From assembly GCA_965207445.1 (NCBI GenBank), contig CBDBLX010000002.1:1975849-2039848 (forward strand): a stretch of DNA of 64,000 bases. The letters run 5' to 3'. The notes below the pieces were generated by a model, which saw nothing but the letters and a program-made list of their open reading frames with translations, was not told the DNA's origin and did not search any database. The DNA comes from Nitrosopumilus sp. Its GTDB lineage: Archaea > Thermoproteota > Nitrososphaeria > Nitrososphaerales > Nitrosopumilaceae. The position numbers and the translations under genes were made by a program. How positions within the stretch are numbered: position 1 is the first letter of the stretch; every line of letters starts with the position of its first letter. Shown here in pieces: positions 1-64,000 of this stretch.

Positions 1-294
1 TGCTCAATGCGGAATTCTGGCCGAGCCAAAGCCGATGGGTCCGGCATATCTAGTGAGGGCCGGCGTCGGAACAGAAACCTGTTTTCCTGTGATGTGTGGT
101 GTGTGGGGAGGCAGACGTGAATCAACGCCACAAGGTTGATTTCGGGATTCATGACATTATTTACACCCTGCTTTATTAAAGAAAAACGGACAGTTGACAA
201 TTTAGTTTGAGCTTGGGTAGTCTTACGTATGTGCCATTCTCGGTTCAAACTGTCCGGCTTTCTTATATACGAGATGCACTAGTATTCTTAGATA

Positions 295-1545
295 ATGAAG
301 GACCACAATTGGGACGATTCAACGCCGTTCGAGGCTACGATCTCCAAAGCTGCCGCTCGGAAGATTAAGTTTAGCAGCAAATGGGACGATTCAACGCCGT
401 TCGAGGCTGAAACGTACGTGGATCAACCGTACGGTCAGCGGGTGAAGCAGGGCCTTACGATTGACAGAAGCAGTAACAATTCTAACGCTTACGACGATAT
501 GATTCTCTTAGAGATGAGTGATGGCAAGATGCCCCTGGATCGTCTGTCCCTGCTATCAGGACCATTATACAGATTGCGCCGCAAGAATGACTGGAACACT
601 AAGCGGTGGGCCAATGCCCAAATGGCAAAGCAAACCAATGCTGACAAACATATGATTGATCTCTTTACACCAATCCTGCTTGACATGTTGTCGTATGATC
701 CGCCCACGGCAAGGGACTGGAAGAACGTATCCGAGAAAAATGAAAAACAGGTACGACGGACGGAGGAATATTATCAGCACATGATAAGCAAACCGAATAG
801 TGGGATACGGTTGATACTCTGGGAAAAGGATGGGAGCATTTCCACATACCCCAAAAGGATCGTTCGGGATGATGTCTGCGACTCCCGCGTCGCCGAAATT
901 GCCACACCATATTCCAGTCCCACAGTTAGCGACGCGTCATTTGATCCAAGGGTGTTTGTCGACGAGATATATGTCAGGAGAGAAAGGCGGTTCTGGAAGA
1001 ATGCCTTGCGTGTGCTGTCCAGATGGCTGGAAGGAGGGGGCCGCATGCGACCACAAAAAGCAGGGTGGCTCCCGTACCATATCGTAAACAACGACATCGG
1101 ATTACACGTCCTCTTTGACAATCTTTCTGTGGAGTACGAATCGCGCTGGCTGAATACTCTAGGCGCAAAGTCTCAAGCCGAGTTTTGCAACGGAAGCATA
1201 CGAATCTTCGGCGAGGACATGTATCTGGGCGGGACAGTTCCGGATCCCTACGGCCTGGACAATGCGAAGAAGGCAGTCGAAGAGCACGAGTCTTTTCTTG
1301 CCGACTTTGGGAAAGAGGTGCCCGAAAACCTCCAACATTTTATGATTCCTCAAGACAAGATGAGTGAGCGCATACGCGATCTGATCATGGAAGCCGCCGT
1401 CGAACTAAAGCCACAGCGGGTCGAGCCGGACAGGGTTTTCGATGTCCGACGGCTTTGTTCTCGAACTGCCTCTGCAGACGAGTGGGATCTTGTCTGCATG
1501 GCTCTTGCATCCAGCAGTCTGCAGTCGAAGAAACTAGAAAGTTGA
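295..1545 (+). CDS. Orphan hypothetical protein (416 aa) in GC-richer foreign segment
   Basis: Long ORF. TATA-like TTATATA at 263-269 about 26 nt before the ATG. WDDSTPFEA repeated twice at the N-terminus. No family recognised. Confidence 0.7.
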   Translation: MKDHNWDDSTPFEATISKAAARKIKFSSKWDDSTPFEAETYVDQPYGQRVKQGLTIDRSSNNSNAYDDMILLEMSDGKMPLDRLSLLSGPLYRLRRKNDWNTKRWANAQMAKQTNADKHMIDLFTPILLDMLSYDPPTARDWKNVSEKNEKQVRRTEEYYQHMISKPNSGIRLILWEKDGSISTYPKRIVRDDVCDSRVAEIATPYSSPTVSDASFDPRVFVDEIYVRRERRFWKNALRVLSRWLEGGGRMRPQKAGWLPYHIVNNDIGLHVLFDNLSVEYESRWLNTLGAKSQAEFCNGSIRIFGEDMYLGGTVPDPYGLDNAKKAVEEHESFLADFGKEVPENLQHFMIPQDKMSERIRDLIMEAAVELKPQRVEPDRVFDVRRLCSRTASADEWDLVCMALASSSLQSKKLES

Positions 1546-1843
1546 CGTGATTCGACTTTCTTGGGAAACACCGGGGGCGGACCTGCGATTCTTTTTGTCG
1601 CAACCGTACACCCTGCTCGGAAGCGACTAGTGGGCCTTGAGGCGCCTCCAACTTCTTTAGTCTCCCTGTTTGTATTTGCAAGTAGTTTTTGGATGCTTTT
1701 ATTTCATCATGTACGATTCTAGTAATGAGAAACTGAAACGGGCCCTCCAGTATTAAGTTGAGCAAGGCCGGGCAAGTGATGTCATCTAAGAAACAGATGT
1801 AGAAACTACTGTCTGCTATTACGCAGGGTGCCGTGTTGCTCAA
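1385..1843 (-). pseudogene. Truncated PIN-domain (VapC-like) toxin
   Basis: N-terminus CVIADSSFYICF...ITRIVHDEI has the first two acidic PIN motifs. The later GE/DD motifs are absent and the tail runs antisense into ORF 295-1545. The TTG start overlaps the restored stop of the upstream gene (TTGA). Confidence 0.55.
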
Positions 1844-2372
1844 TTTCTTAGCTCGTTATATCTTTCTTCGGTGACTAGTCCCTTGGAGAACAGTGAGTTG
1901 GCTAGCCTGTCCGGTTTTCCCTGTTACCGACCAGTTCGTCATAAATATTAGATGTATCAGCATAATCCGGATACGTCATATATATCAGAAACAGCAGCTC
2001 CTCCCATCCCAGTTTATCATATACGTTCCGGGTCAGTTTCAGAGCTTGGAGCAAATTTGCAAACCTCTCGTTTCCCTTGTATTGATCGACGATCTTGTTA
2101 AAATAATCCCTGCCGTATTGAGTTATGCTTATGGTTCCATCCCGTCGCACCTTATACGCGTTGTCAAGGTGCAGGGGATCCTCCGTTACCTCTTGGAGTG
2201 TTTGGGAGTATGGACCATGGTAGTGTTTTTCAAAGCCAAAGATCTCGTTTATCTTTGGGACTGCCCGAGATGCGATGAACATCTCTTTTTGCAGATGCCA
2301 CATCGACGGTATCGGGTTGTCTTTGACCCCTAGTAGCAGAGCTATGTATCTCTCGGATTCCTCGCCCAACAT
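1840..2372 (-). pseudogene. YwgA/DUF4065 (SocA/Panacea-like) antitoxin-type protein, frameshifted near the 3' end
   Basis: LQKEMF...HYHGPYS...LLFLIYMTYP motifs. ORF stops at 1902, but another frame continues RLANSLFSKGLVTEERYNELRN* to 1840. SD-like GGAGG and TTTAAATA upstream. Confidence 0.6.
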
Positions 2373-2525
2373 TATCCCTCCTGTGCGTTTTATTTTTGGA
2401 TATTTAAAGAAACGACGTTGGGCTCAAAAAGTGGCAAGTCGACGTTATGACATACGGTGACTAATCAGGTGTGTCCTGCTGTAACGCCTCGTTTTACAAC
2501 AGAATACATGATAACATCCCTCGAT

Positions 2526-2643
2526 ATCGTATAATGATGAATCAACCCCTAGTGGTTTATGGGACACGATCCCTTGCAACAGAATGGGGCAATTCAAGCT
2601 GCCGTATAATTGGGCTGCGAGCCCCGATAGGAGTATGCAGCTT
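2526..2643 (+). ncRNA. Candidate IS110 bridge-RNA-like structured RNA
   Basis: Two stem/internal-loop/hairpin units directly upstream of an IS110 recombinase remnant (see findings). Confidence 0.45.
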
Positions 2644-2685
2644 CTGTTTCATCAAATACATCCAAAAGGAGGTGAGAGAAAAAGG

Positions 2686-2891
2686 ATGAAGACATACATT
2701 GGAATCGACATTGGAAAGAAAAATGTGATTACTGCATAGTTGGAAGTAGAGGTAAGACTCTTGAACGTGAACAATACAATAACAACAGAGAGGATGCAAA
2801 GCAATTTGCAAATCAAATATTGAAAAAATATGGTACGAACAACCAGTGCACAACAGCATGCGAAACTACTGACGTGGCGACAAAATACTAG
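2686..2891 (+). mobile_element. IS110-family recombinase/transposase N-terminal remnant (frameshifted, truncated)
   Basis: SD GGAGGTGA at 2668-2675, then MKTYIGIDIGKK, a frameshift in an A-run, then CDYCIVGSRGKTLEREQYNNNREDAKQFANQILKKYGTNNQCTTACETT. GIDxxK and ACE(S/T)T are the D and E motifs of the DEDD RuvC-like domain. Not in the ORF track. Confidence 0.8.
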
Positions 2892-2991
2892 GTACGTGTC
2901 CGGATTGACTGCAACGGTTCAAATCTGTATTAAATTACCACCAACCGCGTTTGCAAGAGTCATTGAGAACATTTTTTCTCATCACAACACA

Positions 2992-5073
2992 CTATTGTAC
3001 AACAATACCAAGATCATCTTGTATCTCTTTGATTGCTCTGATTCCGTATATGTCTCGAACCTGTTGCATGTGCAGTGACTCTTTGAGTATCTTGACACCT
3101 ACACTCTTCTTTATTGTATCATACACGTCTGCAAATCGCACCTCCCATCTATCTGCACAATCAAACATTTTACTCAATGCCCATCTTTTCACATCTTGTG
3201 GTAAATCGTTTACTCTGTTTGACATTACATCTGCTACATGATTTACCGTTGTTTGGCCACCCTTTGCTTCTTGTTCACTGGAATTGTCTTTTGACATTAT
3301 TGTTGTGTCTCTTTCAAAAAGTACTATGATCTCTGCTGTTCGTCTTGCCATCTCTTTTATTACTGATATGTCTCCGTACTTTGACTCTGCATTCATTCTG
3401 ATTGCAGATTGATACTCTGAGAGTTTGAGCAACCTCGTGGATTCTGTAATTGAATCTTGTGCCACCCTTCCTGTTGCACCTCTTAGATCTTGTATATGGG
3501 TATATATGTTATCTATCTTTTTGTATACATTTGTAGTATCACTCTCTTGTCTTTGCAGTGCATCTGATGTATTGTGTAATTGTTGGTTTAGTTGCTGTAT
3601 GTTATCTTTAATATCTGTCTTTAATGTTGCCATGTCATCTTGTATTGTCTTGAGTCCTTTGTCTATCAGGTCGGTTGCATCTGCTCTTTGTACAAGTGAT
3701 TGTATCTCTGAGCGCATCTGCTTAATCTTCTCAGATATGGTCTGATATGCAACAATAGTTGACTTTGTTGTTGATTCATGTTTTGATACAATTTCGTTGA
3801 TTTGCGCTTGTAGTAAATCTGCATCTTGATTCATCTTATCCATATGTGATGTAATGTTTACTATACTATCACTTAGATTTCTTATATCCTGTGCGCCAAT
3901 GGCGCTCTGCGCAATCCCATCTACTGTGCTCGTAATCTTTTCAACTTTGTCTTGTAGTTGTTCTGCTAGAGTAGATTTAGACTCTACAATCTTGGTGAGT
4001 TCTTCTCTAAGTGACTTTATATTTACATCTGACTGTGCAATCCCATCTACTGTGCTCGTAATCTTTTCAACTTTGTCTTGTAGTTGTTCTGCTAGAGTAG
4101 ATTTAGACTCTACAATCTTGGTGAGTTCTTCTCTAAGTGACTTTATATCTACATCTGACTGTGTAATTTTTCCAACCGCATTTTTGATCTTTTCAATATC
4201 ATTTCTCAGTATATTTATTGTAGAACCTGATTGAGTCACATCAGTCATCTTTGATATCTCTGATCTCAGTGCGTCAATCTCTGCACTAGTTCCTGCAGCA
4301 GACGCTGATCGTGCAGCAACTATCTTTATCTCTTTTCTCACCGCATCTACTGCTTGTGAGAGGTTTGCTATTGCATCTGTACTCTCTTTGATCGTTTTCA
4401 CACCATCGCTGATCTTTTTTGTGATTGTCTTTGTGTTAGATGAGTTCTGTGCTTTTACATTTGTAGTAGATAATGCGGCAACGTCTTTTATCTGTTCTTG
4501 AAACTCAAGTACACGTTTTTCGAGTTTTTTGATTGCCTTTGATTGACCTCCGATCTCCTCTAGTCCAGAGAATAACCCTTGCGTCTCTTTCTTTAAATTT
4601 GATATCTGACGGGATTGTTTTTGAATCTGCAATAGTACTGCTGCTAGTGACTCAGACATGCCACTTATCGATGACATTCTCTTTTGATTGCCAGCAAATG
4701 TCTTTGAGATTGATTTTATCTCATTACGTAACTCTTCATTTAACTCCGTAATAGAGTTTATTTTCGATAGTACCTCAGGTGTTATTGTCTCTGTCTTTTG
4801 TGCTTGTTTTGTATTTTTTGTTTTTGTGGGCTTGCTGTGTTTTTTTGTCAAATCTTTATTTTTTTCTTGTGGTGTGTTTTTTTTATTATCTTGTTTTATT
4901 TTACTAGACTTGTTTTTTGTTGTCGCATTTATTCTTGTCTTTTTTGTTGTAGATGTTTGTGCAGTTGCATGTTTTGCATCATTTTTATTTTTGGCTGTAT
5001 TTGATGTACTCTTTTTCACTATCACTCGTGTTGTCATGATCTGTATTTTCAATTTGATTTTAAAAACATGCAC
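2992..5073 (-). CDS. Long coiled-coil protein with Lys/Thr-rich N-terminus and conserved thaumarchaeal C-terminal domain
   Basis: 693-aa ORF with heptad-like composition. C-terminal SEYQSAIRMNAESKYG...CADRWEVRF...RDIYGIRA resembles a conserved Nitrosopumilaceae protein. Confidence 0.8.
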   Translation of the reverse strand: MHVFKIKLKIQIMTTRVIVKKSTSNTAKNKNDAKHATAQTSTTKKTRINATTKNKSSKIKQDNKKNTPQEKNKDLTKKHSKPTKTKNTKQAQKTETITPEVLSKINSITELNEELRNEIKSISKTFAGNQKRMSSISGMSESLAAVLLQIQKQSRQISNLKKETQGLFSGLEEIGGQSKAIKKLEKRVLEFQEQIKDVAALSTTNVKAQNSSNTKTITKKISDGVKTIKESTDAIANLSQAVDAVRKEIKIVAARSASAAGTSAEIDALRSEISKMTDVTQSGSTINILRNDIEKIKNAVGKITQSDVDIKSLREELTKIVESKSTLAEQLQDKVEKITSTVDGIAQSDVNIKSLREELTKIVESKSTLAEQLQDKVEKITSTVDGIAQSAIGAQDIRNLSDSIVNITSHMDKMNQDADLLQAQINEIVSKHESTTKSTIVAYQTISEKIKQMRSEIQSLVQRADATDLIDKGLKTIQDDMATLKTDIKDNIQQLNQQLHNTSDALQRQESDTTNVYKKIDNIYTHIQDLRGATGRVAQDSITESTRLLKLSEYQSAIRMNAESKYGDISVIKEMARRTAEIIVLFERDTTIMSKDNSSEQEAKGGQTTVNHVADVMSNRVNDLPQDVKRWALSKMFDCADRWEVRFADVYDTIKKSVGVKILKESLHMQQVRDIYGIRAIKEIQDDLGIVVQ
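3911..4163. repeat. Near-perfect 126-bp in-frame tandem duplication (42 aa)
   Basis: Copies start at 3911 and 4037. IKSLREELTKIVESKSTLAEQLQDKVEKITSTVDGIAQS occurs twice. Confidence 0.95.
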
Positions 5074-5345
5074 ATTGCAAACGATTTGAACTCTTCTTGC
5101 ACACTTTACTGATGTAATATCTCAAACATCATGTTCAGCATCATCATAATGCAAGAAATAACTGTTGGTTTAACATCTCAAAATCTTTGGGCATTGATAC
5201 ATCCAAGACATTAGCATCTACCATGGACTTTATTGTATTTGATCAAATATATATTATACTATATTTATCCGTGAGTGTTTGTATAATTACTGACTGTTAA
5301 AATATTTTATCTATCTGACTTTGTAATCATTGCAAAAAATGTAAA

Positions 5346-6377
5346 TTGGAACTTTATACCCACAATGTGTTGGAATTTGAGATAATGTTACATGTTGCAG
5401 CTATTATTATTGCATCTGCAGTTGCCTTTGCAATTGTGCGTTTCATAACACCACTATTGATAAACCATCTTCAAAAGACCAGAAGCGTTGTGGTTGATGT
5501 GATGAAGCCAGATAAAGCAATGGTTGCACGACCTGCAGGTCCTGTTCTAATAATTGCTGTCTTGGCAGCAAGTTTTGTTTTGTATGCATTTTTTGAGTCA
5601 ATGGATATTCTTGCAGTACTACTAGTCACATTTGCCTGCTTTGTAATTGGATATATAGATGACAAAAAGGTGATGGGTGGATGGTTCAAGCCTTTGGCAC
5701 TTTTAGTTGCTGCTATTCCGATACTTGTCTTGGGTACATATGACTCTAATTTGTCATTTCCAATATTTGGAGACACACACATTCCATTACTGTATCTGAT
5801 TTTAGCACCTCTGATAATATGCATCACTGCTAACACTGCAAATTCCATTGATGTGATGAATGGCCTGCTTAGTGGATTTATGGCAATTACAGGTTTGGCA
5901 TTGACAATATCACTGTTCATACTCCAAAACTATGAGATGGCCATAATGTCATTGGTACTTGTGACTATATCACTTTCTTATTACAAGTATCACAAGATAC
6001 CCTGTAAAATATTTCCTGGCGACTCTGGCTCTCTGTTGTTTGGTGGAATGTATGGTGCAATTGCAATATGTGGAGGTGTGGAAATTATTGCAGCAGTGGC
6101 ACTATTGCCTGCAATAGTTAACTCTTTTTTGTTTCTTGCAAGTGTAAAAAAGATAGTCGATCACAGAAAAGTTGAGAAACAATCAACCATACTATCTGAT
6201 GATTACAAGATAAAGTGCTCACCAGAAAAGGGGGCATCAATAAGCTTGGTAGGACTAGTCACAGGATCTACATTTCATACAGAAAAACAAGTCGTCTTTG
6301 CAATATTCAAGCTTGCCGCATTATCTGGATGTTTAGCTGTTCTGAGTGCTATTTTGAGTGTATGGGGTTTTTGGTAG
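5346..6377 (+). CDS. MraY/GPT-family UDP-GlcNAc:dolichyl-phosphate GlcNAc-1-phosphotransferase (AglH-like)
   Basis: Multi-TM protein with GYIDD, NSIDVMNGL and KIFPGDSG motifs of glycosyltransferase family 4. The start may be the ATG at 5385. Confidence 0.88.
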   Translation: MELYTHNVLEFEIMLHVAAIIIASAVAFAIVRFITPLLINHLQKTRSVVVDVMKPDKAMVARPAGPVLIIAVLAASFVLYAFFESMDILAVLLVTFACFVIGYIDDKKVMGGWFKPLALLVAAIPILVLGTYDSNLSFPIFGDTHIPLLYLILAPLIICITANTANSIDVMNGLLSGFMAITGLALTISLFILQNYEMAIMSLVLVTISLSYYKYHKIPCKIFPGDSGSLLFGGMYGAIAICGGVEIIAAVALLPAIVNSFLFLASVKKIVDHRKVEKQSTILSDDYKIKCSPEKGASISLVGLVTGSTFHTEKQVVFAIFKLAALSGCLAVLSAILSVWGFW

Positions 6378-6413
6378 ATTGATGAATGTTATCGATTCAG
6401 ATGATTATGTATA

Positions 6414-6701
6414 TTGTTGTACATTTTACATGTCAGTATATTCATATATGGTGAGATGATAGTACAGATGACAAACCTCAAGCCTCTTGTTATGTTTATT
6501 ATAATAATGTGGGCACTTATGCTAGTAGGTGGTGGCATATTGGTAATGTTGGTGGCACCAATTCAGATAGATTGTTGCAATGAACATGGACCACTTGCAT
6601 CATCCATACTCAAAGCTATAATAACTCTAGGACTAGTGATATTGTGGATCATTGTACTAGTCTGGATGAAGAGAATAATCTTGCATAGGACAGTGACATA
6701 G
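6414..6701 (+). CDS. Small two-TM membrane protein
   Basis: Two hydrophobic segments. Likely start is the ATG at 6468. Confidence 0.65.
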   Translation: MLYILHVSIFIYGEMIVQMTNLKPLVMFIIIMWALMLVGGGILVMLVAPIQIDCCNEHGPLASSILKAIITLGLVILWIIVLVWMKRIILHRTVT

Positions 6702-6714
6702 TTGTTAAGAAATG

Positions 6715-6779
6715 TGCAGTCAGATACCCCAGGTCTCTCTTTCTACATTACATTCAGCTGACCTGCTCATCATCCTGCA
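6715..6779 (-). ncRNA. Candidate C/D-box guide sRNA
   Basis: Minus strand reads TGCAGG-ATGATGA(C)-GCAGGTCAG-CTGA(D')-...-CTGA(D)-CTGCA with a 5-bp terminal stem. Intergenic. Confidence 0.6.
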
Positions 6780-6895
6780 GTTATGTTGTTGTTTATTCTT
6801 GTCTTAAAGAGCGTTGTTTTGTTGTTGCTGCTACACAACTTTAAAATCTACAAAAAGACCACGATATTTTTAAATCTGTACAGTGATGTTATTAT

Positions 6896-8428
6896 GTGCT
6901 AAATCATCCACTCGTTACCGATACCACAAATGCAGATGAATCATCGGGATTTTTGAGCACTGCAATTGATCATCTCACACCTGATCTCATACACGTTAAC
7001 TTTGTAACTGACCTTGCAATTATAATGATAGTTGGAGCTGTAATCACACTTGCGTTTTTTAAGATACGTCAACCTTTGATTATTGGGTATCTGTTTGCAG
7101 GCATGCTGATAGGTCCATTGTCACCGTTTTGGTCTTGGGTACTGCCTGATGTAGTTGATACGTCTCATCTACAAGATGGTGGTGGTCCGGTTCAACTAGT
7201 TGGGCTAGTAGCTGACATCTCTGCGCTTAATCTGTTTGCTGAAATCGGAGTTATACTGTTATTGTTTGTAATTGGAATGGAGTTTCCATATGCCAAGATC
7301 AAGACCATGGGACGCTCTGCTGTTGGAATTGGCTCATTGGGACTTTTATCGACACTAGGCGTAGTATTCTTTGCAGCCACCTCACTTGGAATGGTCTTTA
7401 TGGATGCACTATTTTTAGCTGCTGCACTCTCAATATCAAGTACTGCTGTGATAGTCAAGTTATTTGAGGAGATGGGGCGCATAAAAGAAGAATCATCTGT
7501 ATTGGTTTTGGGCATATTGATTGTAGAGGATGTAATTGCTGTAATTTTGATATCTTCTTTGCAGTCAGTTGCACTTGTGGGCTCTGTATCCATAGAGTCA
7601 ATTATTGTAGTGGTCCTTGTTGCAACGGGCTTAATTGCAGGAACATTGTTGGTTGGAACGCGCATCATACCACACATGATAGACCGTGTGGCAGCAATTG
7701 AAAATCGTGAAATATTATTACTCAGTCTACTTGGCATCTGTTTTGGGTATGCATTATTTTCAAACTTGATGGGATTATCAGTTGCAATTGGAGCATTTCT
7801 TGCAGGTGTGTTGGTGGCAGAATCAAAGTCAGCAGAGGTGGCGCGCGTACTGTCAAATCCGATCAAAGACATGTTTGTTGCAATATTTTTCATATCTGTA
7901 GGTGCACTGATGGACATATCACAACTCAACGACTACATATGGTTAGCAATAGGACTCATTGCAGTTTCAATAGGTATGAAGTTTGGCGCTAATTTGGCAG
8001 GCAATATGATGTTTAGAATGAAGCGCAAAAAAGCACTGCGTTCGGCATTTATGCTTGCATCCCCACGTGGTGAGTTTTCTATTGTTATTGTAAAGGTTGG
8101 TGTGGATATAGGTGCAGTGAGTGCATTTGTGTTTCCTCTAATAGGGTTGATATCTATTGTGACATCTTTTTTGGCCCCATTCATTGTAAAAATTGGAGAC
8201 ATGATAGTATCAAAGACTGCAACTAGTGATGATGATGAAAAAGAGGATATTTCTGGTGATGGTGATGACTCTGATCAGACTATAACATCAATGCCCAGTG
8301 ATAATTATGCCGATCATGATGATCATAAAAAAGCAGAAAGTGAAAATAATATCACATCACATACAGATGCAGAGCCCATATACTCTGATGATGAATCTAG
8401 TGACACTAGTACTGTAAAAGGATCCTGA
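6896..8428 (+). CDS. Cation:proton antiporter (CPA2/KefB-like) with acidic C-terminal tail
   Basis: SISSTAVIVK, LIVED, GAFLAG, FFISVG and PRGEFS motifs. Confidence 0.92.
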   Translation: MLNHPLVTDTTNADESSGFLSTAIDHLTPDLIHVNFVTDLAIIMIVGAVITLAFFKIRQPLIIGYLFAGMLIGPLSPFWSWVLPDVVDTSHLQDGGGPVQLVGLVADISALNLFAEIGVILLLFVIGMEFPYAKIKTMGRSAVGIGSLGLLSTLGVVFFAATSLGMVFMDALFLAAALSISSTAVIVKLFEEMGRIKEESSVLVLGILIVEDVIAVILISSLQSVALVGSVSIESIIVVVLVATGLIAGTLLVGTRIIPHMIDRVAAIENREILLLSLLGICFGYALFSNLMGLSVAIGAFLAGVLVAESKSAEVARVLSNPIKDMFVAIFFISVGALMDISQLNDYIWLAIGLIAVSIGMKFGANLAGNMMFRMKRKKALRSAFMLASPRGEFSIVIVKVGVDIGAVSAFVFPLIGLISIVTSFLAPFIVKIGDMIVSKTATSDDDEKEDISGDGDDSDQTITSMPSDNYADHDDHKKAESENNITSHTDAEPIYSDDESSDTSTVKGS

Positions 8429-8433
8429 TTGCA

Positions 8434-9024
8434 ATGTCACACAGAGACTCTGATGATAATTTTACTTTTGATTATCCTTACTCAAAAAGTGAATTTGCAA
8501 ATGACTATGTTGATATACCTGTTGAGTGGAAAGAATATCTTTGTGGTATTGGTAAGAATGTTGGTGATAAAGTTGGCGATGCTATACTTGTTGACTATAT
8601 GCCAGATGTACGAGTTCCATGTATAGTAATTGATGATTACAAGTATCGCTCGATTAACCGCGTATTGTGTGAGAACTCTGCTCGAATTGGTGTTGATCTG
8701 AATATATTTGATAATCATCGAGGAGTTGTGTTTGTAGAGATAGTTATGGACACGCCTCACTTTGCATCAACAAATCATGATGGAAAGTTTGATGCAAATG
8801 ACCTACATTTTGTTCAAGAGCACTTTATCTTAAATGCTAGAGAACACTTTTCATTTTTTAAGGCAATGGCAAATAGTATAATGATTGGGCTTTTGCCTCT
8901 GCATATGGATGACCCTGATGAGCAGACTGCCATAATGATCCAGTTTCCACGACCTGATCGTATAGCAAATTCGTTGGATTTGATAAAAAAGGGGTTAGGT
9001 AGGCGTAGAGATGAAACATTGTGA
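8434..9024 (+). CDS. Hypothetical protein
   Basis: 196-aa ORF starting 6 nt after the antiporter stop. Confidence 0.7.
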   Translation: MSHRDSDDNFTFDYPYSKSEFANDYVDIPVEWKEYLCGIGKNVGDKVGDAILVDYMPDVRVPCIVIDDYKYRSINRVLCENSARIGVDLNIFDNHRGVVFVEIVMDTPHFASTNHDGKFDANDLHFVQEHFILNAREHFSFFKAMANSIMIGLLPLHMDDPDEQTAIMIQFPRPDRIANSLDLIKKGLGRRRDETL

Positions 9025-9043
9025 TGATGATGATGTGGGGTGT

Positions 9044-9168
9044 GTGATTGTAAATGGTGATTGTAAATGGTGATTGTAAATGGTGATTGTAAATGGTGAT
9101 TGTAAATGGTGATTGTAAATGGTGATTGTAAATGGTGATTGTAAATGGTGATTGTAAATGGTGACTGT
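9044..9168. repeat. Minisatellite (GTGATTGTAAATG) x9
   Basis: 13-bp unit, nine perfect copies plus a partial, just downstream of tRNA-Gly. Confidence 0.95.
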
Positions 9169-9189
9169 GGACAATTTCTTGATTTACAA

Positions 9190-9263
9190 TGCAGTTACCG
9201 GGATTCGAACCCGGGTCGCGAACTTGGCAAGCTCGTATACTAACCAAACTATACTACAACTGC
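9190..9263 (-). tRNA. tRNA-Gly(GCC)
   Basis: GCAGTTG acceptor stem, D arm, anticodon loop TTGCCAA, T-loop GGTTCGAATCC. No encoded CCA. Confidence 0.95.
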
Positions 9264-9402
9264 AATATTTCACTTTAAATGATTATTACTATTAAATTCT
9301 TTCAGAGAAAGATATCATTGCGTTAATTGGGTAAAAGTTACACCTTCTATGCATCCGGTCATCACAACACATGGATTCCATTCATAGACACGCCAGACTA
9401 GT

Positions 9403-9484
9403 TTAACCGTTCAACCCCCCGTGTGTACATGCGCCAGACGCTACGGTAAATTTGTGCCTAAATTTAAAATGAGTTGAACTTATG
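9403..9484 (+). mobile_element. MITE family A copy (degenerate)
   Basis: TAACCGTTCAACCCC...GCGCCAGACG...GGTAAATTTGTGCCTAAATTT...GTTGAAC, homologous to the copies at 17406, 26584, 46276 and 58658. Confidence 0.75.
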
Positions 9485-9612
9485 AAAGCAACGACTCTGA
9501 TAAAATCATGATTTTATGTGTTTTAATTACCCATGTACAAATGTACTAAATTGTCATTAGAATGGATAATAGTAATTAAAAAATAAAAAACAACAACGAC
9601 ACAATATCAGAA

Positions 9613-9858
9613 TTATTGTTGATCTTCAGAGTCAAGTATCGAGACCATTAATATATTATCACCGCGCAACAGTACAGAATCAAGTTTGTCAGAAACAACA
9701 CTGCCATCTTGCAACGTCTGACTGACAGAATCAAGTTTCATAGTCATATGTATATCAAAATCTCGCAACACACCCCTAACTACATTACCATTTCGCAATT
9801 TTATCATTAGCCTGTGATCTTTTTGACTCTCAAGTAGTGCAGTTATATCATCAGTCAA
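9613..9858 (-). CDS. Sm-like (LSm) RNA-binding protein
   Basis: Sm1 IKLRNG..VRGVLRDFDIHMTMKL and Sm2 VLLRGDNI motifs. Confidence 0.92.
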   Translation of the reverse strand: MTDDITALLESQKDHRLMIKLRNGNVVRGVLRDFDIHMTMKLDSVSQTLQDGSVVSDKLDSVLLRGDNILMVSILDSEDQQ

Positions 9859-9898
9859 TCAATCATCACACTACCATGTAACTCAAAAACAACAATAA

Positions 9899-12800
9899 TT
9901 ACCGTTTCTTGCTCACCTGCATGTACAAATCCACAGTACCGCTTCCAATCGGTATGTTACTACCCACAATAACATTTTCTGTAATTCCCTTTAATTGCTC
10001 AATCTCACCACCCAATGCAGCGTGTGCAATTGTAGGTACAGTAATCTCAAATGCTGCGCGTGCAAGCACACTATCCTTTGTACCGGCAATGCCGTGTCGT
10101 CCAATCTGCTGCAAATAACCCCTAGAACACATCAAATCAGATACAAGCATGATATAACGATTATCAACCTCCAAACCTTGGTCTTCTAGTGTATTTTGTA
10201 GCTCAATTATTAGCGCATTTCGTGCAGCCTCAATACCAAGTGTCCCTGCAATATCAAATACATTATTAGTTCTAACTTTACGTTTGTTCACACCATCGAC
10301 TTTTAACAAATCAGACATATTAGAGCCAGTAGTCTGTATAATCCACTCACCACTCTTTTGCACCAAAGATACTCGCTCAACATCAGGCACACCCTTTACA
10401 GTCACCTTTCGTATCTTGTTTCGTAATTCAATTACCTTTTCAGTATTTGACTCTTCAACCAATTTTAAAACAAGCATATTTGCAGTAGTTTCGATCTTGA
10501 ATTTTTTGTTAGATGACAATACTGCCTCTACATCACCAATAGAACATCCACGAGATGCCATCTTTTGCTCATTGAGCACTAGTCTGATCTGAGTCAGATA
10601 ATCAGTGTCATGAGTCTCAAGTATATCATCTATTTTAGTTTGTAGTACATTCTTTGCTACCTCAATTGCACCCTCCCGTGAGTTTTTGTTCTCATCATCA
10701 AGATAGATATCCATAGTAGGCGTTACAGGCTTTTTACGAGCATCAACTAACTCTATGAGTCGTGGTAGACCCAGCGTGACGTTACGTTCTCTGATTCCTG
10801 CAAAGTGAAACGTTCGAAGCGTCATCTGTGTACCAGGCTCACCTATTGACTGTGCAGTTACGATACCAACTGCCTGTCCTGGCTCTACTTTGGCATTATT
10901 ATACAACATCAATCCCTTTTTACATACATCTTCTGCTCCAGATTTGCTCAGACCAGAACTATACAGTGCATCAGATACGAGTGATTTTAAACGTGGATTA
11001 AACGTCTTTGTATACTTTGCAATCAATGCTTCCAACTCTGACTTTTTGGCCTTGGCTCCAGTATCAACAATAGTCTGAGATTCAGTCAGCCTATGTGCGT
11101 TGAATGCCTCACCATGATCACTCTTTGCCACATCAATACCATCCTCACCATATAGGAACTGTATAATATGACCATGCGGATCCCTGACAGTACCATCATA
11201 CTCTAGTCGGATATGCTCAAGTGCATTTATGAGTCGACGCTGCATATATCCACTTTGTTGTGTACGAACAGCAGTGTCCACCAGCCCTTCACGTCCACCC
11301 ATTGCATGAAAGAAGAACTCTAGTGCAGAGAGTCCGTCTCTATAATTTGATTTGACAAATCCGTGTGCATCAGGATTGTTGTCATGACGTCTAAAGTGAG
11401 GCAATGCCCTATCACTATACCCGTCATTGAGTCTATTCCCACGCCTAGACTGTTGTCCCAAAGCACCTGCCATCTGTCCTACATTAAGTGACGAGCCACG
11501 AGCACCCGTAGTTGCCATTATCTTTCCAGCATTATCAGGTGCAAGTGAGTCATTTGCAGAAGAACCAGCACGATCACGTGCCTTGCCAAGCTCATTTACG
11601 ATATAGGCCTCAAGTGCCTCTTCAGGCTTCATGCCGCGAGTGACCTTTAAGGTACCATCGTTGTACTGATCAATGAAATCACTTACAGTACCATACGTCT
11701 GCTCTATATCACTCAATATGTTCTGACGGTCATCCTCAGGTACCTCCAAATCTCCCAACCCATAGCTAAATCCATAATGAGTGATAAACTGCTTTACCAT
11801 AATCAAAATAGAGTTCAAAAACTGCTTGCCAGTCTCATTGCCATAATCTTTGGCAATTCTATGCAACACACTCTCTGGCTCTTCTGCACCAATAGAGGTC
11901 TTGTCAATAACACCGCTTATCAACTCACCATTCTTAATCACAACATCATTTTGCTTGCCCTTTGTGCCTTTTGACCACTTTGAGGTCATGACATAATTAA
12001 AGTCTCGAGGCAAAAATAGTGAAAACAACTGCTTGCCAGTATACATCGAAGTCTTTTTGCCATCTGAGGTCTTTATGTTATCAACGGGTTTTGGTAATTT
12101 TCCTGTATAACCACCTAACATTGCAAGATTTGAGAATTCTTGTTTTGTGAGTAGTGTGTCGTCTTTTGTCATCAGATACGCGCCAGTCACAAAATCCCTC
12201 AGAGCTCCAATTATAGGACCGCCATATCTAGGGGATATCAATTGGTCTTGAACTCTCATTAATAGTATGGCCTCAGCACGTGCCTCTTCGCTCTGGGGCA
12301 CATGAAGATTCATTTCATCACCATCAAAATCAGCATTATATGGTGGACACACAGAAGGATGTAATCTGAACGTCTTACCAGGTAACACCTTTACATAATG
12401 TGCCATTATTGACATTTGGTGTAGCGACGGCTGCCTGTTGAACATTACGATATCACCATCAGACAAGTGACGCTCTACTCTGAATCCACGCTCCAAAGAT
12501 TCTGCAATTCCACTACGATCATCAACAAAGTCAAGTCGTATCTTTACTCCATCAGGTCTTACAATATAGTTAACACCAGGAAACTTTTCAGGGCCATTTA
12601 TAACCAGTTTACGTATATTCTCAATGTTCCATTCTGTGACTATTTCAGGTATTGTAAGCTTCATAGCAACACTCTCAGGAACTCCTACCTCCGATAGATC
12701 CAGATTCGGATCAGGGGATATTACAGTACGACTTGAAAAGTCCACACGTTTACCTGACAATGAGCCTCTAAACCTCCCCTCTTTTCCCTTTAGGCGTTGT

Positions 12801-13705
12801 GTTAGTGTCTTCAATGGTCTACCAGAGCGATGGTGTGCTTGCGGGATGCCAGACACCTCATTATCAAAGTATGTAGTAACATGATACTGCAACAAGTCTA
12901 CTAAATCTTGTACGATAAGTGGTGGCGTACCTGCCTCTTTGCTCTCTTTGAGTCGCTGATTTACTCTGATTATATCGACCATCTTGTGAGTCAGGTCATC
13001 TTCTGATCGTATACCAGTCTCCAAGATTATTGATGGTCTTACAGTAACTGGCGGTACAGGTAGTGCCTGCAATACAAACCATTCTGGGCGTGCAGTAGCA
13101 GGGTCATATGATAATAGTTCCAAATCCTCATCAGGTATCTGTGAGAATCGCTCACGAATTGTAATTGGTAATAGTCTGTGCTCACCTATCTCAGTCTTTT
13201 CGACAAAGATTGTAGGCTTTGTAAATATAAGGTCATACTGGGCCTTGCCACAATGTGGACATTCTTTTGCCTTGCGAGCTTTTTCAATTATTCTCTCAGG
13301 AATTCTTTTTTGGGACACTACAGTGTGTGCTGCATTTTTGAGTTTTATTGCCCTGTATGCATCTAGCTCTTCTTGTGGAACCTTTAATCGCCCGCAAGAA
13401 CGGCATGTTGACAGCAGTAATTTGTGAATATTATCAATAAATGCAATATGTAGTACAGGTTCTGCTAGTTCGATGTGCCCAAAGTGTCCAGGACATCTTG
13501 CAGCAGTATTTCCACATGTAAGGCATTTTTGTCCAGCCTCTAGTGTACCTAGTCTACCATCCATCAGTCCACCTTGAACCGGAAGACCATCCTCATCATA
13601 GGTCTCAGGGGCAGTAATTTCGGTCACAGAGTATTTACGCACCTCAGCAGGTGACCATACAGAAAAACGTATACCATCTATGATCTTTACAGTCTCAACT
13701 GACAT
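9899..13705 (-). CDS. rpoA: DNA-directed RNA polymerase subunit A (fused A'/A'', Rpo1)
   Basis: Catalytic NADFDGD, CPGHFGHIEL, SIGEPGTQMTLRTFH. Confidence 0.99.
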   Translation of the reverse strand: MSVETVKIIDGIRFSVWSPAEVRKYSVTEITAPETYDEDGLPVQGGLMDGRLGTLEAGQKCLTCGNTAARCPGHFGHIELAEPVLHIAFIDNIHKLLLSTCRSCGRLKVPQEELDAYRAIKLKNAAHTVVSQKRIPERIIEKARKAKECPHCGKAQYDLIFTKPTIFVEKTEIGEHRLLPITIRERFSQIPDEDLELLSYDPATARPEWFVLQALPVPPVTVRPSIILETGIRSEDDLTHKMVDIIRVNQRLKESKEAGTPPLIVQDLVDLLQYHVTTYFDNEVSGIPQAHHRSGRPLKTLTQRLKGKEGRFRGSLSGKRVDFSSRTVISPDPNLDLSEVGVPESVAMKLTIPEIVTEWNIENIRKLVINGPEKFPGVNYIVRPDGVKIRLDFVDDRSGIAESLERGFRVERHLSDGDIVMFNRQPSLHQMSIMAHYVKVLPGKTFRLHPSVCPPYNADFDGDEMNLHVPQSEEARAEAILLMRVQDQLISPRYGGPIIGALRDFVTGAYLMTKDDTLLTKQEFSNLAMLGGYTGKLPKPVDNIKTSDGKKTSMYTGKQLFSLFLPRDFNYVMTSKWSKGTKGKQNDVVIKNGELISGVIDKTSIGAEEPESVLHRIAKDYGNETGKQFLNSILIMVKQFITHYGFSYGLGDLEVPEDDRQNILSDIEQTYGTVSDFIDQYNDGTLKVTRGMKPEEALEAYIVNELGKARDRAGSSANDSLAPDNAGKIMATTGARGSSLNVGQMAGALGQQSRRGNRLNDGYSDRALPHFRRHDNNPDAHGFVKSNYRDGLSALEFFFHAMGGREGLVDTAVRTQQSGYMQRRLINALEHIRLEYDGTVRDPHGHIIQFLYGEDGIDVAKSDHGEAFNAHRLTESQTIVDTGAKAKKSELEALIAKYTKTFNPRLKSLVSDALYSSGLSKSGAEDVCKKGLMLYNNAKVEPGQAVGIVTAQSIGEPGTQMTLRTFHFAGIRERNVTLGLPRLIELVDARKKPVTPTMDIYLDDENKNSREGAIEVAKNVLQTKIDDILETHDTDYLTQIRLVLNEQKMASRGCSIGDVEAVLSSNKKFKIETTANMLVLKLVEESNTEKVIELRNKIRKVTVKGVPDVERVSLVQKSGEWIIQTTGSNMSDLLKVDGVNKRKVRTNNVFDIAGTLGIEAARNALIIELQNTLEDQGLEVDNRYIMLVSDLMCSRGYLQQIGRHGIAGTKDSVLARAAFEITVPTIAHAALGGEIEQLKGITENVIVGSNIPIGSGTVDLYMQVSKKR

Positions 13706-13706
13706 T

Positions 13707-16700
13707 TTACACCCTCTCCTTTATGAGTAGCCTAGGGGCTACATTTAGGCTCTGCATCTCTTGTAATAATAGTTTAAACGCATATGCAACTGATACTGAT
13801 GAGACCTTTGCCTTGTCACCACACACACGACACACATATTTGCGATGTCGTGCATCATAATACGCAACCAATCCACACCGCTCACACACAAACACATCAG
13901 ACTTGTCAGACTCATCTAAGAGTCTGTCCTTTAGTATCATAGATGCACCATACGCAATAAGACAGTCACGCTCCATCTCTCCGAATCGCAGTCCACCACC
14001 ACGTGCTCGTCCCTCTGTAGGTTGCTTTGTGAGCATCTGGACTTGTCCGCGTGCCCTTGCATGTATCTTATCAGATACCATATGGTGTAGTTTTTGATAA
14101 TATACAACACCCATAAACACATCAACTGGAAATGCTTGGCCTGTGCGCCCATCATACATGATCTCTTTGCCAGAGTACTTGAACCCATGAGCATCCATCA
14201 CCTCTTTGACCTCATCCATCTTTTCACCCACAAATGCAGAACCATCAAACCGTTTTCCACGCAGAGCAGCGGCTTTGCCACATATGGACTCCATCATCAT
14301 ACCAACTGTCATACGTGATGGAAATGCATGCGGGTTAATCAGCACATCAGGGGACATTCCTTGTGCAGTGTATGGAAGATCTTCGGCGTTTGCCAATATT
14401 CCCAAGACACCCTTTTGTCCATGACGGGATGCAAACTTGTCACCTATTTCAGGAATTCTCATATCACGTACGCGTATCTTGTACATGCGGCCACCTTCAT
14501 TTGACTGAGTCATTACAACAGTATCCACAACACCATTCTCAGACGGCCTAACACCAACTGATGTGTCGCGTCTAAATTCACCACTAGAACCAAACTCACC
14601 TCTAAACTCTTCCATAAATCTAGGTGGAGATGACTTTGCAATCAAGATATCACCACCCTTTACTGTAGATTCAGTAGATATCACTCCATCATCTTCCAAC
14701 AAACGATATGCCCGAGAACCCTTGTATCCACGCAAGTTGTCATCCTCACTTGGAATCTCAAACTTGTCTCGTGCACCACCAGGGTACTGTTTTGCCTCTG
14801 CATCATATATACGGTAAAAGAATGTGCGTCCGAGTCCTCTATCAACTGAAGCCTTGTTCAGTACAATGGCATCTTCAATATTATATCCATCAAATGGCAA
14901 GACTGCAACCACACAATTCTGCCCTGCAGGTCTATCCTCCAATCCAAGTAGCTTCATAGCCTTTGTGTTCACTATTGGAGACTGTGGATAAAGCATAAAA
15001 TGCTGTCTTACATATGTGCTCGTATTCATCATAGGTGTTGAAAAACCCAATGACTGTTTTGCCATGGCAGACTCGTATGTATTCCTTGGGGATTGGTTGT
15101 GTTCAGGATATGGTATTATAGATGCACCCGCACCTAGTATCGCAGATGGGAATACCTCTAGGTGAGTATGTTGTTTAGTTGCACCATCTTCATTCATCGT
15201 AATGTAACAGTTCTCCTCTTCGTTTGCATCAATGAGTTCTAGTACACCATCTTGTAATAGATCAGTCCAGTTTTTGATACGTTTTGTAACCTTTTCTAGT
15301 AATTCAGATGAGAGTCTAGACTTGCCATTCTCAACTACTACAAGTGGACGCAATACACGACCTGCATTGCAATTTACATACAGCCGCTTTGTTGCATCAT
15401 CCACAGAAGACTCTTGGAAAGACACGCCGATATGAGGGTGAATCTTTGTACTTCGTCGCTGTATGCGCATATTGTTTGCAAGATCAGCGCCATCTTTTAC
15501 ATAACCTATCAATCGGCCATCAACAAACACACGTGTTCCACGTTTTAGATCATCTTTTGCATCGAAAAAGTGAACAACACCCATATCGTATAGTTTCTGC
15601 ACAATATCTTCAGAAGGTACATTGATCGAGATTATACCAGACAAAGCGAGATTCTTTACCAGTCCACAGTTTGAGCCTTCTGGAGTCTCACTAGGACATA
15701 TGCGGCCAAAGTGCGTAGAGTGAAGATCTCTTGCCTCAAAGTTTGGCTGTGTGCGACTCAACGGAGATTGAATACGACGTAGATGACTGATCGTAGACAA
15801 GTAGTTGGTACGATCTAATAGTTGCGTGACACCAACTCTTCCCCTACCCCAATTGCCAGTAGCAATGGCATTATTTAGCTTGTCAGAGATTATACCAGGT
15901 CGTATTGCAGCAGCTACGGCGTTGATGCCGCGCTTTTGTCCTGAGCGTTCTAGCTGGTACTTCATATCACGAATAAGGTTCTTAAATGCAGTTCTAAAGA
16001 GATCAGCTAACATTTGACCAGCAAACTTTATCACTTTGTTGCCATAGTGATCCTTGTCATCAGGTGTGATCCATCCGAGTCGAAGTTCCAATAGTTTGCA
16101 TGCTGCCTCACCAAGAAATTGTGCCTTTTCTTTGCGATGCTCCGGATGCTTGCCCAAGTGCGGTAATAGACCCCAGTCAAGTAGTGTCTCGGCGCGTTTG
16201 ATTTGAAACTCTTCGAGCATGCCAGGTGCAATACGTTTACTTATATACACAATTGCATCTTTTGATGTGGATACATCACCAGACTTTTCAAAAGAGACCT
16301 CTAGTTCATCTTGTATAGTATCGACCAAAGATACAACACTTGCAATGTCTTTATCAGATTCCAAACCCAATGCCCGCATCAAAGTGACTACGGGTATATC
16401 AACAGGTGAGCCAGGTATACGTGCTACAATCAATCCATCATTTTTCATTACCAATTCTAGTTTTGCCCTATAACCGACTATTGAAGAGTAGACTTTGGCC
16501 TTGTATACAATATTACCACTTAAAATCTCCTTGTCAACGATAATCTTGTTGTATGAGAGGTCTTCTAGTCCAACTATAACACGCTCAGACCCATTTATGA
16601 TAAAATACCCACCAGGGTCATTTTTGTCCTCACCTTTTTCTACCAATTTTTTATCACTACAGTTACGTAGTATACACTTTGAGGATTTGATCATAACAGG

Positions 16701-17057
16701 TATGTCCCCAACATGGATAAACCTCGATTCAAGTATCTTGTTATCCTCTACCACCTTTGCTTCCACATACATGGGGGCAGCATACGAGACGTTTCGCAGA
16801 CGTGCCTCTCCAGGTGAGATATGGGTTATAGAACCATCTAGCTCCATCATACGTGGTTTTTCTATCTTTACCTTTCCTAGTTGGATTTTGTAAGGATATT
16901 CGGCATTCTCTATATCAATATGATCAGTCTCATCTATTATACTCTGCAGACCAATATCAAAAAATTCATCAAAAGAGTTAAGATGTTGACGTGCTATACC
17001 TTCACGTTTGAGAATATCCTCAATTATGGGCCATCGCTTTACAGACGGGTCAGCCAT
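13707..17057 (-). CDS. rpoB: DNA-directed RNA polymerase subunit B (Rpo2)
   Basis: GDKFASRHGQKG, GGLRFGEMERD, C-terminal zinc ribbon. Confidence 0.99.
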   Translation of the reverse strand: MADPSVKRWPIIEDILKREGIARQHLNSFDEFFDIGLQSIIDETDHIDIENAEYPYKIQLGKVKIEKPRMMELDGSITHISPGEARLRNVSYAAPMYVEAKVVEDNKILESRFIHVGDIPVMIKSSKCILRNCSDKKLVEKGEDKNDPGGYFIINGSERVIVGLEDLSYNKIIVDKEILSGNIVYKAKVYSSIVGYRAKLELVMKNDGLIVARIPGSPVDIPVVTLMRALGLESDKDIASVVSLVDTIQDELEVSFEKSGDVSTSKDAIVYISKRIAPGMLEEFQIKRAETLLDWGLLPHLGKHPEHRKEKAQFLGEAACKLLELRLGWITPDDKDHYGNKVIKFAGQMLADLFRTAFKNLIRDMKYQLERSGQKRGINAVAAAIRPGIISDKLNNAIATGNWGRGRVGVTQLLDRTNYLSTISHLRRIQSPLSRTQPNFEARDLHSTHFGRICPSETPEGSNCGLVKNLALSGIISINVPSEDIVQKLYDMGVVHFFDAKDDLKRGTRVFVDGRLIGYVKDGADLANNMRIQRRSTKIHPHIGVSFQESSVDDATKRLYVNCNAGRVLRPLVVVENGKSRLSSELLEKVTKRIKNWTDLLQDGVLELIDANEEENCYITMNEDGATKQHTHLEVFPSAILGAGASIIPYPEHNQSPRNTYESAMAKQSLGFSTPMMNTSTYVRQHFMLYPQSPIVNTKAMKLLGLEDRPAGQNCVVAVLPFDGYNIEDAIVLNKASVDRGLGRTFFYRIYDAEAKQYPGGARDKFEIPSEDDNLRGYKGSRAYRLLEDDGVISTESTVKGGDILIAKSSPPRFMEEFRGEFGSSGEFRRDTSVGVRPSENGVVDTVVMTQSNEGGRMYKIRVRDMRIPEIGDKFASRHGQKGVLGILANAEDLPYTAQGMSPDVLINPHAFPSRMTVGMMMESICGKAAALRGKRFDGSAFVGEKMDEVKEVMDAHGFKYSGKEIMYDGRTGQAFPVDVFMGVVYYQKLHHMVSDKIHARARGQVQMLTKQPTEGRARGGGLRFGEMERDCLIAYGASMILKDRLLDESDKSDVFVCERCGLVAYYDARHRKYVCRVCGDKAKVSSVSVAYAFKLLLQEMQSLNVAPRLLIKERV

Positions 17058-17308
17058 TATTCATCCACCACATACCTATAATAGATACTATGACCAGCAG
17101 TAGGGCTAGTCCTTGTAATTTTAATCATATCACCTGGCTTTACTCCAAGCCCAACAATAGCGCGATCAGTTGCAAATATGAGGGGCAGTTCTGTAGGCTG
17201 GCAGTTGTACTGTTCTAGTACTTTTTCTGCCTCTTCTTTTGATATTATCTCATGCTTTGGAACCAAATCATGATCAGGTACCAATATAGGTATTCTTTTG
17301 CCTGTTAT
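17057..17308 (-). CDS. rpoH: DNA-directed RNA polymerase subunit H (Rpo5)
   Basis: HDLVPKHEII, LPLI, GDMIKITRTSPTAG. The track start is TTG 17284; the SD position favours ATA at 17308. Confidence 0.96.
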   Translation of the reverse strand: MTGKRIPILVPDHDLVPKHEIISKEEAEKVLEQYNCQPTELPLIFATDRAIVGLGVKPGDMIKITRTSPTAGHSIYYRYVVDE

Positions 17309-17405
17309 AATCTACACCTCCCGTAAATACCACTCAAGTAATTATTTGTATACAAACAGTCGACACTCTTGTAGAGACTAATATATATCTAGACAGCGAT
17401 AATTG

Positions 17406-17503
17406 GTAACCGTTCAGGTAAGCGTTCACCAACTCATTCTCAAGTTTAGACACAGATTCATCGCCTAACTTTTAGTACAGGTAACCGTGGGTTGAACGGT
17501 TAC
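17406..17503 (-). mobile_element. MITE family A copy with intact TIRs and 8-bp TSD
   Basis: GTAACCGTTCA...TGAACGGTTAC flanked by GATAATTG at 17398-17405 and 17504-17511. Confidence 0.88.
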
Positions 17504-17708
17504 GATAATTGCGTCATCACTTTGACACAACATAAAAATAAAATGCAGACATACAGTATGCAGACATACAGTATGCAGACATGATAATCAGACATATAGT
17601 GATCAACACACATCCTTCAAATATACACAAAACAACTATATATGTACAATGAGTAATTTGGGAAACTTTTCACAAGGTTAAATAGTCAATTTATAAGACT
17701 AAAGGTAT

Positions 17709-18673
17709 ATGAAATCCCAACTTTCGGTGTTTGCATTATCTGCAATTTTAGTAGCTAGTCTTAGCACAGCACCGATATACGGACAAATGATGGATGGCAT
17801 GCCCATAAATGCTCCAATTGTTGTTTCCACGGACAAGTCAACGTATGAGACAGGCGACAAAATAGTGATAAACGGCAAAGTAGCAAGAGCAGGAGACGGA
17901 TTTGAGACAGATTGTTGTTTCCACGGACAAGTCAACGTATGAGACAGGCGACAAAATAGTGATAAACGGCAAAGTAGCAAGAGCAGGAGACGGAGCTGTC
18001 ACCATACAGATAGTTGGACCAGATGATTCTCAGAACCGTGTGGGTATCAATCAGGTAAACGTTGTTGCAGTTTGTTGCAGGGGGACCGTTGATGAGTCGT
18101 GACGGTACATATACAGTAAAGGCGCAATATGGTTCGTCTGCAATATCAGAGGCCACTGCAACCTTTGAACTGATTGTAGGTGAGATGCCACCGGACACAA
18201 CACCAGAGACAGAAGAACCACAATCACCAAATAGTAACATAGGAGAAGACACCATTACAATTGATGATGTTGATGACACCATAAGTTATGAGATAAATGG
18301 TGGAAGAATACTCAGTGTTGTACCTGATGTCGAGTCCAAATCATTGGTCATAACCATAGAGACGACAAGTGACGGAGATCTGACAATGACCATACCAAGA
18401 ACAATATTAGACGCCAAGGTCAATGACAGTGACGAAGACGATGATTTGTTTGTTCTAGTAGATCTAGAAGAGGCAATATTTGATGAGACAAGAACCGATG
18501 TGGATAGAACTGTGACAGTCGAGTTTGCGCACGGAGCCGAAGAGATCGAGATAATCGGTACATGGGTAATTCCTGAATTCGGTGTAATTGCGGTCATGAT
18601 TCTTGCAGTAGCAATAATCTCAATTATTGCCATATCGTCAAGAACAAGACTAAGTATAGTTCCAAGAATTTGA
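17709..18673 (+). pseudogene. PEFG-CTERM surface protein disrupted by an 84-bp duplication and a second frameshift
   Basis: Signal peptide at 17709, fragments in three ORFs, C-terminal VIPEFG-TM-basic tail. Confidence 0.8.
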
Positions 18674-18991
18674 CCACATTTTTTATTTTTAATTTGATTG
18701 CCACTAGGTAAAGCCTATGCATGATATAATCATGCATATATAAAAATAAAATAATTCATTGTAACATAAAAGGAGTAAAATAAAATGCATATTCACAACA
18801 CAGATTATAATTTAATGTATAGTTTGCATAATTGAAATGTATTGTTATTTGATTTTGAAAATATCACTCAGACTAAATTAAACAATGCCGTAAGTTTGAC
18901 ATATATGTTAAATATGTATAGATAATATGTATAGATAATTATGTTCTCATGCACACACATAAAGCATTTAGTCTACTTGAGATGGGATGTC

Positions 18992-19086
18992 TAAGATATG
19001 ATGTTTAAGATATGATGTTTAAGATATGATGTTTAAGATATGATGTTTAAGATATGATGTTTAAGATATGATGTTTAAGATATGAT
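18992..19086. repeat. Minisatellite (TAAGATATGATGTT) x6.8
   Basis: 14-bp perfect unit in the intergenic region of the PEFG cluster. Confidence 0.95.
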
Positions 19087-19457
19087 TTGTAGCGCAAGTG
19101 AATCATGCATCACATGACACAATACAAACACACTAAAAAATACACTAATTAAATATGCTCAAATATAAAAAAGAAGAATGGTACAGAATATTTTAATCAA
19201 GGTGGCGATATTTTTGAAAAATAGATCAAAAATTAGATATGGCAAAGTTCAGGAAGTTTCATTTTACTAAATTATCACAGTACTTTAGATGTATTATATC
19301 AAACATCAACTACGACAAAATACAAGTTTAAAATTTGCAAGAATGGTAAATTTTTAAAATTGAACTGAAATCGCTGTAAATCTCTGAAAATGTCACAGTT
19401 GCCAAGTTTGAATTATTGTTATAAATACATAAATAAGAACAAGAGTTCAGAGATTTA

Positions 19458-20330
19458 ATGAAAACACGATCATTAACATCTATAGCAGTAGTACTAGTTG
19501 CAATATCACTTGCAATGACAATGCCACTTAATGCATTTGCGCAAATCGGCAATCAACAAGGCATGGAGATGGTAGTAGTAGCAGAGGAGGGATCCAAGGT
19601 AATCACCGTTACGGGAACCATAGTAAAGACACTTCCAACAGATATTACATTCAAAGTCACTAGTCCCAATGGACTCAATACAGTTGCAATAGACCAGAAA
19701 ACACCAATTGACGGTACATTTGAGACTGTATTTACAATAGGTGAGAATTGGACAGAAGATGGAAGTTATCGAATTACAGCCACAAGTGGACCAGCACAAG
19801 ACAACTCACTATACACAATAACTCTACCAGTAATGGTAATTGGTGGCATGGCACAAGATACGATGCAATCAGACGGAAATTTGGAAAGATTGATAGTCTA
19901 TAAACCCATGACAGAACCCAATGCACCAACAGGAATCACAATAGAGGCAACAGGTGATGTAGGCTCAGACATAATCATGGTATCTGGCGATACTGACAAG
20001 TTGGGTGAGGATATCACTTTGAAAGTTATTGCACCAAACGGCAACATTGCAAGTGTAGAACAAGTGTCTCCTGAGCTAGACGGCACATATGGCGCTATTA
20101 TAACCACAGGTGGTGACTTTTGGAAAGAAGACGGCATGTACACTGTAACTGCACAACAAAATGATGATGAGTTGTATATGGCATCAGCACAGATAGAGAT
20201 TGCAGATGGGTTAGTTGTACCAGAGTTTGGTACGATTGCTGCCATGATTTTAGCAGTAGCTATAATCTCAATAATTGTTGTATCTGCACGATCAAGACTG
20301 AGTATAGTCCAAACAGCTACAACTCATTAA
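19458..20330 (+). CDS. PEFG-CTERM sorting-domain surface protein
   Basis: Signal peptide, two Ig-like repeats, VVPEFG-TM-RSR tail. T-rich tract follows. Confidence 0.9.
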   Translation: MKTRSLTSIAVVLVAISLAMTMPLNAFAQIGNQQGMEMVVVAEEGSKVITVTGTIVKTLPTDITFKVTSPNGLNTVAIDQKTPIDGTFETVFTIGENWTEDGSYRITATSGPAQDNSLYTITLPVMVIGGMAQDTMQSDGNLERLIVYKPMTEPNAPTGITIEATGDVGSDIIMVSGDTDKLGEDITLKVIAPNGNIASVEQVSPELDGTYGAIITTGGDFWKEDGMYTVTAQQNDDELYMASAQIEIADGLVVPEFGTIAAMILAVAIISIIVVSARSRLSIVQTATTH

Positions 20331-20368
20331 GCAATTTTTTATTTTTAAATACATAAATAGAGATACAT

Positions 20369-21295
20369 GTGCATCTCATTAAGATGAATATTAGTACATC
20401 TTTTGCGCTACTTGCTGTTTTGGCAGCAGTTAGTACAGTAACCATCTCATCAGCATATGCTCAAACGGAATTCACGAATCAAGGACTTCCAGATGCATGT
20501 GTTGGGTGTAATGCCGAAGATTCCATTACAACAGCAGATAAGATATTGCAAGATGCAATACCCATATCAGTGTGGGTGGACAAGGACGAATACACACATG
20601 AGGACATTATAATGCTGACTGGCTATGTAGCAAATCCAGATACGGCAGGAACTGGAGAATCTCAAGTTACTGTCATGGTGAGAAACTCTATTGGCAGTAT
20701 AGTCACTATAGATCAGGTAAAGGTCAACGATGATAAAACATTTGAAACTTCCCTGAATACTGCAGGTAGACTGTGGATATACGATGGCGTGTATACAATA
20801 TATGTACAGCAAGGCCAAAACTCAAACAAGATACAAGTTGAACTTGTTGAAGGTGAGAAGAAACCCACAATGCAAAGAGAACCCATGGATAAAGAATGTG
20901 CATCAAATGAGCTTGTAGTCATAGGTATGTGTGTTCCATACACCATCGAAGGCGGAGCTGTGACAGGAGCAACAGTCAACACAGATGACATGTCACTTGT
21001 CATTGCAATTGATGCTACAGACAATGGGGTATTGACACTTGAGCCTACAAGTGATGTCATTGACGGAATCTTTATGGTACTAGTTGATGGTCAAGAGTCC
21101 AATGATTATATGATAACAGAGGACAACACGATCATCACGCCATTTGAGCCCACAACTGAGATCATTGAAGTGATCGGTACATATGTTATACCAGAATTTG
21201 GTACTATTGCAATAATGATATTGGCAATAGCCATAGTCTCAATAATTGTCATGTCATCGAGAACAAGACTCGGCATGGTAATGCCAAGAGTATAA
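20369..21295 (+). CDS. PEFG-CTERM sorting-domain surface protein
   Basis: Signal peptide and VIPEFG-TM-RTR tail. Likely start ATG 20384. Confidence 0.9.
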   Translation: MHLIKMNISTSFALLAVLAAVSTVTISSAYAQTEFTNQGLPDACVGCNAEDSITTADKILQDAIPISVWVDKDEYTHEDIIMLTGYVANPDTAGTGESQVTVMVRNSIGSIVTIDQVKVNDDKTFETSLNTAGRLWIYDGVYTIYVQQGQNSNKIQVELVEGEKKPTMQREPMDKECASNELVVIGMCVPYTIEGGAVTGATVNTDDMSLVIAIDATDNGVLTLEPTSDVIDGIFMVLVDGQESNDYMITEDNTIITPFEPTTEIIEVIGTYVIPEFGTIAIMILAIAIVSIIVMSSRTRLGMVMPRV

Positions 21296-21402
21296 GCTCA
21301 CGTACTTTTTTATTATTATTTTTTCATTTTGTTATAAAATCAATTGAGATAGCATTATATTGCTTTTTAAATAGGAGGCATAAGATCTAAAATCAAGTTA
21401 AA

Positions 21403-22335
21403 ATGCTTCACATTCGGAGATTTCACACAGGCACATCTCTGGCATTGCTCATAATATGCACAGGTATATTGATCGCAGTTGTAGGTAGTGTCAATATAAT
21501 ATCAGAGTATGCATTTGCACAAGAGAGTTCTCTGACTCGTCAAAAATCAAACATATCAGTTACAACAGACAAATCAGAGTATGCAATAGGTGACGTGATT
21601 ATAGTATCAGGTAATATAACCACAAGTTTGGCAGATACACCAGTAATATTACAGATATTCAGAGATGGTAATCCAATTCACATAAACCAGATCACTCCTG
21701 CACAAGACAACACGTACTGGGAGATAGTCAAGACTGAAGGGAGTAGATGGAGCAAAGTGGGCGAGTATGAAGTGAATATAAGATATGGTAAAGATGGCAA
21801 GGCAGCAACAAGTTTTACCCTTGTAGATAGTCAAGAAAAAGAAAAAGATACACCAACAGAGTCATCAGGGAGTATAGAAGTAAAAGTAGGAAATGAGACT
21901 TTTGATGTAGCATATACAATTACAGGAGGCAACGTAATAGACATGACACTTGACTGGAGGGACTTTACACTTATTGTAGATATAGAGACAACAGAAGAGT
22001 TTGGATCAATTACCATAGATATGCCTCGAGATTATATCGGAGCAGAGGATACAAGTAGACCTACGGCATCAGATGACATATTCATAGTGCAGATCGACGG
22101 CACCCAAGTCGATTATAATGAAGTGAATAATGCAGACCGAAGCATTAGGAGTATCAGTATAGCATTTTTAGAAGATGATGCAGAGATAAGGATAATTGGA
22201 ACTTATGCAGTACCAGAATTCTCACACTATGTAATAATAATGATGTCAATAATAGGTATCATGGTAATGGTGATCGTTTTGTCAAAAACAAAAAAATACT
22301 CAAATGTAATGCACGTCTATAAAATGACTAAATAA
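21403..22335 (+). CDS. PEF(G)-CTERM-like surface protein (PEFS variant)
   Basis: Signal peptide, VTTDKSEYAIGD domain, AVPEFS-TM-KTKK tail. Confidence 0.87.
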   Translation: MLHIRRFHTGTSLALLIICTGILIAVVGSVNIISEYAFAQESSLTRQKSNISVTTDKSEYAIGDVIIVSGNITTSLADTPVILQIFRDGNPIHINQITPAQDNTYWEIVKTEGSRWSKVGEYEVNIRYGKDGKAATSFTLVDSQEKEKDTPTESSGSIEVKVGNETFDVAYTITGGNVIDMTLDWRDFTLIVDIETTEEFGSITIDMPRDYIGAEDTSRPTASDDIFIVQIDGTQVDYNEVNNADRSIRSISIAFLEDDAEIRIIGTYAVPEFSHYVIIMMSIIGIMVMVIVLSKTKKYSNVMHVYKMTK

Positions 22336-22364
22336 ATATTAAAATTGACAAGGTTGGTTCTACG

Positions 22365-23588
22365 TCAATTAAATTCATACTTTGATTTAAAAGGAGATAC
22401 CATACGCAGCTCATGTACAATTTTTTTAAGTGTGTCAACTGTATAATCTACATCATCCAAAGTATTGAATTCGCCAAATGAAAGTCGAAGAGATCCTGCA
22501 ATCTGCTCGTGTGTAAATCCCATAGCTTTGAGAACATGTGACTCTTTTTGTTTATTCATTGTACATGCAGAACCAGTTGATGCGGCAATTCCATGTTCAT
22601 CTAGTTTGACAAGTAGATCTTCACCATTTACTCCAAGAAATGTGAAATGAACATTTCCAAAAAGGCGTGTATTTAAGGGCCCATTAAGAACACAATTTGG
22701 TATATTATCTAGTATTTTAGAAATTAATGTATCTCGTAGCTTTTTGATACAAATCACGTTGTCATTCATCTTTTGGCGTGCAATATTACATGCAGTGCCA
22801 AATCCTACAATGCCCATGACGTTTTCAGTGCCAGAGCGCACACCACGCTCTTGTCCGCCTCCGAGCATTTTTGGCATTAATTTTATACCATCACGTACAT
22901 ACAAAGCACCAATACCTTTTGGACCATGAATTTTGTGAGATGAAATAGACATCATGTCGACTTGAATCTCACGTACATCAATGGGCATCTTTCCCACTGC
23001 CTGAACTGCATCGGTATGAAATATGGCACCAGCATCATGACACATCTGAACAATCTTTTGTATAGGTTGCACAGATCCGACCTCGTTGTTTGCATACATT
23101 ATAGAGACAAGGGCGGGTTTTGATTGTAATAAATCAGATTGATCATTATGTTGTAAATCATATGCGCTCAATAATTTTTTGAGCTCGTCGATGTCGACTG
23201 TTCCATACTTGTCAACTGAAAGATAATGTACATGTGCCATTTGTGTATCGTGTAAGTTACGGCAGGGCTCGAGCACAGCATCGTGTTCTATAGAAGATGT
23301 AATAATATTACAAGAATGTGTAGAGTGAGAATAATTGTTTACAAATCCGTACAATGCTAAATTGTTGGATTCGGTACCACCAGATGTAAAAAATATCTCA
23401 GAGGGGTGAGCATTTATCAAGAGTGCTATTTGTTTGCGTGCATTTTGTATTGCTTTTTTTGCTATTCTGCCACTGCGGTGTATAGATGAGGGGTTTCCAT
23501 AGTGTTCTTTGAGAAAAGGTAACATCGCATCATATACTTTAGGATGTATGGGTGTCGATGCGGCATTATCAAGATATATGGTATTCAA
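22365..23588 (-). CDS. iscS: Cysteine desulfurase (IscS/NifS type)
   Basis: IYLDNAAST, FTSGGTESNN, SSHKIHGPKG, STGSAC. Confidence 0.95.
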   Translation of the reverse strand: MNTIYLDNAASTPIHPKVYDAMLPFLKEHYGNPSSIHRSGRIAKKAIQNARKQIALLINAHPSEIFFTSGGTESNNLALYGFVNNYSHSTHSCNIITSSIEHDAVLEPCRNLHDTQMAHVHYLSVDKYGTVDIDELKKLLSAYDLQHNDQSDLLQSKPALVSIMYANNEVGSVQPIQKIVQMCHDAGAIFHTDAVQAVGKMPIDVREIQVDMMSISSHKIHGPKGIGALYVRDGIKLMPKMLGGGQERGVRSGTENVMGIVGFGTACNIARQKMNDNVICIKKLRDTLISKILDNIPNCVLNGPLNTRLFGNVHFTFLGVNGEDLLVKLDEHGIAASTGSACTMNKQKESHVLKAMGFTHEQIAGSLRLSFGEFNTLDDVDYTVDTLKKIVHELRMVSPFKSKYEFN

Positions 23589-24547
23589 TCCAAAATCACA
23601 TCATTTAATTTTCCTGTTCTGTATCCTTGTGGATCAAGTATAACGTCATTGAACCCGATCATCTTTAGTCTATCTGTTATAGCATCCAAGAGGTTCGTGT
23701 GTCCACTTTTACTGTTACTGTCACTACCATTATCATGATTAACATCACTGCTAATACCACTAACAACGTTACCGTCACCGCACATTATACAATTGTCAGG
23801 TTTATTGATATCATATGTGATAGAATTACACTCAGAATTACACTCAGAATCATCAAACACATGAAGAATCTCAGGCTCCACCTCTATGCGAGCAGACCCA
23901 TCAATATCCCTCACTCTTACTTGCTTTGCACCAGATAATTGACGCACAATTCTTTCACCTAGTTCAATGCGCGTGAGCTTTTCAGCAGTAATTCGTACAC
24001 CCCAGGGTATGCGAGATGCTAAACAGGAATTAGATGGTCTATCATATATGGAGAGTCCCGTATTCTGTGCAACGGTACGTACATCATGTTTTGTAAACTG
24101 CACATCGATCAATGGACTGTATATGTGATTCTCCCTCATAGCTGTAATGCCGGGCCTATAATCACCAAGGTCATCTAGATGGGTGCCATCAACTACGATC
24201 CATAAACCAGGCATATTTTTTGCCATCTCAGCCAAGCGTCCACCAAGTTCGGTTCTACAGTGATAACAGCGGGTATTATCATTTATGACAAAATTATCAT
24301 TCTCAAGCTCATTGTACTCTAGCATGATATGTTGTATTCCAATCTCGGCGCATATTGACTTTGCAGTATCTAATTCTTCTTGAGACAGTGTTCGATAGTC
24401 AGCAGTGATGGCAATTGCTTTGTGCTCACCAAGAGCAGAAAATGCAGCATACGCAACCAAAGCGCTATCTACACCACCAGATAGTGCAATCAAAGCACCC
24501 TCATCACGTTTTTGAAACCACTCTAAAAGATTATCAAATTTCGTTAT
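23585..24547 (-). CDS. larE: ATP-dependent sacrificial sulfur transferase LarE
   Basis: PP-loop SGGVDS, RCYHCR, DDLGDYRPG, SCLASRIP. The frame extends upstream of the track TTG (24493) to ATA 24547. Confidence 0.92.
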   Translation of the reverse strand: MTKFDNLLEWFQKRDEGALIALSGGVDSALVAYAAFSALGEHKAIAITADYRTLSQEELDTAKSICAEIGIQHIMLEYNELENDNFVINDNTRCYHCRTELGGRLAEMAKNMPGLWIVVDGTHLDDLGDYRPGITAMRENHIYSPLIDVQFTKHDVRTVAQNTGLSIYDRPSNSCLASRIPWGVRITAEKLTRIELGERIVRQLSGAKQVRVRDIDGSARIEVEPEILHVFDDSECNSECNSITYDINKPDNCIMCGDGNVVSGISSDVNHDNGSDSNSKSGHTNLLDAITDRLKMIGFNDVILDPQGYRTGKLNDVILD

Positions 24548-24764
24548 ATTCGCTCAACTCCATTTATTGTATATACATATATTATCACATTGTATATTGT
24601 ATATGGTATTATACGTAACGTCACTAGTATATGTAGACATCACGCACAGCATCACATAAACCATTACATCATGTACTGTGCTCTCATAAGAAAAGGTTGG
24701 TGTGTATGGTAGATTGTTATAATGCATAGCACCTAGTATGTTATATGTACTAGTATTAAAATTG

Positions 24765-26162
24765 TTATTTACCATCACCATTATTACCATCACCATTATT
24801 ACCATCACCATTATTACCATCACCATTATTACCATCACCATTATTACCATCACAGTTATCAAAATTCAAAGTATTTGATGACAATCCACCATTGTCCATA
24901 TTTACAATCATATCTCGTAAGATGGGTTCTATCTTTAAAATAGGCATGCCAACTGCATCAGATACCTTTAGCAAATCATCAAACTCAATCTTAAATCCAA
25001 AATTAGTAGGTGTGTTGTCATCATCATCTGTAAATATATCACGAGTCTTGTACCTTATCTCAAATCGTTTGTCAAATAACACCAAATTTACAACATGTTG
25101 TTTTCTGGGTACTGTAACTCGTTTGGACTCTGATACTCTTACACCAAGTGTGCCAGTCTCACTCATCAATAAATCGGTTAATTTTTCAGACATGTCTACA
25201 TCGCACATAACAGAGATCATATTAACCGGCCTGTTCTTTTTTGTGAGTCCTTGAAACACAGAGACGTCCTTTGCACCGGCATTCATGATCTTGTTGATTG
25301 TATTGCCAATTATCTCACCTGTTGCATCATCAACATTAGTCTCCAGTACACAAACACGCTCAATTGCATTATTTTTTGTATGTATCAGAGATTCAGAACC
25401 ACATACTAGTTTGAGTACATTTGCAAACTTGTCAAAGTTTTTGCACCCTGCACCATACCCAACAGAGTCAATCAGTAAGGGTGGATAAAAGCTAGTTGTA
25501 TGGGGTTGCAATGCAGCAAGTATACATGCACCAGTAGGTGTGACAAGCTCAGAATCAACATCTGCACCATGAATCAATATGTGGTATTTTTTAAAGATCT
25601 CAAGTACCGCATATGCAGGATTGGAAGATATACCATGGGAGAATGAGACAGTACCACCCCCAACACACACAGGCATACACACAATACGATGATCAAAAAG
25701 ATCTAAACTATCAAGTGCAATCGCAGTCCCTATGATATCTACAAGCGTATCCACACCAGATGCTTCATGAAACACGACTGAATTTTTTGATACTCCATGC
25801 ACTTTGGACTCAGAATCTAAAAGTATATTGATACACCGAGATGCAAAAATAGATGCAGCATTAGATAGTAAAATATTTGTAGATGCATTAGATATTGCAT
25901 CAACCAAATCAGTGCCTTTGCGTTCTTTGTGACCAGTATTCAAAGTGTCATGTGCATTTAACAATAATTTGGTTGCTGATATACCGTTTTTGCGAGTTTG
26001 TTCAAACTTTATCTCATTTATAGCAACACCATCACCAAGAAATTTTGCAGAGGTTTTAACTCCACGTATAATGTCATCTTTATTTGCACCTAGGTCAACT
26101 AGTGCGCACAAAAACATGTCACCGGAAATTCCTGCAACTTGTGCATCTATAACAAGAACCAT
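24765..26162 (-). CDS. larC: Nickel pincer cofactor biosynthesis protein LarC
   Basis: AGISGDMFL, FHE, ELVTPTGA, LETNVDD, ETGTLGVR. Single unsplit ORF with a C-terminal (GNNGD)n repeat. Confidence 0.95.
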   Translation of the reverse strand: MVLVIDAQVAGISGDMFLCALVDLGANKDDIIRGVKTSAKFLGDGVAINEIKFEQTRKNGISATKLLLNAHDTLNTGHKERKGTDLVDAISNASTNILLSNAASIFASRCINILLDSESKVHGVSKNSVVFHEASGVDTLVDIIGTAIALDSLDLFDHRIVCMPVCVGGGTVSFSHGISSNPAYAVLEIFKKYHILIHGADVDSELVTPTGACILAALQPHTTSFYPPLLIDSVGYGAGCKNFDKFANVLKLVCGSESLIHTKNNAIERVCVLETNVDDATGEIIGNTINKIMNAGAKDVSVFQGLTKKNRPVNMISVMCDVDMSEKLTDLLMSETGTLGVRVSESKRVTVPRKQHVVNLVLFDKRFEIRYKTRDIFTDDDDNTPTNFGFKIEFDDLLKVSDAVGMPILKIEPILRDMIVNMDNGGLSSNTLNFDNCDGNNGDGNNGDGNNGDGNNGDGNNGDGK

Positions 26163-26583
26163 ACATCATTGTAATCAAAAAATGAATATAAATTATATAA
26201 CAACAAAAAATCCAGATCAATACAAGTTAAATATTTTCATATTATTTTGAATACACTTATTATTAAATAAGTACATATTCGCATCTAATCAATACTTGAA
26301 TCATCTCAGATGTAATTTTAATTAGATATAACGACGCTCACAAGTTCTAGCACAAATTAAAGCCACGAATCAGTTGCAAATTGACCTGTGAGTTACTTTC
26401 GATAAACGTCCGACATAGTCACAAATGCGGCGCGTAACTGCTCCTTTGGGGGAAAAGTCAAAAATACATTCATTTATTAGTATACAAAAATTGAACAACT
26501 AAAAAAGTATACAAAAATTGAACAACTAAAAAAATACGCAGGTCCGAAAAGATGAGGTGTATTACGCGCAGGCTATCTATGTT

Positions 26584-26665
26584 ATAACCGTTCAATTTCT
26601 TCCCAAATTCAGGCACAAATTCACCAATTATATCTGGCGCAAACACACAAGAGTTAAACAGTTGC
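26584..26665 (-). mobile_element. MITE family A copy (degenerate)
   Basis: Reverse complement reads GCGCCAGATAT..GGTGAATTTGTGCCTGAATTTGGGAAGAAATTGAACGGTTAT. Confidence 0.78.
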
Positions 26666-26848
26666 GTTTGGGTTTTCTCAGAATTAAATTCAACATATTA
26701 CAAATTATAACAAAATATATGATATACAAGGTTTAAGGTTGTCTTACACATCATAACAAAAAATTACACATTATTTTTTTGTATAATTTGAGATGAGTTT
26801 TGCATTTACAATGATCTAGCTTTATTTATCGAACATTTTCCACCATAA

Positions 26849-27766
26849 ATGATGATTACCATAATAGGGTCAGGCAAAGTAGGCGGAGATGCCGCACTAT
26901 TCTCTGCACTAAAGCAGCTTGATGATGAAATATTACTACTTGATGTTGTAAATGGACTTCCTCAAGGCGAAGCTATGGATATCAACCATGCACTTGCAGA
27001 GCTTGGAATTGATGTAAACGTCACAGGCTCAAATGACTATTCAGACATGAAAGGCTCAAAAGTTGTCGTAGTGGTAGCAGGATCTGGTCGAAAGCCAGGT
27101 ATGACTAGAATGGACTTGTTAAAGATTAACTCTTCGATAGTAAAGAGTGTTGTAACAGAGATAAAGAGATATGCAGATGACTCTATACTCATACCAGTCA
27201 CAAATCCACTTGATCCCATGGCATACATAGCATACAAAGTATCAGGGTTTGAGCGAAATCGAATATGTGGAATGGGTGGAATGCTTGACTTGTCAAGATT
27301 TAATCAATTTATACACAAAGCGACAGGGCATTCACGTGATTCGATAAGGGCTCTAGTGATAGGAGAGCATGGGGAGAATATGCTTCCTCTCCCAAGATTT
27401 TCAACAGTATCAGGAATACCACTCAACAGCATATTGGATGAAAATGAAACAGAGAAGATCACAGCAGATACAAAACAAGTGGCAGCAAAGGTAATAGAAT
27501 TAAAAGGTGCAACAGTTCATGCACCTGGAAATGCCATATCCTCAATAATTGAATCAATTGTAAGAGACAAAAAACGGATAATGCCAGTATCAACACCACT
27601 TGACGGAGAGTATGGTTATTCAGATATAACTATTGGAATACCAGCAGTAATTGGTAAGAGAGGGGTTGAGAAGATAATAGAGCTTGACTTGAATGAGAAA
27701 GAAAAAGAGTCTTTTTCAAAATCAGTAGAGTCTATAAAAAATGCAATATCAACACTAGATGTATAG
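26849..27766 (+). CDS. mdh: Malate dehydrogenase (LDH-like)
   Basis: [28 protein letters not shown]. Confidence 0.95.
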
Positions 27767-27845
27767 TACGACTCAGAATTCACATCGATTCGACAACTAG
27801 GTAGCAACCGTTTGTTGCACCCAATGTCCCATAAATAGTGCCGTC

Positions 27846-28775
27846 TTGAATGTTTGTATAGGTATAGTCATAATAATAATAATAATTATCAATGTTAGTA
27901 ATTTCACCTTGAGATCCAACGGACAAACGTCACATTTTTTTAGCCATGTCAAAGTCACAAATTTGTTGGAGTTAGATGACATATTACAATCACTGAAAGC
28001 AGGTAGTATCGATATTACAAAAGCAAAAAATTTACTTTCCATATACGCAATCGAACAAATAAAAGATTATGCAAAGATTGATGTGAATCGCAACATGCGC
28101 AAAGGCATACCAGAGATAGTGTTTGCAGAATCCAAAAAAAGAGACGAGATAAAAGAGATCATGAAATCCATATTGTATAAGAACAAACTAGTAGTTGTAT
28201 CACGCATCAAAGAGGAAGACTATCAAGATATTGCATCATATGCAACAGATCAGTTAAATGCAAAGATAACAATGGGTAGAAATTCCACTACCATACTTGT
28301 ACACACAGACAAGCTAAAATTCAAAAACAGTACAATAGGTATACTTGCAGCAGGAACATCAGATGTCGGGGTTGCAGAAGAGGCAAGACTAGTCTGCGAA
28401 TCCATGGAATGTAAATGCATCACAGGATATGATGTTGGTATTGCAGGATTGCAACGTATATTCCCCATACTAAATGATATGATCAAATCAGATGTTGGAT
28501 GTATTATAGTGGTGGCAGGAATGGAAGGTGCACTTGCCACACTAGTCTCATCACTAGTTGGAATCCCAGTAATTGGTGTGCCAACATCAGTAGGATATGG
28601 ATACGGACAAAAAGGAATAGCCGCACTAGCATCTATGCTTCAGAGCTGCTCATTAGGTATGGCAGTTGTGAATATTGACAATGGAGTTGCAGCAGGCGCC
28701 ATTGCAGCAAATATTGCAAATAGGAGATTAGAATCGGCAACCATAACACAAGATGTAATTGAATCAAAGCAGTAA
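27846..28775 (+). CDS. larB: Nickel pincer cofactor biosynthesis protein LarB
   Basis: GIPEIVF, AGTSD, VAGMEGAL, PTSVGYG, NIDNG. True start is probably a TTG near 27963-27966. Confidence 0.93.
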   Translation: MNVCIGIVIIIIIIINVSNFTLRSNGQTSHFFSHVKVTNLLELDDILQSLKAGSIDITKAKNLLSIYAIEQIKDYAKIDVNRNMRKGIPEIVFAESKKRDEIKEIMKSILYKNKLVVVSRIKEEDYQDIASYATDQLNAKITMGRNSTTILVHTDKLKFKNSTIGILAAGTSDVGVAEEARLVCESMECKCITGYDVGIAGLQRIFPILNDMIKSDVGCIIVVAGMEGALATLVSSLVGIPVIGVPTSVGYGYGQKGIAALASMLQSCSLGMAVVNIDNGVAAGAIAANIANRRLESATITQDVIESKQ

Positions 28776-28945
28776 CAAAGTAATAGTCAATAAACCACAT
28801 ACACCATTACAAATACCAAATAATTACACATAAACAAATACAAAGAATTCCCAAAAAATGATGAAAACCAACATTTTAGTGCAAAAAAATACAGCATGAT
28901 GATCTTCTAGTAAATCATAAATACGCACAAAGCAAAACCAACCAT

Positions 28946-30532
28946 ATGAGTAATAATGGCAGACGCATAGTGCTAACTGCTGATCGAAGTTTGATGACCA
29001 ACTATCGAGGTAACTTTTTGTACGGATTTATTGCATGTGGCCCATACGAAGTGCTTCCAGAATGGGTCTTTGACAAGGTATTTTGCCCATCAGTTGAGAC
29101 CGATCCAATCACAGGAGAGGCCAAAGTAGCTCAAATAGGCCTTCGCAGAGTCGAGAGTGCCCTGTTGCAAGGTGATTATAACAGAGAAGATGTATTTGTA
29201 GCACACCCAGAGATGCTTGAAAAATGCATAGGCCCAGACACCAATGTAGTTGGGATCAATGTTATGGATCCACTAGGTATGGCTCCCGTAACTACCACAA
29301 TGTCCCCGGAAAAGCTCTCATATGTTGCAATGAAGTTCAAAAAAATGTGTGCAAATATAATACAATTAAAGAAAAAATATGATTTCAAAGTAGTAGTAGG
29401 TGGTAATGGGGCATGGGAGCTTGCAAAGACAGATCGCATGAGAATACATGGAATCGACACTGTAGTGACAGGTGAGGCAGATGAGTTAGCAGTTGACCTG
29501 TTTCATGACTTGGAAAAGGGAGATGCCCCAGAACTTATGCATTGTTTTGTGAGAAATATACAGAACATTCCAGTTATAGAATCCCCGACCATAAATTCAC
29601 TTATCGAGGCCATGAGGGGATGCGGCAGAGGGTGTGATTTTTGTGATGTTAATAAGAGATCCAAAAAGGATTTGCCACTAGAAAGACTACAACGTGAGGC
29701 AAAGGTAAACTTGGATTATGGATTTGACTCTATATGGTTGCACTCAGATGAGATGTTGTTATATGGATGTGACAATCGAGACATGCGTCCGAACAGTGAT
29801 GCAATTACAGAGTTGTGGAGAGGTCTCAAGAACCTAGGCGCAAATTTTGTAGGCACGACACACATGACATTTTCAGCAGTGGCAGCAGATCCAGACTTGA
29901 TGCGCGATATAGCAAACATCAATAAACAACACGAGACTGGAAGGTGGCTTGCTACAAATCTTGGAATCGAGACGGTATCGCCTGCAATGGTCAAAAAACA
30001 CCTAGGTGTTAAGACGCGTCCATTCTCAACTGATGAGTGGGGAAGTGTTGTGAGGGAGGGTGCGCGTATACTAAATGAGAATCACTGGTTCCCAGCAGCA
30101 ACAATAATTATTGGATGGCCTGATGAGACTCCAGATGACATACAATATACCATAGACATGATGGCAGACTTTAGGGAGATGGACTTTAGGGGACTAGTGG
30201 CACCACTACTATACCAAGACTTTAGTGAAAAGAACTCGATGCACTTTGGAAATCTCAACGAGGCACAATTCACGCTGTTTTGGAAGTGTTGGGAGAACAA
30301 CTTGCACGTGATAAATGATATTATACCCATCATACTACGAAACAAGACGTATGGTCCGCCAATGAAGGTCTTTATGTACGGAATGCTAAAGGCAGGCACA
30401 TGGGCAATAATGAGATACCTGCGTGGGCTGTGCAAGGATCTGTTCAATGGTAGAATGCCAGATGAGATTGTTGCCAAATATGCAAAGAGTAGATCAGTTT
30501 CCATGCCAAAGATACAAACAAAGAAACTTTAA
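28946..30532 (+). CDS. B12-binding-domain radical SAM protein
   Basis: RGCGRGCDFC (CxxxCxxC) after an N-terminal cobalamin-binding-like region (VVVGG, GEAD). Confidence 0.9.
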   Translation: MSNNGRRIVLTADRSLMTNYRGNFLYGFIACGPYEVLPEWVFDKVFCPSVETDPITGEAKVAQIGLRRVESALLQGDYNREDVFVAHPEMLEKCIGPDTNVVGINVMDPLGMAPVTTTMSPEKLSYVAMKFKKMCANIIQLKKKYDFKVVVGGNGAWELAKTDRMRIHGIDTVVTGEADELAVDLFHDLEKGDAPELMHCFVRNIQNIPVIESPTINSLIEAMRGCGRGCDFCDVNKRSKKDLPLERLQREAKVNLDYGFDSIWLHSDEMLLYGCDNRDMRPNSDAITELWRGLKNLGANFVGTTHMTFSAVAADPDLMRDIANINKQHETGRWLATNLGIETVSPAMVKKHLGVKTRPFSTDEWGSVVREGARILNENHWFPAATIIIGWPDETPDDIQYTIDMMADFREMDFRGLVAPLLYQDFSEKNSMHFGNLNEAQFTLFWKCWENNLHVINDIIPIILRNKTYGPPMKVFMYGMLKAGTWAIMRYLRGLCKDLFNGRMPDEIVAKYAKSRSVSMPKIQTKKL

Positions 30533-30651
30533 TCTAATGTATGAAAAACTAGTCTAAAATTCAACTAGTTGAATAACGATAACAACCACCAAGCAAATAG
30601 CAACATATAGTTATAAAATATGAATATATAAAATAGATTAAAGTGTGGCAG

Positions 30652-30975
30652 TTAGATATTCTTGAGTGCTTCATCTGCAAGTGTATTGCGTTTTGGTCTT
30701 AGCACTACAAAGTAAAATTTGTCAGCGCGCTCTACTTGTTCTACAAGTTTGTAAGTTCTAGTCGGTAGGTCAAACTCATACAGTCCAGGCTCAAAGTCTT
30801 GTTTTACATATACGACTAAAAACGAGTCTGCACCAGATCCACCAAGAGGTACAAATGACATCAAATATCCTTTGTAAGAGCTAATTGGTAGTGTGTTTTT
30901 CATAGGAGAGATTGCAGATGTAATATACATAAAAAAGTCATCAGTCGTCTCAAACTCTTCGTATTCAATATGCAT
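30652..30975 (-). CDS. Conserved archaeal hypothetical protein
   Basis: 107-aa ORF with ATG start and natural composition. Confidence 0.7.
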   Translation of the reverse strand: MHIEYEEFETTDDFFMYITSAISPMKNTLPISSYKGYLMSFVPLGGSGADSFLVVYVKQDFEPGLYEFDLPTRTYKLVEQVERADKFYFVVLRPKRNTLADEALKNI

Positions 30976-31267
30976 GAATTACGTAAAGATTTCGTTGTAT
31001 AATAATGATGCGTGTACAAAGATCTGTAAACAAAAATATACATTTAAATTTTATAATCATATTATTAATACAAATATTAAAACAAAACACTCAAGCAAAA
31101 TTATGTTCAAACCATGAGTAGCAGATACAATTGGCATACTAGAAAATTATTAGAAAAATCGAAAAAATACATTATCTGCATTTTTGGAATTTTAGTAACG
31201 AAACAAGATTGATGTCAAAATTTCCAAGTTATTAAAACTAGTACTAGAAACTAGAAAATAATGAATA

Positions 31268-32467
31268 TCAAGTGTTTGGATTTCTTCTTGATTTGATGTA
31301 CTTGTGTGTACCAATACCAACAAGAGTTGGTGCTGCAATGTATATTGCCAAATTAAGAATAATTACAGATATTCCCAATCCCAACACTTGTGCCTCAGAG
31401 CCAGGTTCTGCAAGGGTCATTATAGAGAGCGTTGATATCATCGGAGTTATTGCAGTACGTACTACATCTCTAAACACTGGACTATCTCGCTCAAAGTCTG
31501 CAACTGTAGGTGAGAAACTATAGTACACTTGGTTAAAGCCCGTCATAAATGATGTGCCAGAGCCAGTACTAAGCAGTGTATTATCTCGAACCTCTCTGAG
31601 GAACTGAACCTGTGGTGCTAGTTCTGTACCATATGCTGCAGTTGCAATCAGACAGCCACCACTACTACCAGTATTATCATCAGCCGGCGGTGTTGGTGGA
31701 GGGGCAGGTGTTTCAGGTTCAACTACCTGACATACCCCATTAACCAATTCTGTTCCGGGTCCACATACGGGATCAGTTGTGGGTGGAGGAGTATCATCAA
31801 TGGGAGGTGGAGGAGGAGGGGGTGGTGGAGGAGTGGGTGGTGGGGGTGGTGGGGGTGGTGTATCAACAATATCATCATCAACAGTTGGAGGCGGATCTGT
31901 CTCTAGTGGCGTAGTAGGTGAAGGGTCTGTAGATGGACTTGACCCAACATCTGCATCCTCGTCGGGTGCAGATACTCTATCATCAAATAAATTGGTATTG
32001 GCACCTGTAAAATCAAATTTAGCAACATCACGACTTATGCCACCATAATATGCTACAACGTGATATGCGTCATCAACCTTCCATAAAGGACCACCTGCTT
32101 TAAACGAAAAAGTAAAAGAGCCATCACTACTAGGCATTGCTTGTCCTAGTGCCAGTATAGTCAACACAGCATCAGCAGAATCAGTTGACTCGAGTAAATG
32201 CATAACCTTGAATGTGACAGAATTTTTTAGATCCAAGTCAGCAAAGTTTGGCACAGTGCCAGTCACAGACACAGTCTGACCGTTTGCATACAATGGTCGA
32301 TCAGTCACAAGATCAAAAGAGGCAGTCGGAAGCACTTGACGCTCTAACTTTAGATTTTTATCATCCTCATCATCACCATTTGATTGTGCCAAAGCCTCAG
32401 GTACAACACCAGATGATATCACAATTACAGCAAGAAATGAAAAGGCAATTACATGATTAATTTCCAT
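31268..32467 (-). CDS. CFI-box-CTERM surface protein with poly-Pro linker
   Basis: Signal peptide, CGPGTELVNGVC, GGCLIATAAYGTELAPQVQFLREVRD, C-terminal TM. Confidence 0.9.
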   Translation of the reverse strand: MEINHVIAFSFLAVIVISSGVVPEALAQSNGDDEDDKNLKLERQVLPTASFDLVTDRPLYANGQTVSVTGTVPNFADLDLKNSVTFKVMHLLESTDSADAVLTILALGQAMPSSDGSFTFSFKAGGPLWKVDDAYHVVAYYGGISRDVAKFDFTGANTNLFDDRVSAPDEDADVGSSPSTDPSPTTPLETDPPPTVDDDIVDTPPPPPPPPTPPPPPPPPPPIDDTPPPTTDPVCGPGTELVNGVCQVVEPETPAPPPTPPADDNTGSSGGCLIATAAYGTELAPQVQFLREVRDNTLLSTGSGTSFMTGFNQVYYSFSPTVADFERDSPVFRDVVRTAITPMISTLSIMTLAEPGSEAQVLGLGISVIILNLAIYIAAPTLVGIGTHKYIKSRRNPNT

Positions 32468-32616
32468 AATTATATTTTACCCATATAACCTGTATTTATG
32501 TATTCCATAATAAATACCCCAATACAAGTCGATGTAATTTTACTCAAAATTACACATCATCATACATTTCAGATTCGACGACGAGTAGAGATTCATACAA
32601 AGAGATTCAAGATTTC

Positions 32617-32686
32617 GTGTGAACCAAGATCTGTGCGTGGAAAATGGCGTTTGGTGGATTTTCTAGGCACGGAGCTTGGTTCACAC
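32617..32686. mobile_element. MITE family B (70 bp, 12-bp perfect TIR, 8-bp TSD)
   Basis: GTGTGAACCAAG...CTTGGTTCACAC flanked by AAGATTTC at 32609-32616 and 32687-32694. Confidence 0.85.
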
Positions 32687-32764
32687 AAGATTTCACATGT
32701 TTTTAACATCATACAAGATAGATGTAATCATCAATCAAATCATAGTATACGTTCATCAATCAAA

Positions 32765-35700
32765 TCATAGTATACGTTCATCAATCAAATATTGAATCAA
32801 ATTGACAAGAGCATCATCTGATATGAGTTTGGTAGACCACCATTTTACAACATGGCTCAACCACACAGGCACATCTAATTTAGTATTAGATGCAACATCG
32901 TATGATATGATATCAGACTTTGCCAAATCTCCCAATACGTTTGTAAACATCTCATCAAATGTATCATCAGACCACTCAAACACAGTATGTTTTGGAATTA
33001 CAAGTGGCACCGATTCTACATAAAGTGAAACATTACCTACATGCACATCCTTTTGTGTGACGTTAATGTGGTAGAGGCCCTGTATGTCGTCTCCACCTTG
33101 AAAAGTCAATTTAGAGCCAAACTTCCCATATCCATTTGTTCTCAAATCAAATGTTTGCACATCACCACTAGGCGGCACCAATGCAACAGATACCACATAC
33201 TCAGACACATTAGAGCCAGTATTTCCAGACAGTACTACACCTTGAGTATCACCCACATCTTTTAACAATACATGATTTAGACTCAATGACACATACGGAT
33301 CTTGTGTATGGGCATCATCAACATGTTTGTTTTGTGTATGATCATTGTACATATCACTCTCAATTACATCGGAATGTTGTGTCGTATCATCAATATAATC
33401 AGGCCCAGATATCTCACCAGTATTACCTGCAACAGAAGACTCACTATGCAAGGAGCGCAAAAGACTAAATCTAGTCGGCTCGCCAGTAGAGTCTCGCGCA
33501 TCATAATATATGACATCAATACTGCCACCTGCAGTCGATATCAACTCATAGCCAGACTTGTCACATATCAAAGTCGGCATCTTGAATATTCCCTTAAACA
33601 TACCCGTTGCAGGACCAGTCTCAGTTAAAGTGAACCCGGTTGATGCAAGGCCTCCATACGTGACACCATCTATAACACAACGTTTGTATCGTATGTCCTT
33701 GAATTTTACCTCTAGTAATATACTAGTTGCATCACCCACAGTATCTACACTTGATAGTCGAGGGTCATCTACAGTATGGTACACCTCAATAGTATCAGCA
33801 GATGTGTTCAAGTCTGGATCAAAAAGTGTGACTGTAATGGGTGTGCCAAATCTTAGCTGTCCAGATGGTGTTGATACAGACACAGTGCCACTATTAGTTG
33901 TAATATCAGTCTCAGGGGAAGAGATAGACTGCGGTATTATAGCACCGACTTTTGCAAGATCATTATATGTAATTGTGATACCGTTTGTATGTATCATTTT
34001 ATCAAGTGTTACAAATTTTACATTATCACTTGTGGCGCGTATCTCACGTATAAAGTCAGGATCATCAATGTTTAGTTGATTGGCAGCTGCGAACTCTAGT
34101 GTTCCCTCAAATATACCTGAGTTGCGTGTAATCTCTTCTAGTTCTAATCGATACATGGCGTTATTTATTATAATATTATTTTTGATGCCAAAAGAAAATA
34201 TATCAATTACAATTGGATTGTATAATTGTGAGTTAGAGTGAGTGAGTGTACGAGACGTATCACTAACAAGGCCATCAGAGCCAAAATCAAACACTGCATA
34301 AACATCCCCCTGCATGTTTGCAATACGATGCACATCATCAGAATTTATCATGATCAAATCTTGTGCAGAATTTAATCGATCAGTAATTTTGATGTGAGGC
34401 GCACCAGAGTGTAAATCTCCAAAATAAAGACTCAAAGAGGCACCAGCAACACCGCCAAACATATCAAGTGAGCGCAAGTCAATATTCATCCAATTCGTTC
34501 CAAATGCAGATTGTGTTTGAGTATCGATCAGTGCACTGTATAGCGTAGTGGCAGAGAACCCCATCTTGATGGCCACCATCTCAGAGGAATTATTAACAGA
34601 CAGTTGCTCACTGCGCGTAATATCTAAATGCAATCTAGATGAAATTGGATCAAATGAATTAACAGATATTGGTACACCATCATCAAATGAACCACTATTA
34701 GGATAAAATACGACATTAGATGAACCAGATAATGTGAGTGGTTCACCTATACGAATTGATGGAATTATAGCATTGCTGTTGTATACATCAAGTGTATCAC
34801 GAGCGTTTGGATTTGTATTTTGGTCATGATCCTGTAATGTGATAGGTATGCGAGTGCCAGAACGCCACCCTGTTGTATCAATCTCAAAGGTAGGCGTAAT
34901 GTTTGGATCAGATAGTGACAGTGATGCAGTATGTGAGCCGGTCAATACAGAAAGAGACCGGTCATTATACGTGATAACAGCAGACGTTCCTCTGGGCGCA
35001 TCAGGTGAAATATAAAGATTTGAGAGATTCGACGAGTCTAAGCTTGTAAACAGTCCAGAATTTGCCCTATTTTCAACTAGCGTCACTATATCAGCATATA
35101 TGGTATCACCACTCTCAAGTGAGTCAATAGGTTGATTTTTGTTCTGTCTAATGTAGAGTACATCACCAAAGTCAACTTGCAAATATCCATTGTCATCAAA
35201 ACCAAGTGAGTCAAGGTGGGGGTACAGATTTGGTATACGATTATCACCACCACTATTAGAGGAGAATGCCTCATAAAAGACCAATGGATTATCATTGGAC
35301 ACACCAAATGTCCAAGCATCTTCATCAGTTGGATCTTGGTTTAACTGTACGTCTTGAATACTCAGTATTACATCTGCATGTGCAGGATATGGCTCGTCCA
35401 TACGGTCAGTAACAAAAAATATCGAATCATTATCACCGTATTTTAAAATGACTTGTTGAGGACTGCCTCCACCGCTCTCATACTGTATCCGGACATTGCC
35501 AGAAAATGAATAGAGTTGCACAATGGGCCAAGCATTCTGATGCAATCCAATACCCCCCACAGTCATGTTTTGATCAGATATAAGAGAAGGTGGTGAGCGC
35601 ACAACATTGTTTATTTTTTTAGACGATACAGACATGTCTCCCTGACATGCAACAAGTGACTCTTTACCATTTGAGAATTCAGTCAATCCACTTTGTCTAG

Positions 35701-36262
35701 GAGTCGATATTGCATCAGAGTCAGAAAACGATGTACCAAATACAGATTCCATAGTTGCAGATGAGCAAAAAACGCCAAAGTCAAGACCTTGTCCAGACAT
35801 ATCACGGTATATATGATCAGCGTTTTGTGCAGCATCTAAGTTTGCAAAATAACCATACCAATACCCATTTTTTGCCAAAGCCATACGCAAGGTAGCACCA
35901 TTAACACTAACATGAGGCTCGCCGCCACCACCACCAGTGTCACTTTTATCAAAATCAGTTATTACAACTTCAATTACCATAGAGCCTGCAAAATAATTAT
36001 CAAATTCTGGATTGTCTGCAGATACCAATAGACGGTTATCTGATGTATCGGCAAAGGCAGGCTCAAATAACAATAATGTAAGAGGCCATACATTATCCAA
36101 AAATATATTCGTATTATTGATTATATGATTATTGTACGGCATGCCATAAATGGTAAAAACTATAACAAAAAGGACAAAAAAACTGATCATAGTATGTATA
36201 TTCATATTTGGTAATGGTATTTCAAGTGCAGATAATATAGTAAGTGCAGACAGTATAGGCAT
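32765..36262 (-). CDS. Large secreted S-layer-like/cell-surface protein
   Basis: VSADNPEFDNYFAGSMVIEVV, QLNQDPTDEDAWTF, DPDLN and ETGPATGMF repeats, C-terminal VPVWLSHVVKWWS..ISDDALVNLIQYLI motif typical of thaumarchaeal exported proteins. Confidence 0.82.
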   Translation of the reverse strand: MPILSALTILSALEIPLPNMNIHTMISFFVLFVIVFTIYGMPYNNHIINNTNIFLDNVWPLTLLLFEPAFADTSDNRLLVSADNPEFDNYFAGSMVIEVVITDFDKSDTGGGGGEPHVSVNGATLRMALAKNGYWYGYFANLDAAQNADHIYRDMSGQGLDFGVFCSSATMESVFGTSFSDSDAISTPRQSGLTEFSNGKESLVACQGDMSVSSKKINNVVRSPPSLISDQNMTVGGIGLHQNAWPIVQLYSFSGNVRIQYESGGGSPQQVILKYGDNDSIFFVTDRMDEPYPAHADVILSIQDVQLNQDPTDEDAWTFGVSNDNPLVFYEAFSSNSGGDNRIPNLYPHLDSLGFDDNGYLQVDFGDVLYIRQNKNQPIDSLESGDTIYADIVTLVENRANSGLFTSLDSSNLSNLYISPDAPRGTSAVITYNDRSLSVLTGSHTASLSLSDPNITPTFEIDTTGWRSGTRIPITLQDHDQNTNPNARDTLDVYNSNAIIPSIRIGEPLTLSGSSNVVFYPNSGSFDDGVPISVNSFDPISSRLHLDITRSEQLSVNNSSEMVAIKMGFSATTLYSALIDTQTQSAFGTNWMNIDLRSLDMFGGVAGASLSLYFGDLHSGAPHIKITDRLNSAQDLIMINSDDVHRIANMQGDVYAVFDFGSDGLVSDTSRTLTHSNSQLYNPIVIDIFSFGIKNNIIINNAMYRLELEEITRNSGIFEGTLEFAAANQLNIDDPDFIREIRATSDNVKFVTLDKMIHTNGITITYNDLAKVGAIIPQSISSPETDITTNSGTVSVSTPSGQLRFGTPITVTLFDPDLNTSADTIEVYHTVDDPRLSSVDTVGDATSILLEVKFKDIRYKRCVIDGVTYGGLASTGFTLTETGPATGMFKGIFKMPTLICDKSGYELISTAGGSIDVIYYDARDSTGEPTRFSLLRSLHSESSVAGNTGEISGPDYIDDTTQHSDVIESDMYNDHTQNKHVDDAHTQDPYVSLSLNHVLLKDVGDTQGVVLSGNTGSNVSEYVVSVALVPPSGDVQTFDLRTNGYGKFGSKLTFQGGDDIQGLYHINVTQKDVHVGNVSLYVESVPLVIPKHTVFEWSDDTFDEMFTNVLGDLAKSDIISYDVASNTKLDVPVWLSHVVKWWSTKLISDDALVNLIQYLIDERIL

Positions 36263-36345
36263 GATTGATAATCATATGAAACATGATAGTAAATAGTCTT
36301 GTAGTTTTAGCAACATGGTTATATTAGATATATCTATCACATATA

Positions 36346-37797
36346 ATGAACAAAGACGGCAATCATGAAGATTCTACACAAAATATGAAAAAATATTCGC
36401 AAAGACACAAAACATTACGATCATCGGATATGGTAATCACCAGAATAAAGAGAACCAAGGTTCTCTACATGTCACTAGGTGCAATATTTTCAGCGTTTGT
36501 AGTAGAGATGACACTAGGTGTGATATCAAACAGTCTTGCTTTGATAACAGATAGTATACACGCCTTGCTTGATTGCCTAGTCACAGCAATACTCTTGATT
36601 GCAGCCAAAATGGCATTAAAGCCACCAGATGCAGAGCACACCTACGGACACGGTAAAATAGAATCATTAGGTGGAATGATTGGAGGCATTGCAATACTTG
36701 TAATTGCATGTTTTTTCATATACGAATCCCTACACAGACTACAAGAACCTCCACCCAGCATAATACCAGGTATGTTAGCTATGGCAGGAGGTGCATATAC
36801 AATATGTGTGGACATATTCAGAATAGTACTGCTCAAAAAAAGTCTCACTGGCGAAAACAAAACTAGTGTTACCATCAAAACCGACATGTATCATGCCATA
36901 ATGGACTTGGGAACTACAGGTATTGCAATAATAGGAATTATGTTTGCATACATGGGTACATATCAAGGTGACCATATAGCAGCTCTAGTTTTAGGAGGGC
37001 TGCTAGTGGCACTAAGTATAAAATTGATACATCGTACGGCACTTGACCTAACAGATGTCATATCACCTGATATGGTATCTGAGGTACATCATATAGTAAA
37101 CTCAACTAGAGGGGTCGTGAGTACAGGTGCGGTGTTGATGCGAAGATCAGGAGACACCATATTTGCAGACATTACCATACTATTGCGCGGGGATGTAAGT
37201 TTTGATAGAGCACATGAGATTAGTGCAGATGTTGAGAGAAATATACTGCAAAAAATCAAGAATGCATCTGTGACGGTTCACTTTGAGCCAGAGTGGCATA
37301 ATGTTCCAGTTGACTCTAAAATATCAGATATTGCAAAGAATATCAAAGGTGTCAAAGGAGTTCACAATGTCAACACGTACAAAAAGGACAGTGACATGTA
37401 CGCAGACTTGCATGTAATGGTGGATAGTGCAACAAACCTGACCACAGCACATAAAATATCAGAGATGGTAGAGACAAAGATCAAAGATGAGATTCCAGAA
37501 ATAATACACACTACAGTGCATTTAGAACCATTTACCACCATACCAAAGAATTTTGATGTAGAGGATGTGCAGGTCAATGAAAAGATAAGAACGATTATCA
37601 GCAAATACCCTCAGGTTTGTACAATAGGAAGGATAATTTCACTAAGTTTTGAGAATGTGTTTAAGATTGACGTTGACTGTTCTTTTGATGGGAACATGTC
37701 AATTGAAGAGGTACACAAACTAGTATCTACTGTTGAGCGAGCAATTGCAAGTGAGATCGATAATGCAATAATTACGATACACCCAGAGCCGATCTAA
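36346..37797 (+). CDS. Cation diffusion facilitator (CDF) transporter with three C-terminal ZT-dimer domains
   Basis: SLALITDSIH, HTYGHGKIE, and repeated AHEIS/HFEP, AHKIS/HLEP, VHKL/HPEP motifs. Confidence 0.93.
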   Translation: MNKDGNHEDSTQNMKKYSQRHKTLRSSDMVITRIKRTKVLYMSLGAIFSAFVVEMTLGVISNSLALITDSIHALLDCLVTAILLIAAKMALKPPDAEHTYGHGKIESLGGMIGGIAILVIACFFIYESLHRLQEPPPSIIPGMLAMAGGAYTICVDIFRIVLLKKSLTGENKTSVTIKTDMYHAIMDLGTTGIAIIGIMFAYMGTYQGDHIAALVLGGLLVALSIKLIHRTALDLTDVISPDMVSEVHHIVNSTRGVVSTGAVLMRRSGDTIFADITILLRGDVSFDRAHEISADVERNILQKIKNASVTVHFEPEWHNVPVDSKISDIAKNIKGVKGVHNVNTYKKDSDMYADLHVMVDSATNLTTAHKISEMVETKIKDEIPEIIHTTVHLEPFTTIPKNFDVEDVQVNEKIRTIISKYPQVCTIGRIISLSFENVFKIDVDCSFDGNMSIEEVHKLVSTVERAIASEIDNAIITIHPEPI

Positions 37798-37834
37798 GGG
37801 ATGTCTTATGATTAATTTTTAGGTATGGGGATTT

Positions 37835-37915
37835 AGTGTAGTTATTCTAGTGTAGAGTTATTCAGTGTAGAGTTATTCAGTGTAGAGTTATTCAGTGTAG
37901 AGTTATTCAGTGTAG
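37835..37915. repeat. Minisatellite (AGTGTAGAGTTATTC) x4 plus imperfect copies
   Basis: 15-bp unit, perfect from 37849 to 37908. Confidence 0.93.
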
Positions 37916-38093
37916 TTTAATACAGCTACTCTCTAATTGCAAAGGGCTTTGAGAAGACAGTAGTCAAGTTACTCTAGTGCAGTTATACCCTAATCATTGA
38001 TCCGAACACCATCAAATTGATTATAAAATTGTCAAAATGTTAATCATGCCAAACAAAACGCACTGTACAATACTTTTTTTGGATGTGCGTCAA

Positions 38094-39470
38094 TCACACA
38101 AGAATACTAGTGATATACATTATCAACATGCCAATTGCAATCCCAATGGCAAATGGTGCACCAAGTAATCCATTTTTATTATCATGTTTTACACGAGTAG
38201 TTGAATCGTTCAAAGTGTCATTGTCGCTTATACCATAGGTTCTAGACGTATCAGGTGTCGTGTCACCATTATCACCATTATCATTACTATGATCATTACG
38301 ATCATCATTACGATCATCATTACTATCACCATTACCATTACTACCATACGCCCTAACAGAATCCATTCCAATCCACCGAATCAAAACCACCATAACCTGA
38401 AATATCGCACCGGCGCCCACACCCAAAAATATTACAGATGCAAATGGTGAAAATGCAAATCCACCAACCCAACCACCAAATATTGCAGGCGCACCGGCCA
38501 CAACACCCAACACACCTAGTTGCCACACAGATACGCGTGCATGAGACAGTGGAGCTGCAATAGCTACACCTTCTGTCACATTATGTATTGCAAACCCTAT
38601 TATCAAAAATGCACCAAACGCAACAGAACCCAACCCCACCGCAGCACCAATTGCAAGACCTTCACCAAAGTTATGCAGTCCAATACCAATAGAGATCATC
38701 ATAGCAATAACAATAGGTCGTGTGAACTTAGATGATCGTACGCTAACGAGTCGCTCACCTGCATAGTACAGCCCCAAAAATGACAACACAACAGAGGTTG
38801 CAAGCAACATTAATCCATTAAAACTGCCTGCCAAATTTTCTTGAGATACATCCACTGCTTCTTCTATAGAATCAAGTGCCAGAAACAACAACAGTCCAAT
38901 AGTCACTGCCAAAAAGAACACATACACACTTTTGCCCATACGACGCATGAATGGCAACCACAACAACCCTATCAAAACAGGTATTACGCCCACATACGAT
39001 CCAATTACAGCAAAAAATCCAATCATATCCCATGACGGCTCCAACGATCGAGCAGCAGCCTCTACCTCGCGCTCAAATCTAGTCCCATCACCAACTGTAA
39101 TACCAATAACATATGGTTCTGCCACATTCCAATCAAATGGTATGCGTACAAGAGCAGTCTCGTATCGCTCAAGATAACCATCAGGCTCAACAGCGGCAGG
39201 ATGAATGCGATCATTTACATCTGCAATTACAACAGAAACAGGAATAGGTCCAGTATTCCGAACAATTGCATTAATCTCAGAGTCAACGAACATTACACGC
39301 TCAATTGTAATTTCGGGTAATGGTACACCCAAATCAAGCATGTCAGAACCAGGTCCAAACACATATGCCACCAATACAATTACAAGAACAAAAGGTATCA
39401 CACCACTTGCTATTGTACGCGCTCGACTCACATTACGTGTTTTATTGTAAATGTTAGATTCATGTGCCAT
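38094..39470 (-). CDS. ZIP-family divalent metal transporter with N-terminal extracellular domain
   Basis: GLHNFGEGLAIG and AIHNVTEG motifs. Overlaps the oxidase stop. Confidence 0.93.
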   Translation of the reverse strand: MAHESNIYNKTRNVSRARTIASGVIPFVLVIVLVAYVFGPGSDMLDLGVPLPEITIERVMFVDSEINAIVRNTGPIPVSVVIADVNDRIHPAAVEPDGYLERYETALVRIPFDWNVAEPYVIGITVGDGTRFEREVEAAARSLEPSWDMIGFFAVIGSYVGVIPVLIGLLWLPFMRRMGKSVYVFFLAVTIGLLLFLALDSIEEAVDVSQENLAGSFNGLMLLATSVVLSFLGLYYAGERLVSVRSSKFTRPIVIAMMISIGIGLHNFGEGLAIGAAVGLGSVAFGAFLIIGFAIHNVTEGVAIAAPLSHARVSVWQLGVLGVVAGAPAIFGGWVGGFAFSPFASVIFLGVGAGAIFQVMVVLIRWIGMDSVRAYGSNGNGDSNDDRNDDRNDHSNDNGDNGDTTPDTSRTYGISDNDTLNDSTTRVKHDNKNGLLGAPFAIGIAIGMLIMYITSILV

Positions 39471-40572
39471 ACATATCAGACTCGCCTAGTTGTGGCAACA
39501 CAGTAGATGAATTGTCCGGTACATCAGAGTCACGTACCAAGAACATCCCAACCCAACCTTTTTCAGAGAACTCTACTTTGTGTGCATGAAACAGAAATTT
39601 ACCAGGGTGATCATATGTAAACTCCATGATACCACGTTCAGTCTGGGATAGTGTAATCATATCAGTATAAAATGAGGGTACTCGATCAGTTCCTGTTGGA
39701 TAATAATAATACAGATTGCCATGTAGATGAAAGTTGTTTATGGGATCAAACTCTACCATATTAACAACATAGATGCGCACCAATTCACCTGTATTGATCT
39801 CTATTGGGTGATGTTGATAATAAAATGGAATAGTATTTGCAGCATAAAAGTTGTTTTCACCATCAAAATCAGTATCAAGTCCATTTAATACCATCACCAT
39901 CTCATCAGCAGGTGCTCTGCCCTCTTTTGGATCCACAATAAACACACCATACAGACCATGTATGATATGCTCCTCAAGTGGCATGATATGACAGTGATAC
40001 GGATGCACACCCACAGGTCCTGCCTCAAATTCATAGACAAACTGGCCGCCGCTGCCACCAACAGGCTCAAACACACCATCCATTATAGCAGGATGTATGC
40101 CATGAAAGTGCATCGTATGAGGCTTTGTTCCATTGTTGATAAATGTAACACGAACAATATCACCCTCAGTCGCTCTAATTGTAGGACCGGGTACTGTCCC
40201 ATTATATGTCCACACATTATAAAACACACCAGGTGCGATCTCTTGTATTTGATCATCGTCTGCAACTATAGTATATTCTCTTATAGTTTGGCCAGTATCA
40301 GATATAGACACATCACCGTACTCAAAGTTTCTCAGATATACATCAGGATCAAATTCTACTTTGGATACTTTGTATACTGGATCAAGTACTTGTCCACTAG
40401 TAGTAATTACTGCGCCAGTATGCGTCAAAAACGTCTTTTGTTCTGACTGTGCATCAGTTGTGCCACCAAACAAATAAGAACCAAATAAGAATACAGTTGC
40501 AACTGAAGAGATCAGAGCCACCAACATTACCATAGATAAATTATTTGTATAATATGACATAATATGACCCAT
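39460..40572 (-). CDS. Two-domain multicopper oxidase
   Basis: HTMHFHG, YHCH, FHLHGN and FHAH copper motifs. Confidence 0.93.
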   Translation of the reverse strand: MGHIMSYYTNNLSMVMLVALISSVATVFLFGSYLFGGTTDAQSEQKTFLTHTGAVITTSGQVLDPVYKVSKVEFDPDVYLRNFEYGDVSISDTGQTIREYTIVADDDQIQEIAPGVFYNVWTYNGTVPGPTIRATEGDIVRVTFINNGTKPHTMHFHGIHPAIMDGVFEPVGGSGGQFVYEFEAGPVGVHPYHCHIMPLEEHIIHGLYGVFIVDPKEGRAPADEMVMVLNGLDTDFDGENNFYAANTIPFYYQHHPIEINTGELVRIYVVNMVEFDPINNFHLHGNLYYYYPTGTDRVPSFYTDMITLSQTERGIMEFTYDHPGKFLFHAHKVEFSEKGWVGMFLVRDSDVPDNSSTVLPQLGESDMYGT

Positions 40573-40590
40573 GTTAATTATAATTTAAAT

Positions 40591-40623
40591 TTAACCAAAG
40601 CTAACTTTTTTAGGTTAAACTAA
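40591..40623. promoter_or_regulatory. Tandem DtxR/MntR-type operator (TTAG-N6-CTAA)
   Basis: TTAGGTTAAACTAA at 40610-40623 and TTAACCAAAGCTAA at 40591-40604, over the oxidase promoter region. Confidence 0.6.
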
Positions 40624-40628
40624 CTTTT

Positions 40629-41189
40629 TTGAGTCATCATAGATTTAATACACAATGCATAGTCATACAATTAATGCGCAAAGTAATGATCGCACTAGCA
40701 AGTTGCGGAGGCGCCATAGCACTAGGACTCGTACTGATGGTACTTGGAACACAAGCAGTGTTAGATGATGTGGTGCAAGCAAGTGACACGATAAGCACAA
40801 GTAAAGATTTGAAGATTGATGTTGTAATGGACCCTATTGGTGACAATGTACCGGTGGGTGTGTTTGCAGTACAGGTATTAGATACGGTAAATACAGATGT
40901 AACTGTACATGTGTTAGATCCGTTTGGCACCACTATTGCTTCTGCTGAAATTACAGAAGGGAATGTAGAAGGAAGATTTGATGTAGATGTTGAAGGAACA
41001 TACACATTGATTATACAAAATAACCAATATGATGTAGTAACTGTGTTTGGTGCAATAGGCCCATTGCCAGACATTGGCTCAAAGGCACTTGCATTTATCC
41101 CGTTTTACATGTTACTTGCCGGAATAATGGGCATGGCAGGACTAGGCATATACGGCATCGTGAGCATGAAAAAGATGAGACGTGATTAA
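40629..41189 (+). CDS. Membrane protein with a soluble beta domain between two TM segments
   Basis: Hydrophobic N- and C-termini. Likely start ATG 40673. Confidence 0.75.
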   Translation: MSHHRFNTQCIVIQLMRKVMIALASCGGAIALGLVLMVLGTQAVLDDVVQASDTISTSKDLKIDVVMDPIGDNVPVGVFAVQVLDTVNTDVTVHVLDPFGTTIASAEITEGNVEGRFDVDVEGTYTLIIQNNQYDVVTVFGAIGPLPDIGSKALAFIPFYMLLAGIMGMAGLGIYGIVSMKKMRRD

Positions 41190-41545
41190 TTCAAATAACT
41201 ATCCATTTTTTCAAGTCCACTTACAGCAGCATCAAAGTTGCCACTATTCTCTATTATCTCCGATAACTTTTCAGAGTTGGCCTCAAGAGTTATGGTTTTG
41301 GAGGATTCATCTATACTTTTGCGTATAAAGTCATGTTCTATGAGATATGAGAGTCTATCAATTACATCAGATTCTGATATTGATGCAGTATTTGCAAGGT
41401 GTGAGCATAGTTTACCACCATCTTCTAGTTCTGCTATGAGAAGTGATGTAGTAGGATCAAACATACATTCAACCACTTTATCTCGGTCATATTCAGCGCT
41501 CATAATAGACAAAACAAATGTTACATTATAATCGTGTCGTATCAA
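41186..41545 (-). CDS. Small winged-helix-like conserved hypothetical protein
   Basis: ECMFDP..LIAELEDG..RLSYLIEH. Likely start ATG 41503. Confidence 0.72.
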   Translation of the reverse strand: MIRHDYNVTFVLSIMSAEYDRDKVVECMFDPTTSLLIAELEDGGKLCSHLANTASISESDVIDRLSYLIEHDFIRKSIDESSKTITLEANSEKLSEIIENSGNFDAAVSGLEKMDSYLN

Positions 41546-41940
41546 GACATATCATATTAGGCACATTATACAAGCATTTGCACAATATCAGAAAAATACT
41601 GAAAAATCAAATAATATGAAATAGCAAACAAAACATGCAGCAGATGTGCAGAGGCGATAAATCAGGTAAGGGTGAGCACTGTTATTGTATAAATATAGAC
41701 AAACAAAGTGGAGTTAAAAAATGCTGCAGGTGCGGCTTGTGGAATATACACAGAAAAGATTGGACGAGTATAGAAGATTATAAATGATTATATTTAGTAC
41801 AAGGCATGAGTATTGTATTTGGTGTTGTTAAAGAGAATATTATAAGATAAAAAATTGGCAATTACTTTGGTTTGGTTGAACCTCTACCAATTATATGAAT
41901 GTATAAAATCAAAAAGACATTAAATTTTTGATAAAATATT

Positions 41941-42459
41941 GTGCAATGTATGGTTTTTATCGGGGATCTGTCGCATTTTAAATACTTGAGTGAAGACAAA
42001 CAAGAATACAGGCACATAGTCCGAATACTAGGAAACGACATACCGGGTGAGAAAAAGGTACTCATAGGATTGACGCAGATCAAAGGTATTGGGTACAACT
42101 TTGCCACTGCGATACTAGATGTGCTAAAGATAAATCATAATCTGAATGTCGGCGATATTACAGATAGTGATGTTCAAAAGATCGAAGAGATGATAACAGA
42201 CCCCATATCAGCAGGTGTGCCACGGTGGTTTCTTAATAGACAAAAAGATATAGAGACAGGACTAGACAAGCATTTACTTACATCAGATATTCCATTTACA
42301 CTACGAAATGACATAGAGCGGGAGAGAGTCACTGCAAGCTGGAGAGGGTACAGACATCTAAGTGGACTCAAAGTTAGAGGACAGAGAACACGAACATCTG
42401 GTAGGAGGGGTGGTGCAGTAGGCGTGGCAAAGGGTGGCGGCGCAGCACCGGCCAAATAG
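41941..42459 (+). CDS. rps13: 30S ribosomal protein S13
   Basis: [28 protein letters not shown]. Likely start TTG 41986. Confidence 0.97.
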
Positions 42460-42471
42460 GAGTCGATTATA

Positions 42472-43224
42472 GTGGGAGATCCAAAATATCCACGCAGAGT
42501 ATGGCGAAAGCCAAAGAGACCACTCAATTATGATCTGAAGATGGACGAATTAAAGACACTAGGAACATTTGGTCTGAGAACAAAACGAGAATTATGGAAA
42601 GCACATACAGAACTGTCACGTGTCAGACACCAAGCAAGATCACTGTTGGCGTTGAGGGCAGAGGACAGATCAAAAAAAGAACCAATACTCTTAAGATCAC
42701 TAGCTAGAATAGGACTAGTCAGTTCAGATGCGACACTAGATGATGTGTTAAACCTAAAGGTCAGTGACTTGCTTGCAAGAAGGTTTCAGACCATCGTGAC
42801 AGAAAAGTTTGGATTCAAGACGCCATACCAAGCAAGACAAGCAGTGATTCATGGGCACATGATGATCGGTAGTAGAAAGATAGATATCCCATCATACATG
42901 GTCACAGTCAAAGAAGAGAGCGAAATAAAATTCAAGCCAAACTCGACCATTGCAGACAATTTGGAGAAAAACAAAGCACAAAACTATCAAAGTGAGTTTG
43001 ATGACCATACACAGAATAGTGATGATGTACAAAGTAGCGATGTACAAAGTAGCGATGTACAAAGTAGCGATGTACAAAGTAGCGATGTACAAAGTAGCGA
43101 TAACACACAAAGCAACGACACTAGTACCACCAATCAAGACGTTGCCACAAATTCTAGTGATGAAAAAGACACAGATGTAATAGTCGATTCTGTAAAAGAT
43201 GACCAAGCAATAAAAAAAGAATAA
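42472..43224 (+). CDS. rps4: 30S ribosomal protein S4 with acidic repeat tail
   Basis: MGDPK, FGLRTKRELW, QARQAVIHGH, followed by (DVQSS)x5. Confidence 0.97.
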   Translation: MGDPKYPRRVWRKPKRPLNYDLKMDELKTLGTFGLRTKRELWKAHTELSRVRHQARSLLALRAEDRSKKEPILLRSLARIGLVSSDATLDDVLNLKVSDLLARRFQTIVTEKFGFKTPYQARQAVIHGHMMIGSRKIDIPSYMVTVKEESEIKFKPNSTIADNLEKNKAQNYQSEFDDHTQNSDDVQSSDVQSSDVQSSDVQSSDVQSSDNTQSNDTSTTNQDVATNSSDEKDTDVIVDSVKDDQAIKKE

Positions 43225-43451
43225 TCATTTAGTATAACAACAACTAATCTAAATATACTCATTGAGGATATGTTAATCTATTGTATGTTATAGTTAAAAA
43301 AATATTATATTTTAAATATTCCAAAAAATGTTCATTATATAAATAATAACAAATATTTTTTACACCGCAAATATCATAATTAATCATTATATTACACTAG
43401 AAAAACACATAGATTTTAATTATTCACATAGTATATTAAATTCTTAGATAA

Positions 43452-44663
43452 TCAATTACTAAAGAGTCGTGTATACTCTGCATCAACCATATCAACTATA
43501 TGTTCAGGCTTCATGCCTGATTTTATCATCGATGATATCATGCACCCACCTGCACCAACACCCTCCTTTGCATAACCGGTAGCAAAAGCCTTTAGTCCAT
43601 CATATTTGGAGTGCTCGAGTCCCAAATCAACTGCAAAGGCAGGTACATCTGCAACTTTTGATATCATGGATGGAAAGTCAGCATTCTGATCATCTGCAAC
43701 ATAAGTAGTAGTTCCAACTGCTACGTTATCATCATTGAATTCAATTCCAGAGGCAAAAGCAAGAACTGCGGCCATCTGTGTTCCACCTGCAAGTATGACC
43801 TTAGAAGACACAGAAGCAGAACTGAGCATTCCAGCAACAAATGGGATCATAGGATCACCTACTTGGGCCACAACTGCATACATATACTGTAGTCGTTCTG
43901 CAGAATTCACCGACTCCATATATGAAATAGTATCAGTGTGTAAAGTAGGATTGCCAGAAAAATCAGACTTAGATTTTGCTGTAAATGATTTAGAATTTAG
44001 AGTTGCAATGCGCAATAGTGCCTCGTGTACTATCTTTTCTTTAAGTTGTATAGGACTATCAGGCATGCTAGAGCTTACACGAACCTGAAATCCCAGTCCA
44101 TGCAAGACGGCCATGGCAGTGGTAGTACCACCAGGTATACTCTCACCAATCACGATACAGTCAGCAAGTGAAGACAGATTGCGCCCTACAATGCGCCCAT
44201 AGTCAACTGCATGTGTAACTTGTGAAACACTCATTGCGCTATTATGATATATGTTGTCGCCATACGATAGTCTAGTCTCTATAAATGGTAATTGTGGCGT
44301 TATGTGGCTACCTGCATTTATTATCATATGTGGTATACTAGAGTACTCCAAAGCAGCCTTTGTAAGTAGTGCAGGTGTGGGCTTTCCGTCAGGGGTTATT
44401 GGGATCCCATCTATGGTTTTACAATACCCATAATGTAGATATTCAGCATCAGCAGGTGGAGTAAACTTGAAAGAATCAGTATCAGCACCTGCGATCGATA
44501 TTCCAGGAATCTCACAAGTAGCAGTATATGACATTACCATTGAAAATAAGAACTTGGCAGATTGCAACGAATCTACAAAGTTATTTGCCTTGTGCATGTT
44601 TCCATATATTTTGAGATCGTCGATAGCATTCATGACATCACCATACATTTCAATCAAACACAA
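43452..44663 (-). CDS. cobT: Archaeal nicotinate-mononucleotide-dependent phosphoribosyltransferase CobT
   Basis: TPPADAE, GESIPGGTTTA, LAGGTQM, KEGVGAGG. Confidence 0.92.
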   Translation of the reverse strand: MCLIEMYGDVMNAIDDLKIYGNMHKANNFVDSLQSAKFLFSMVMSYTATCEIPGISIAGADTDSFKFTPPADAEYLHYGYCKTIDGIPITPDGKPTPALLTKAALEYSSIPHMIINAGSHITPQLPFIETRLSYGDNIYHNSAMSVSQVTHAVDYGRIVGRNLSSLADCIVIGESIPGGTTTAMAVLHGLGFQVRVSSSMPDSPIQLKEKIVHEALLRIATLNSKSFTAKSKSDFSGNPTLHTDTISYMESVNSAERLQYMYAVVAQVGDPMIPFVAGMLSSASVSSKVILAGGTQMAAVLAFASGIEFNDDNVAVGTTTYVADDQNADFPSMISKVADVPAFAVDLGLEHSKYDGLKAFATGYAKEGVGAGGCMISSMIKSGMKPEHIVDMVDAEYTRLFSN

Positions 44664-44791
44664 AGATGCATGGTTTTAGACTGCTGGGAGAATATACAGG
44701 TGATGGTACACAAAACGACAGTATGCCAGATGATAGCATGTTAGATGATAGCATGTTAGATGATAAAACGTTAAACACAATAATCATTCTG

Positions 44792-45406
44792 CTAGCCCAT
44801 CCTTGCAACAAATTCTTCTTTGCTTGTAGGGTACATAACAGGATTATACTGTTTTTGTTCACCAATAGTAGATGTTGGAGTAGGGCCATAATCATGCCCA
44901 GGATACATTTTAAGATGATCATCGAGTTTGGATAGTACATCAAATATACTATGATATAGGTCTTGAGAGCTACCACCAGGAAGGTCCACACGGCCACAAC
45001 TGCCAACAAACAGAGTATCTCCACTAAATATGAAGTCAGGGCCAATCAAACACATGCTGTCCTTTGAGTGTCCAGGCGTATATAGCACCTTGATTGAAGA
45101 TTCTCCAAAGTGTATGATATCACCGTCTTTGAGTGACATATCATGAGGTAGTTCCGAATACTCGTGTTGCACTATAGGAGCTCCAGTAGACTTTGCCATC
45201 TGCTCGTTTCCAGTAGTGTGATCAAGGTGATGATGAGTATTAATGATATATTTTACATGTAATGAATGATCTTCTATTAGAGATTCTAGTTTATGTAGAT
45301 CCCATGATGGATCAATTATAATGGACTCGCGCGTACTAGTGTCATATATGATATATGAGAAATTTTGCATATGGCCCACAGGCACCTGTATTATCTCAAT
45401 GCCCAT
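44792..45406 (-). CDS. Metallo-beta-lactamase-fold hydrolase (glyoxalase II-like)
   Basis: THHHLDH, TPGHS, SGDTLF, PGHDY. Confidence 0.93.
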   Translation of the reverse strand: MGIEIIQVPVGHMQNFSYIIYDTSTRESIIIDPSWDLHKLESLIEDHSLHVKYIINTHHHLDHTTGNEQMAKSTGAPIVQHEYSELPHDMSLKDGDIIHFGESSIKVLYTPGHSKDSMCLIGPDFIFSGDTLFVGSCGRVDLPGGSSQDLYHSIFDVLSKLDDHLKMYPGHDYGPTPTSTIGEQKQYNPVMYPTSKEEFVARMG

Positions 45407-46089
45407 TATATGATACCTTCCTCTGCTTCTGGCGGGATGCCGATCTTTTCTGCATGTAAAATGCCAGTCAAGTCAGGGCGTTTTGGGATGCCTTGTTTCA
45501 TACGATGAAACGTGACGGTCATATCACATGTAGTGTGAATATTTGCAGTCATGCCAGTTTGAGGATCAAGTCCAGATGGTACATCAACGCCAAATTTGAA
45601 TGTGTTTTTACATGAATTGATGTATTTGATTGCAGACATGTATGGCTCTTTGATATCACCTGTAATTCCAGTCCCAAATACAGCATCTATGATTATTTTT
45701 GGATTCATATCAAAAGGTGGTAAAAACTCATCCCCATAACAGGTCAATACAGATGTATGCATCTTTTCTAATAGTGACCAATTCCACTTTGACTCATCAG
45801 TCTTGATGTTATTTGGTGCTCCAAGTAATAATACAGTAGGTTTTGCGCCATAACCTGCAAGATGTCTGGCCATTACCATTCCGTCACCGCCATTATTCCC
45901 AAGCCCAGCGATGACAAGTATACTAGTATCACTAACATCACCCACGTGTTCTACTAATCTTCTAGTAGCAACAGCACCAGCATTTTCCATCATGAATTTT
46001 TTGAGAAAACCCATCTGATGCCCCTTGTTCTCAATCTTGTACATTTGGTCTACTGTAATTTCCACATATTCAGACAGATTAGCAGACAA
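45406..46089 (-). CDS. nnrE: NAD(P)H-hydrate epimerase
   Basis: MENAG, GNNGGDG, DAVFGTG, DVPSG. Confidence 0.93.
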   Translation of the reverse strand: MSANLSEYVEITVDQMYKIENKGHQMGFLKKFMMENAGAVATRRLVEHVGDVSDTSILVIAGLGNNGGDGMVMARHLAGYGAKPTVLLLGAPNNIKTDESKWNWSLLEKMHTSVLTCYGDEFLPPFDMNPKIIIDAVFGTGITGDIKEPYMSAIKYINSCKNTFKFGVDVPSGLDPQTGMTANIHTTCDMTVTFHRMKQGIPKRPDLTGILHAEKIGIPPEAEEGII

Positions 46090-46275
46090 ATTAAGCTTGT
46101 CAATTATACCAATAATACAAGATGATAGTAGTGTCAGTGTATTATAGTATACAAAAAGTGTCAGTGTATTAAGAGTAGTAAAATCATAAACAACGTAGGT
46201 GCCAACACATCTGCAAACATTGTATGTACAAGTGATTTGTTATCAAATCATACTAACCAGAAAATTAGCAACATT

Positions 46276-46359
46276 GTAACCATTCAGTCCCCTCCATCAC
46301 TGAGCCAGACGTTAAACGGTGAATTTGTGCCTAAATTTGGGAAGGGATTGAACGGTTAC
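46276..46359 (+). mobile_element. MITE family A copy
   Basis: GTAACCATTCA...GCCAGACGTTAAACGGTGAATTTGTGCCTAAATTTGGGAAGGGATTGAACGGTTAC. Confidence 0.85.
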
Positions 46360-46456
46360 ATTGAACAAAAAATATGTATGCATTAGGTAAAACAGTTTGC
46401 AAATCTACAAAAAATACATACATCATAGCAACAACTATAACATCATATAAAAGAGA

Positions 46457-46855
46457 TCATGTAATAAATGACATACATAAAACATCAGGGCATCTACGAG
46501 TCTCAGACTTGCTCAGATGTATAGTCTTTGAGCAGCCACTACATTGATGTACCTCTTCTACAACATCAAACAACTTGAACCACATTGTGTTAAAGTTCTG
46601 CGCAATGTTTCGTATCATACCAGACTCACAAAGAGAATCAAAATCAGACTCTAAATCACACACATCAGAAATATCATCATTCAATGCACTCTTATAATTC
46701 TCTTTGAGTATCTCAAATATTTCATCATTTGTAAACCGCAAGTCAGGATCATTGAACTGCTCAAATATTATCTTTCGAATTAAGAGTTGCATTGCATTGC
46801 CTGATTTAGTCTCATTAGATTTAGTCTTATCAGAGTCATTTTGCACAGAATGCAA
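46457..46855 (-). CDS. Conserved hypothetical protein (wHTH-like plus C-terminal Zn-ribbon cysteines)
   Basis: RFTNDEIF, RNIAQN, CSGC...CPDVLC. Lies at the end of the SUF operon. Confidence 0.75.
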   Translation of the reverse strand: MHSVQNDSDKTKSNETKSGNAMQLLIRKIIFEQFNDPDLRFTNDEIFEILKENYKSALNDDISDVCDLESDFDSLCESGMIRNIAQNFNTMWFKLFDVVEEVHQCSGCSKTIHLSKSETRRCPDVLCMSFIT

Positions 46856-46868
46856 TTATAATCACTTT

Positions 46869-47336
46869 CTAGTATAATCCTGCTGCTTCTTCTTTTAGCT
46901 TGTCAATATTAAAAGTATCAGAAACATCAGAGTCTTTCATATTAATCATATATGTATACAAGGCAGACTTGAGCACCTTTAGTGGCAATAGTGCGCATTT
47001 TATACGAACCGCCTGTAAATGCTCCAACCCCAACTCACCTAACAAGTCGTCTTTTCCTATTGCTTTTACATCATCAAGGTTCTTACCTTTTGTAATCTCA
47101 GTTAACACAGAAGAGCATGCCATACAGATAGCACATCCTTTGCCATGAAACTTGATATCAGATACAGCATTGTTATCAATATTCATATCAATATCTATAC
47201 TATCCCCACATAACGGATTTGCATCATGAAAAGTCACATCAGGATTCTCAAGTTTCCCAAAGTTGACAGGATTCCTAGAGTAATCTATAATCATTTCATG
47301 ATAAATGCTAGTACCAGTACTACTCATACATCTCAC
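46869..47336 (-). CDS. sufU: SufU/IscU-type Fe-S scaffold
   Basis: NPLCGD, GCAIC, RIKCALL. Confidence 0.92.
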   Translation of the reverse strand: MRCMSSTGTSIYHEMIIDYSRNPVNFGKLENPDVTFHDANPLCGDSIDIDMNIDNNAVSDIKFHGKGCAICMACSSVLTEITKGKNLDDVKAIGKDDLLGELGLEHLQAVRIKCALLPLKVLKSALYTYMINMKDSDVSDTFNIDKLKEEAAGLY

Positions 47337-48646
47337 CTCTTCAAGAGAAAAGTCTCAGCAACTTTGTCAAGTGATGCGACAAGTGCATCGATCTCAGATT
47401 TAGTATTGTAAATGTAAAAACTAGCCCTTGATGTAGCAGCAACATCCATCTTTTCCATCAATACTTGAGCACAATGATGTCCAGACCGTATAGATATTCC
47501 TGCCTGATCTATAATATATGCAACATCATGAGGATGCACAGATTGAAAGTTAAATGATATCACGCCACCTCTTTTTTGAGGGTCAAGAGGACCATATATC
47601 TTGATATCAGGTATGGCAGAAAATTTTTCCAATGCATATGTAGTAAGTTCAATCTCATGTTCACGTATACTTTCCATTCCAATTTTATCAATATAGTCTA
47701 TTGCAGCACCTAGTCCAATCACATCAGCCACATTGGGCGTACCGGCCTCGAACTTGTAAGGAAGATCATTCCATGTCGACTCGTGTTTGTGTACCTCGCG
47801 AATCATATCTCCACCACCATGAAAAGGGGACATTGTCTCCATCACCTCTTTACGTACCCACAAAACTCCAATACCAGTTGGCCCCATCATCTTGTGGCCA
47901 GAAAATGCAAAAAAGTCACACCCCAGACCAGACACATCAACACTCATGTGCGGCACTGCTTGGGCACCATCAACTAGTATGGGTATATTGTGCGCCTTGC
48001 ATTTTGATATTATGGTATTGTGATTAGTGATTGTACCTAATACATTTGACATCAGGGTAAACGTGACCAATTTTACTTTACCAGTTGCGATGTATTTGTC
48101 AAGGTCATCTAGTAATAGCTCACCATTGTCATCAACTTGGATATATTCGAGTCGGGCGCCCTTTTCTTGAGCTAGTAATTGCCAAGGTACTATATTACTA
48201 TGATGTTCATATTCAGTAGTCACTATAATGTCACCTTCATTAACATGTTTACGCCCCCACGCGTATGCCACCAAGTTTATCGCCTCTGTTGTGCCGCGAA
48301 CAAAGATTATCTCTTTTTGATCTTTAATGTTCAAAAACTTTGCAATCTTGCTTCTAACTGACTCGTATGCATCAGTTGCTTCTTCTGCAAGAGCATAGAC
48401 TGCCCTATGTATGTTAGCATTGTATGTTTTGTAATAGTCGCTTATTGCATCTATTACTTGTATTGGTTTTTGTGTAGTAGCAGCATTATCAAGATATACC
48501 AGTGGTTTGTTATCTCGCACAGTTCTTGAAAGTATGGGAAAATCATTACGTAGACTCTCAAAGTCAATTATATCAGAGGGGTTGTCGTCGTAGTTTTGTT
48601 GTTGTTGTTGTTGTTGTTTCTGCTGCTGCTCTTCTTGCATCGTCAA
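47333..48646 (-). CDS. sufS: Cysteine desulfurase SufS
   Basis: YLDNAATTQKP, EHHSN, SGHKM, RSGHHCA. Poly-Q N-terminus. Confidence 0.96.
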   Translation of the reverse strand: MTMQEEQQQKQQQQQQQNYDDNPSDIIDFESLRNDFPILSRTVRDNKPLVYLDNAATTQKPIQVIDAISDYYKTYNANIHRAVYALAEEATDAYESVRSKIAKFLNIKDQKEIIFVRGTTEAINLVAYAWGRKHVNEGDIIVTTEYEHHSNIVPWQLLAQEKGARLEYIQVDDNGELLLDDLDKYIATGKVKLVTFTLMSNVLGTITNHNTIISKCKAHNIPILVDGAQAVPHMSVDVSGLGCDFFAFSGHKMMGPTGIGVLWVRKEVMETMSPFHGGGDMIREVHKHESTWNDLPYKFEAGTPNVADVIGLGAAIDYIDKIGMESIREHEIELTTYALEKFSAIPDIKIYGPLDPQKRGGVISFNFQSVHPHDVAYIIDQAGISIRSGHHCAQVLMEKMDVAATSRASFYIYNTKSEIDALVASLDKVAETFLLKR

Positions 48647-48653
48647 TGGATCA

Positions 48654-49031
48654 TCATACTCCTACCTGTATCCAACCATCGGTTATTTTAACATTATACA
48701 CACGCAGAGGTTTTTCAGCAGGTGGGTTTTTTGGAACACCATCACAAAGATCAAAAACTGAGAGGTGAAGTGGACACCGTATACCATCAGGTCCTAAAAA
48801 CCCAGTCGACAAGTCAGCGTCTGCATGAGTGCACACAGAGTCAACTGCGCAAATAGTGCCATTCTGGTTTGTAATTAGTATAGATGCATCATGATGCTCA
48901 AACTTGTATAGTTGTCCATCATCAAGATCATCTAGTTTGCATGCGCGAATCCAACTTGTGCCAGAAGACGAGTCATCATCGGCATAATTTTTATCTGTAC
49001 TTGTAGTGCTGTTCAATCTCCGCATCCTCAT
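48654..49031 (-). CDS. Rieske-type ferredoxin
   Basis: CTH...CPLH motifs. Start uncertain. Confidence 0.9.
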   Translation of the reverse strand: MRMRRLNSTTSTDKNYADDDSSSGTSWIRACKLDDLDDGQLYKFEHHDASILITNQNGTICAVDSVCTHADADLSTGFLGPDGIRCPLHLSVFDLCDGVPKNPPAEKPLRVYNVKITDGWIQVGV

Positions 49032-50496
49032 TGTATCTAGTCTCTTCGACTTCTACGAACTTTGTGAGTTCTTCATCAGTGTTAATTCCAAGTTCACGGC
49101 CCTCCCACTTTGATTCTATCAGATATGCGATCCAAGCCCTTACCTGATAAGACATCTTGCGTGACAGCGGCTCTAAAAATCCCTCAACTATAGTTCTCTC
49201 TGCTTCTTGTTGACTGAGGCATCTTGATTTTAAATAAAATATCTGTTCTTCATCAATCTGTGCAACGGATGCAGAGTGAGTAGCCTTTACATCGTTTGTA
49301 AAAATCTCCAAACCAGGTATTGCATCTGATTTGGCATCCTTGTCAAGTAGTATGGATCTACCTGACAGAAAAGAGTTTGACTTTGTGGCATTTTCTTTTA
49401 TGCGGATCATTCCCTTGAATAATGAGCGAGACTTGTCACGCAGTATGGACTTTTCTACCACCCTGCCTTCAGTTGCTGGACTCTCATGATTCACATCTGT
49501 CTGTATGTCAAAGGATTGCTCGGCGTTTCCAAATACCACCTCAGAGTCGTTTGCCGAAGCACCACTACCTTGCAAAAAGTACTCTATACGATAACGAGAC
49601 AGTATAGAGCCAAATAGTCCCGAGTACCAGTTGACCTGAGAGTCTGCTGCAAGTGTGGTGCGCCTAGTTGAAAAGTTGATAGAAGATCTTTGATCAAGCA
49701 TCTGTAGTGTAGTAACATCAAGGTGAGAGTTTTCACGAGCAAATGTATTTAGTAACTCAAGGTATGCAGACTGGTTTGCACCTTTTGGTGCATTAGCATC
49801 ATCACTATCCGCAGTAGCGGCAACAGTAGTAGCAGTAGCAGCAGCACCATCATCAGAGTACATCTCTTGTACAACAGATGCCTTGGCATTCTCATCAATA
49901 GATATTACATTTCGTGATATTACAGATGTTCCATCAGATGGCAGACATACGAGCAAATGTATGGGTTGCTCCAATATCACATTACGTGGCACATGTAAAA
50001 ATAGACCAGAGTTAAATGCAGCATTATTTAGTGCAGTAAACTTGTCACCGGCCGAGTCAGATGACTCTATAGCAGAGCGAACAATACTCTCTGTTTTGGC
50101 GTTTTTGAGCGCACCATATATGGAATCAAGTATAACACCTTTTTCTTTTATCTCACTAGGCACGTGTATACGAGTTGTTATAGTACCAATCTGAATTATA
50201 GAGATCTCGTTTTGTAATTCTTCTAATCTGCGATTTAGAAACTGAGGTGTCAAGATATTATCATCGTTGTTGCTGCTGCTGCTGCTATTAGTATCACTCA
50301 ACAACACATACTCTGGATTCATTCGCTTTGCATCAGTATACTTTGTGTACAGCGGCGACGTCTCGATAGGAAGTTTATCATATATGGCAAGTGAGTCATG
50401 TCGTGACTGTAATAACCATTCAGGCTCACCATTTACAGAAGATATTGTATCAATATGTTCTGTTCCAATGTTTGATAATTTTTGTAATGATGACAT
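48991..50496 (-). CDS. sufD: Fe-S cluster assembly protein SufD
   Basis: AIPGLEI..DVKATHSA, FYLKSR. Follows sufB. Confidence 0.92.
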   Translation of the reverse strand: MSSLQKLSNIGTEHIDTISSVNGEPEWLLQSRHDSLAIYDKLPIETSPLYTKYTDAKRMNPEYVLLSDTNSSSSSNNDDNILTPQFLNRRLEELQNEISIIQIGTITTRIHVPSEIKEKGVILDSIYGALKNAKTESIVRSAIESSDSAGDKFTALNNAAFNSGLFLHVPRNVILEQPIHLLVCLPSDGTSVISRNVISIDENAKASVVQEMYSDDGAAATATTVAATADSDDANAPKGANQSAYLELLNTFARENSHLDVTTLQMLDQRSSINFSTRRTTLAADSQVNWYSGLFGSILSRYRIEYFLQGSGASANDSEVVFGNAEQSFDIQTDVNHESPATEGRVVEKSILRDKSRSLFKGMIRIKENATKSNSFLSGRSILLDKDAKSDAIPGLEIFTNDVKATHSASVAQIDEEQIFYLKSRCLSQQEAERTIVEGFLEPLSRKMSYQVRAWIAYLIESKWEGRELGINTDEELTKFVEVEETRYNEDAEIEQHYKYR

Positions 50497-50516
50497 ATAC
50501 CATCAAAATAACACAT

Positions 50517-51917
50517 TTATCCTACAGAGTCATCCATCTCTAATTTGATGAGTCGGTTGAGTTCAACTGCATACTCCATTGGAAGTTCTTTTGTAAACGG
50601 CTCCATGAATCCATTTACGATAAGTGACAGAGCTTCTTCTTCTGTAAAGCCACGACTCATCAGATAAAATATCTGTTCATCACCAATCTTGCCAACGGTA
50701 GCCTCGTGCGTTATCGTGGCATCTTCTTGGTTTATCTCCATATATGGATAAGTGTCAGTCTTTGAAGTGTCATCTAGCAATAGCGCATCACATCTTACAG
50801 TGGACTTTACATTAGTAGCGCCCTTTGCAACGTTTAGTAATCCTCTATACGTAGAACGGCCGTCAAGTCGACTTACAGATTTAGATGTTATTTTTGATGT
50901 TGTGTTTGGTGCTAAATGTACCATCTTGGCACCCGTATCTTGATGTTGTCCCTTGCCTGCAAATGCAATTGAGAGTGTCTCACCATATGCACGTTCCCCA
51001 AGTAGATATATTCCAGGATACTTCATAGTAAGACGGCTACCAATATTGCCATCAATCCACTCAACTGTAGCCCCCTCATATGCATATGCACGTTTTGTGA
51101 CCAAGTTGTATACATCATTGCTCCAGTTCTGTATTGTGGTATATCTGAGGTGTGCATCTTTGTGGGCAACCAGCTCTACAACAGCAGAGTGTAAAGATTC
51201 CGAAGAGTACACAGGTGCCGTACAACCTTCAATATAATGGACATCTGCGCCCTCATCTACTACAATCAGAGTTCTCTCAAACTGTCCAATATTCTCAGCA
51301 TTTATTCTAAAGTAAGCTTGCAGAGGCATGTCAACTTTGACACCAGGTGGCACATAGATAAAAGAGCCACCGCTCCATACGGCACTGTTCAAAGCAGCAA
51401 ATTTGTTGTCCTCTGGAGGTATCACCTTGCCAAAGTATTTCTTGAACATCTCTGGTTGTTCTTTTAGAGCAGAGTCAGTATCCAAAAATATTACACCTTG
51501 CTTTTGCAGGTCTTCACGCAAATTATGATATACTACCTCGGATTCGTACTGTGCTCCAACACCAGCCAAGAATTTTTTTTCTGCTTCTGGAATACCCAGT
51601 TTGTCAAAAGTGTTCTTGACGTCTTGGGGCACATCATCCCAGTCTTTCTCAGTCTTTTCAGAGGCTTTTGCATAATAGTAAATATTCTGAAAGTCAATCA
51701 TATTTAGATCACCGCCCCATGCAGGCATTGGCTTGCTCATAAACGTCTCAAATGAGCGCAATCTAAAGTCAAGCATCCATTGTGGCTCATTTTTCATCTG
51801 GCTAATACCAATTACAGTCTCTTTTGTGAGACCTTTTTTGCTCAAGTGGACGTACATTTCCGTAGAATCTTTAAAGTCGTATTTGGAATAATCCATCTCC
51901 AAATTTTCAGTTGCCAT
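50517..51917 (-). CDS. sufB: Fe-S cluster assembly protein SufB
   Basis: [32 protein letters not shown]. Confidence 0.97.
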
Positions 51918-52012
51918 ACAATTCCAACGATATTATTGTTATAAATATATGTGGAAAAATAGGTATAGCTAAATAGGCACAGCTAAACAGTACATAAATC
52001 ACATTTACATAA

Positions 52013-52813
52013 TCATAATAATCCAACAAATGACAGTAGGGCAACAAGTCCCATTATAATTGCAAACCACCAAAAACGCACCCTTGATGCTACCTGTACA
52101 AGAACATGTATTGATAGATAACCGGCTACAAATGAAGACAATAAACCAACTAGTAAATAATCAGTAGGCATATCAGGCAACCCATACACAAGCAATAGTC
52201 CCACTTGTGCTGCAAGTACAGCAGGAATGCCCATCAAAAATGAAAGTCGTAATGCCTCAGGTGCAGTGTACCCTCTCATTAAAAATGCAGAGACTGTAAT
52301 TCCAGAGCGCGACAGACCAGGTATTGCAGAGAATGCCTGCACTATACCAAGCAGGAGGGTATCTTTGATAGTTACCGAGTCTGCGGTTTTAGTTCCGGAT
52401 TGTTTTGATACATATAGTATGATACCAGTTACAACAAGTGCCACACCTACTAATCCCAACAAAAATTCACCCGATATGGCAACATCAGATGCATATGTGA
52501 ATATTATAAAACCCAGTCCACCACTAATTACAGTTGATACAAGCAAAAATGAGATCATAGAGTTGTTAGGCCCATCATATCTAAAATTATAATGTCTTGT
52601 ATTTTTTAGTATGTTAAAAATGTCACGGCGCAAATACAGCGCAGCAGACCCAACTGTTCCCAAGTGTAAAAAGAACGACAGATCCGATGCATCTTGTGAC
52701 ATGTACCCAAAGAGTTCAGTCATTATAATTACAAGCTCACCCGTACTCGATACAGGTAGCCATTCAAATACCCCCTGTAGTATACCAAGTATGACAGATT
52801 CAATATAATCCAC
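52013..52813 (-). CDS. uppP: Undecaprenyl-diphosphate phosphatase (BacA/UppP family)
   Basis: QGVFEWLPVSSTG, HLGT, PGLSRSG, FLMGIP. Confidence 0.92.
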   Translation of the reverse strand: MDYIESVILGILQGVFEWLPVSSTGELVIIMTELFGYMSQDASDLSFFLHLGTVGSAALYLRRDIFNILKNTRHYNFRYDGPNNSMISFLLVSTVISGGLGFIIFTYASDVAISGEFLLGLVGVALVVTGIILYVSKQSGTKTADSVTIKDTLLLGIVQAFSAIPGLSRSGITVSAFLMRGYTAPEALRLSFLMGIPAVLAAQVGLLLVYGLPDMPTDYLLVGLLSSFVAGYLSIHVLVQVASRVRFWWFAIIMGLVALLSFVGLL

Positions 52814-52974
52814 ACATAAAGTATGTTTGAGATCTATTAATTTGAAACTAAAACATTATTTGATCAATTATATAGTTAGACAGAATCAGAATGAAATTAC
52901 AAATTAATTTGTCAAAAATAGGAATGAATCGTGATTGTTATCAATGAGATTTAAAACCATCAAATCAAATTACA

Positions 52975-53066
52975 ACATACGCAATACATATGCACACATA
53001 TGCAATACATATGCAACACATATGCAATACATATGTAACACATATGCACACATATGCAACACATAC
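52975..53066. repeat. Imperfect ACATATGCA-type minisatellite
   Basis: Repeated (A/C)ACATATGCA units of 11-12 bp between uppP and the second kinase. Confidence 0.85.
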
Positions 53067-53128
53067 GATAATCAAATAAAATATATGCACATATTATTAA
53101 TTAACTTTGAAAAATTCTTATACAATAA

Positions 53129-53878
53129 TCATACTTTTGAGAGATATCTTAGAATTTGTTTTTTAAGACGTGTATTGAGTTGTTCTACTGTACGATTACC
53201 ATTCACAATATTAAGATCATATTTTTGCTTTAAAGTTTTAAACTCACGAGCAAGACGTTGCTGATATATGATAAATGATGTATACATATCTTTTGAGAGT
53301 CCCATATCCGCACCAGACTCATAATAGTCAAGACTCTGTCGTTTTGCAAAGACGCGATGCACAAGCACATATGGATCCACATCAAGATAAAACGTCATAT
53401 CAGGAACTAGCGCAAAACTGTACAGGTTGGCAGACCAGTTTCGTTTTATCCCGCGTATTGTATTTCTAGCCATCAAAGTGTAGATGTATCTATCTGCCAA
53501 CACAATATATCCTGCTTGGAGTGCAGGGATAATTTTGTGTTCTAACTGATCAGCAAAGTCAGCAGCGTAAAACATTGCAAGTGTCCTAGTACCCAAAGAT
53601 ACGTTGCGCTTGGCATCGAGTATGCCTTTTCCCACCAACGCCGACCTTGTTAGTCCAGTGTTGAGAACTGCATAGCCTTCAGCCTCTAGCTGAGCAGTCA
53701 ACAGTTCGATCTGAGTACTTCGACCAGAAGCATCAGGCCCTTCTACTACAATCAGTCGTCCAGTAATATCGATATCACGCAAGTAATGCAGTCCACCAAA
53801 CTTTTTTGTCCCATACCATCGAGGTTCGTGCCTAGACAATCCATCTACAATACCAGTGTTGTTCTTGCCAGATACCAC
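53129..53878 (-). CDS. Thymidylate-kinase-like protein with degenerate P-loop (candidate PPK3 regulatory subunit)
   Basis: EGPDASGRST (K to R), YAADFAD, ADRYIYT. The frame is open upstream to a CTG at 53992. Confidence 0.85.
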   Translation of the reverse strand: MVSGKNNTGIVDGLSRHEPRWYGTKKFGGLHYLRDIDITGRLIVVEGPDASGRSTQIELLTAQLEAEGYAVLNTGLTRSALVGKGILDAKRNVSLGTRTLAMFYAADFADQLEHKIIPALQAGYIVLADRYIYTLMARNTIRGIKRNWSANLYSFALVPDMTFYLDVDPYVLVHRVFAKRQSLDYYESGADMGLSKDMYTSFIIYQQRLAREFKTLKQKYDLNIVNGNRTVEQLNTRLKKQILRYLSKV

Positions 53879-53984
53879 ACCAAGTTCTCTTTGATAAATA
53901 TCAGAGTCATATGAAGCATGACTATCGATTTGAATGTCATCATCTTCGTATGAGGATGTATTTGATGATATATCATGACTTGGA

Positions 53985-54800
53985 CTAGACAGATTCAGGC
54001 ATCTCCATCTGAGTCTTTTTCTTTAGTCGTTTTGGTAACAATTTTCGTACCATACTTCTCATAATTACTTGCTGTTGATGTATTGGTAGAGTTGCATCCA
54101 TTACAACAAATCCTTCACGTTTGTGCATCTTCTCATACTGTTCTATTATACGACTTTGAAATATACGAAAGCTCTCATAGATATCCTTTGAGAGGTTTAG
54201 ATCTGCGCCAGCTTCATAGAACTTTATCTTTGGTCTACCAGACAGAATCCTATCCATTGCAATATCAAGTGGTACTCGAAAGTAAAATGTAATGTCAGGC
54301 TTTATTGCAAAATCATACACTTTTCTTATCCACAGAGGATCGCATCTACGTGTAACATCTCTAGCATATGCAGTGTAGACATATCTGTCTGCTAGAACGA
54401 AATAACCTGCATGCAGTAATGGTAGTATGTGTCGCTCAAATCGATCTGCAAAGTCAGTTGCATGCAACAAACTAAATGTAGTCGGAGTCAGTATCTCTTT
54501 CTTTTTGCCCTTTGATGTTATAGAGCGAACTTTGTCTGATGAGTTCCACTCTGTACGAAATACCTCAAACTCGTTGTATTGAAGCCATTTCTCAAGCAGT
54601 TGTAGTTGTGTAGATTTGCCAGAGCCATCTATCCCTTCTACAACTATTAATTTGCCAGGGATATCTTCTTTTCTCCCCCTATTACTACCAATAGTAGACT
54701 TGCGGCGCAATACATTTTGCTTTGCAGATGCAGAGGCGCCTCCAATCTCCTTTGAGGATTGCAATGACGTATTATACATGAGTGATATTTTTGTTGGCAA
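53985..54800 (-). CDS. Thymidylate-kinase-like protein (candidate PPK3 catalytic subunit)
   Basis: EGIDGSGKST, HATDFADR, ADRYVYTAYARD. Confidence 0.88.
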   Translation of the reverse strand: MPTKISLMYNTSLQSSKEIGGASASAKQNVLRRKSTIGSNRGRKEDIPGKLIVVEGIDGSGKSTQLQLLEKWLQYNEFEVFRTEWNSSDKVRSITSKGKKKEILTPTTFSLLHATDFADRFERHILPLLHAGYFVLADRYVYTAYARDVTRRCDPLWIRKVYDFAIKPDITFYFRVPLDIAMDRILSGRPKIKFYEAGADLNLSKDIYESFRIFQSRIIEQYEKMHKREGFVVMDATLPIHQQQVIMRSMVRKLLPKRLKKKTQMEMPESV

Positions 54801-54834
54801 TCTATAAATTTTGTGAATATATTATATACAGATG

Positions 54835-56492
54835 TCAACAAGACACATCAAACTTTGCAGTAAATGGGACACCAAATGCATCCTGTAGTCGCTCACACAC
54901 TTCTTGCAGAATCAATTTTGGGAGTACCACATTATCTGCCCTCTGATCAATGTTTATTTTTAGTGTGATAGTACCACCTTTGTCCAATTCAGGCGTCATT
55001 GAAACATAAGAAGATTTGCTCAGTATTTGGTGCAAAAATATTATTGCAGATAGCCGTCGAATCCACTAACATTTTGTCATATGGTGCCAGTAATTGTCTC
55101 CAAATTGTTCATCACACTTATGTCAGTCTTGCGACGTTTACGCGTATTCATTATTGCGAGCGCAGCAAATAGTTGATCTATATGATTTAGATAAGAGTCA
55201 TCATCCATTATCGTATACAAAACATTTGAGACATCTCGAAATGAGATTAGTCGATCAGTCTGTTTTAGAGCGTAAAATATTATTGGTCGATCAGTGGTAC
55301 GCAACAAATTAGCAGCAAGTAAAATGTTTATCAGTGCATTAACACCGGATGTGATCAATGACACGGGTGGTGTTGCAGCATAAAGTATAGTCTCACGTAC
55401 ATGTTGTTTGTCAATACTCTGTGATTCAAATACAGTAGGGTGTTGCAGAGATAATGCAAGCGATCCTTCACGCAGACCGTGCGCACTTACGATAAATTTT
55501 TCAGAGTGCATTTTTTTTAGAAACTGCAAAACTAACAGTACTGCTGCACGTATAGTATCTGCACGACTGCTACTGATGGTAGAGATTTTGTCAATCTTGT
55601 CAGGAGTCAAATCATGTATATTATCCCATATATCCTCAAGATTTCCCACGGTTAAAACATAGTTGTGTGTTTTTGACAATGGATATTTTATCTTCTCTTG
55701 TACGTATTTAGTCATAGAGCGTAGCGCTCCACCCACACCGATCACGGCAAATGCACTCTGACCATGGTGAGCATCATCATCTTGCAAGAATTTGTCAGTG
55801 TTATGTACACCAATATCTTTAGGATCAGGGAGTACTGTTGAGATGTAATTGGCCATGGCATCAAAATCAATTTGCTTGTAATTGTCGTCTTTTGCAAATT
55901 TTTGTGTCAAACGCAGTGCACCAAGAGGGTACGAGTTGGCACTTTTTATCTTATAGTCCCTTGCAACTACCACCTCCAAACTTCCTCCACCAATATCAAA
56001 GAACAGTGCAGAGGGTATGCGCAACATACGAATGGCACCCGTATAAGAGTAGTATGCCTCATCAGCATCAGAGAGTATCTTAAAAGCTATTCCAGTTTCA
56101 CTATGTATACGCTTTATTATATCGCTACTATTTTTTGCATCTCGAATTGCACTAGTTGCAACTGCAACGATACGAGAGATGCCTTCAAATTCAATCTTTT
56201 CTTTGAAGAGACGGAGTGCATCAATAGTACGATCAATGTATTCTTGACGTATATTGCCATCATTATCAAATCCTTGCGATAATTTTAATCGTACAGAGTT
56301 GTGAGAGTATAGCTTAAATGTATTATGTGTATCCATTGCATAGTGTGTGAGTTTGAGAGAGTTAGAGCCGAGATCGATTACAGATGCAGCAGGTACACTA
56401 GAAGGGTTAATGACGGCATTAAATGGTAAAAGTTGATGCTCAGAGTGTTGTAATGAATCTTCATCCATGTTTGTCTCAGAGGTCATTATCAT
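54835..56492 (-). CDS. ppx: Ppx/GppA-family exopolyphosphatase, frameshifted near 55060-55100
   Basis: IDLGSNSLK, ATSAIRDA, DIGGGSLE, GLREG. The C-terminal part continues in other frames to 54835. Confidence 0.85.
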
Positions 56493-56524
56493 AAAATCAT
56501 TAAGTGGTAGTATACAAATTTTTT

Positions 56525-57091
56525 TTATTTGAGACGACTCAGTAGTTTTAGATGTTTTGGATGCAGCATATATCGTACAGTACCTCGCACCATAGAATTT
56601 GTAGCGTTTGCACGAATCATTACAAGTCCGCCTTTTTTGAGATTAAATGGGTTATGATAAAGCCTGTTGTGCAGAGTATCATTGTTGTTGTATCTCATGG
56701 GTGGTTCTGGGAAACTGATCATAGAGTATGCTAATGATGAGAGGTGAGGTTCGTGTCCTACAAGCATTATACATGCATCAGGCGCCATACGCATCAGATT
56801 TTTGTGAGTCTGATGTATATCAGATTCAGGTTTTAGATCTTTCCATATACGAATCTTAGGCAATGTCTTGCGATGAGATATATGCTTTGAGACGATCTCA
56901 GCAGTCTCCTTTGAGCGTACAAGTGGACTTGAGATTATAATATCAGGTTTAATTCCAATTGTAACAATTCCAGACGCTATCTCTTCTAGTTCTGCTCTGC
57001 CAGATTCGGTCAGTTTACGCTTCGAGTCGCTTGAGCCAATATAGTATTCTTCTGCTTTGCCATGTCTTAAAAGAAAAATATCCATTATCAA
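56525..57091 (-). CDS. sixA: Phosphohistidine phosphatase SixA
   Basis: LLRHGKAE, SSPLVRSKETA, LVGHEP, LKKGG. Confidence 0.93.
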   Translation of the reverse strand: MIMDIFLLRHGKAEEYYIGSSDSKRKLTESGRAELEEIASGIVTIGIKPDIIISSPLVRSKETAEIVSKHISHRKTLPKIRIWKDLKPESDIHQTHKNLMRMAPDACIMLVGHEPHLSSLAYSMISFPEPPMRYNNNDTLHNRLYHNPFNLKKGGLVMIRANATNSMVRGTVRYMLHPKHLKLLSRLK

Positions 57092-57157
57092 TACTAAGAA
57101 ATATCATATAAAAAGTGCGCTACGTATTTTATATTGTACACAGATTAGACATTTTGT

Positions 57158-58432
57158 ATGGTTATATCTCTAGTAAAAGTGCAACCATCTGCAAGTCACA
57201 ATGTTGTTAAAGAGGTGGTAAATGACAGTTATCAAGATATGAGTGTAAATAGTGATTCAAGTAAAGACAGTAAAGAAGATTCAGCAAGAGACAAAGAGAT
57301 AGTAGATGATGGTGAGCAGACAAAAAAAGAATCTGTAGATGATGGTAGTGGTAATTCGGATAGTGAAATAGTAGATGATGGTGGACAAGGGGATGGTGAT
57401 GATGGTAGTGGTAGTTCGGATAGTGAAATAGTAGATGATGGTAGTGGACAAGGGGATGGTGATGATGGTAGTGGTAGTTCGGATAGTGAAATAGTAGATG
57501 ATGGTGGACAAGGTGATGGTGATGATGGTAGTGGTAGTTCGGATAGTGAAATAGTAGATGATGGTGGACAAGGTGATGGTGATGATGGTAGTGGAGACAA
57601 GTCTGTAAATACAATGAAAGACAATAACTATGATGTTACTTCAAGTTCAATGAACAACATATATGCAAAAAAATCAACAGTGTATGCACTAGTGGTAGGA
57701 CTAGTTATAGCAGTAGGTATAGCAGGATTTATGGCAGGAGCATACATGATGAATATGGATCAAAAAGAACAGATAACACAAGAGAACATTGATGATGCAA
57801 TTGCAAAATTAGAATTAAAGATGCTACAGCAGCAACTAGCAAATAGACAACAGCAGCAGCAACCACCAGTAGTAAGAATATCAGCAGATGATGATCCAGT
57901 AATTGGAGATTCGAATGCACCAATTACAATCATAGAGTTTTCAGACTTTCAATGTCCATTCTGTGCAAGATTCAATGCTCAGACACTACCACTGATCGAA
58001 GAAGAATACATAGACAAAGGGTTGGTAAAACTTGTCTTTAGAGACTTTCCAATACAAAACATACACCCCAATGCAGTGATAACGGCACTAGCAGCAGAGT
58101 GTGCAGATGACCAAGATGATTTCAAAGGTATGCATGATATACTGTTTGAAAAACAACGAGAGTGGAGTAGTGTTGGTGCAGAAAGTATTTTGGCCGTACT
58201 AGTAGGATATGCAACTGAGATCGGTATCAATGCAGATGAGTTTGAGACATGTGTAGCCATGGGAACACATGTTGATGATATTAGAGGAGATTTGGAGGAT
58301 GGTAGAGCATATGGTGTGTCTGGAACACCAGGTTTTTACATAGGAAATGATAATATTGGATATGTAGAGATACAAGGTGCACAGCCATTTGAGAGTTTTA
58401 AGAGAGTAATAGACACTCAACTTGGATTATAA
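57158..58432 (+). CDS. DsbA-family thiol-disulfide oxidoreductase with acidic Gly/Asp repeat N-terminus
   Basis: FSDFQCPFC, GTPGF, GAQPF, TM anchor. Confidence 0.9.
   Translation: MVISLVKVQPSASHNVVKEVVNDSYQDMSVNSDSSKDSKEDSARDKEIVDDGEQTKKESVDDGSGNSDSEIVDDGGQGDGDDGSGSSDSEIVDDGSGQGDGDDGSGSSDSEIVDDGGQGDGDDGSGSSDSEIVDDGGQGDGDDGSGDKSVNTMKDNNYDVTSSSMNNIYAKKSTVYALVVGLVIAVGIAGFMAGAYMMNMDQKEQITQENIDDAIAKLELKMLQQQLANRQQQQQPPVVRISADDDPVIGDSNAPITIIEFSDFQCPFCARFNAQTLPLIEEEYIDKGLVKLVFRDFPIQNIHPNAVITALAAECADDQDDFKGMHDILFEKQREWSSVGAESILAVLVGYATEIGINADEFETCVAMGTHVDDIRGDLEDGRAYGVSGTPGFYIGNDNIGYVEIQGAQPFESFKRVIDTQLGL
57335..57595. repeat. In-frame 60-63 bp tandem repeat (SDSEIVDDGGQGDGDDGSG) x4
   Basis: Visible directly in both DNA and protein. 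Confidence 0.92.
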
Positions 58433-58657
58433 TTTGTGTGAATTGTGAATTTAGATCAAGAGACATTCATACAGTACAACATATCAATTGATGTCATTCC
58501 GATTCAGTTATAATTATGATCCCTTTTTGTACAAGAAATTGTATAGATTGTAAAAATGTGACATCATTAATTGTTCCTTTAACCCACCATCCGGCGCTGA
58601 CTCTCACCCATGAAGGTATCTTGTTCATGTCATCAACATCAACATCATCATCATCAA

Positions 58658-58738
58658 GTAACCGTTCAACCCCCGTACCTGCACCAGATGTTAGGCGGTG
58701 AATCTGTGCCTAAATTTGAGAAGAAGTTGAACTGCTAG
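58658..58738 (+). mobile_element. MITE family A copy
   Basis: GTAACCGTTCAACCCCCGTACCTGCACCAGATGTTAGGCGGTGAATCTGTGCCTAAATTTGAGAAGAAGTTGAACTGCTAG. Confidence 0.82.
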
Positions 58739-58848
58739 CATAATGGTATAGCGAGCGTTTATTAGACGTTTTAAATGCCGCAATGTCAGAATAATGACGA
58801 TAGGTGATGAGCTTTTCGGTCATTGCCAACAAAAAGTGAAAAAAGAAA

Positions 58849-60261
58849 ATGACAAAATTTACAGATCTAGGACTTGATGAGAAGATACTCAAGAGTATTG
58901 AGGAGTTGGGCTTTGAGGAACCATTTCCAATACAGTCAGCAGTCATTCCAGTTCTATTAACTGGGAGAGATGTAGTAGGGCAAGCCCACACAGGATCAGG
59001 CAAGACAGCAGCGTTTGTACTCTCAATGCTACAAGAGATACGTCCAGATAGAACGATTCAAGGATTGATCATGACACCAACAAGGGAGCTTGCAATACAG
59101 ATCACAGCAGAGATTAAAAAATTTGCCAAATATACAAAGATTAGAACAGCTAGCATCTATGGAGGTCAATCAATGGGTGCGCAATTAGATTCGTTAAGAT
59201 CAGGTGTGGAGATAGTTGTCGCCACTCCAGGAAGATTGATTGATCATATAAAACGTGGTACAATTAATCTCGAAAAAGTGACACACATAGTACTTGATGA
59301 AGCAGACACTATGCTAGATATGGGATTCATAGATGACATACAATTCATACTAGATGTATCTCCAGAGGAGAGGGTCATGTCACTGTTTTCTGCCACAATG
59401 CCAACTGAAATATTACGTCTCTCAGAAGACTATCTGAATAATCCAAAACAGTTTTTGCTTGATGCCGATGATTTAAGTGGCGAGGGGATAAACCAAGCAT
59501 TTTTGGTAATTAGAGACAAGGAAAAATTCAAGTATGTTATGCAGTTTCTCAAAGAAACACGCGGGCAGTGCATCATATTCTGCTCGACTAAATACAGAAC
59601 CAGAGATGTTAGCAGATATCTACACAAAGAGAGGGTTGATGCAGTGACGATTGAAGGTGACATGTCACAAGTCAGAAGAGAACAGTCGATGGCAAAGTTT
59701 CGTAGTGGTAAAGCAAGGATACTAGTTGCAACAGATGTTGCATCAAGGGGAATAGATGTCCCAATGGTAGCACTTGTAATCAACTATGATGTCCCAAACC
59801 AAGAGATGACATACTTTCATAGAATAGGAAGAACTGCAAGAGCAGGTGCAGAGGGTAAAGCAATTACACTTGTGTCATATTCATCCATAGGTGATTGGAA
59901 TATAATAAAACGACAGATCAAAGTACCACTACAAGATCTCAATGAATCTATGGGGATTACAATATCAATACCAGACCCACTAAAAAGAGTAATACCGAAG
60001 AGGAGGTATGGCGGTGGCCAAGGCGGCCAAGGCGGTAATAAAAGAAATATGGGTTATCGTAGAGATGGTGGCAATAGAAGAAGAAGAAGAAGTGGTGGCA
60101 GTGGTGGCAATAATAGAAGATATGGTGGCAGTGGTGGCAATAATAGAAGATATGGTGGTGAGGCATACGATCCAAGAGATGGCAAGAGAAAAAGCTCGAG
60201 ACGATGGAATAATAATCGTAATGACAAAGGTGGCGGCAATAAAAATAGACGGGACAAATAG
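58849..60261 (+). CDS. DEAD-box RNA helicase (DeaD/CshA-like) with RGG-like tail
   Basis: Q motif, AHTGSGKT, PTRELA, DEAD, SAT, HRIGRTAR. Confidence 0.97.
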   Translation: MTKFTDLGLDEKILKSIEELGFEEPFPIQSAVIPVLLTGRDVVGQAHTGSGKTAAFVLSMLQEIRPDRTIQGLIMTPTRELAIQITAEIKKFAKYTKIRTASIYGGQSMGAQLDSLRSGVEIVVATPGRLIDHIKRGTINLEKVTHIVLDEADTMLDMGFIDDIQFILDVSPEERVMSLFSATMPTEILRLSEDYLNNPKQFLLDADDLSGEGINQAFLVIRDKEKFKYVMQFLKETRGQCIIFCSTKYRTRDVSRYLHKERVDAVTIEGDMSQVRREQSMAKFRSGKARILVATDVASRGIDVPMVALVINYDVPNQEMTYFHRIGRTARAGAEGKAITLVSYSSIGDWNIIKRQIKVPLQDLNESMGITISIPDPLKRVIPKRRYGGGQGGQGGNKRNMGYRRDGGNRRRRRSGGSGGNNRRYGGSGGNNRRYGGEAYDPRDGKRKSSRRWNNNRNDKGGGNKNRRDK

Positions 60262-60790
60262 TAAATCATAAAGTCAATTACAATGGATTTGGCCATAGAT
60301 TTGAGTAATACGAGTAAAGTATCTGCAACCACACACCAATATTGTTTATAAAAAGCATGACTGTAAATGCAGATGTAAAACATGCCTCATAAATATAGGC
60401 ATATTTTGAATATAAATAATGACAGTCAAGTAACATCCAAATTTATCAAGGTAGAATATAATAAATGGACACTTGTATTATTTACTGTAAATTATCTCAT
60501 CAAACTTACAAGTGACGTAAATGATATTCTATTTAGTTACAAGTCACCTGTGATTGTTTGTGCTTGTATGATTATTAACTATCCTCAAATATTGCATTGT
60601 TAAAGGCAAGATATCCACAACTAGAATACACTTTGATAGTTATACCAAACATTGTAGTAAAAATTGTTACTAGAAATATTTTGAATAAACATCTAGCATT
60701 TACAAAATACACAATAAACTACAAAACCAATGCCAATTATGGTTTTATACCGAAGATTTAAAGACTTCAAAGCACAACACATAGCATACA

Positions 60791-61021
60791 ATGCAAAAAG
60801 GATTTGTTTTGTTGAATTGTGATCTAGGTGCAGAAGAGCAGATTGTACAAAAGATGTTACAAATGGATAAAGTTAAAAGTGCATATTTAACGTTTGGAGC
60901 ATACGATGTAATTGCAGAGATAAATGCACCAGACCAAGAATCATTTGAAAAAAATGTTGCAGATATTAGATCGCTTGCAAGTGTTGTAAGTACAATGACA
61001 CTCAATATAGTAGAGTCATAA
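60791..61021 (+). CDS. Lrp/AsnC ligand-binding (RAM) domain protein
   Basis: GFVLLNC..G.E, TFGAYDVIAEI, STMTL. Confidence 0.88.
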   Translation: MQKGFVLLNCDLGAEEQIVQKMLQMDKVKSAYLTFGAYDVIAEINAPDQESFEKNVADIRSLASVVSTMTLNIVES

Positions 61022-61164
61022 TCATAAAACAAACACTACATGTGGAATATAGCAGGCATTCATCCAAGTTATAAAATCAACATAAAATGTACATTGTTCC
61101 AACACAAGTCACATTGAATTGACACAAGTCACATAACATATAGCAAGGAATGAAATAATATCAT

Positions 61165-61458
61165 ATGTTGAAGACCATAAAATATGATCCACCAGTATGG
61201 GTACTTGATTACAACAATCCAAAACCATTACTTGATCATGCAGTACATATGCTTGAGAGACATGGGATAAAAAAAGATGATATGGAGATTACCGAAACAC
61301 CAACTGCAAAGATTGGATCAATTGTAGTTGACATTTGGCCATATGAATTGATAATCAATAGAGTTCGGACAATTAGAAATCAGTCATTTATCAGTGGCAC
61401 AGAGCACACAATAGAACTCAAACTAGACGAAAACGGGAATTATGTGGATTATCTTTGA
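61165..61458 (+). CDS. Conserved hypothetical protein
   Basis: 97-aa ORF whose stop overlaps the next start (TTGA). Confidence 0.72.
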   Translation: MLKTIKYDPPVWVLDYNNPKPLLDHAVHMLERHGIKKDDMEITETPTAKIGSIVVDIWPYELIINRVRTIRNQSFISGTEHTIELKLDENGNYVDYL

Positions 61459-62207
61459 GAACAAAAAAGAAGAGAGAGAGACGCGAGGCAAAAAAGTCTA
61501 AAAACGACAAGATTCGCAACATGGTCATAATTACAGTTGCAGCGGCAATTGTGGGCGGGATTATCGCATACAACTATTCAGTAGAACAGACAAAACAGAA
61601 AGGACTAGTATTTGGCACGGAGCTTGAATCAATACAAGATGAAATCAAAACTATACAAACAACATTTTATTCCGAAAAAACAAAATGGGAGGAAGGGGAT
61701 CAGAGTCGTGATCAACTCTTAGAATTTTATGATAGACATGTAAACGAATTTGAAAAGATCATAGACAAATACGACAAACTAGAACCGCCAGAGGTATTCA
61801 AAGGATCAGTAGAGATGCTAAAACTCTCATCAAAATCTCAACTTGAAAGCGACATTGAATACATAAAGTGGGTCAAAGCAGATGATAATGCAGCAAAAAT
61901 AAGATCAGATGTGTTATTACAAGACGCATTAAAGTATGAATTGATGGGGTTAGTAGAATTTTACTCTGCAAAGACAGGAGTAACATCATACGATGACACT
62001 GGCGAGAAATTCTCAAGACCAAAAGTAGATAACACAGAAAAGATAAATCAAGTTGTGAATCACATGATTGTCGAATGTGACAAAAAGTTTGGTTCAGACA
62101 ATATAACACAAAACAATACTAGCATAATAGATACACCAAATCCAGAATGGGTCACATGTATAACAAATGCAGAAGAGTGGAAACAGACACACACCCGTCA
62201 CAAATAA
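61455..62207 (+). CDS. Membrane-anchored hypothetical protein
   Basis: Basic N-terminus, one TM segment, helical domain. Confidence 0.75.
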   Translation: MRTKKKRERREAKKSKNDKIRNMVIITVAAAIVGGIIAYNYSVEQTKQKGLVFGTELESIQDEIKTIQTTFYSEKTKWEEGDQSRDQLLEFYDRHVNEFEKIIDKYDKLEPPEVFKGSVEMLKLSSKSQLESDIEYIKWVKADDNAAKIRSDVLLQDALKYELMGLVEFYSAKTGVTSYDDTGEKFSRPKVDNTEKINQVVNHMIVECDKKFGSDNITQNNTSIIDTPNPEWVTCITNAEEWKQTHTRHK

Positions 62208-62419
62208 TCAAAGATACATTAATTCTCAAAATAACAACAAATGTAAATATTGTAAATTAATGTGAACAATTTAAGAAATATAATTTTCATGTAATTTGTA
62301 ATGCCGATCATCAACACTTAATTTTTGTACAGTAGATGAACAACAATATAATACCATAGCACCGTCGTAAGCATAAGCATTATTTAGTTGAATCATTTTT
62401 TATTTTTCCAATTGCAATA

Positions 62420-63319
62420 GTGACATTAATGTACAAGCACCATTATGTAGTATCAATGCAGGCAAGAAATATTAAATCAAATCTAACTATAATATGCTCA
62501 ATTACAATAGCAGTATTTACAATAGCATGTATAGCACATCCTACACACATCCCATCATTATCATCACCATTATCATCATCATCACAATCACATACAGCAT
62601 TTGCTCAGATCATAGAAAATGATCAATATTATATTGGTGATGATGGTTCCCTACACGTTGTAGGCGAGATCATAAATGACTTGGATGTTCCGTTGAGTAG
62701 AGCAGTTGTGCATGTTAGCATATATGATGAGAATGAAAATACCATATTTGAGAAAGAGACAAGCTCACTCGTAAATACGATAATGCCAGGTATGAGAGGG
62801 CCATTTGATCTGATAATAACGAATATAGACATTACAGAATACACAATGCAAAATAATGAGATCAAATACATATTTGATCTTGACTATGACTTTGCAACCC
62901 CAAAGAGACAAGTCATTGACATTTTAGAATCAGAAATGTCAAGGGATAGGCATGGAAACTGGATTATAACAGGTATGGTTGTAAACAAGGGGGAGATAAC
63001 AGCAAATACAATATCAGTGGTGGCAACCATATATGATGATACAAGAAACGTTGCAGCAGTGACACGCGTACATACAGAACCAGACTATTTAGGTGCAGGT
63101 GAGAGTACATTTTTTGCAATAGCAATACCTGATAAAACGCACACAATAGATGCCGCCACATACGACTTGGTCGCAGAGTCAGAAGAATATGCAGCAGTTC
63201 CAGAATTTCCTATTGGTACTGTAATACTTTTAGTGGCTACATTTTCTGCATATGTACTAGTAACTAGACTAGTGAAACTACCTATGACAAACCTGATCTC
63301 TGCAACAAATGTAAAGTAG
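62420..63319 (+). CDS. Exported FxLYD-like-domain protein with PEF-CTERM-type tail
   Basis: VVGEIIND..VSIYD and ITGMVVN..ATIYD repeats, AVPEFP-TM tail. Confidence 0.8.
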   Translation: MTLMYKHHYVVSMQARNIKSNLTIICSITIAVFTIACIAHPTHIPSLSSPLSSSSQSHTAFAQIIENDQYYIGDDGSLHVVGEIINDLDVPLSRAVVHVSIYDENENTIFEKETSSLVNTIMPGMRGPFDLIITNIDITEYTMQNNEIKYIFDLDYDFATPKRQVIDILESEMSRDRHGNWIITGMVVNKGEITANTISVVATIYDDTRNVAAVTRVHTEPDYLGAGESTFFAIAIPDKTHTIDAATYDLVAESEEYAAVPEFPIGTVILLVATFSAYVLVTRLVKLPMTNLISATNVK

Positions 63320-63773
63320 GTTCAATGCTTGCCACCAATGCATTCTTTTCAAGTGGTATTGGTTTGGAAAATCTCACAGGAAATGTTATTGTTAGCATAT
63401 CCTGATCAGTGTGAGATATACGAACCACATGTCGTTGAAGACACCCCAACTCAGACAAGAACTCTTTCCATTTTTTAATATGAGAGTTTACACGCAATAC
63501 GTTGTCCTGAACAGTGCTAATTCCAGTTGCAAGATCAGTATCAAACATACCAAATTTTACCATTGGGACCATTATAGCACCACCTGAAACACTATCATGG
63601 TTTTTGAGCATGGACGCTATAATCTCATCACGCTTATCAGAAGGATATACGTCACCGTAATCAGGATCAAAGTATCCCATTACCATCTTTTTAGAATCAT
63701 ATATACGAAAAAAATCTTCATCAAGATCAAGCTTCCACTGTGACTTTGACAACAATATGACAAATACGAACAA
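63282..63773 (-). CDS. Conserved hypothetical protein
   Basis: 163-aa ORF with GYFDPDYG and SHTDQDML. Confidence 0.72.
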   Translation of the reverse strand: MFVFVILLSKSQWKLDLDEDFFRIYDSKKMVMGYFDPDYGDVYPSDKRDEIIASMLKNHDSVSGGAIMVPMVKFGMFDTDLATGISTVQDNVLRVNSHIKKWKEFLSELGCLQRHVVRISHTDQDMLTITFPVRFSKPIPLEKNALVASIEPTLHLLQRSGLS

Positions 63774-63974
63774 GCAAATAAACTATAAGCAACAAGCCAA
63801 ACTAGTACACAAGGTAAACTTCACATCACAATATTTAACGCAACGCATTACAAATAGTTCAGTTTAATTTGATGTATAATGTGACTAGTTTGAAGTTTAA
63901 AATAACATAAACAAAATCCAAGTTTGGTATGTAAATGTAATATGGTTCAGTTTAATAATACAAACACATTATTT

Positions 63975-64000
63975 GTGTGAACCAAGTTCCATGACGGGTA
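63975..64000 (+). mobile_element. Start of a second MITE family B copy or parent IS (runs off the window)
   Basis: GTGTGAACCAAGTTCCATGAC matches the family B terminus GTGTGAACCAAGCTCCGTGCC. Confidence 0.65.

What the first reader, a model, noticed from the sequence alone, without database searches (positions are those of the whole stretch)
2470..2901. Archaeal IS110 remnant with an apparently intact bridge-RNA-like non-coding end
Seen: ~215 nt of non-coding DNA precede a frameshifted IS110 recombinase 5' fragment. It folds into two consecutive stem/internal-loop/hairpin units. Unit 1: ATCGT(2526-30)/ACGAT(2566-70), loop strands ATAATG/GGGAC, inner stem ATGAATCA/TGGTTTAT. Unit 2: AAGCTGC(2596-2602)/GCAGCTT(2637-43), loop strands around GTATAATT/CGATAGGAGTAT, inner hairpin GGGCT-GCG-AGCCC. 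Both units carry the same CGTATAAT on their 5' arm (2528-35, 2603-10). GGACAC(G) in unit 1 is complementary to GTGTCC on both sides of the remnant (2471-76, 2896-2901). Established: IS110 elements encode bridge RNAs with target- and donor-binding loops in their non-coding ends. Inference: this is a thaumarchaeal bridge RNA whose recombinase has decayed, possibly usable in trans.
Basis: partly seen in the sequence, partly recalled or inferred. Interest (0 to 1): 0.75.

Follow-up and report, generated by a model that had tools for sequence, protein, structure and literature searches.

The report
Archaeal bridge RNA in broken transposon
This is the surviving front end of a broken archaeal jumping gene: its guide-RNA gene is intact and spells out the DNA next to the insertion, a real archaeal example of the known "bridge RNA" class with an uncommon layout, but nothing shows that this copy still works.

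Summary
Window 2503-2871 is the left end and frameshifted 5' CDS of an IS110-family element, 74% identical to three full-length copies in the genome. Across 34 homologues an outer stem (2536-2653) encloses two loops with strong covariation (96% paired). Unit 1 is not conserved (45% paired, equal to shuffles); the true target loop is 2546-2589. Its arms match the insertion flanks family-wide (4.5/6 vs 1.8 and 4.1/6 vs 1.8 shuffled); here TTGCAAC-AG faces the flank TTACAAC-AG. The GTGTCC 'targets' are coincidental: one is outside the element, the other inside an IS6-like end. Layout: IS1111-type subterminal repeats and guide order, but an upstream RNA as in IS110-group elements. A sibling's guide spells IS6-like terminal repeats, where it sits. 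Use in trans is untested: the right end, with its putative TATA box, is missing and no RNA data were listed. New variant of a known kind; interest 0.4.

The parts
2494..2500 (+). Left half of the insertion target (TTACAAC); host DNA read by the 3' arm of the target loop (TTGCAAC; 6/7 plus a G-T wobble)
   Evidence: 0.45% of AG sites in contig C2 match the guide at 6/7 or better
2501..2502 (+). Core dinucleotide AG (CT on the other strand)
   Evidence: AG is duplicated at both ends of full copies A, B, C; among 76 rows, 5 have AG and 69 have TG in the flank and both loops, 2 are discordant
2503..2685 (+). Left non-coding end of the IS110-family element (183 nt)
   Evidence: homology to full copies starts here; model R1 hit at 2503-2667 (this copy is in the training set)
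2508..2520 (+). Subterminal inverted repeat, 5 nt (7 with the core) inside the left end
   Evidence: 13-bp perfect complement to two orphan right ends of the same subfamily at C2:842194 and C2:1590188
2536..2653 (+). Conserved bridge RNA body: outer stem 2536-2544/2645-2653 closing a three-way junction with two loop domains
   Evidence: RNAalifold consensus of 34 sequences; 8 of 9 outer-stem pairs change on both sides
2546..2589 (+). Target-binding loop: CCCC 2546-49/GGGG 2586-89; 5' guide AGTGGTTTA 2551-59 (complement of the right target half, predicts AACCACT); hairpin GGGA-CACGA-TCCC 2561-73; 3' guide TTGCAAC-AG 2574-82 (left target half plus core)
2596..2643 (+).
2668..2675 (+). Shine-Dalgarno-like GGAGGTGA
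   Evidence: sequence; recurs in the homologues
2686..2871 (+). 5' fragment of the DEDD recombinase gene (~62 codons, first D and E of DEDD present), frameshifted at 2719-2723 and cut at 2871
   Evidence: junction spanned by sample contigs
2872..2959 (+). Last 88 bp of an unrelated ~1.87-kb IS6-like element, lacking its terminal AACC; it stops at ...TTTGCAAG-AG, the position at which sibling F is inserted in another copy
   Evidence: DDE_Tnp_IS240 over its cut-off; NF033587 IS6 at 61 bits, under its cut-off of 125

Best explanation
The stretch is the decayed left third of an RNA-guided IS110-family insertion sequence of ammonia-oxidising archaea. SHOWN by comparison: the left end encodes a conserved RNA with a variable target loop and a conserved donor loop. 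In each loop the 3' arm reads like the DNA left of the core and the 5' arm is complementary to the DNA right of the core (gene direction). That is the IS1111-type order, and the ends carry IS1111-type subterminal repeats (7 nt left, 3 nt right), yet the RNA lies upstream of the gene. INFERRED from IS621 and ISEc11: the recombinase binds the RNA, the element forms a circle joining right end, core and left end, and the RNA pairs with circle junction and target to insert it at the core. INFERRED from sequence: a TATA-like box 86-89 nt inside the right end would drive the RNA and mRNA across the junction once the circle closes. The subfamily (this copy, sibling F, two orphan right ends) was aimed at IS6-like terminal repeats; this copy's guide differs at the base next to the core and matches its own non-IS6 flank. 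The copy then lost a base in the CDS and everything past codon ~62. It is most likely an inert fossil with an undamaged RNA gene.
For: Three full-length copies in the same genome, 74-76% identical over 315-384 nt, with the duplicated core AG. Structure: 96.4% of cells paired vs 81.5% shuffled, 18 of 26 pairs change on both sides, 0 of 500 shuffles as high, slid controls 31-47%. Target loop 3' arm vs left flank: 4.52 of 6 vs 1.83 (sd 0.17) over 46 distinct guides; opposite-strand control 1.48 vs 1.43. 5' arm vs complement of the right flank: 4.05 of 6 vs 1.77 over 21 guides; control 1.52 vs 1.58. Donor loop 5' arm vs left end: 3.75 of 5 vs 2.82 over 20 pairs. Copies within single genomes differ in their guides in step with their flanks (L052 vs L085, L036 vs L064, L040 vs L069, A/B vs C). 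F (77 of 82 nt identical) reads TTGCAAG/ACTGGTT and sits after TTTGCAAG in an IS6-like repeat; TGCAAGAGAACC occurs 17 times in the genome. The orphan right ends are followed by AACC or GAGAACC. TATA-like box at 86-89 nt in 21 of 43 right ends and in both orphan ends. Guide order and end geometry as described for IS1111 (PMC11187229), opposite to IS621 (PMC11208160).
Against: No RNA or biochemical evidence for any member. This copy's own right flank is lost, so its 5' target guide cannot be checked directly. In the AG-core copies A-C the 5' target guide fits only with a one-base shift, and poorly for A and C. The donor 5' arm fails in some members (L018, L020-22: 2-3 of 5). The donor 3' arm test has only 4 distinct guides and is partly circular, because right ends were found by pattern. 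Rows are kin and were picked by pattern (76 rows from 136 candidates; 44 missed, 16 duplicates), so the shuffle p-values overstate. 22 of 43 right ends lack the TATA-like box.
Confidence: 0.85

Rival explanations
1. The RNA gene is still expressed by read-through and loaded in trans by the intact recombinase of copies A/B, adding a second target specificity.
For: All helices are intact, with one non-standard pair. The donor guides fit A/B ends (3' arm identical, 5' arm 4/5). Two uninterrupted 364-aa genes are present; B keeps G-L-x-P-x-x-x-x-S-G, A has R at the conserved G. IS621 RNA works in trans and is made weakly by read-through (PMC11208160; PMC13626964).
Against: The right end with the putative promoter is absent, and both neighbouring genes run on the minus strand. 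The proteins are only 62% identical over 52 aa. The sequence is recent enough (77 of 82 nt to F) that an intact fold needs no selection. No insertion of an A/B-type element at a W-type target was seen among the left ends listed.
Confidence: 0.15
2. 2503-2959 moved as one 457-bp non-autonomous unit: the IS6-like end served as a surrogate right end (its tip GCAAG-AG resembles ATAGG-AG), and the unit was inserted by bridge recombination at TTACAAC-AG-TCATT.
For: The IS6-like end is cut exactly at the core position used by sibling F. It is the only one of 39 listed ends that continues with a letter other than A. The donor 3' arm could pair with it at 6 of 7 positions (4 Watson-Crick, 2 wobble; read from sequence). 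Modular mini-circles and junction-to-target transfer are reported for other IS110s (PMC12288879 abstract; bioRxiv 2025.10.25.684509 section 8).
Against: The 5' target guide predicts AACCACT, not TCATTGA; it fits only with a two-base shift and three wobbles. The IS6-like end has no subterminal repeat. No empty site was found: no joint in the sample contigs, and relatives are too distant or differ in gene order. No reciprocal junction lies beside the usual neighbour gene.
Confidence: 0.12
3. The reader's fold (unit 1 pairing 2526-2570, GGACAC guiding to GTGTCC) is the functional one.
For: The helices can be drawn in this one sequence.
Against: Not conserved, less stable, and neither GTGTCC is an element flank.
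Confidence: 0.02

Closest known systems
IS621 / ISCro4 bridge RNA and recombinase (IS110 group; Durrant 2024 PMC11208160, sections 5 and 6 and passages read; PDB 8wt6, 9t56)
   Same: DEDD plus Transposase_20 recombinase; RNA in a long left end upstream of the gene; variable target loop first, conserved donor loop second; two-base core (CT on the guide-defined strand).
   Different: Guide arms are in the opposite order relative to the gene: in IS621 the 5' arm pairs with the bottom strand. Subterminal repeats are often 8-13 bp rather than 2-3. Both loops sit inside one outer stem rather than behind a 5' stem-loop. Protein is remote (74-80 bits on the family profile). Putative TATA box rather than a sigma-70 promoter.
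IS1111-family seekRNA elements ISEc11, ISKpn4, ISPa11 (Siddiquee 2024 PMC11187229, abstract, section 6 and passages read); IS4321/IS5075
   Same: Subterminal repeats 7 nt from the left and 3 nt from the right end; top-strand complement before bottom-strand match; targeting another element's terminal repeat, as the title of Partridge and Hall 2003 states for IS4321 (seen only in reference lists).
   Different: RNA upstream, not downstream. Protein outside the IS4321/ISKpn2/ISShdy1 clade (68-77 bits). Simple internal donor loop. Repeats imperfect in many members.
Exceptions noted by Siddiquee 2024: ISMtsp17 (upstream non-coding region), ISHvo10 and ISAcp5 (long regions on both sides)
   Same: Upstream or double non-coding region together with IS1111-like features; a haloarchaeal plasmid element (L193) scores highest among the outside references (215 bits) and shows similar ends and a flank-matching 3' arm.
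   Different: The passages read do not map their guides. I did not have their sequences, so identity with this clade was not tested.

Membership tests
IS110 family (broad) | DEDD_Tnp_IS110 plus Transposase_20 recombinase with conserved D, E, D, D and S | tested here: met
   Full sibling 97 and 70 bits, NF033542 227 bits; D8, E60, D99, D102, S265 invariant. The window fragment alone is under the Pfam cut-off (14 bits) but scores 81.9 bits on the family profile.
IS110 family (broad) | Short core at both ends, no terminal inverted repeats | tested here: met
   AG at both ends of A, B, C; TG in most relatives.
Bridge RNA | Two internal loops in a covarying structure in a non-coding end | tested here: met
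Bridge RNA | Target-loop arms match both target halves | tested here: met
   Family-wide; in the window copy only the left half can be checked (6/7).
Bridge RNA | Donor-loop arms match both element ends | tested here: met
   5' arm 3.75/5 vs 2.82; 3' arm 7/7 but only 4 guide types and partly circular.
Bridge RNA | Expressed, bound by the recombinase, required for recombination | not testable with these tools
   Needs RNA data or a bench assay.
IS110 group in the narrow sense (IS621, ISEc21) | Long non-coding region upstream of the gene | tested here: met
   183 nt left; about 125 nt right in A-C.
IS110 group in the narrow sense (IS621, ISEc21) | Bottom-strand guide first; subterminal repeat absent or 2-3 bp | tested here: not met
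   Order reversed (with controls); repeats of 8-9 bp or more in 16 of 33 elements and 13 bp for this subfamily.
IS1111 group | Subterminal repeats at 7 and 3 nt; top-strand complement first | tested here: met
   definition from PMC11187229.
IS1111 group | Non-coding RNA downstream of the gene | tested here: not met
   The RNA is upstream in all 76 rows.
IS1111 group | Transposase related over its full length to IS1111-type proteins | tested here: not met
   21-25% identity to IS4321, IS5075, ISKpn2; separate clades, each with support 100. The tree has few references, lacks IS621 and includes one wrongly translated row, so deep branching is unresolved.
Active or autonomous element (this copy) | Intact gene and both ends | tested here: not met
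   Frameshift, truncation at 2871, no right end.

The most novel reading that the evidence does not exclude
A widespread Nitrososphaerota clade of bridge recombinases, distinct from both the IS621-like and core IS1111 proteins, combines IS1111-type ends and guide order with an upstream RNA that is fired from an archaeal TATA box across the circle junction. It re-aims its guides between near-identical copies within one genome. In this genome one subfamily parasitised IS6-like terminal repeats, and the window copy is a guide-carrying mini-element that travelled using an IS6-like end as a surrogate right end and can lend its guide to the intact recombinase in trans.
Probability: 0.12. Interest if true: 0.7.

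Novelty: new variant of a known kind. Interest (0 to 1): 0.4.

Why it matters
No archaeal bridge RNA with mapped guides turned up in four literature searches or in the passages read. Large surveys may hold the clade in supplements I did not open (Durrant's Supplementary Table 5; the 86 models of bioRxiv 2026.10.21.760802). The mapped family gives 46 natural target guides with their flanks, an intact recombinase in the same genome (copy B), and a layout between the two textbook groups. That bears on how the RNA moved between ends and on how guides are re-aimed in nature. The window copy itself is probably only a fossil.

Tried and rejected
Rfam: one chance CRISPR-repeat hit, under its gathering score. 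The single-sequence fold is not significant, and the free minimum-energy fold differs from the consensus by only 0.6 kcal/mol, so conservation, not energy, carries the structure. First parse of guides caught only 11 rows through a pattern error and was redone. The donor 5'-arm test was out of register (0.38) and was redone. Sequencing runs: no RNA holder listed; four holders from one sample, probably the source. Sigma-70 scan: 1 site vs 1.7 expected, and not apt for archaea. Microhomology at the 2871/2872 junction (idea in my notebook): rejected, because the two sides share no letters before the joint. Inversion by bridge recombination with a reciprocal junction beside the usual neighbour gene: none found. 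Empty site in 120 genomes of the genus: not recoverable. Plasmid searches gave only remote proteins, about 31% identity or less among listed rows. Alignment A2 used 34 of 46 non-redundant ends; 12 (L018, L020, L022, L072, L092, L103, L121, L132, L134, L136, L141, L144) were left out, mostly for long insertions or near-duplication.

Full report
Verdict. The window holds a real bridge-RNA gene at the front of a broken IS110-family element. The family has IS1111-type ends and guide order with an upstream RNA. Function in trans is untested.

1. What is in the sequence. The quoted strings are present. A CDS starting at 2686 shifts frame in the A run at 2719-2723. The part after the break hits PF01548 weakly (14 bits); read through with X it scores 81.9 bits on a profile of seven relatives. 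BLAST against the genome gives three full-length relatives at 74-76% identity (A C2:1276k, B C2:2064k, C C2:1166k) and a closer 92-nt sibling F at C2:2066028. A and B have uninterrupted 364-aa genes; C is broken. From 2872 the window switches to the last 88 bp of a 1.87-kb element present in about 18 further copies. Its 436-aa protein is IS6-like: DDE_Tnp_IS240 over cut-off, NF033587 under cut-off. Contigs from the sample span this junction, though they probably come from the source sample.

2. Ends. The full copies begin after ...GCAT-AG or ...GTAT-AG and end with TTATCATAGG-AG, so AG is the core. By alignment the window element starts at 2503, after TTACAAC-AG. A subterminal repeat starts 5 nt in (7 with the core) on the left and ends 3 nt from the right. 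Two orphan 128-bp right ends elsewhere in the genome complement this copy's repeat over 13 bp. Neither GTGTCC is a flank: 2471-76 is host DNA 25 bp upstream, and 2896-2901 is inside the IS6-like end.

3. Homologues and structure. Searches gave 6 loci in named genomes, all Nitrosopumilaceae or Thaumarchaeota, matches in 27 of 301 genomes of the family (further copies) and 53 metagenome loci. Of 136 candidate loci, 76 distinct left ends could be parsed; 44 were missed, mostly truncated or divergent, and 16 were duplicates. An alignment of 34 of 46 non-redundant ends folds into an outer stem (2536-44/2645-53) enclosing two stem/internal-loop/hairpin domains. 96.4% of cells pair, 18 of 26 pairs change on both sides, and none of 500 shuffles or the slid controls comes close. 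The CGTATAAT repeat is absent from the homologues.

4. Guides. First loop (2546-2589): the six bases before the core in its 3' arm equal the left flank at 4.52 of 6 (46 distinct guides; shuffled 1.83, maximum 2.54 in 20,000). Its 5' arm is complementary to the right flank at 4.05 of 6 (21 guides from 33 elements with a checked right end; shuffled 1.77). Opposite-strand controls are at chance. The first base of the core changes together in the flank and both loops (5 AG rows, 69 TG, 2 discordant). Kinship and pattern-based selection inflate the significance. Within-genome pairs whose guides differ in step with their flanks are hard to explain otherwise. Against a tidy picture: copies A-C need a one-base shift on the 5' target arm, and L018 and L020-22 fit the donor 5' arm badly.

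5. This copy. Its 3' target arm TTGCAAC-AG faces TTACAAC-AG; 0.45% of AG sites in the contig match as well. Its 5' arm predicts AACCACT, but its right flank is lost. Sibling F (77 of 82 nt identical) reads TTGCAAG and ACTGGTT, which spells the IS6-like terminal repeat TTGCAAG-AG-AACC (17 exact 12-mers in the genome), and F sits at that position. Both orphan right ends are followed by AACC or GAGAACC. So the subfamily targeted IS6-like ends, and the window copy differs at the base next to the core in step with its own flank.

6. Mechanism. Shown: structure, guide/flank and guide/end correspondence, end geometry. Inferred from IS621 and ISEc11 (PMC11208160 sections 5 and 6; PMC11187229): RNA binding, circle formation and guided insertion at the core. 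Inferred from sequence: a TATA-like GCTATAAA lies 86-89 nt inside the right end in 21 of 43 right ends and 88 nt inside both orphan ends; reading it as an archaeal promoter rests on recalled consensus. It would transcribe the RNA only after the ends join. The window copy lacks that end, which argues for a fossil. Read-through expression and trans action are documented for IS621 (PMC13626964 section 5 and passages), and this copy's donor guides fit A and B, so trans use is not excluded (about 0.15).

7. An oddity. The IS6-like end beside the remnant stops exactly at the core position that F uses. It is the only one of 39 listed ends to continue with a letter other than A. A 457-bp unit moved with a surrogate right end would explain this, but the 5' guide does not fit the DNA that follows except in a shifted register, and no empty site or reciprocal junction was found. 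I give it about 0.12.

8. Comparison. Works like: IS621 bridge recombination. Membership: IS110 family and bridge RNA, met by sequence. Narrow IS110 group not met (guide order, repeat length). IS1111 group not met (RNA upstream; protein 21-25% identical and in a separate clade). The family profile scores IS621 and ISCro4 at 74-80 bits, IS1111-type references at 68-77, and a haloarchaeal element at 215. The tree lacks IS621 and contains one junk row (L053), so only the two well-supported clades are used. Siddiquee et al. list a few elements with upstream or double non-coding regions (ISMtsp17, ISHvo10, ISAcp5), so the layout has precedent. Four searches and passages of bioRxiv 2026.10.21.760802 (section 8 and search passages) showed no mapped thaumarchaeal example; supplements were not opened and may hold one. 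PMC12288879 was seen as abstract and outline only, and bioRxiv 2025.10.25.684509 as abstract and section 8. Earlier AI notes of this scan report an archaeal case and a reversed-order case in other genomes; I did not check them and they are not support.

9. Scores. Novelty: new variant of a known kind. Interest 0.4. Boldest reading not excluded (guide-carrying mini-element with a surrogate end, active in trans, in a third clade): probability 0.12, interest 0.7.

Noticed in passing
window 2654-2764 and 1870-1992 (runs X3, X4): A minor contig (depth 4-5 against 10-15) carries several substitutions and has no frameshift in the A run at 2719-2723, so a second strain or copy with an open frame there co-occurs. 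It is only 112 nt long, so whether it is full length is unknown.
   Followed up: no
alignment A2, columns 71-85 and 131-147; L052 vs L085: The inner hairpins of the target and donor loops resemble each other within an element (6.2 of 8 vs 4.9 shuffled) and change together between close copies. This hints at duplication or gene conversion between the loops, though kinship inflates the figure.
   Followed up: partly
G000:C2:1088787-1088977 (L162:388-578), 1502333-1501955 (L163), 326129-326214, 1629835-1629703, 530256-530226: Further left-end or RNA fragments of the family. L162 is a whole RNA-like region (72.5 bits) with no recombinase gene behind it. The genome is littered with half elements.
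   Followed up: partly
G000:C2:2063178 (copy B right flank) and C2:1089438: Copy B is inserted in the terminal repeat of yet another multi-copy element (GCATAG-TGATTTCATTAAAG), and its guides spell that site: a second case of one IS aimed at another's end.
   Followed up: partly
L018, L020-L022, L092, L093, L103: Some members carry an extra hairpin or long insertion inside the target loop's inner stem, and some have donor 5' guides that do not fit their own left end.
   Followed up: no
L003-L006 (G000:C2:1750k, 1189k, 1284k, 1401k): A second, unrelated IS110 family (about 410 aa, 25% identical) with its long non-coding region downstream of the gene; model R1 does not hit it.
   Followed up: no
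L193 (NZ_CP024046.1:149128-151147): A haloarchaeal plasmid IS110 has the same right-end tip (CATAGG-TG), a 14-bp subterminal repeat and an upstream region that repeats its left flank; model R1 does not detect it.
   Followed up: partly
window 2960-5073 and G000:C2:1903246-1904703: In 5 of the 7 relatives inspected the 693-aa coiled-coil gene is convergent with a membrane gene (a ~480-aa glycosyltransferase-like ORF or a fragment of it). Here that gene lies 74 kb away on the same strand, so the remnant sits at a rearrangement breakpoint.
   Followed up: partly
window 3902-4160: A tandem duplication of about 126 bp (42 codons) inside the 693-aa gene, seen in the sequence and translation.
   Followed up: no
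G000:C2, more than 100 places (e.g. 1590382-1590300): An 82-bp MITE-like repeat with ends TAACCGTTCAACC...GGTTGAACGGTTA is very abundant and often abuts IS fragments.
   Followed up: no
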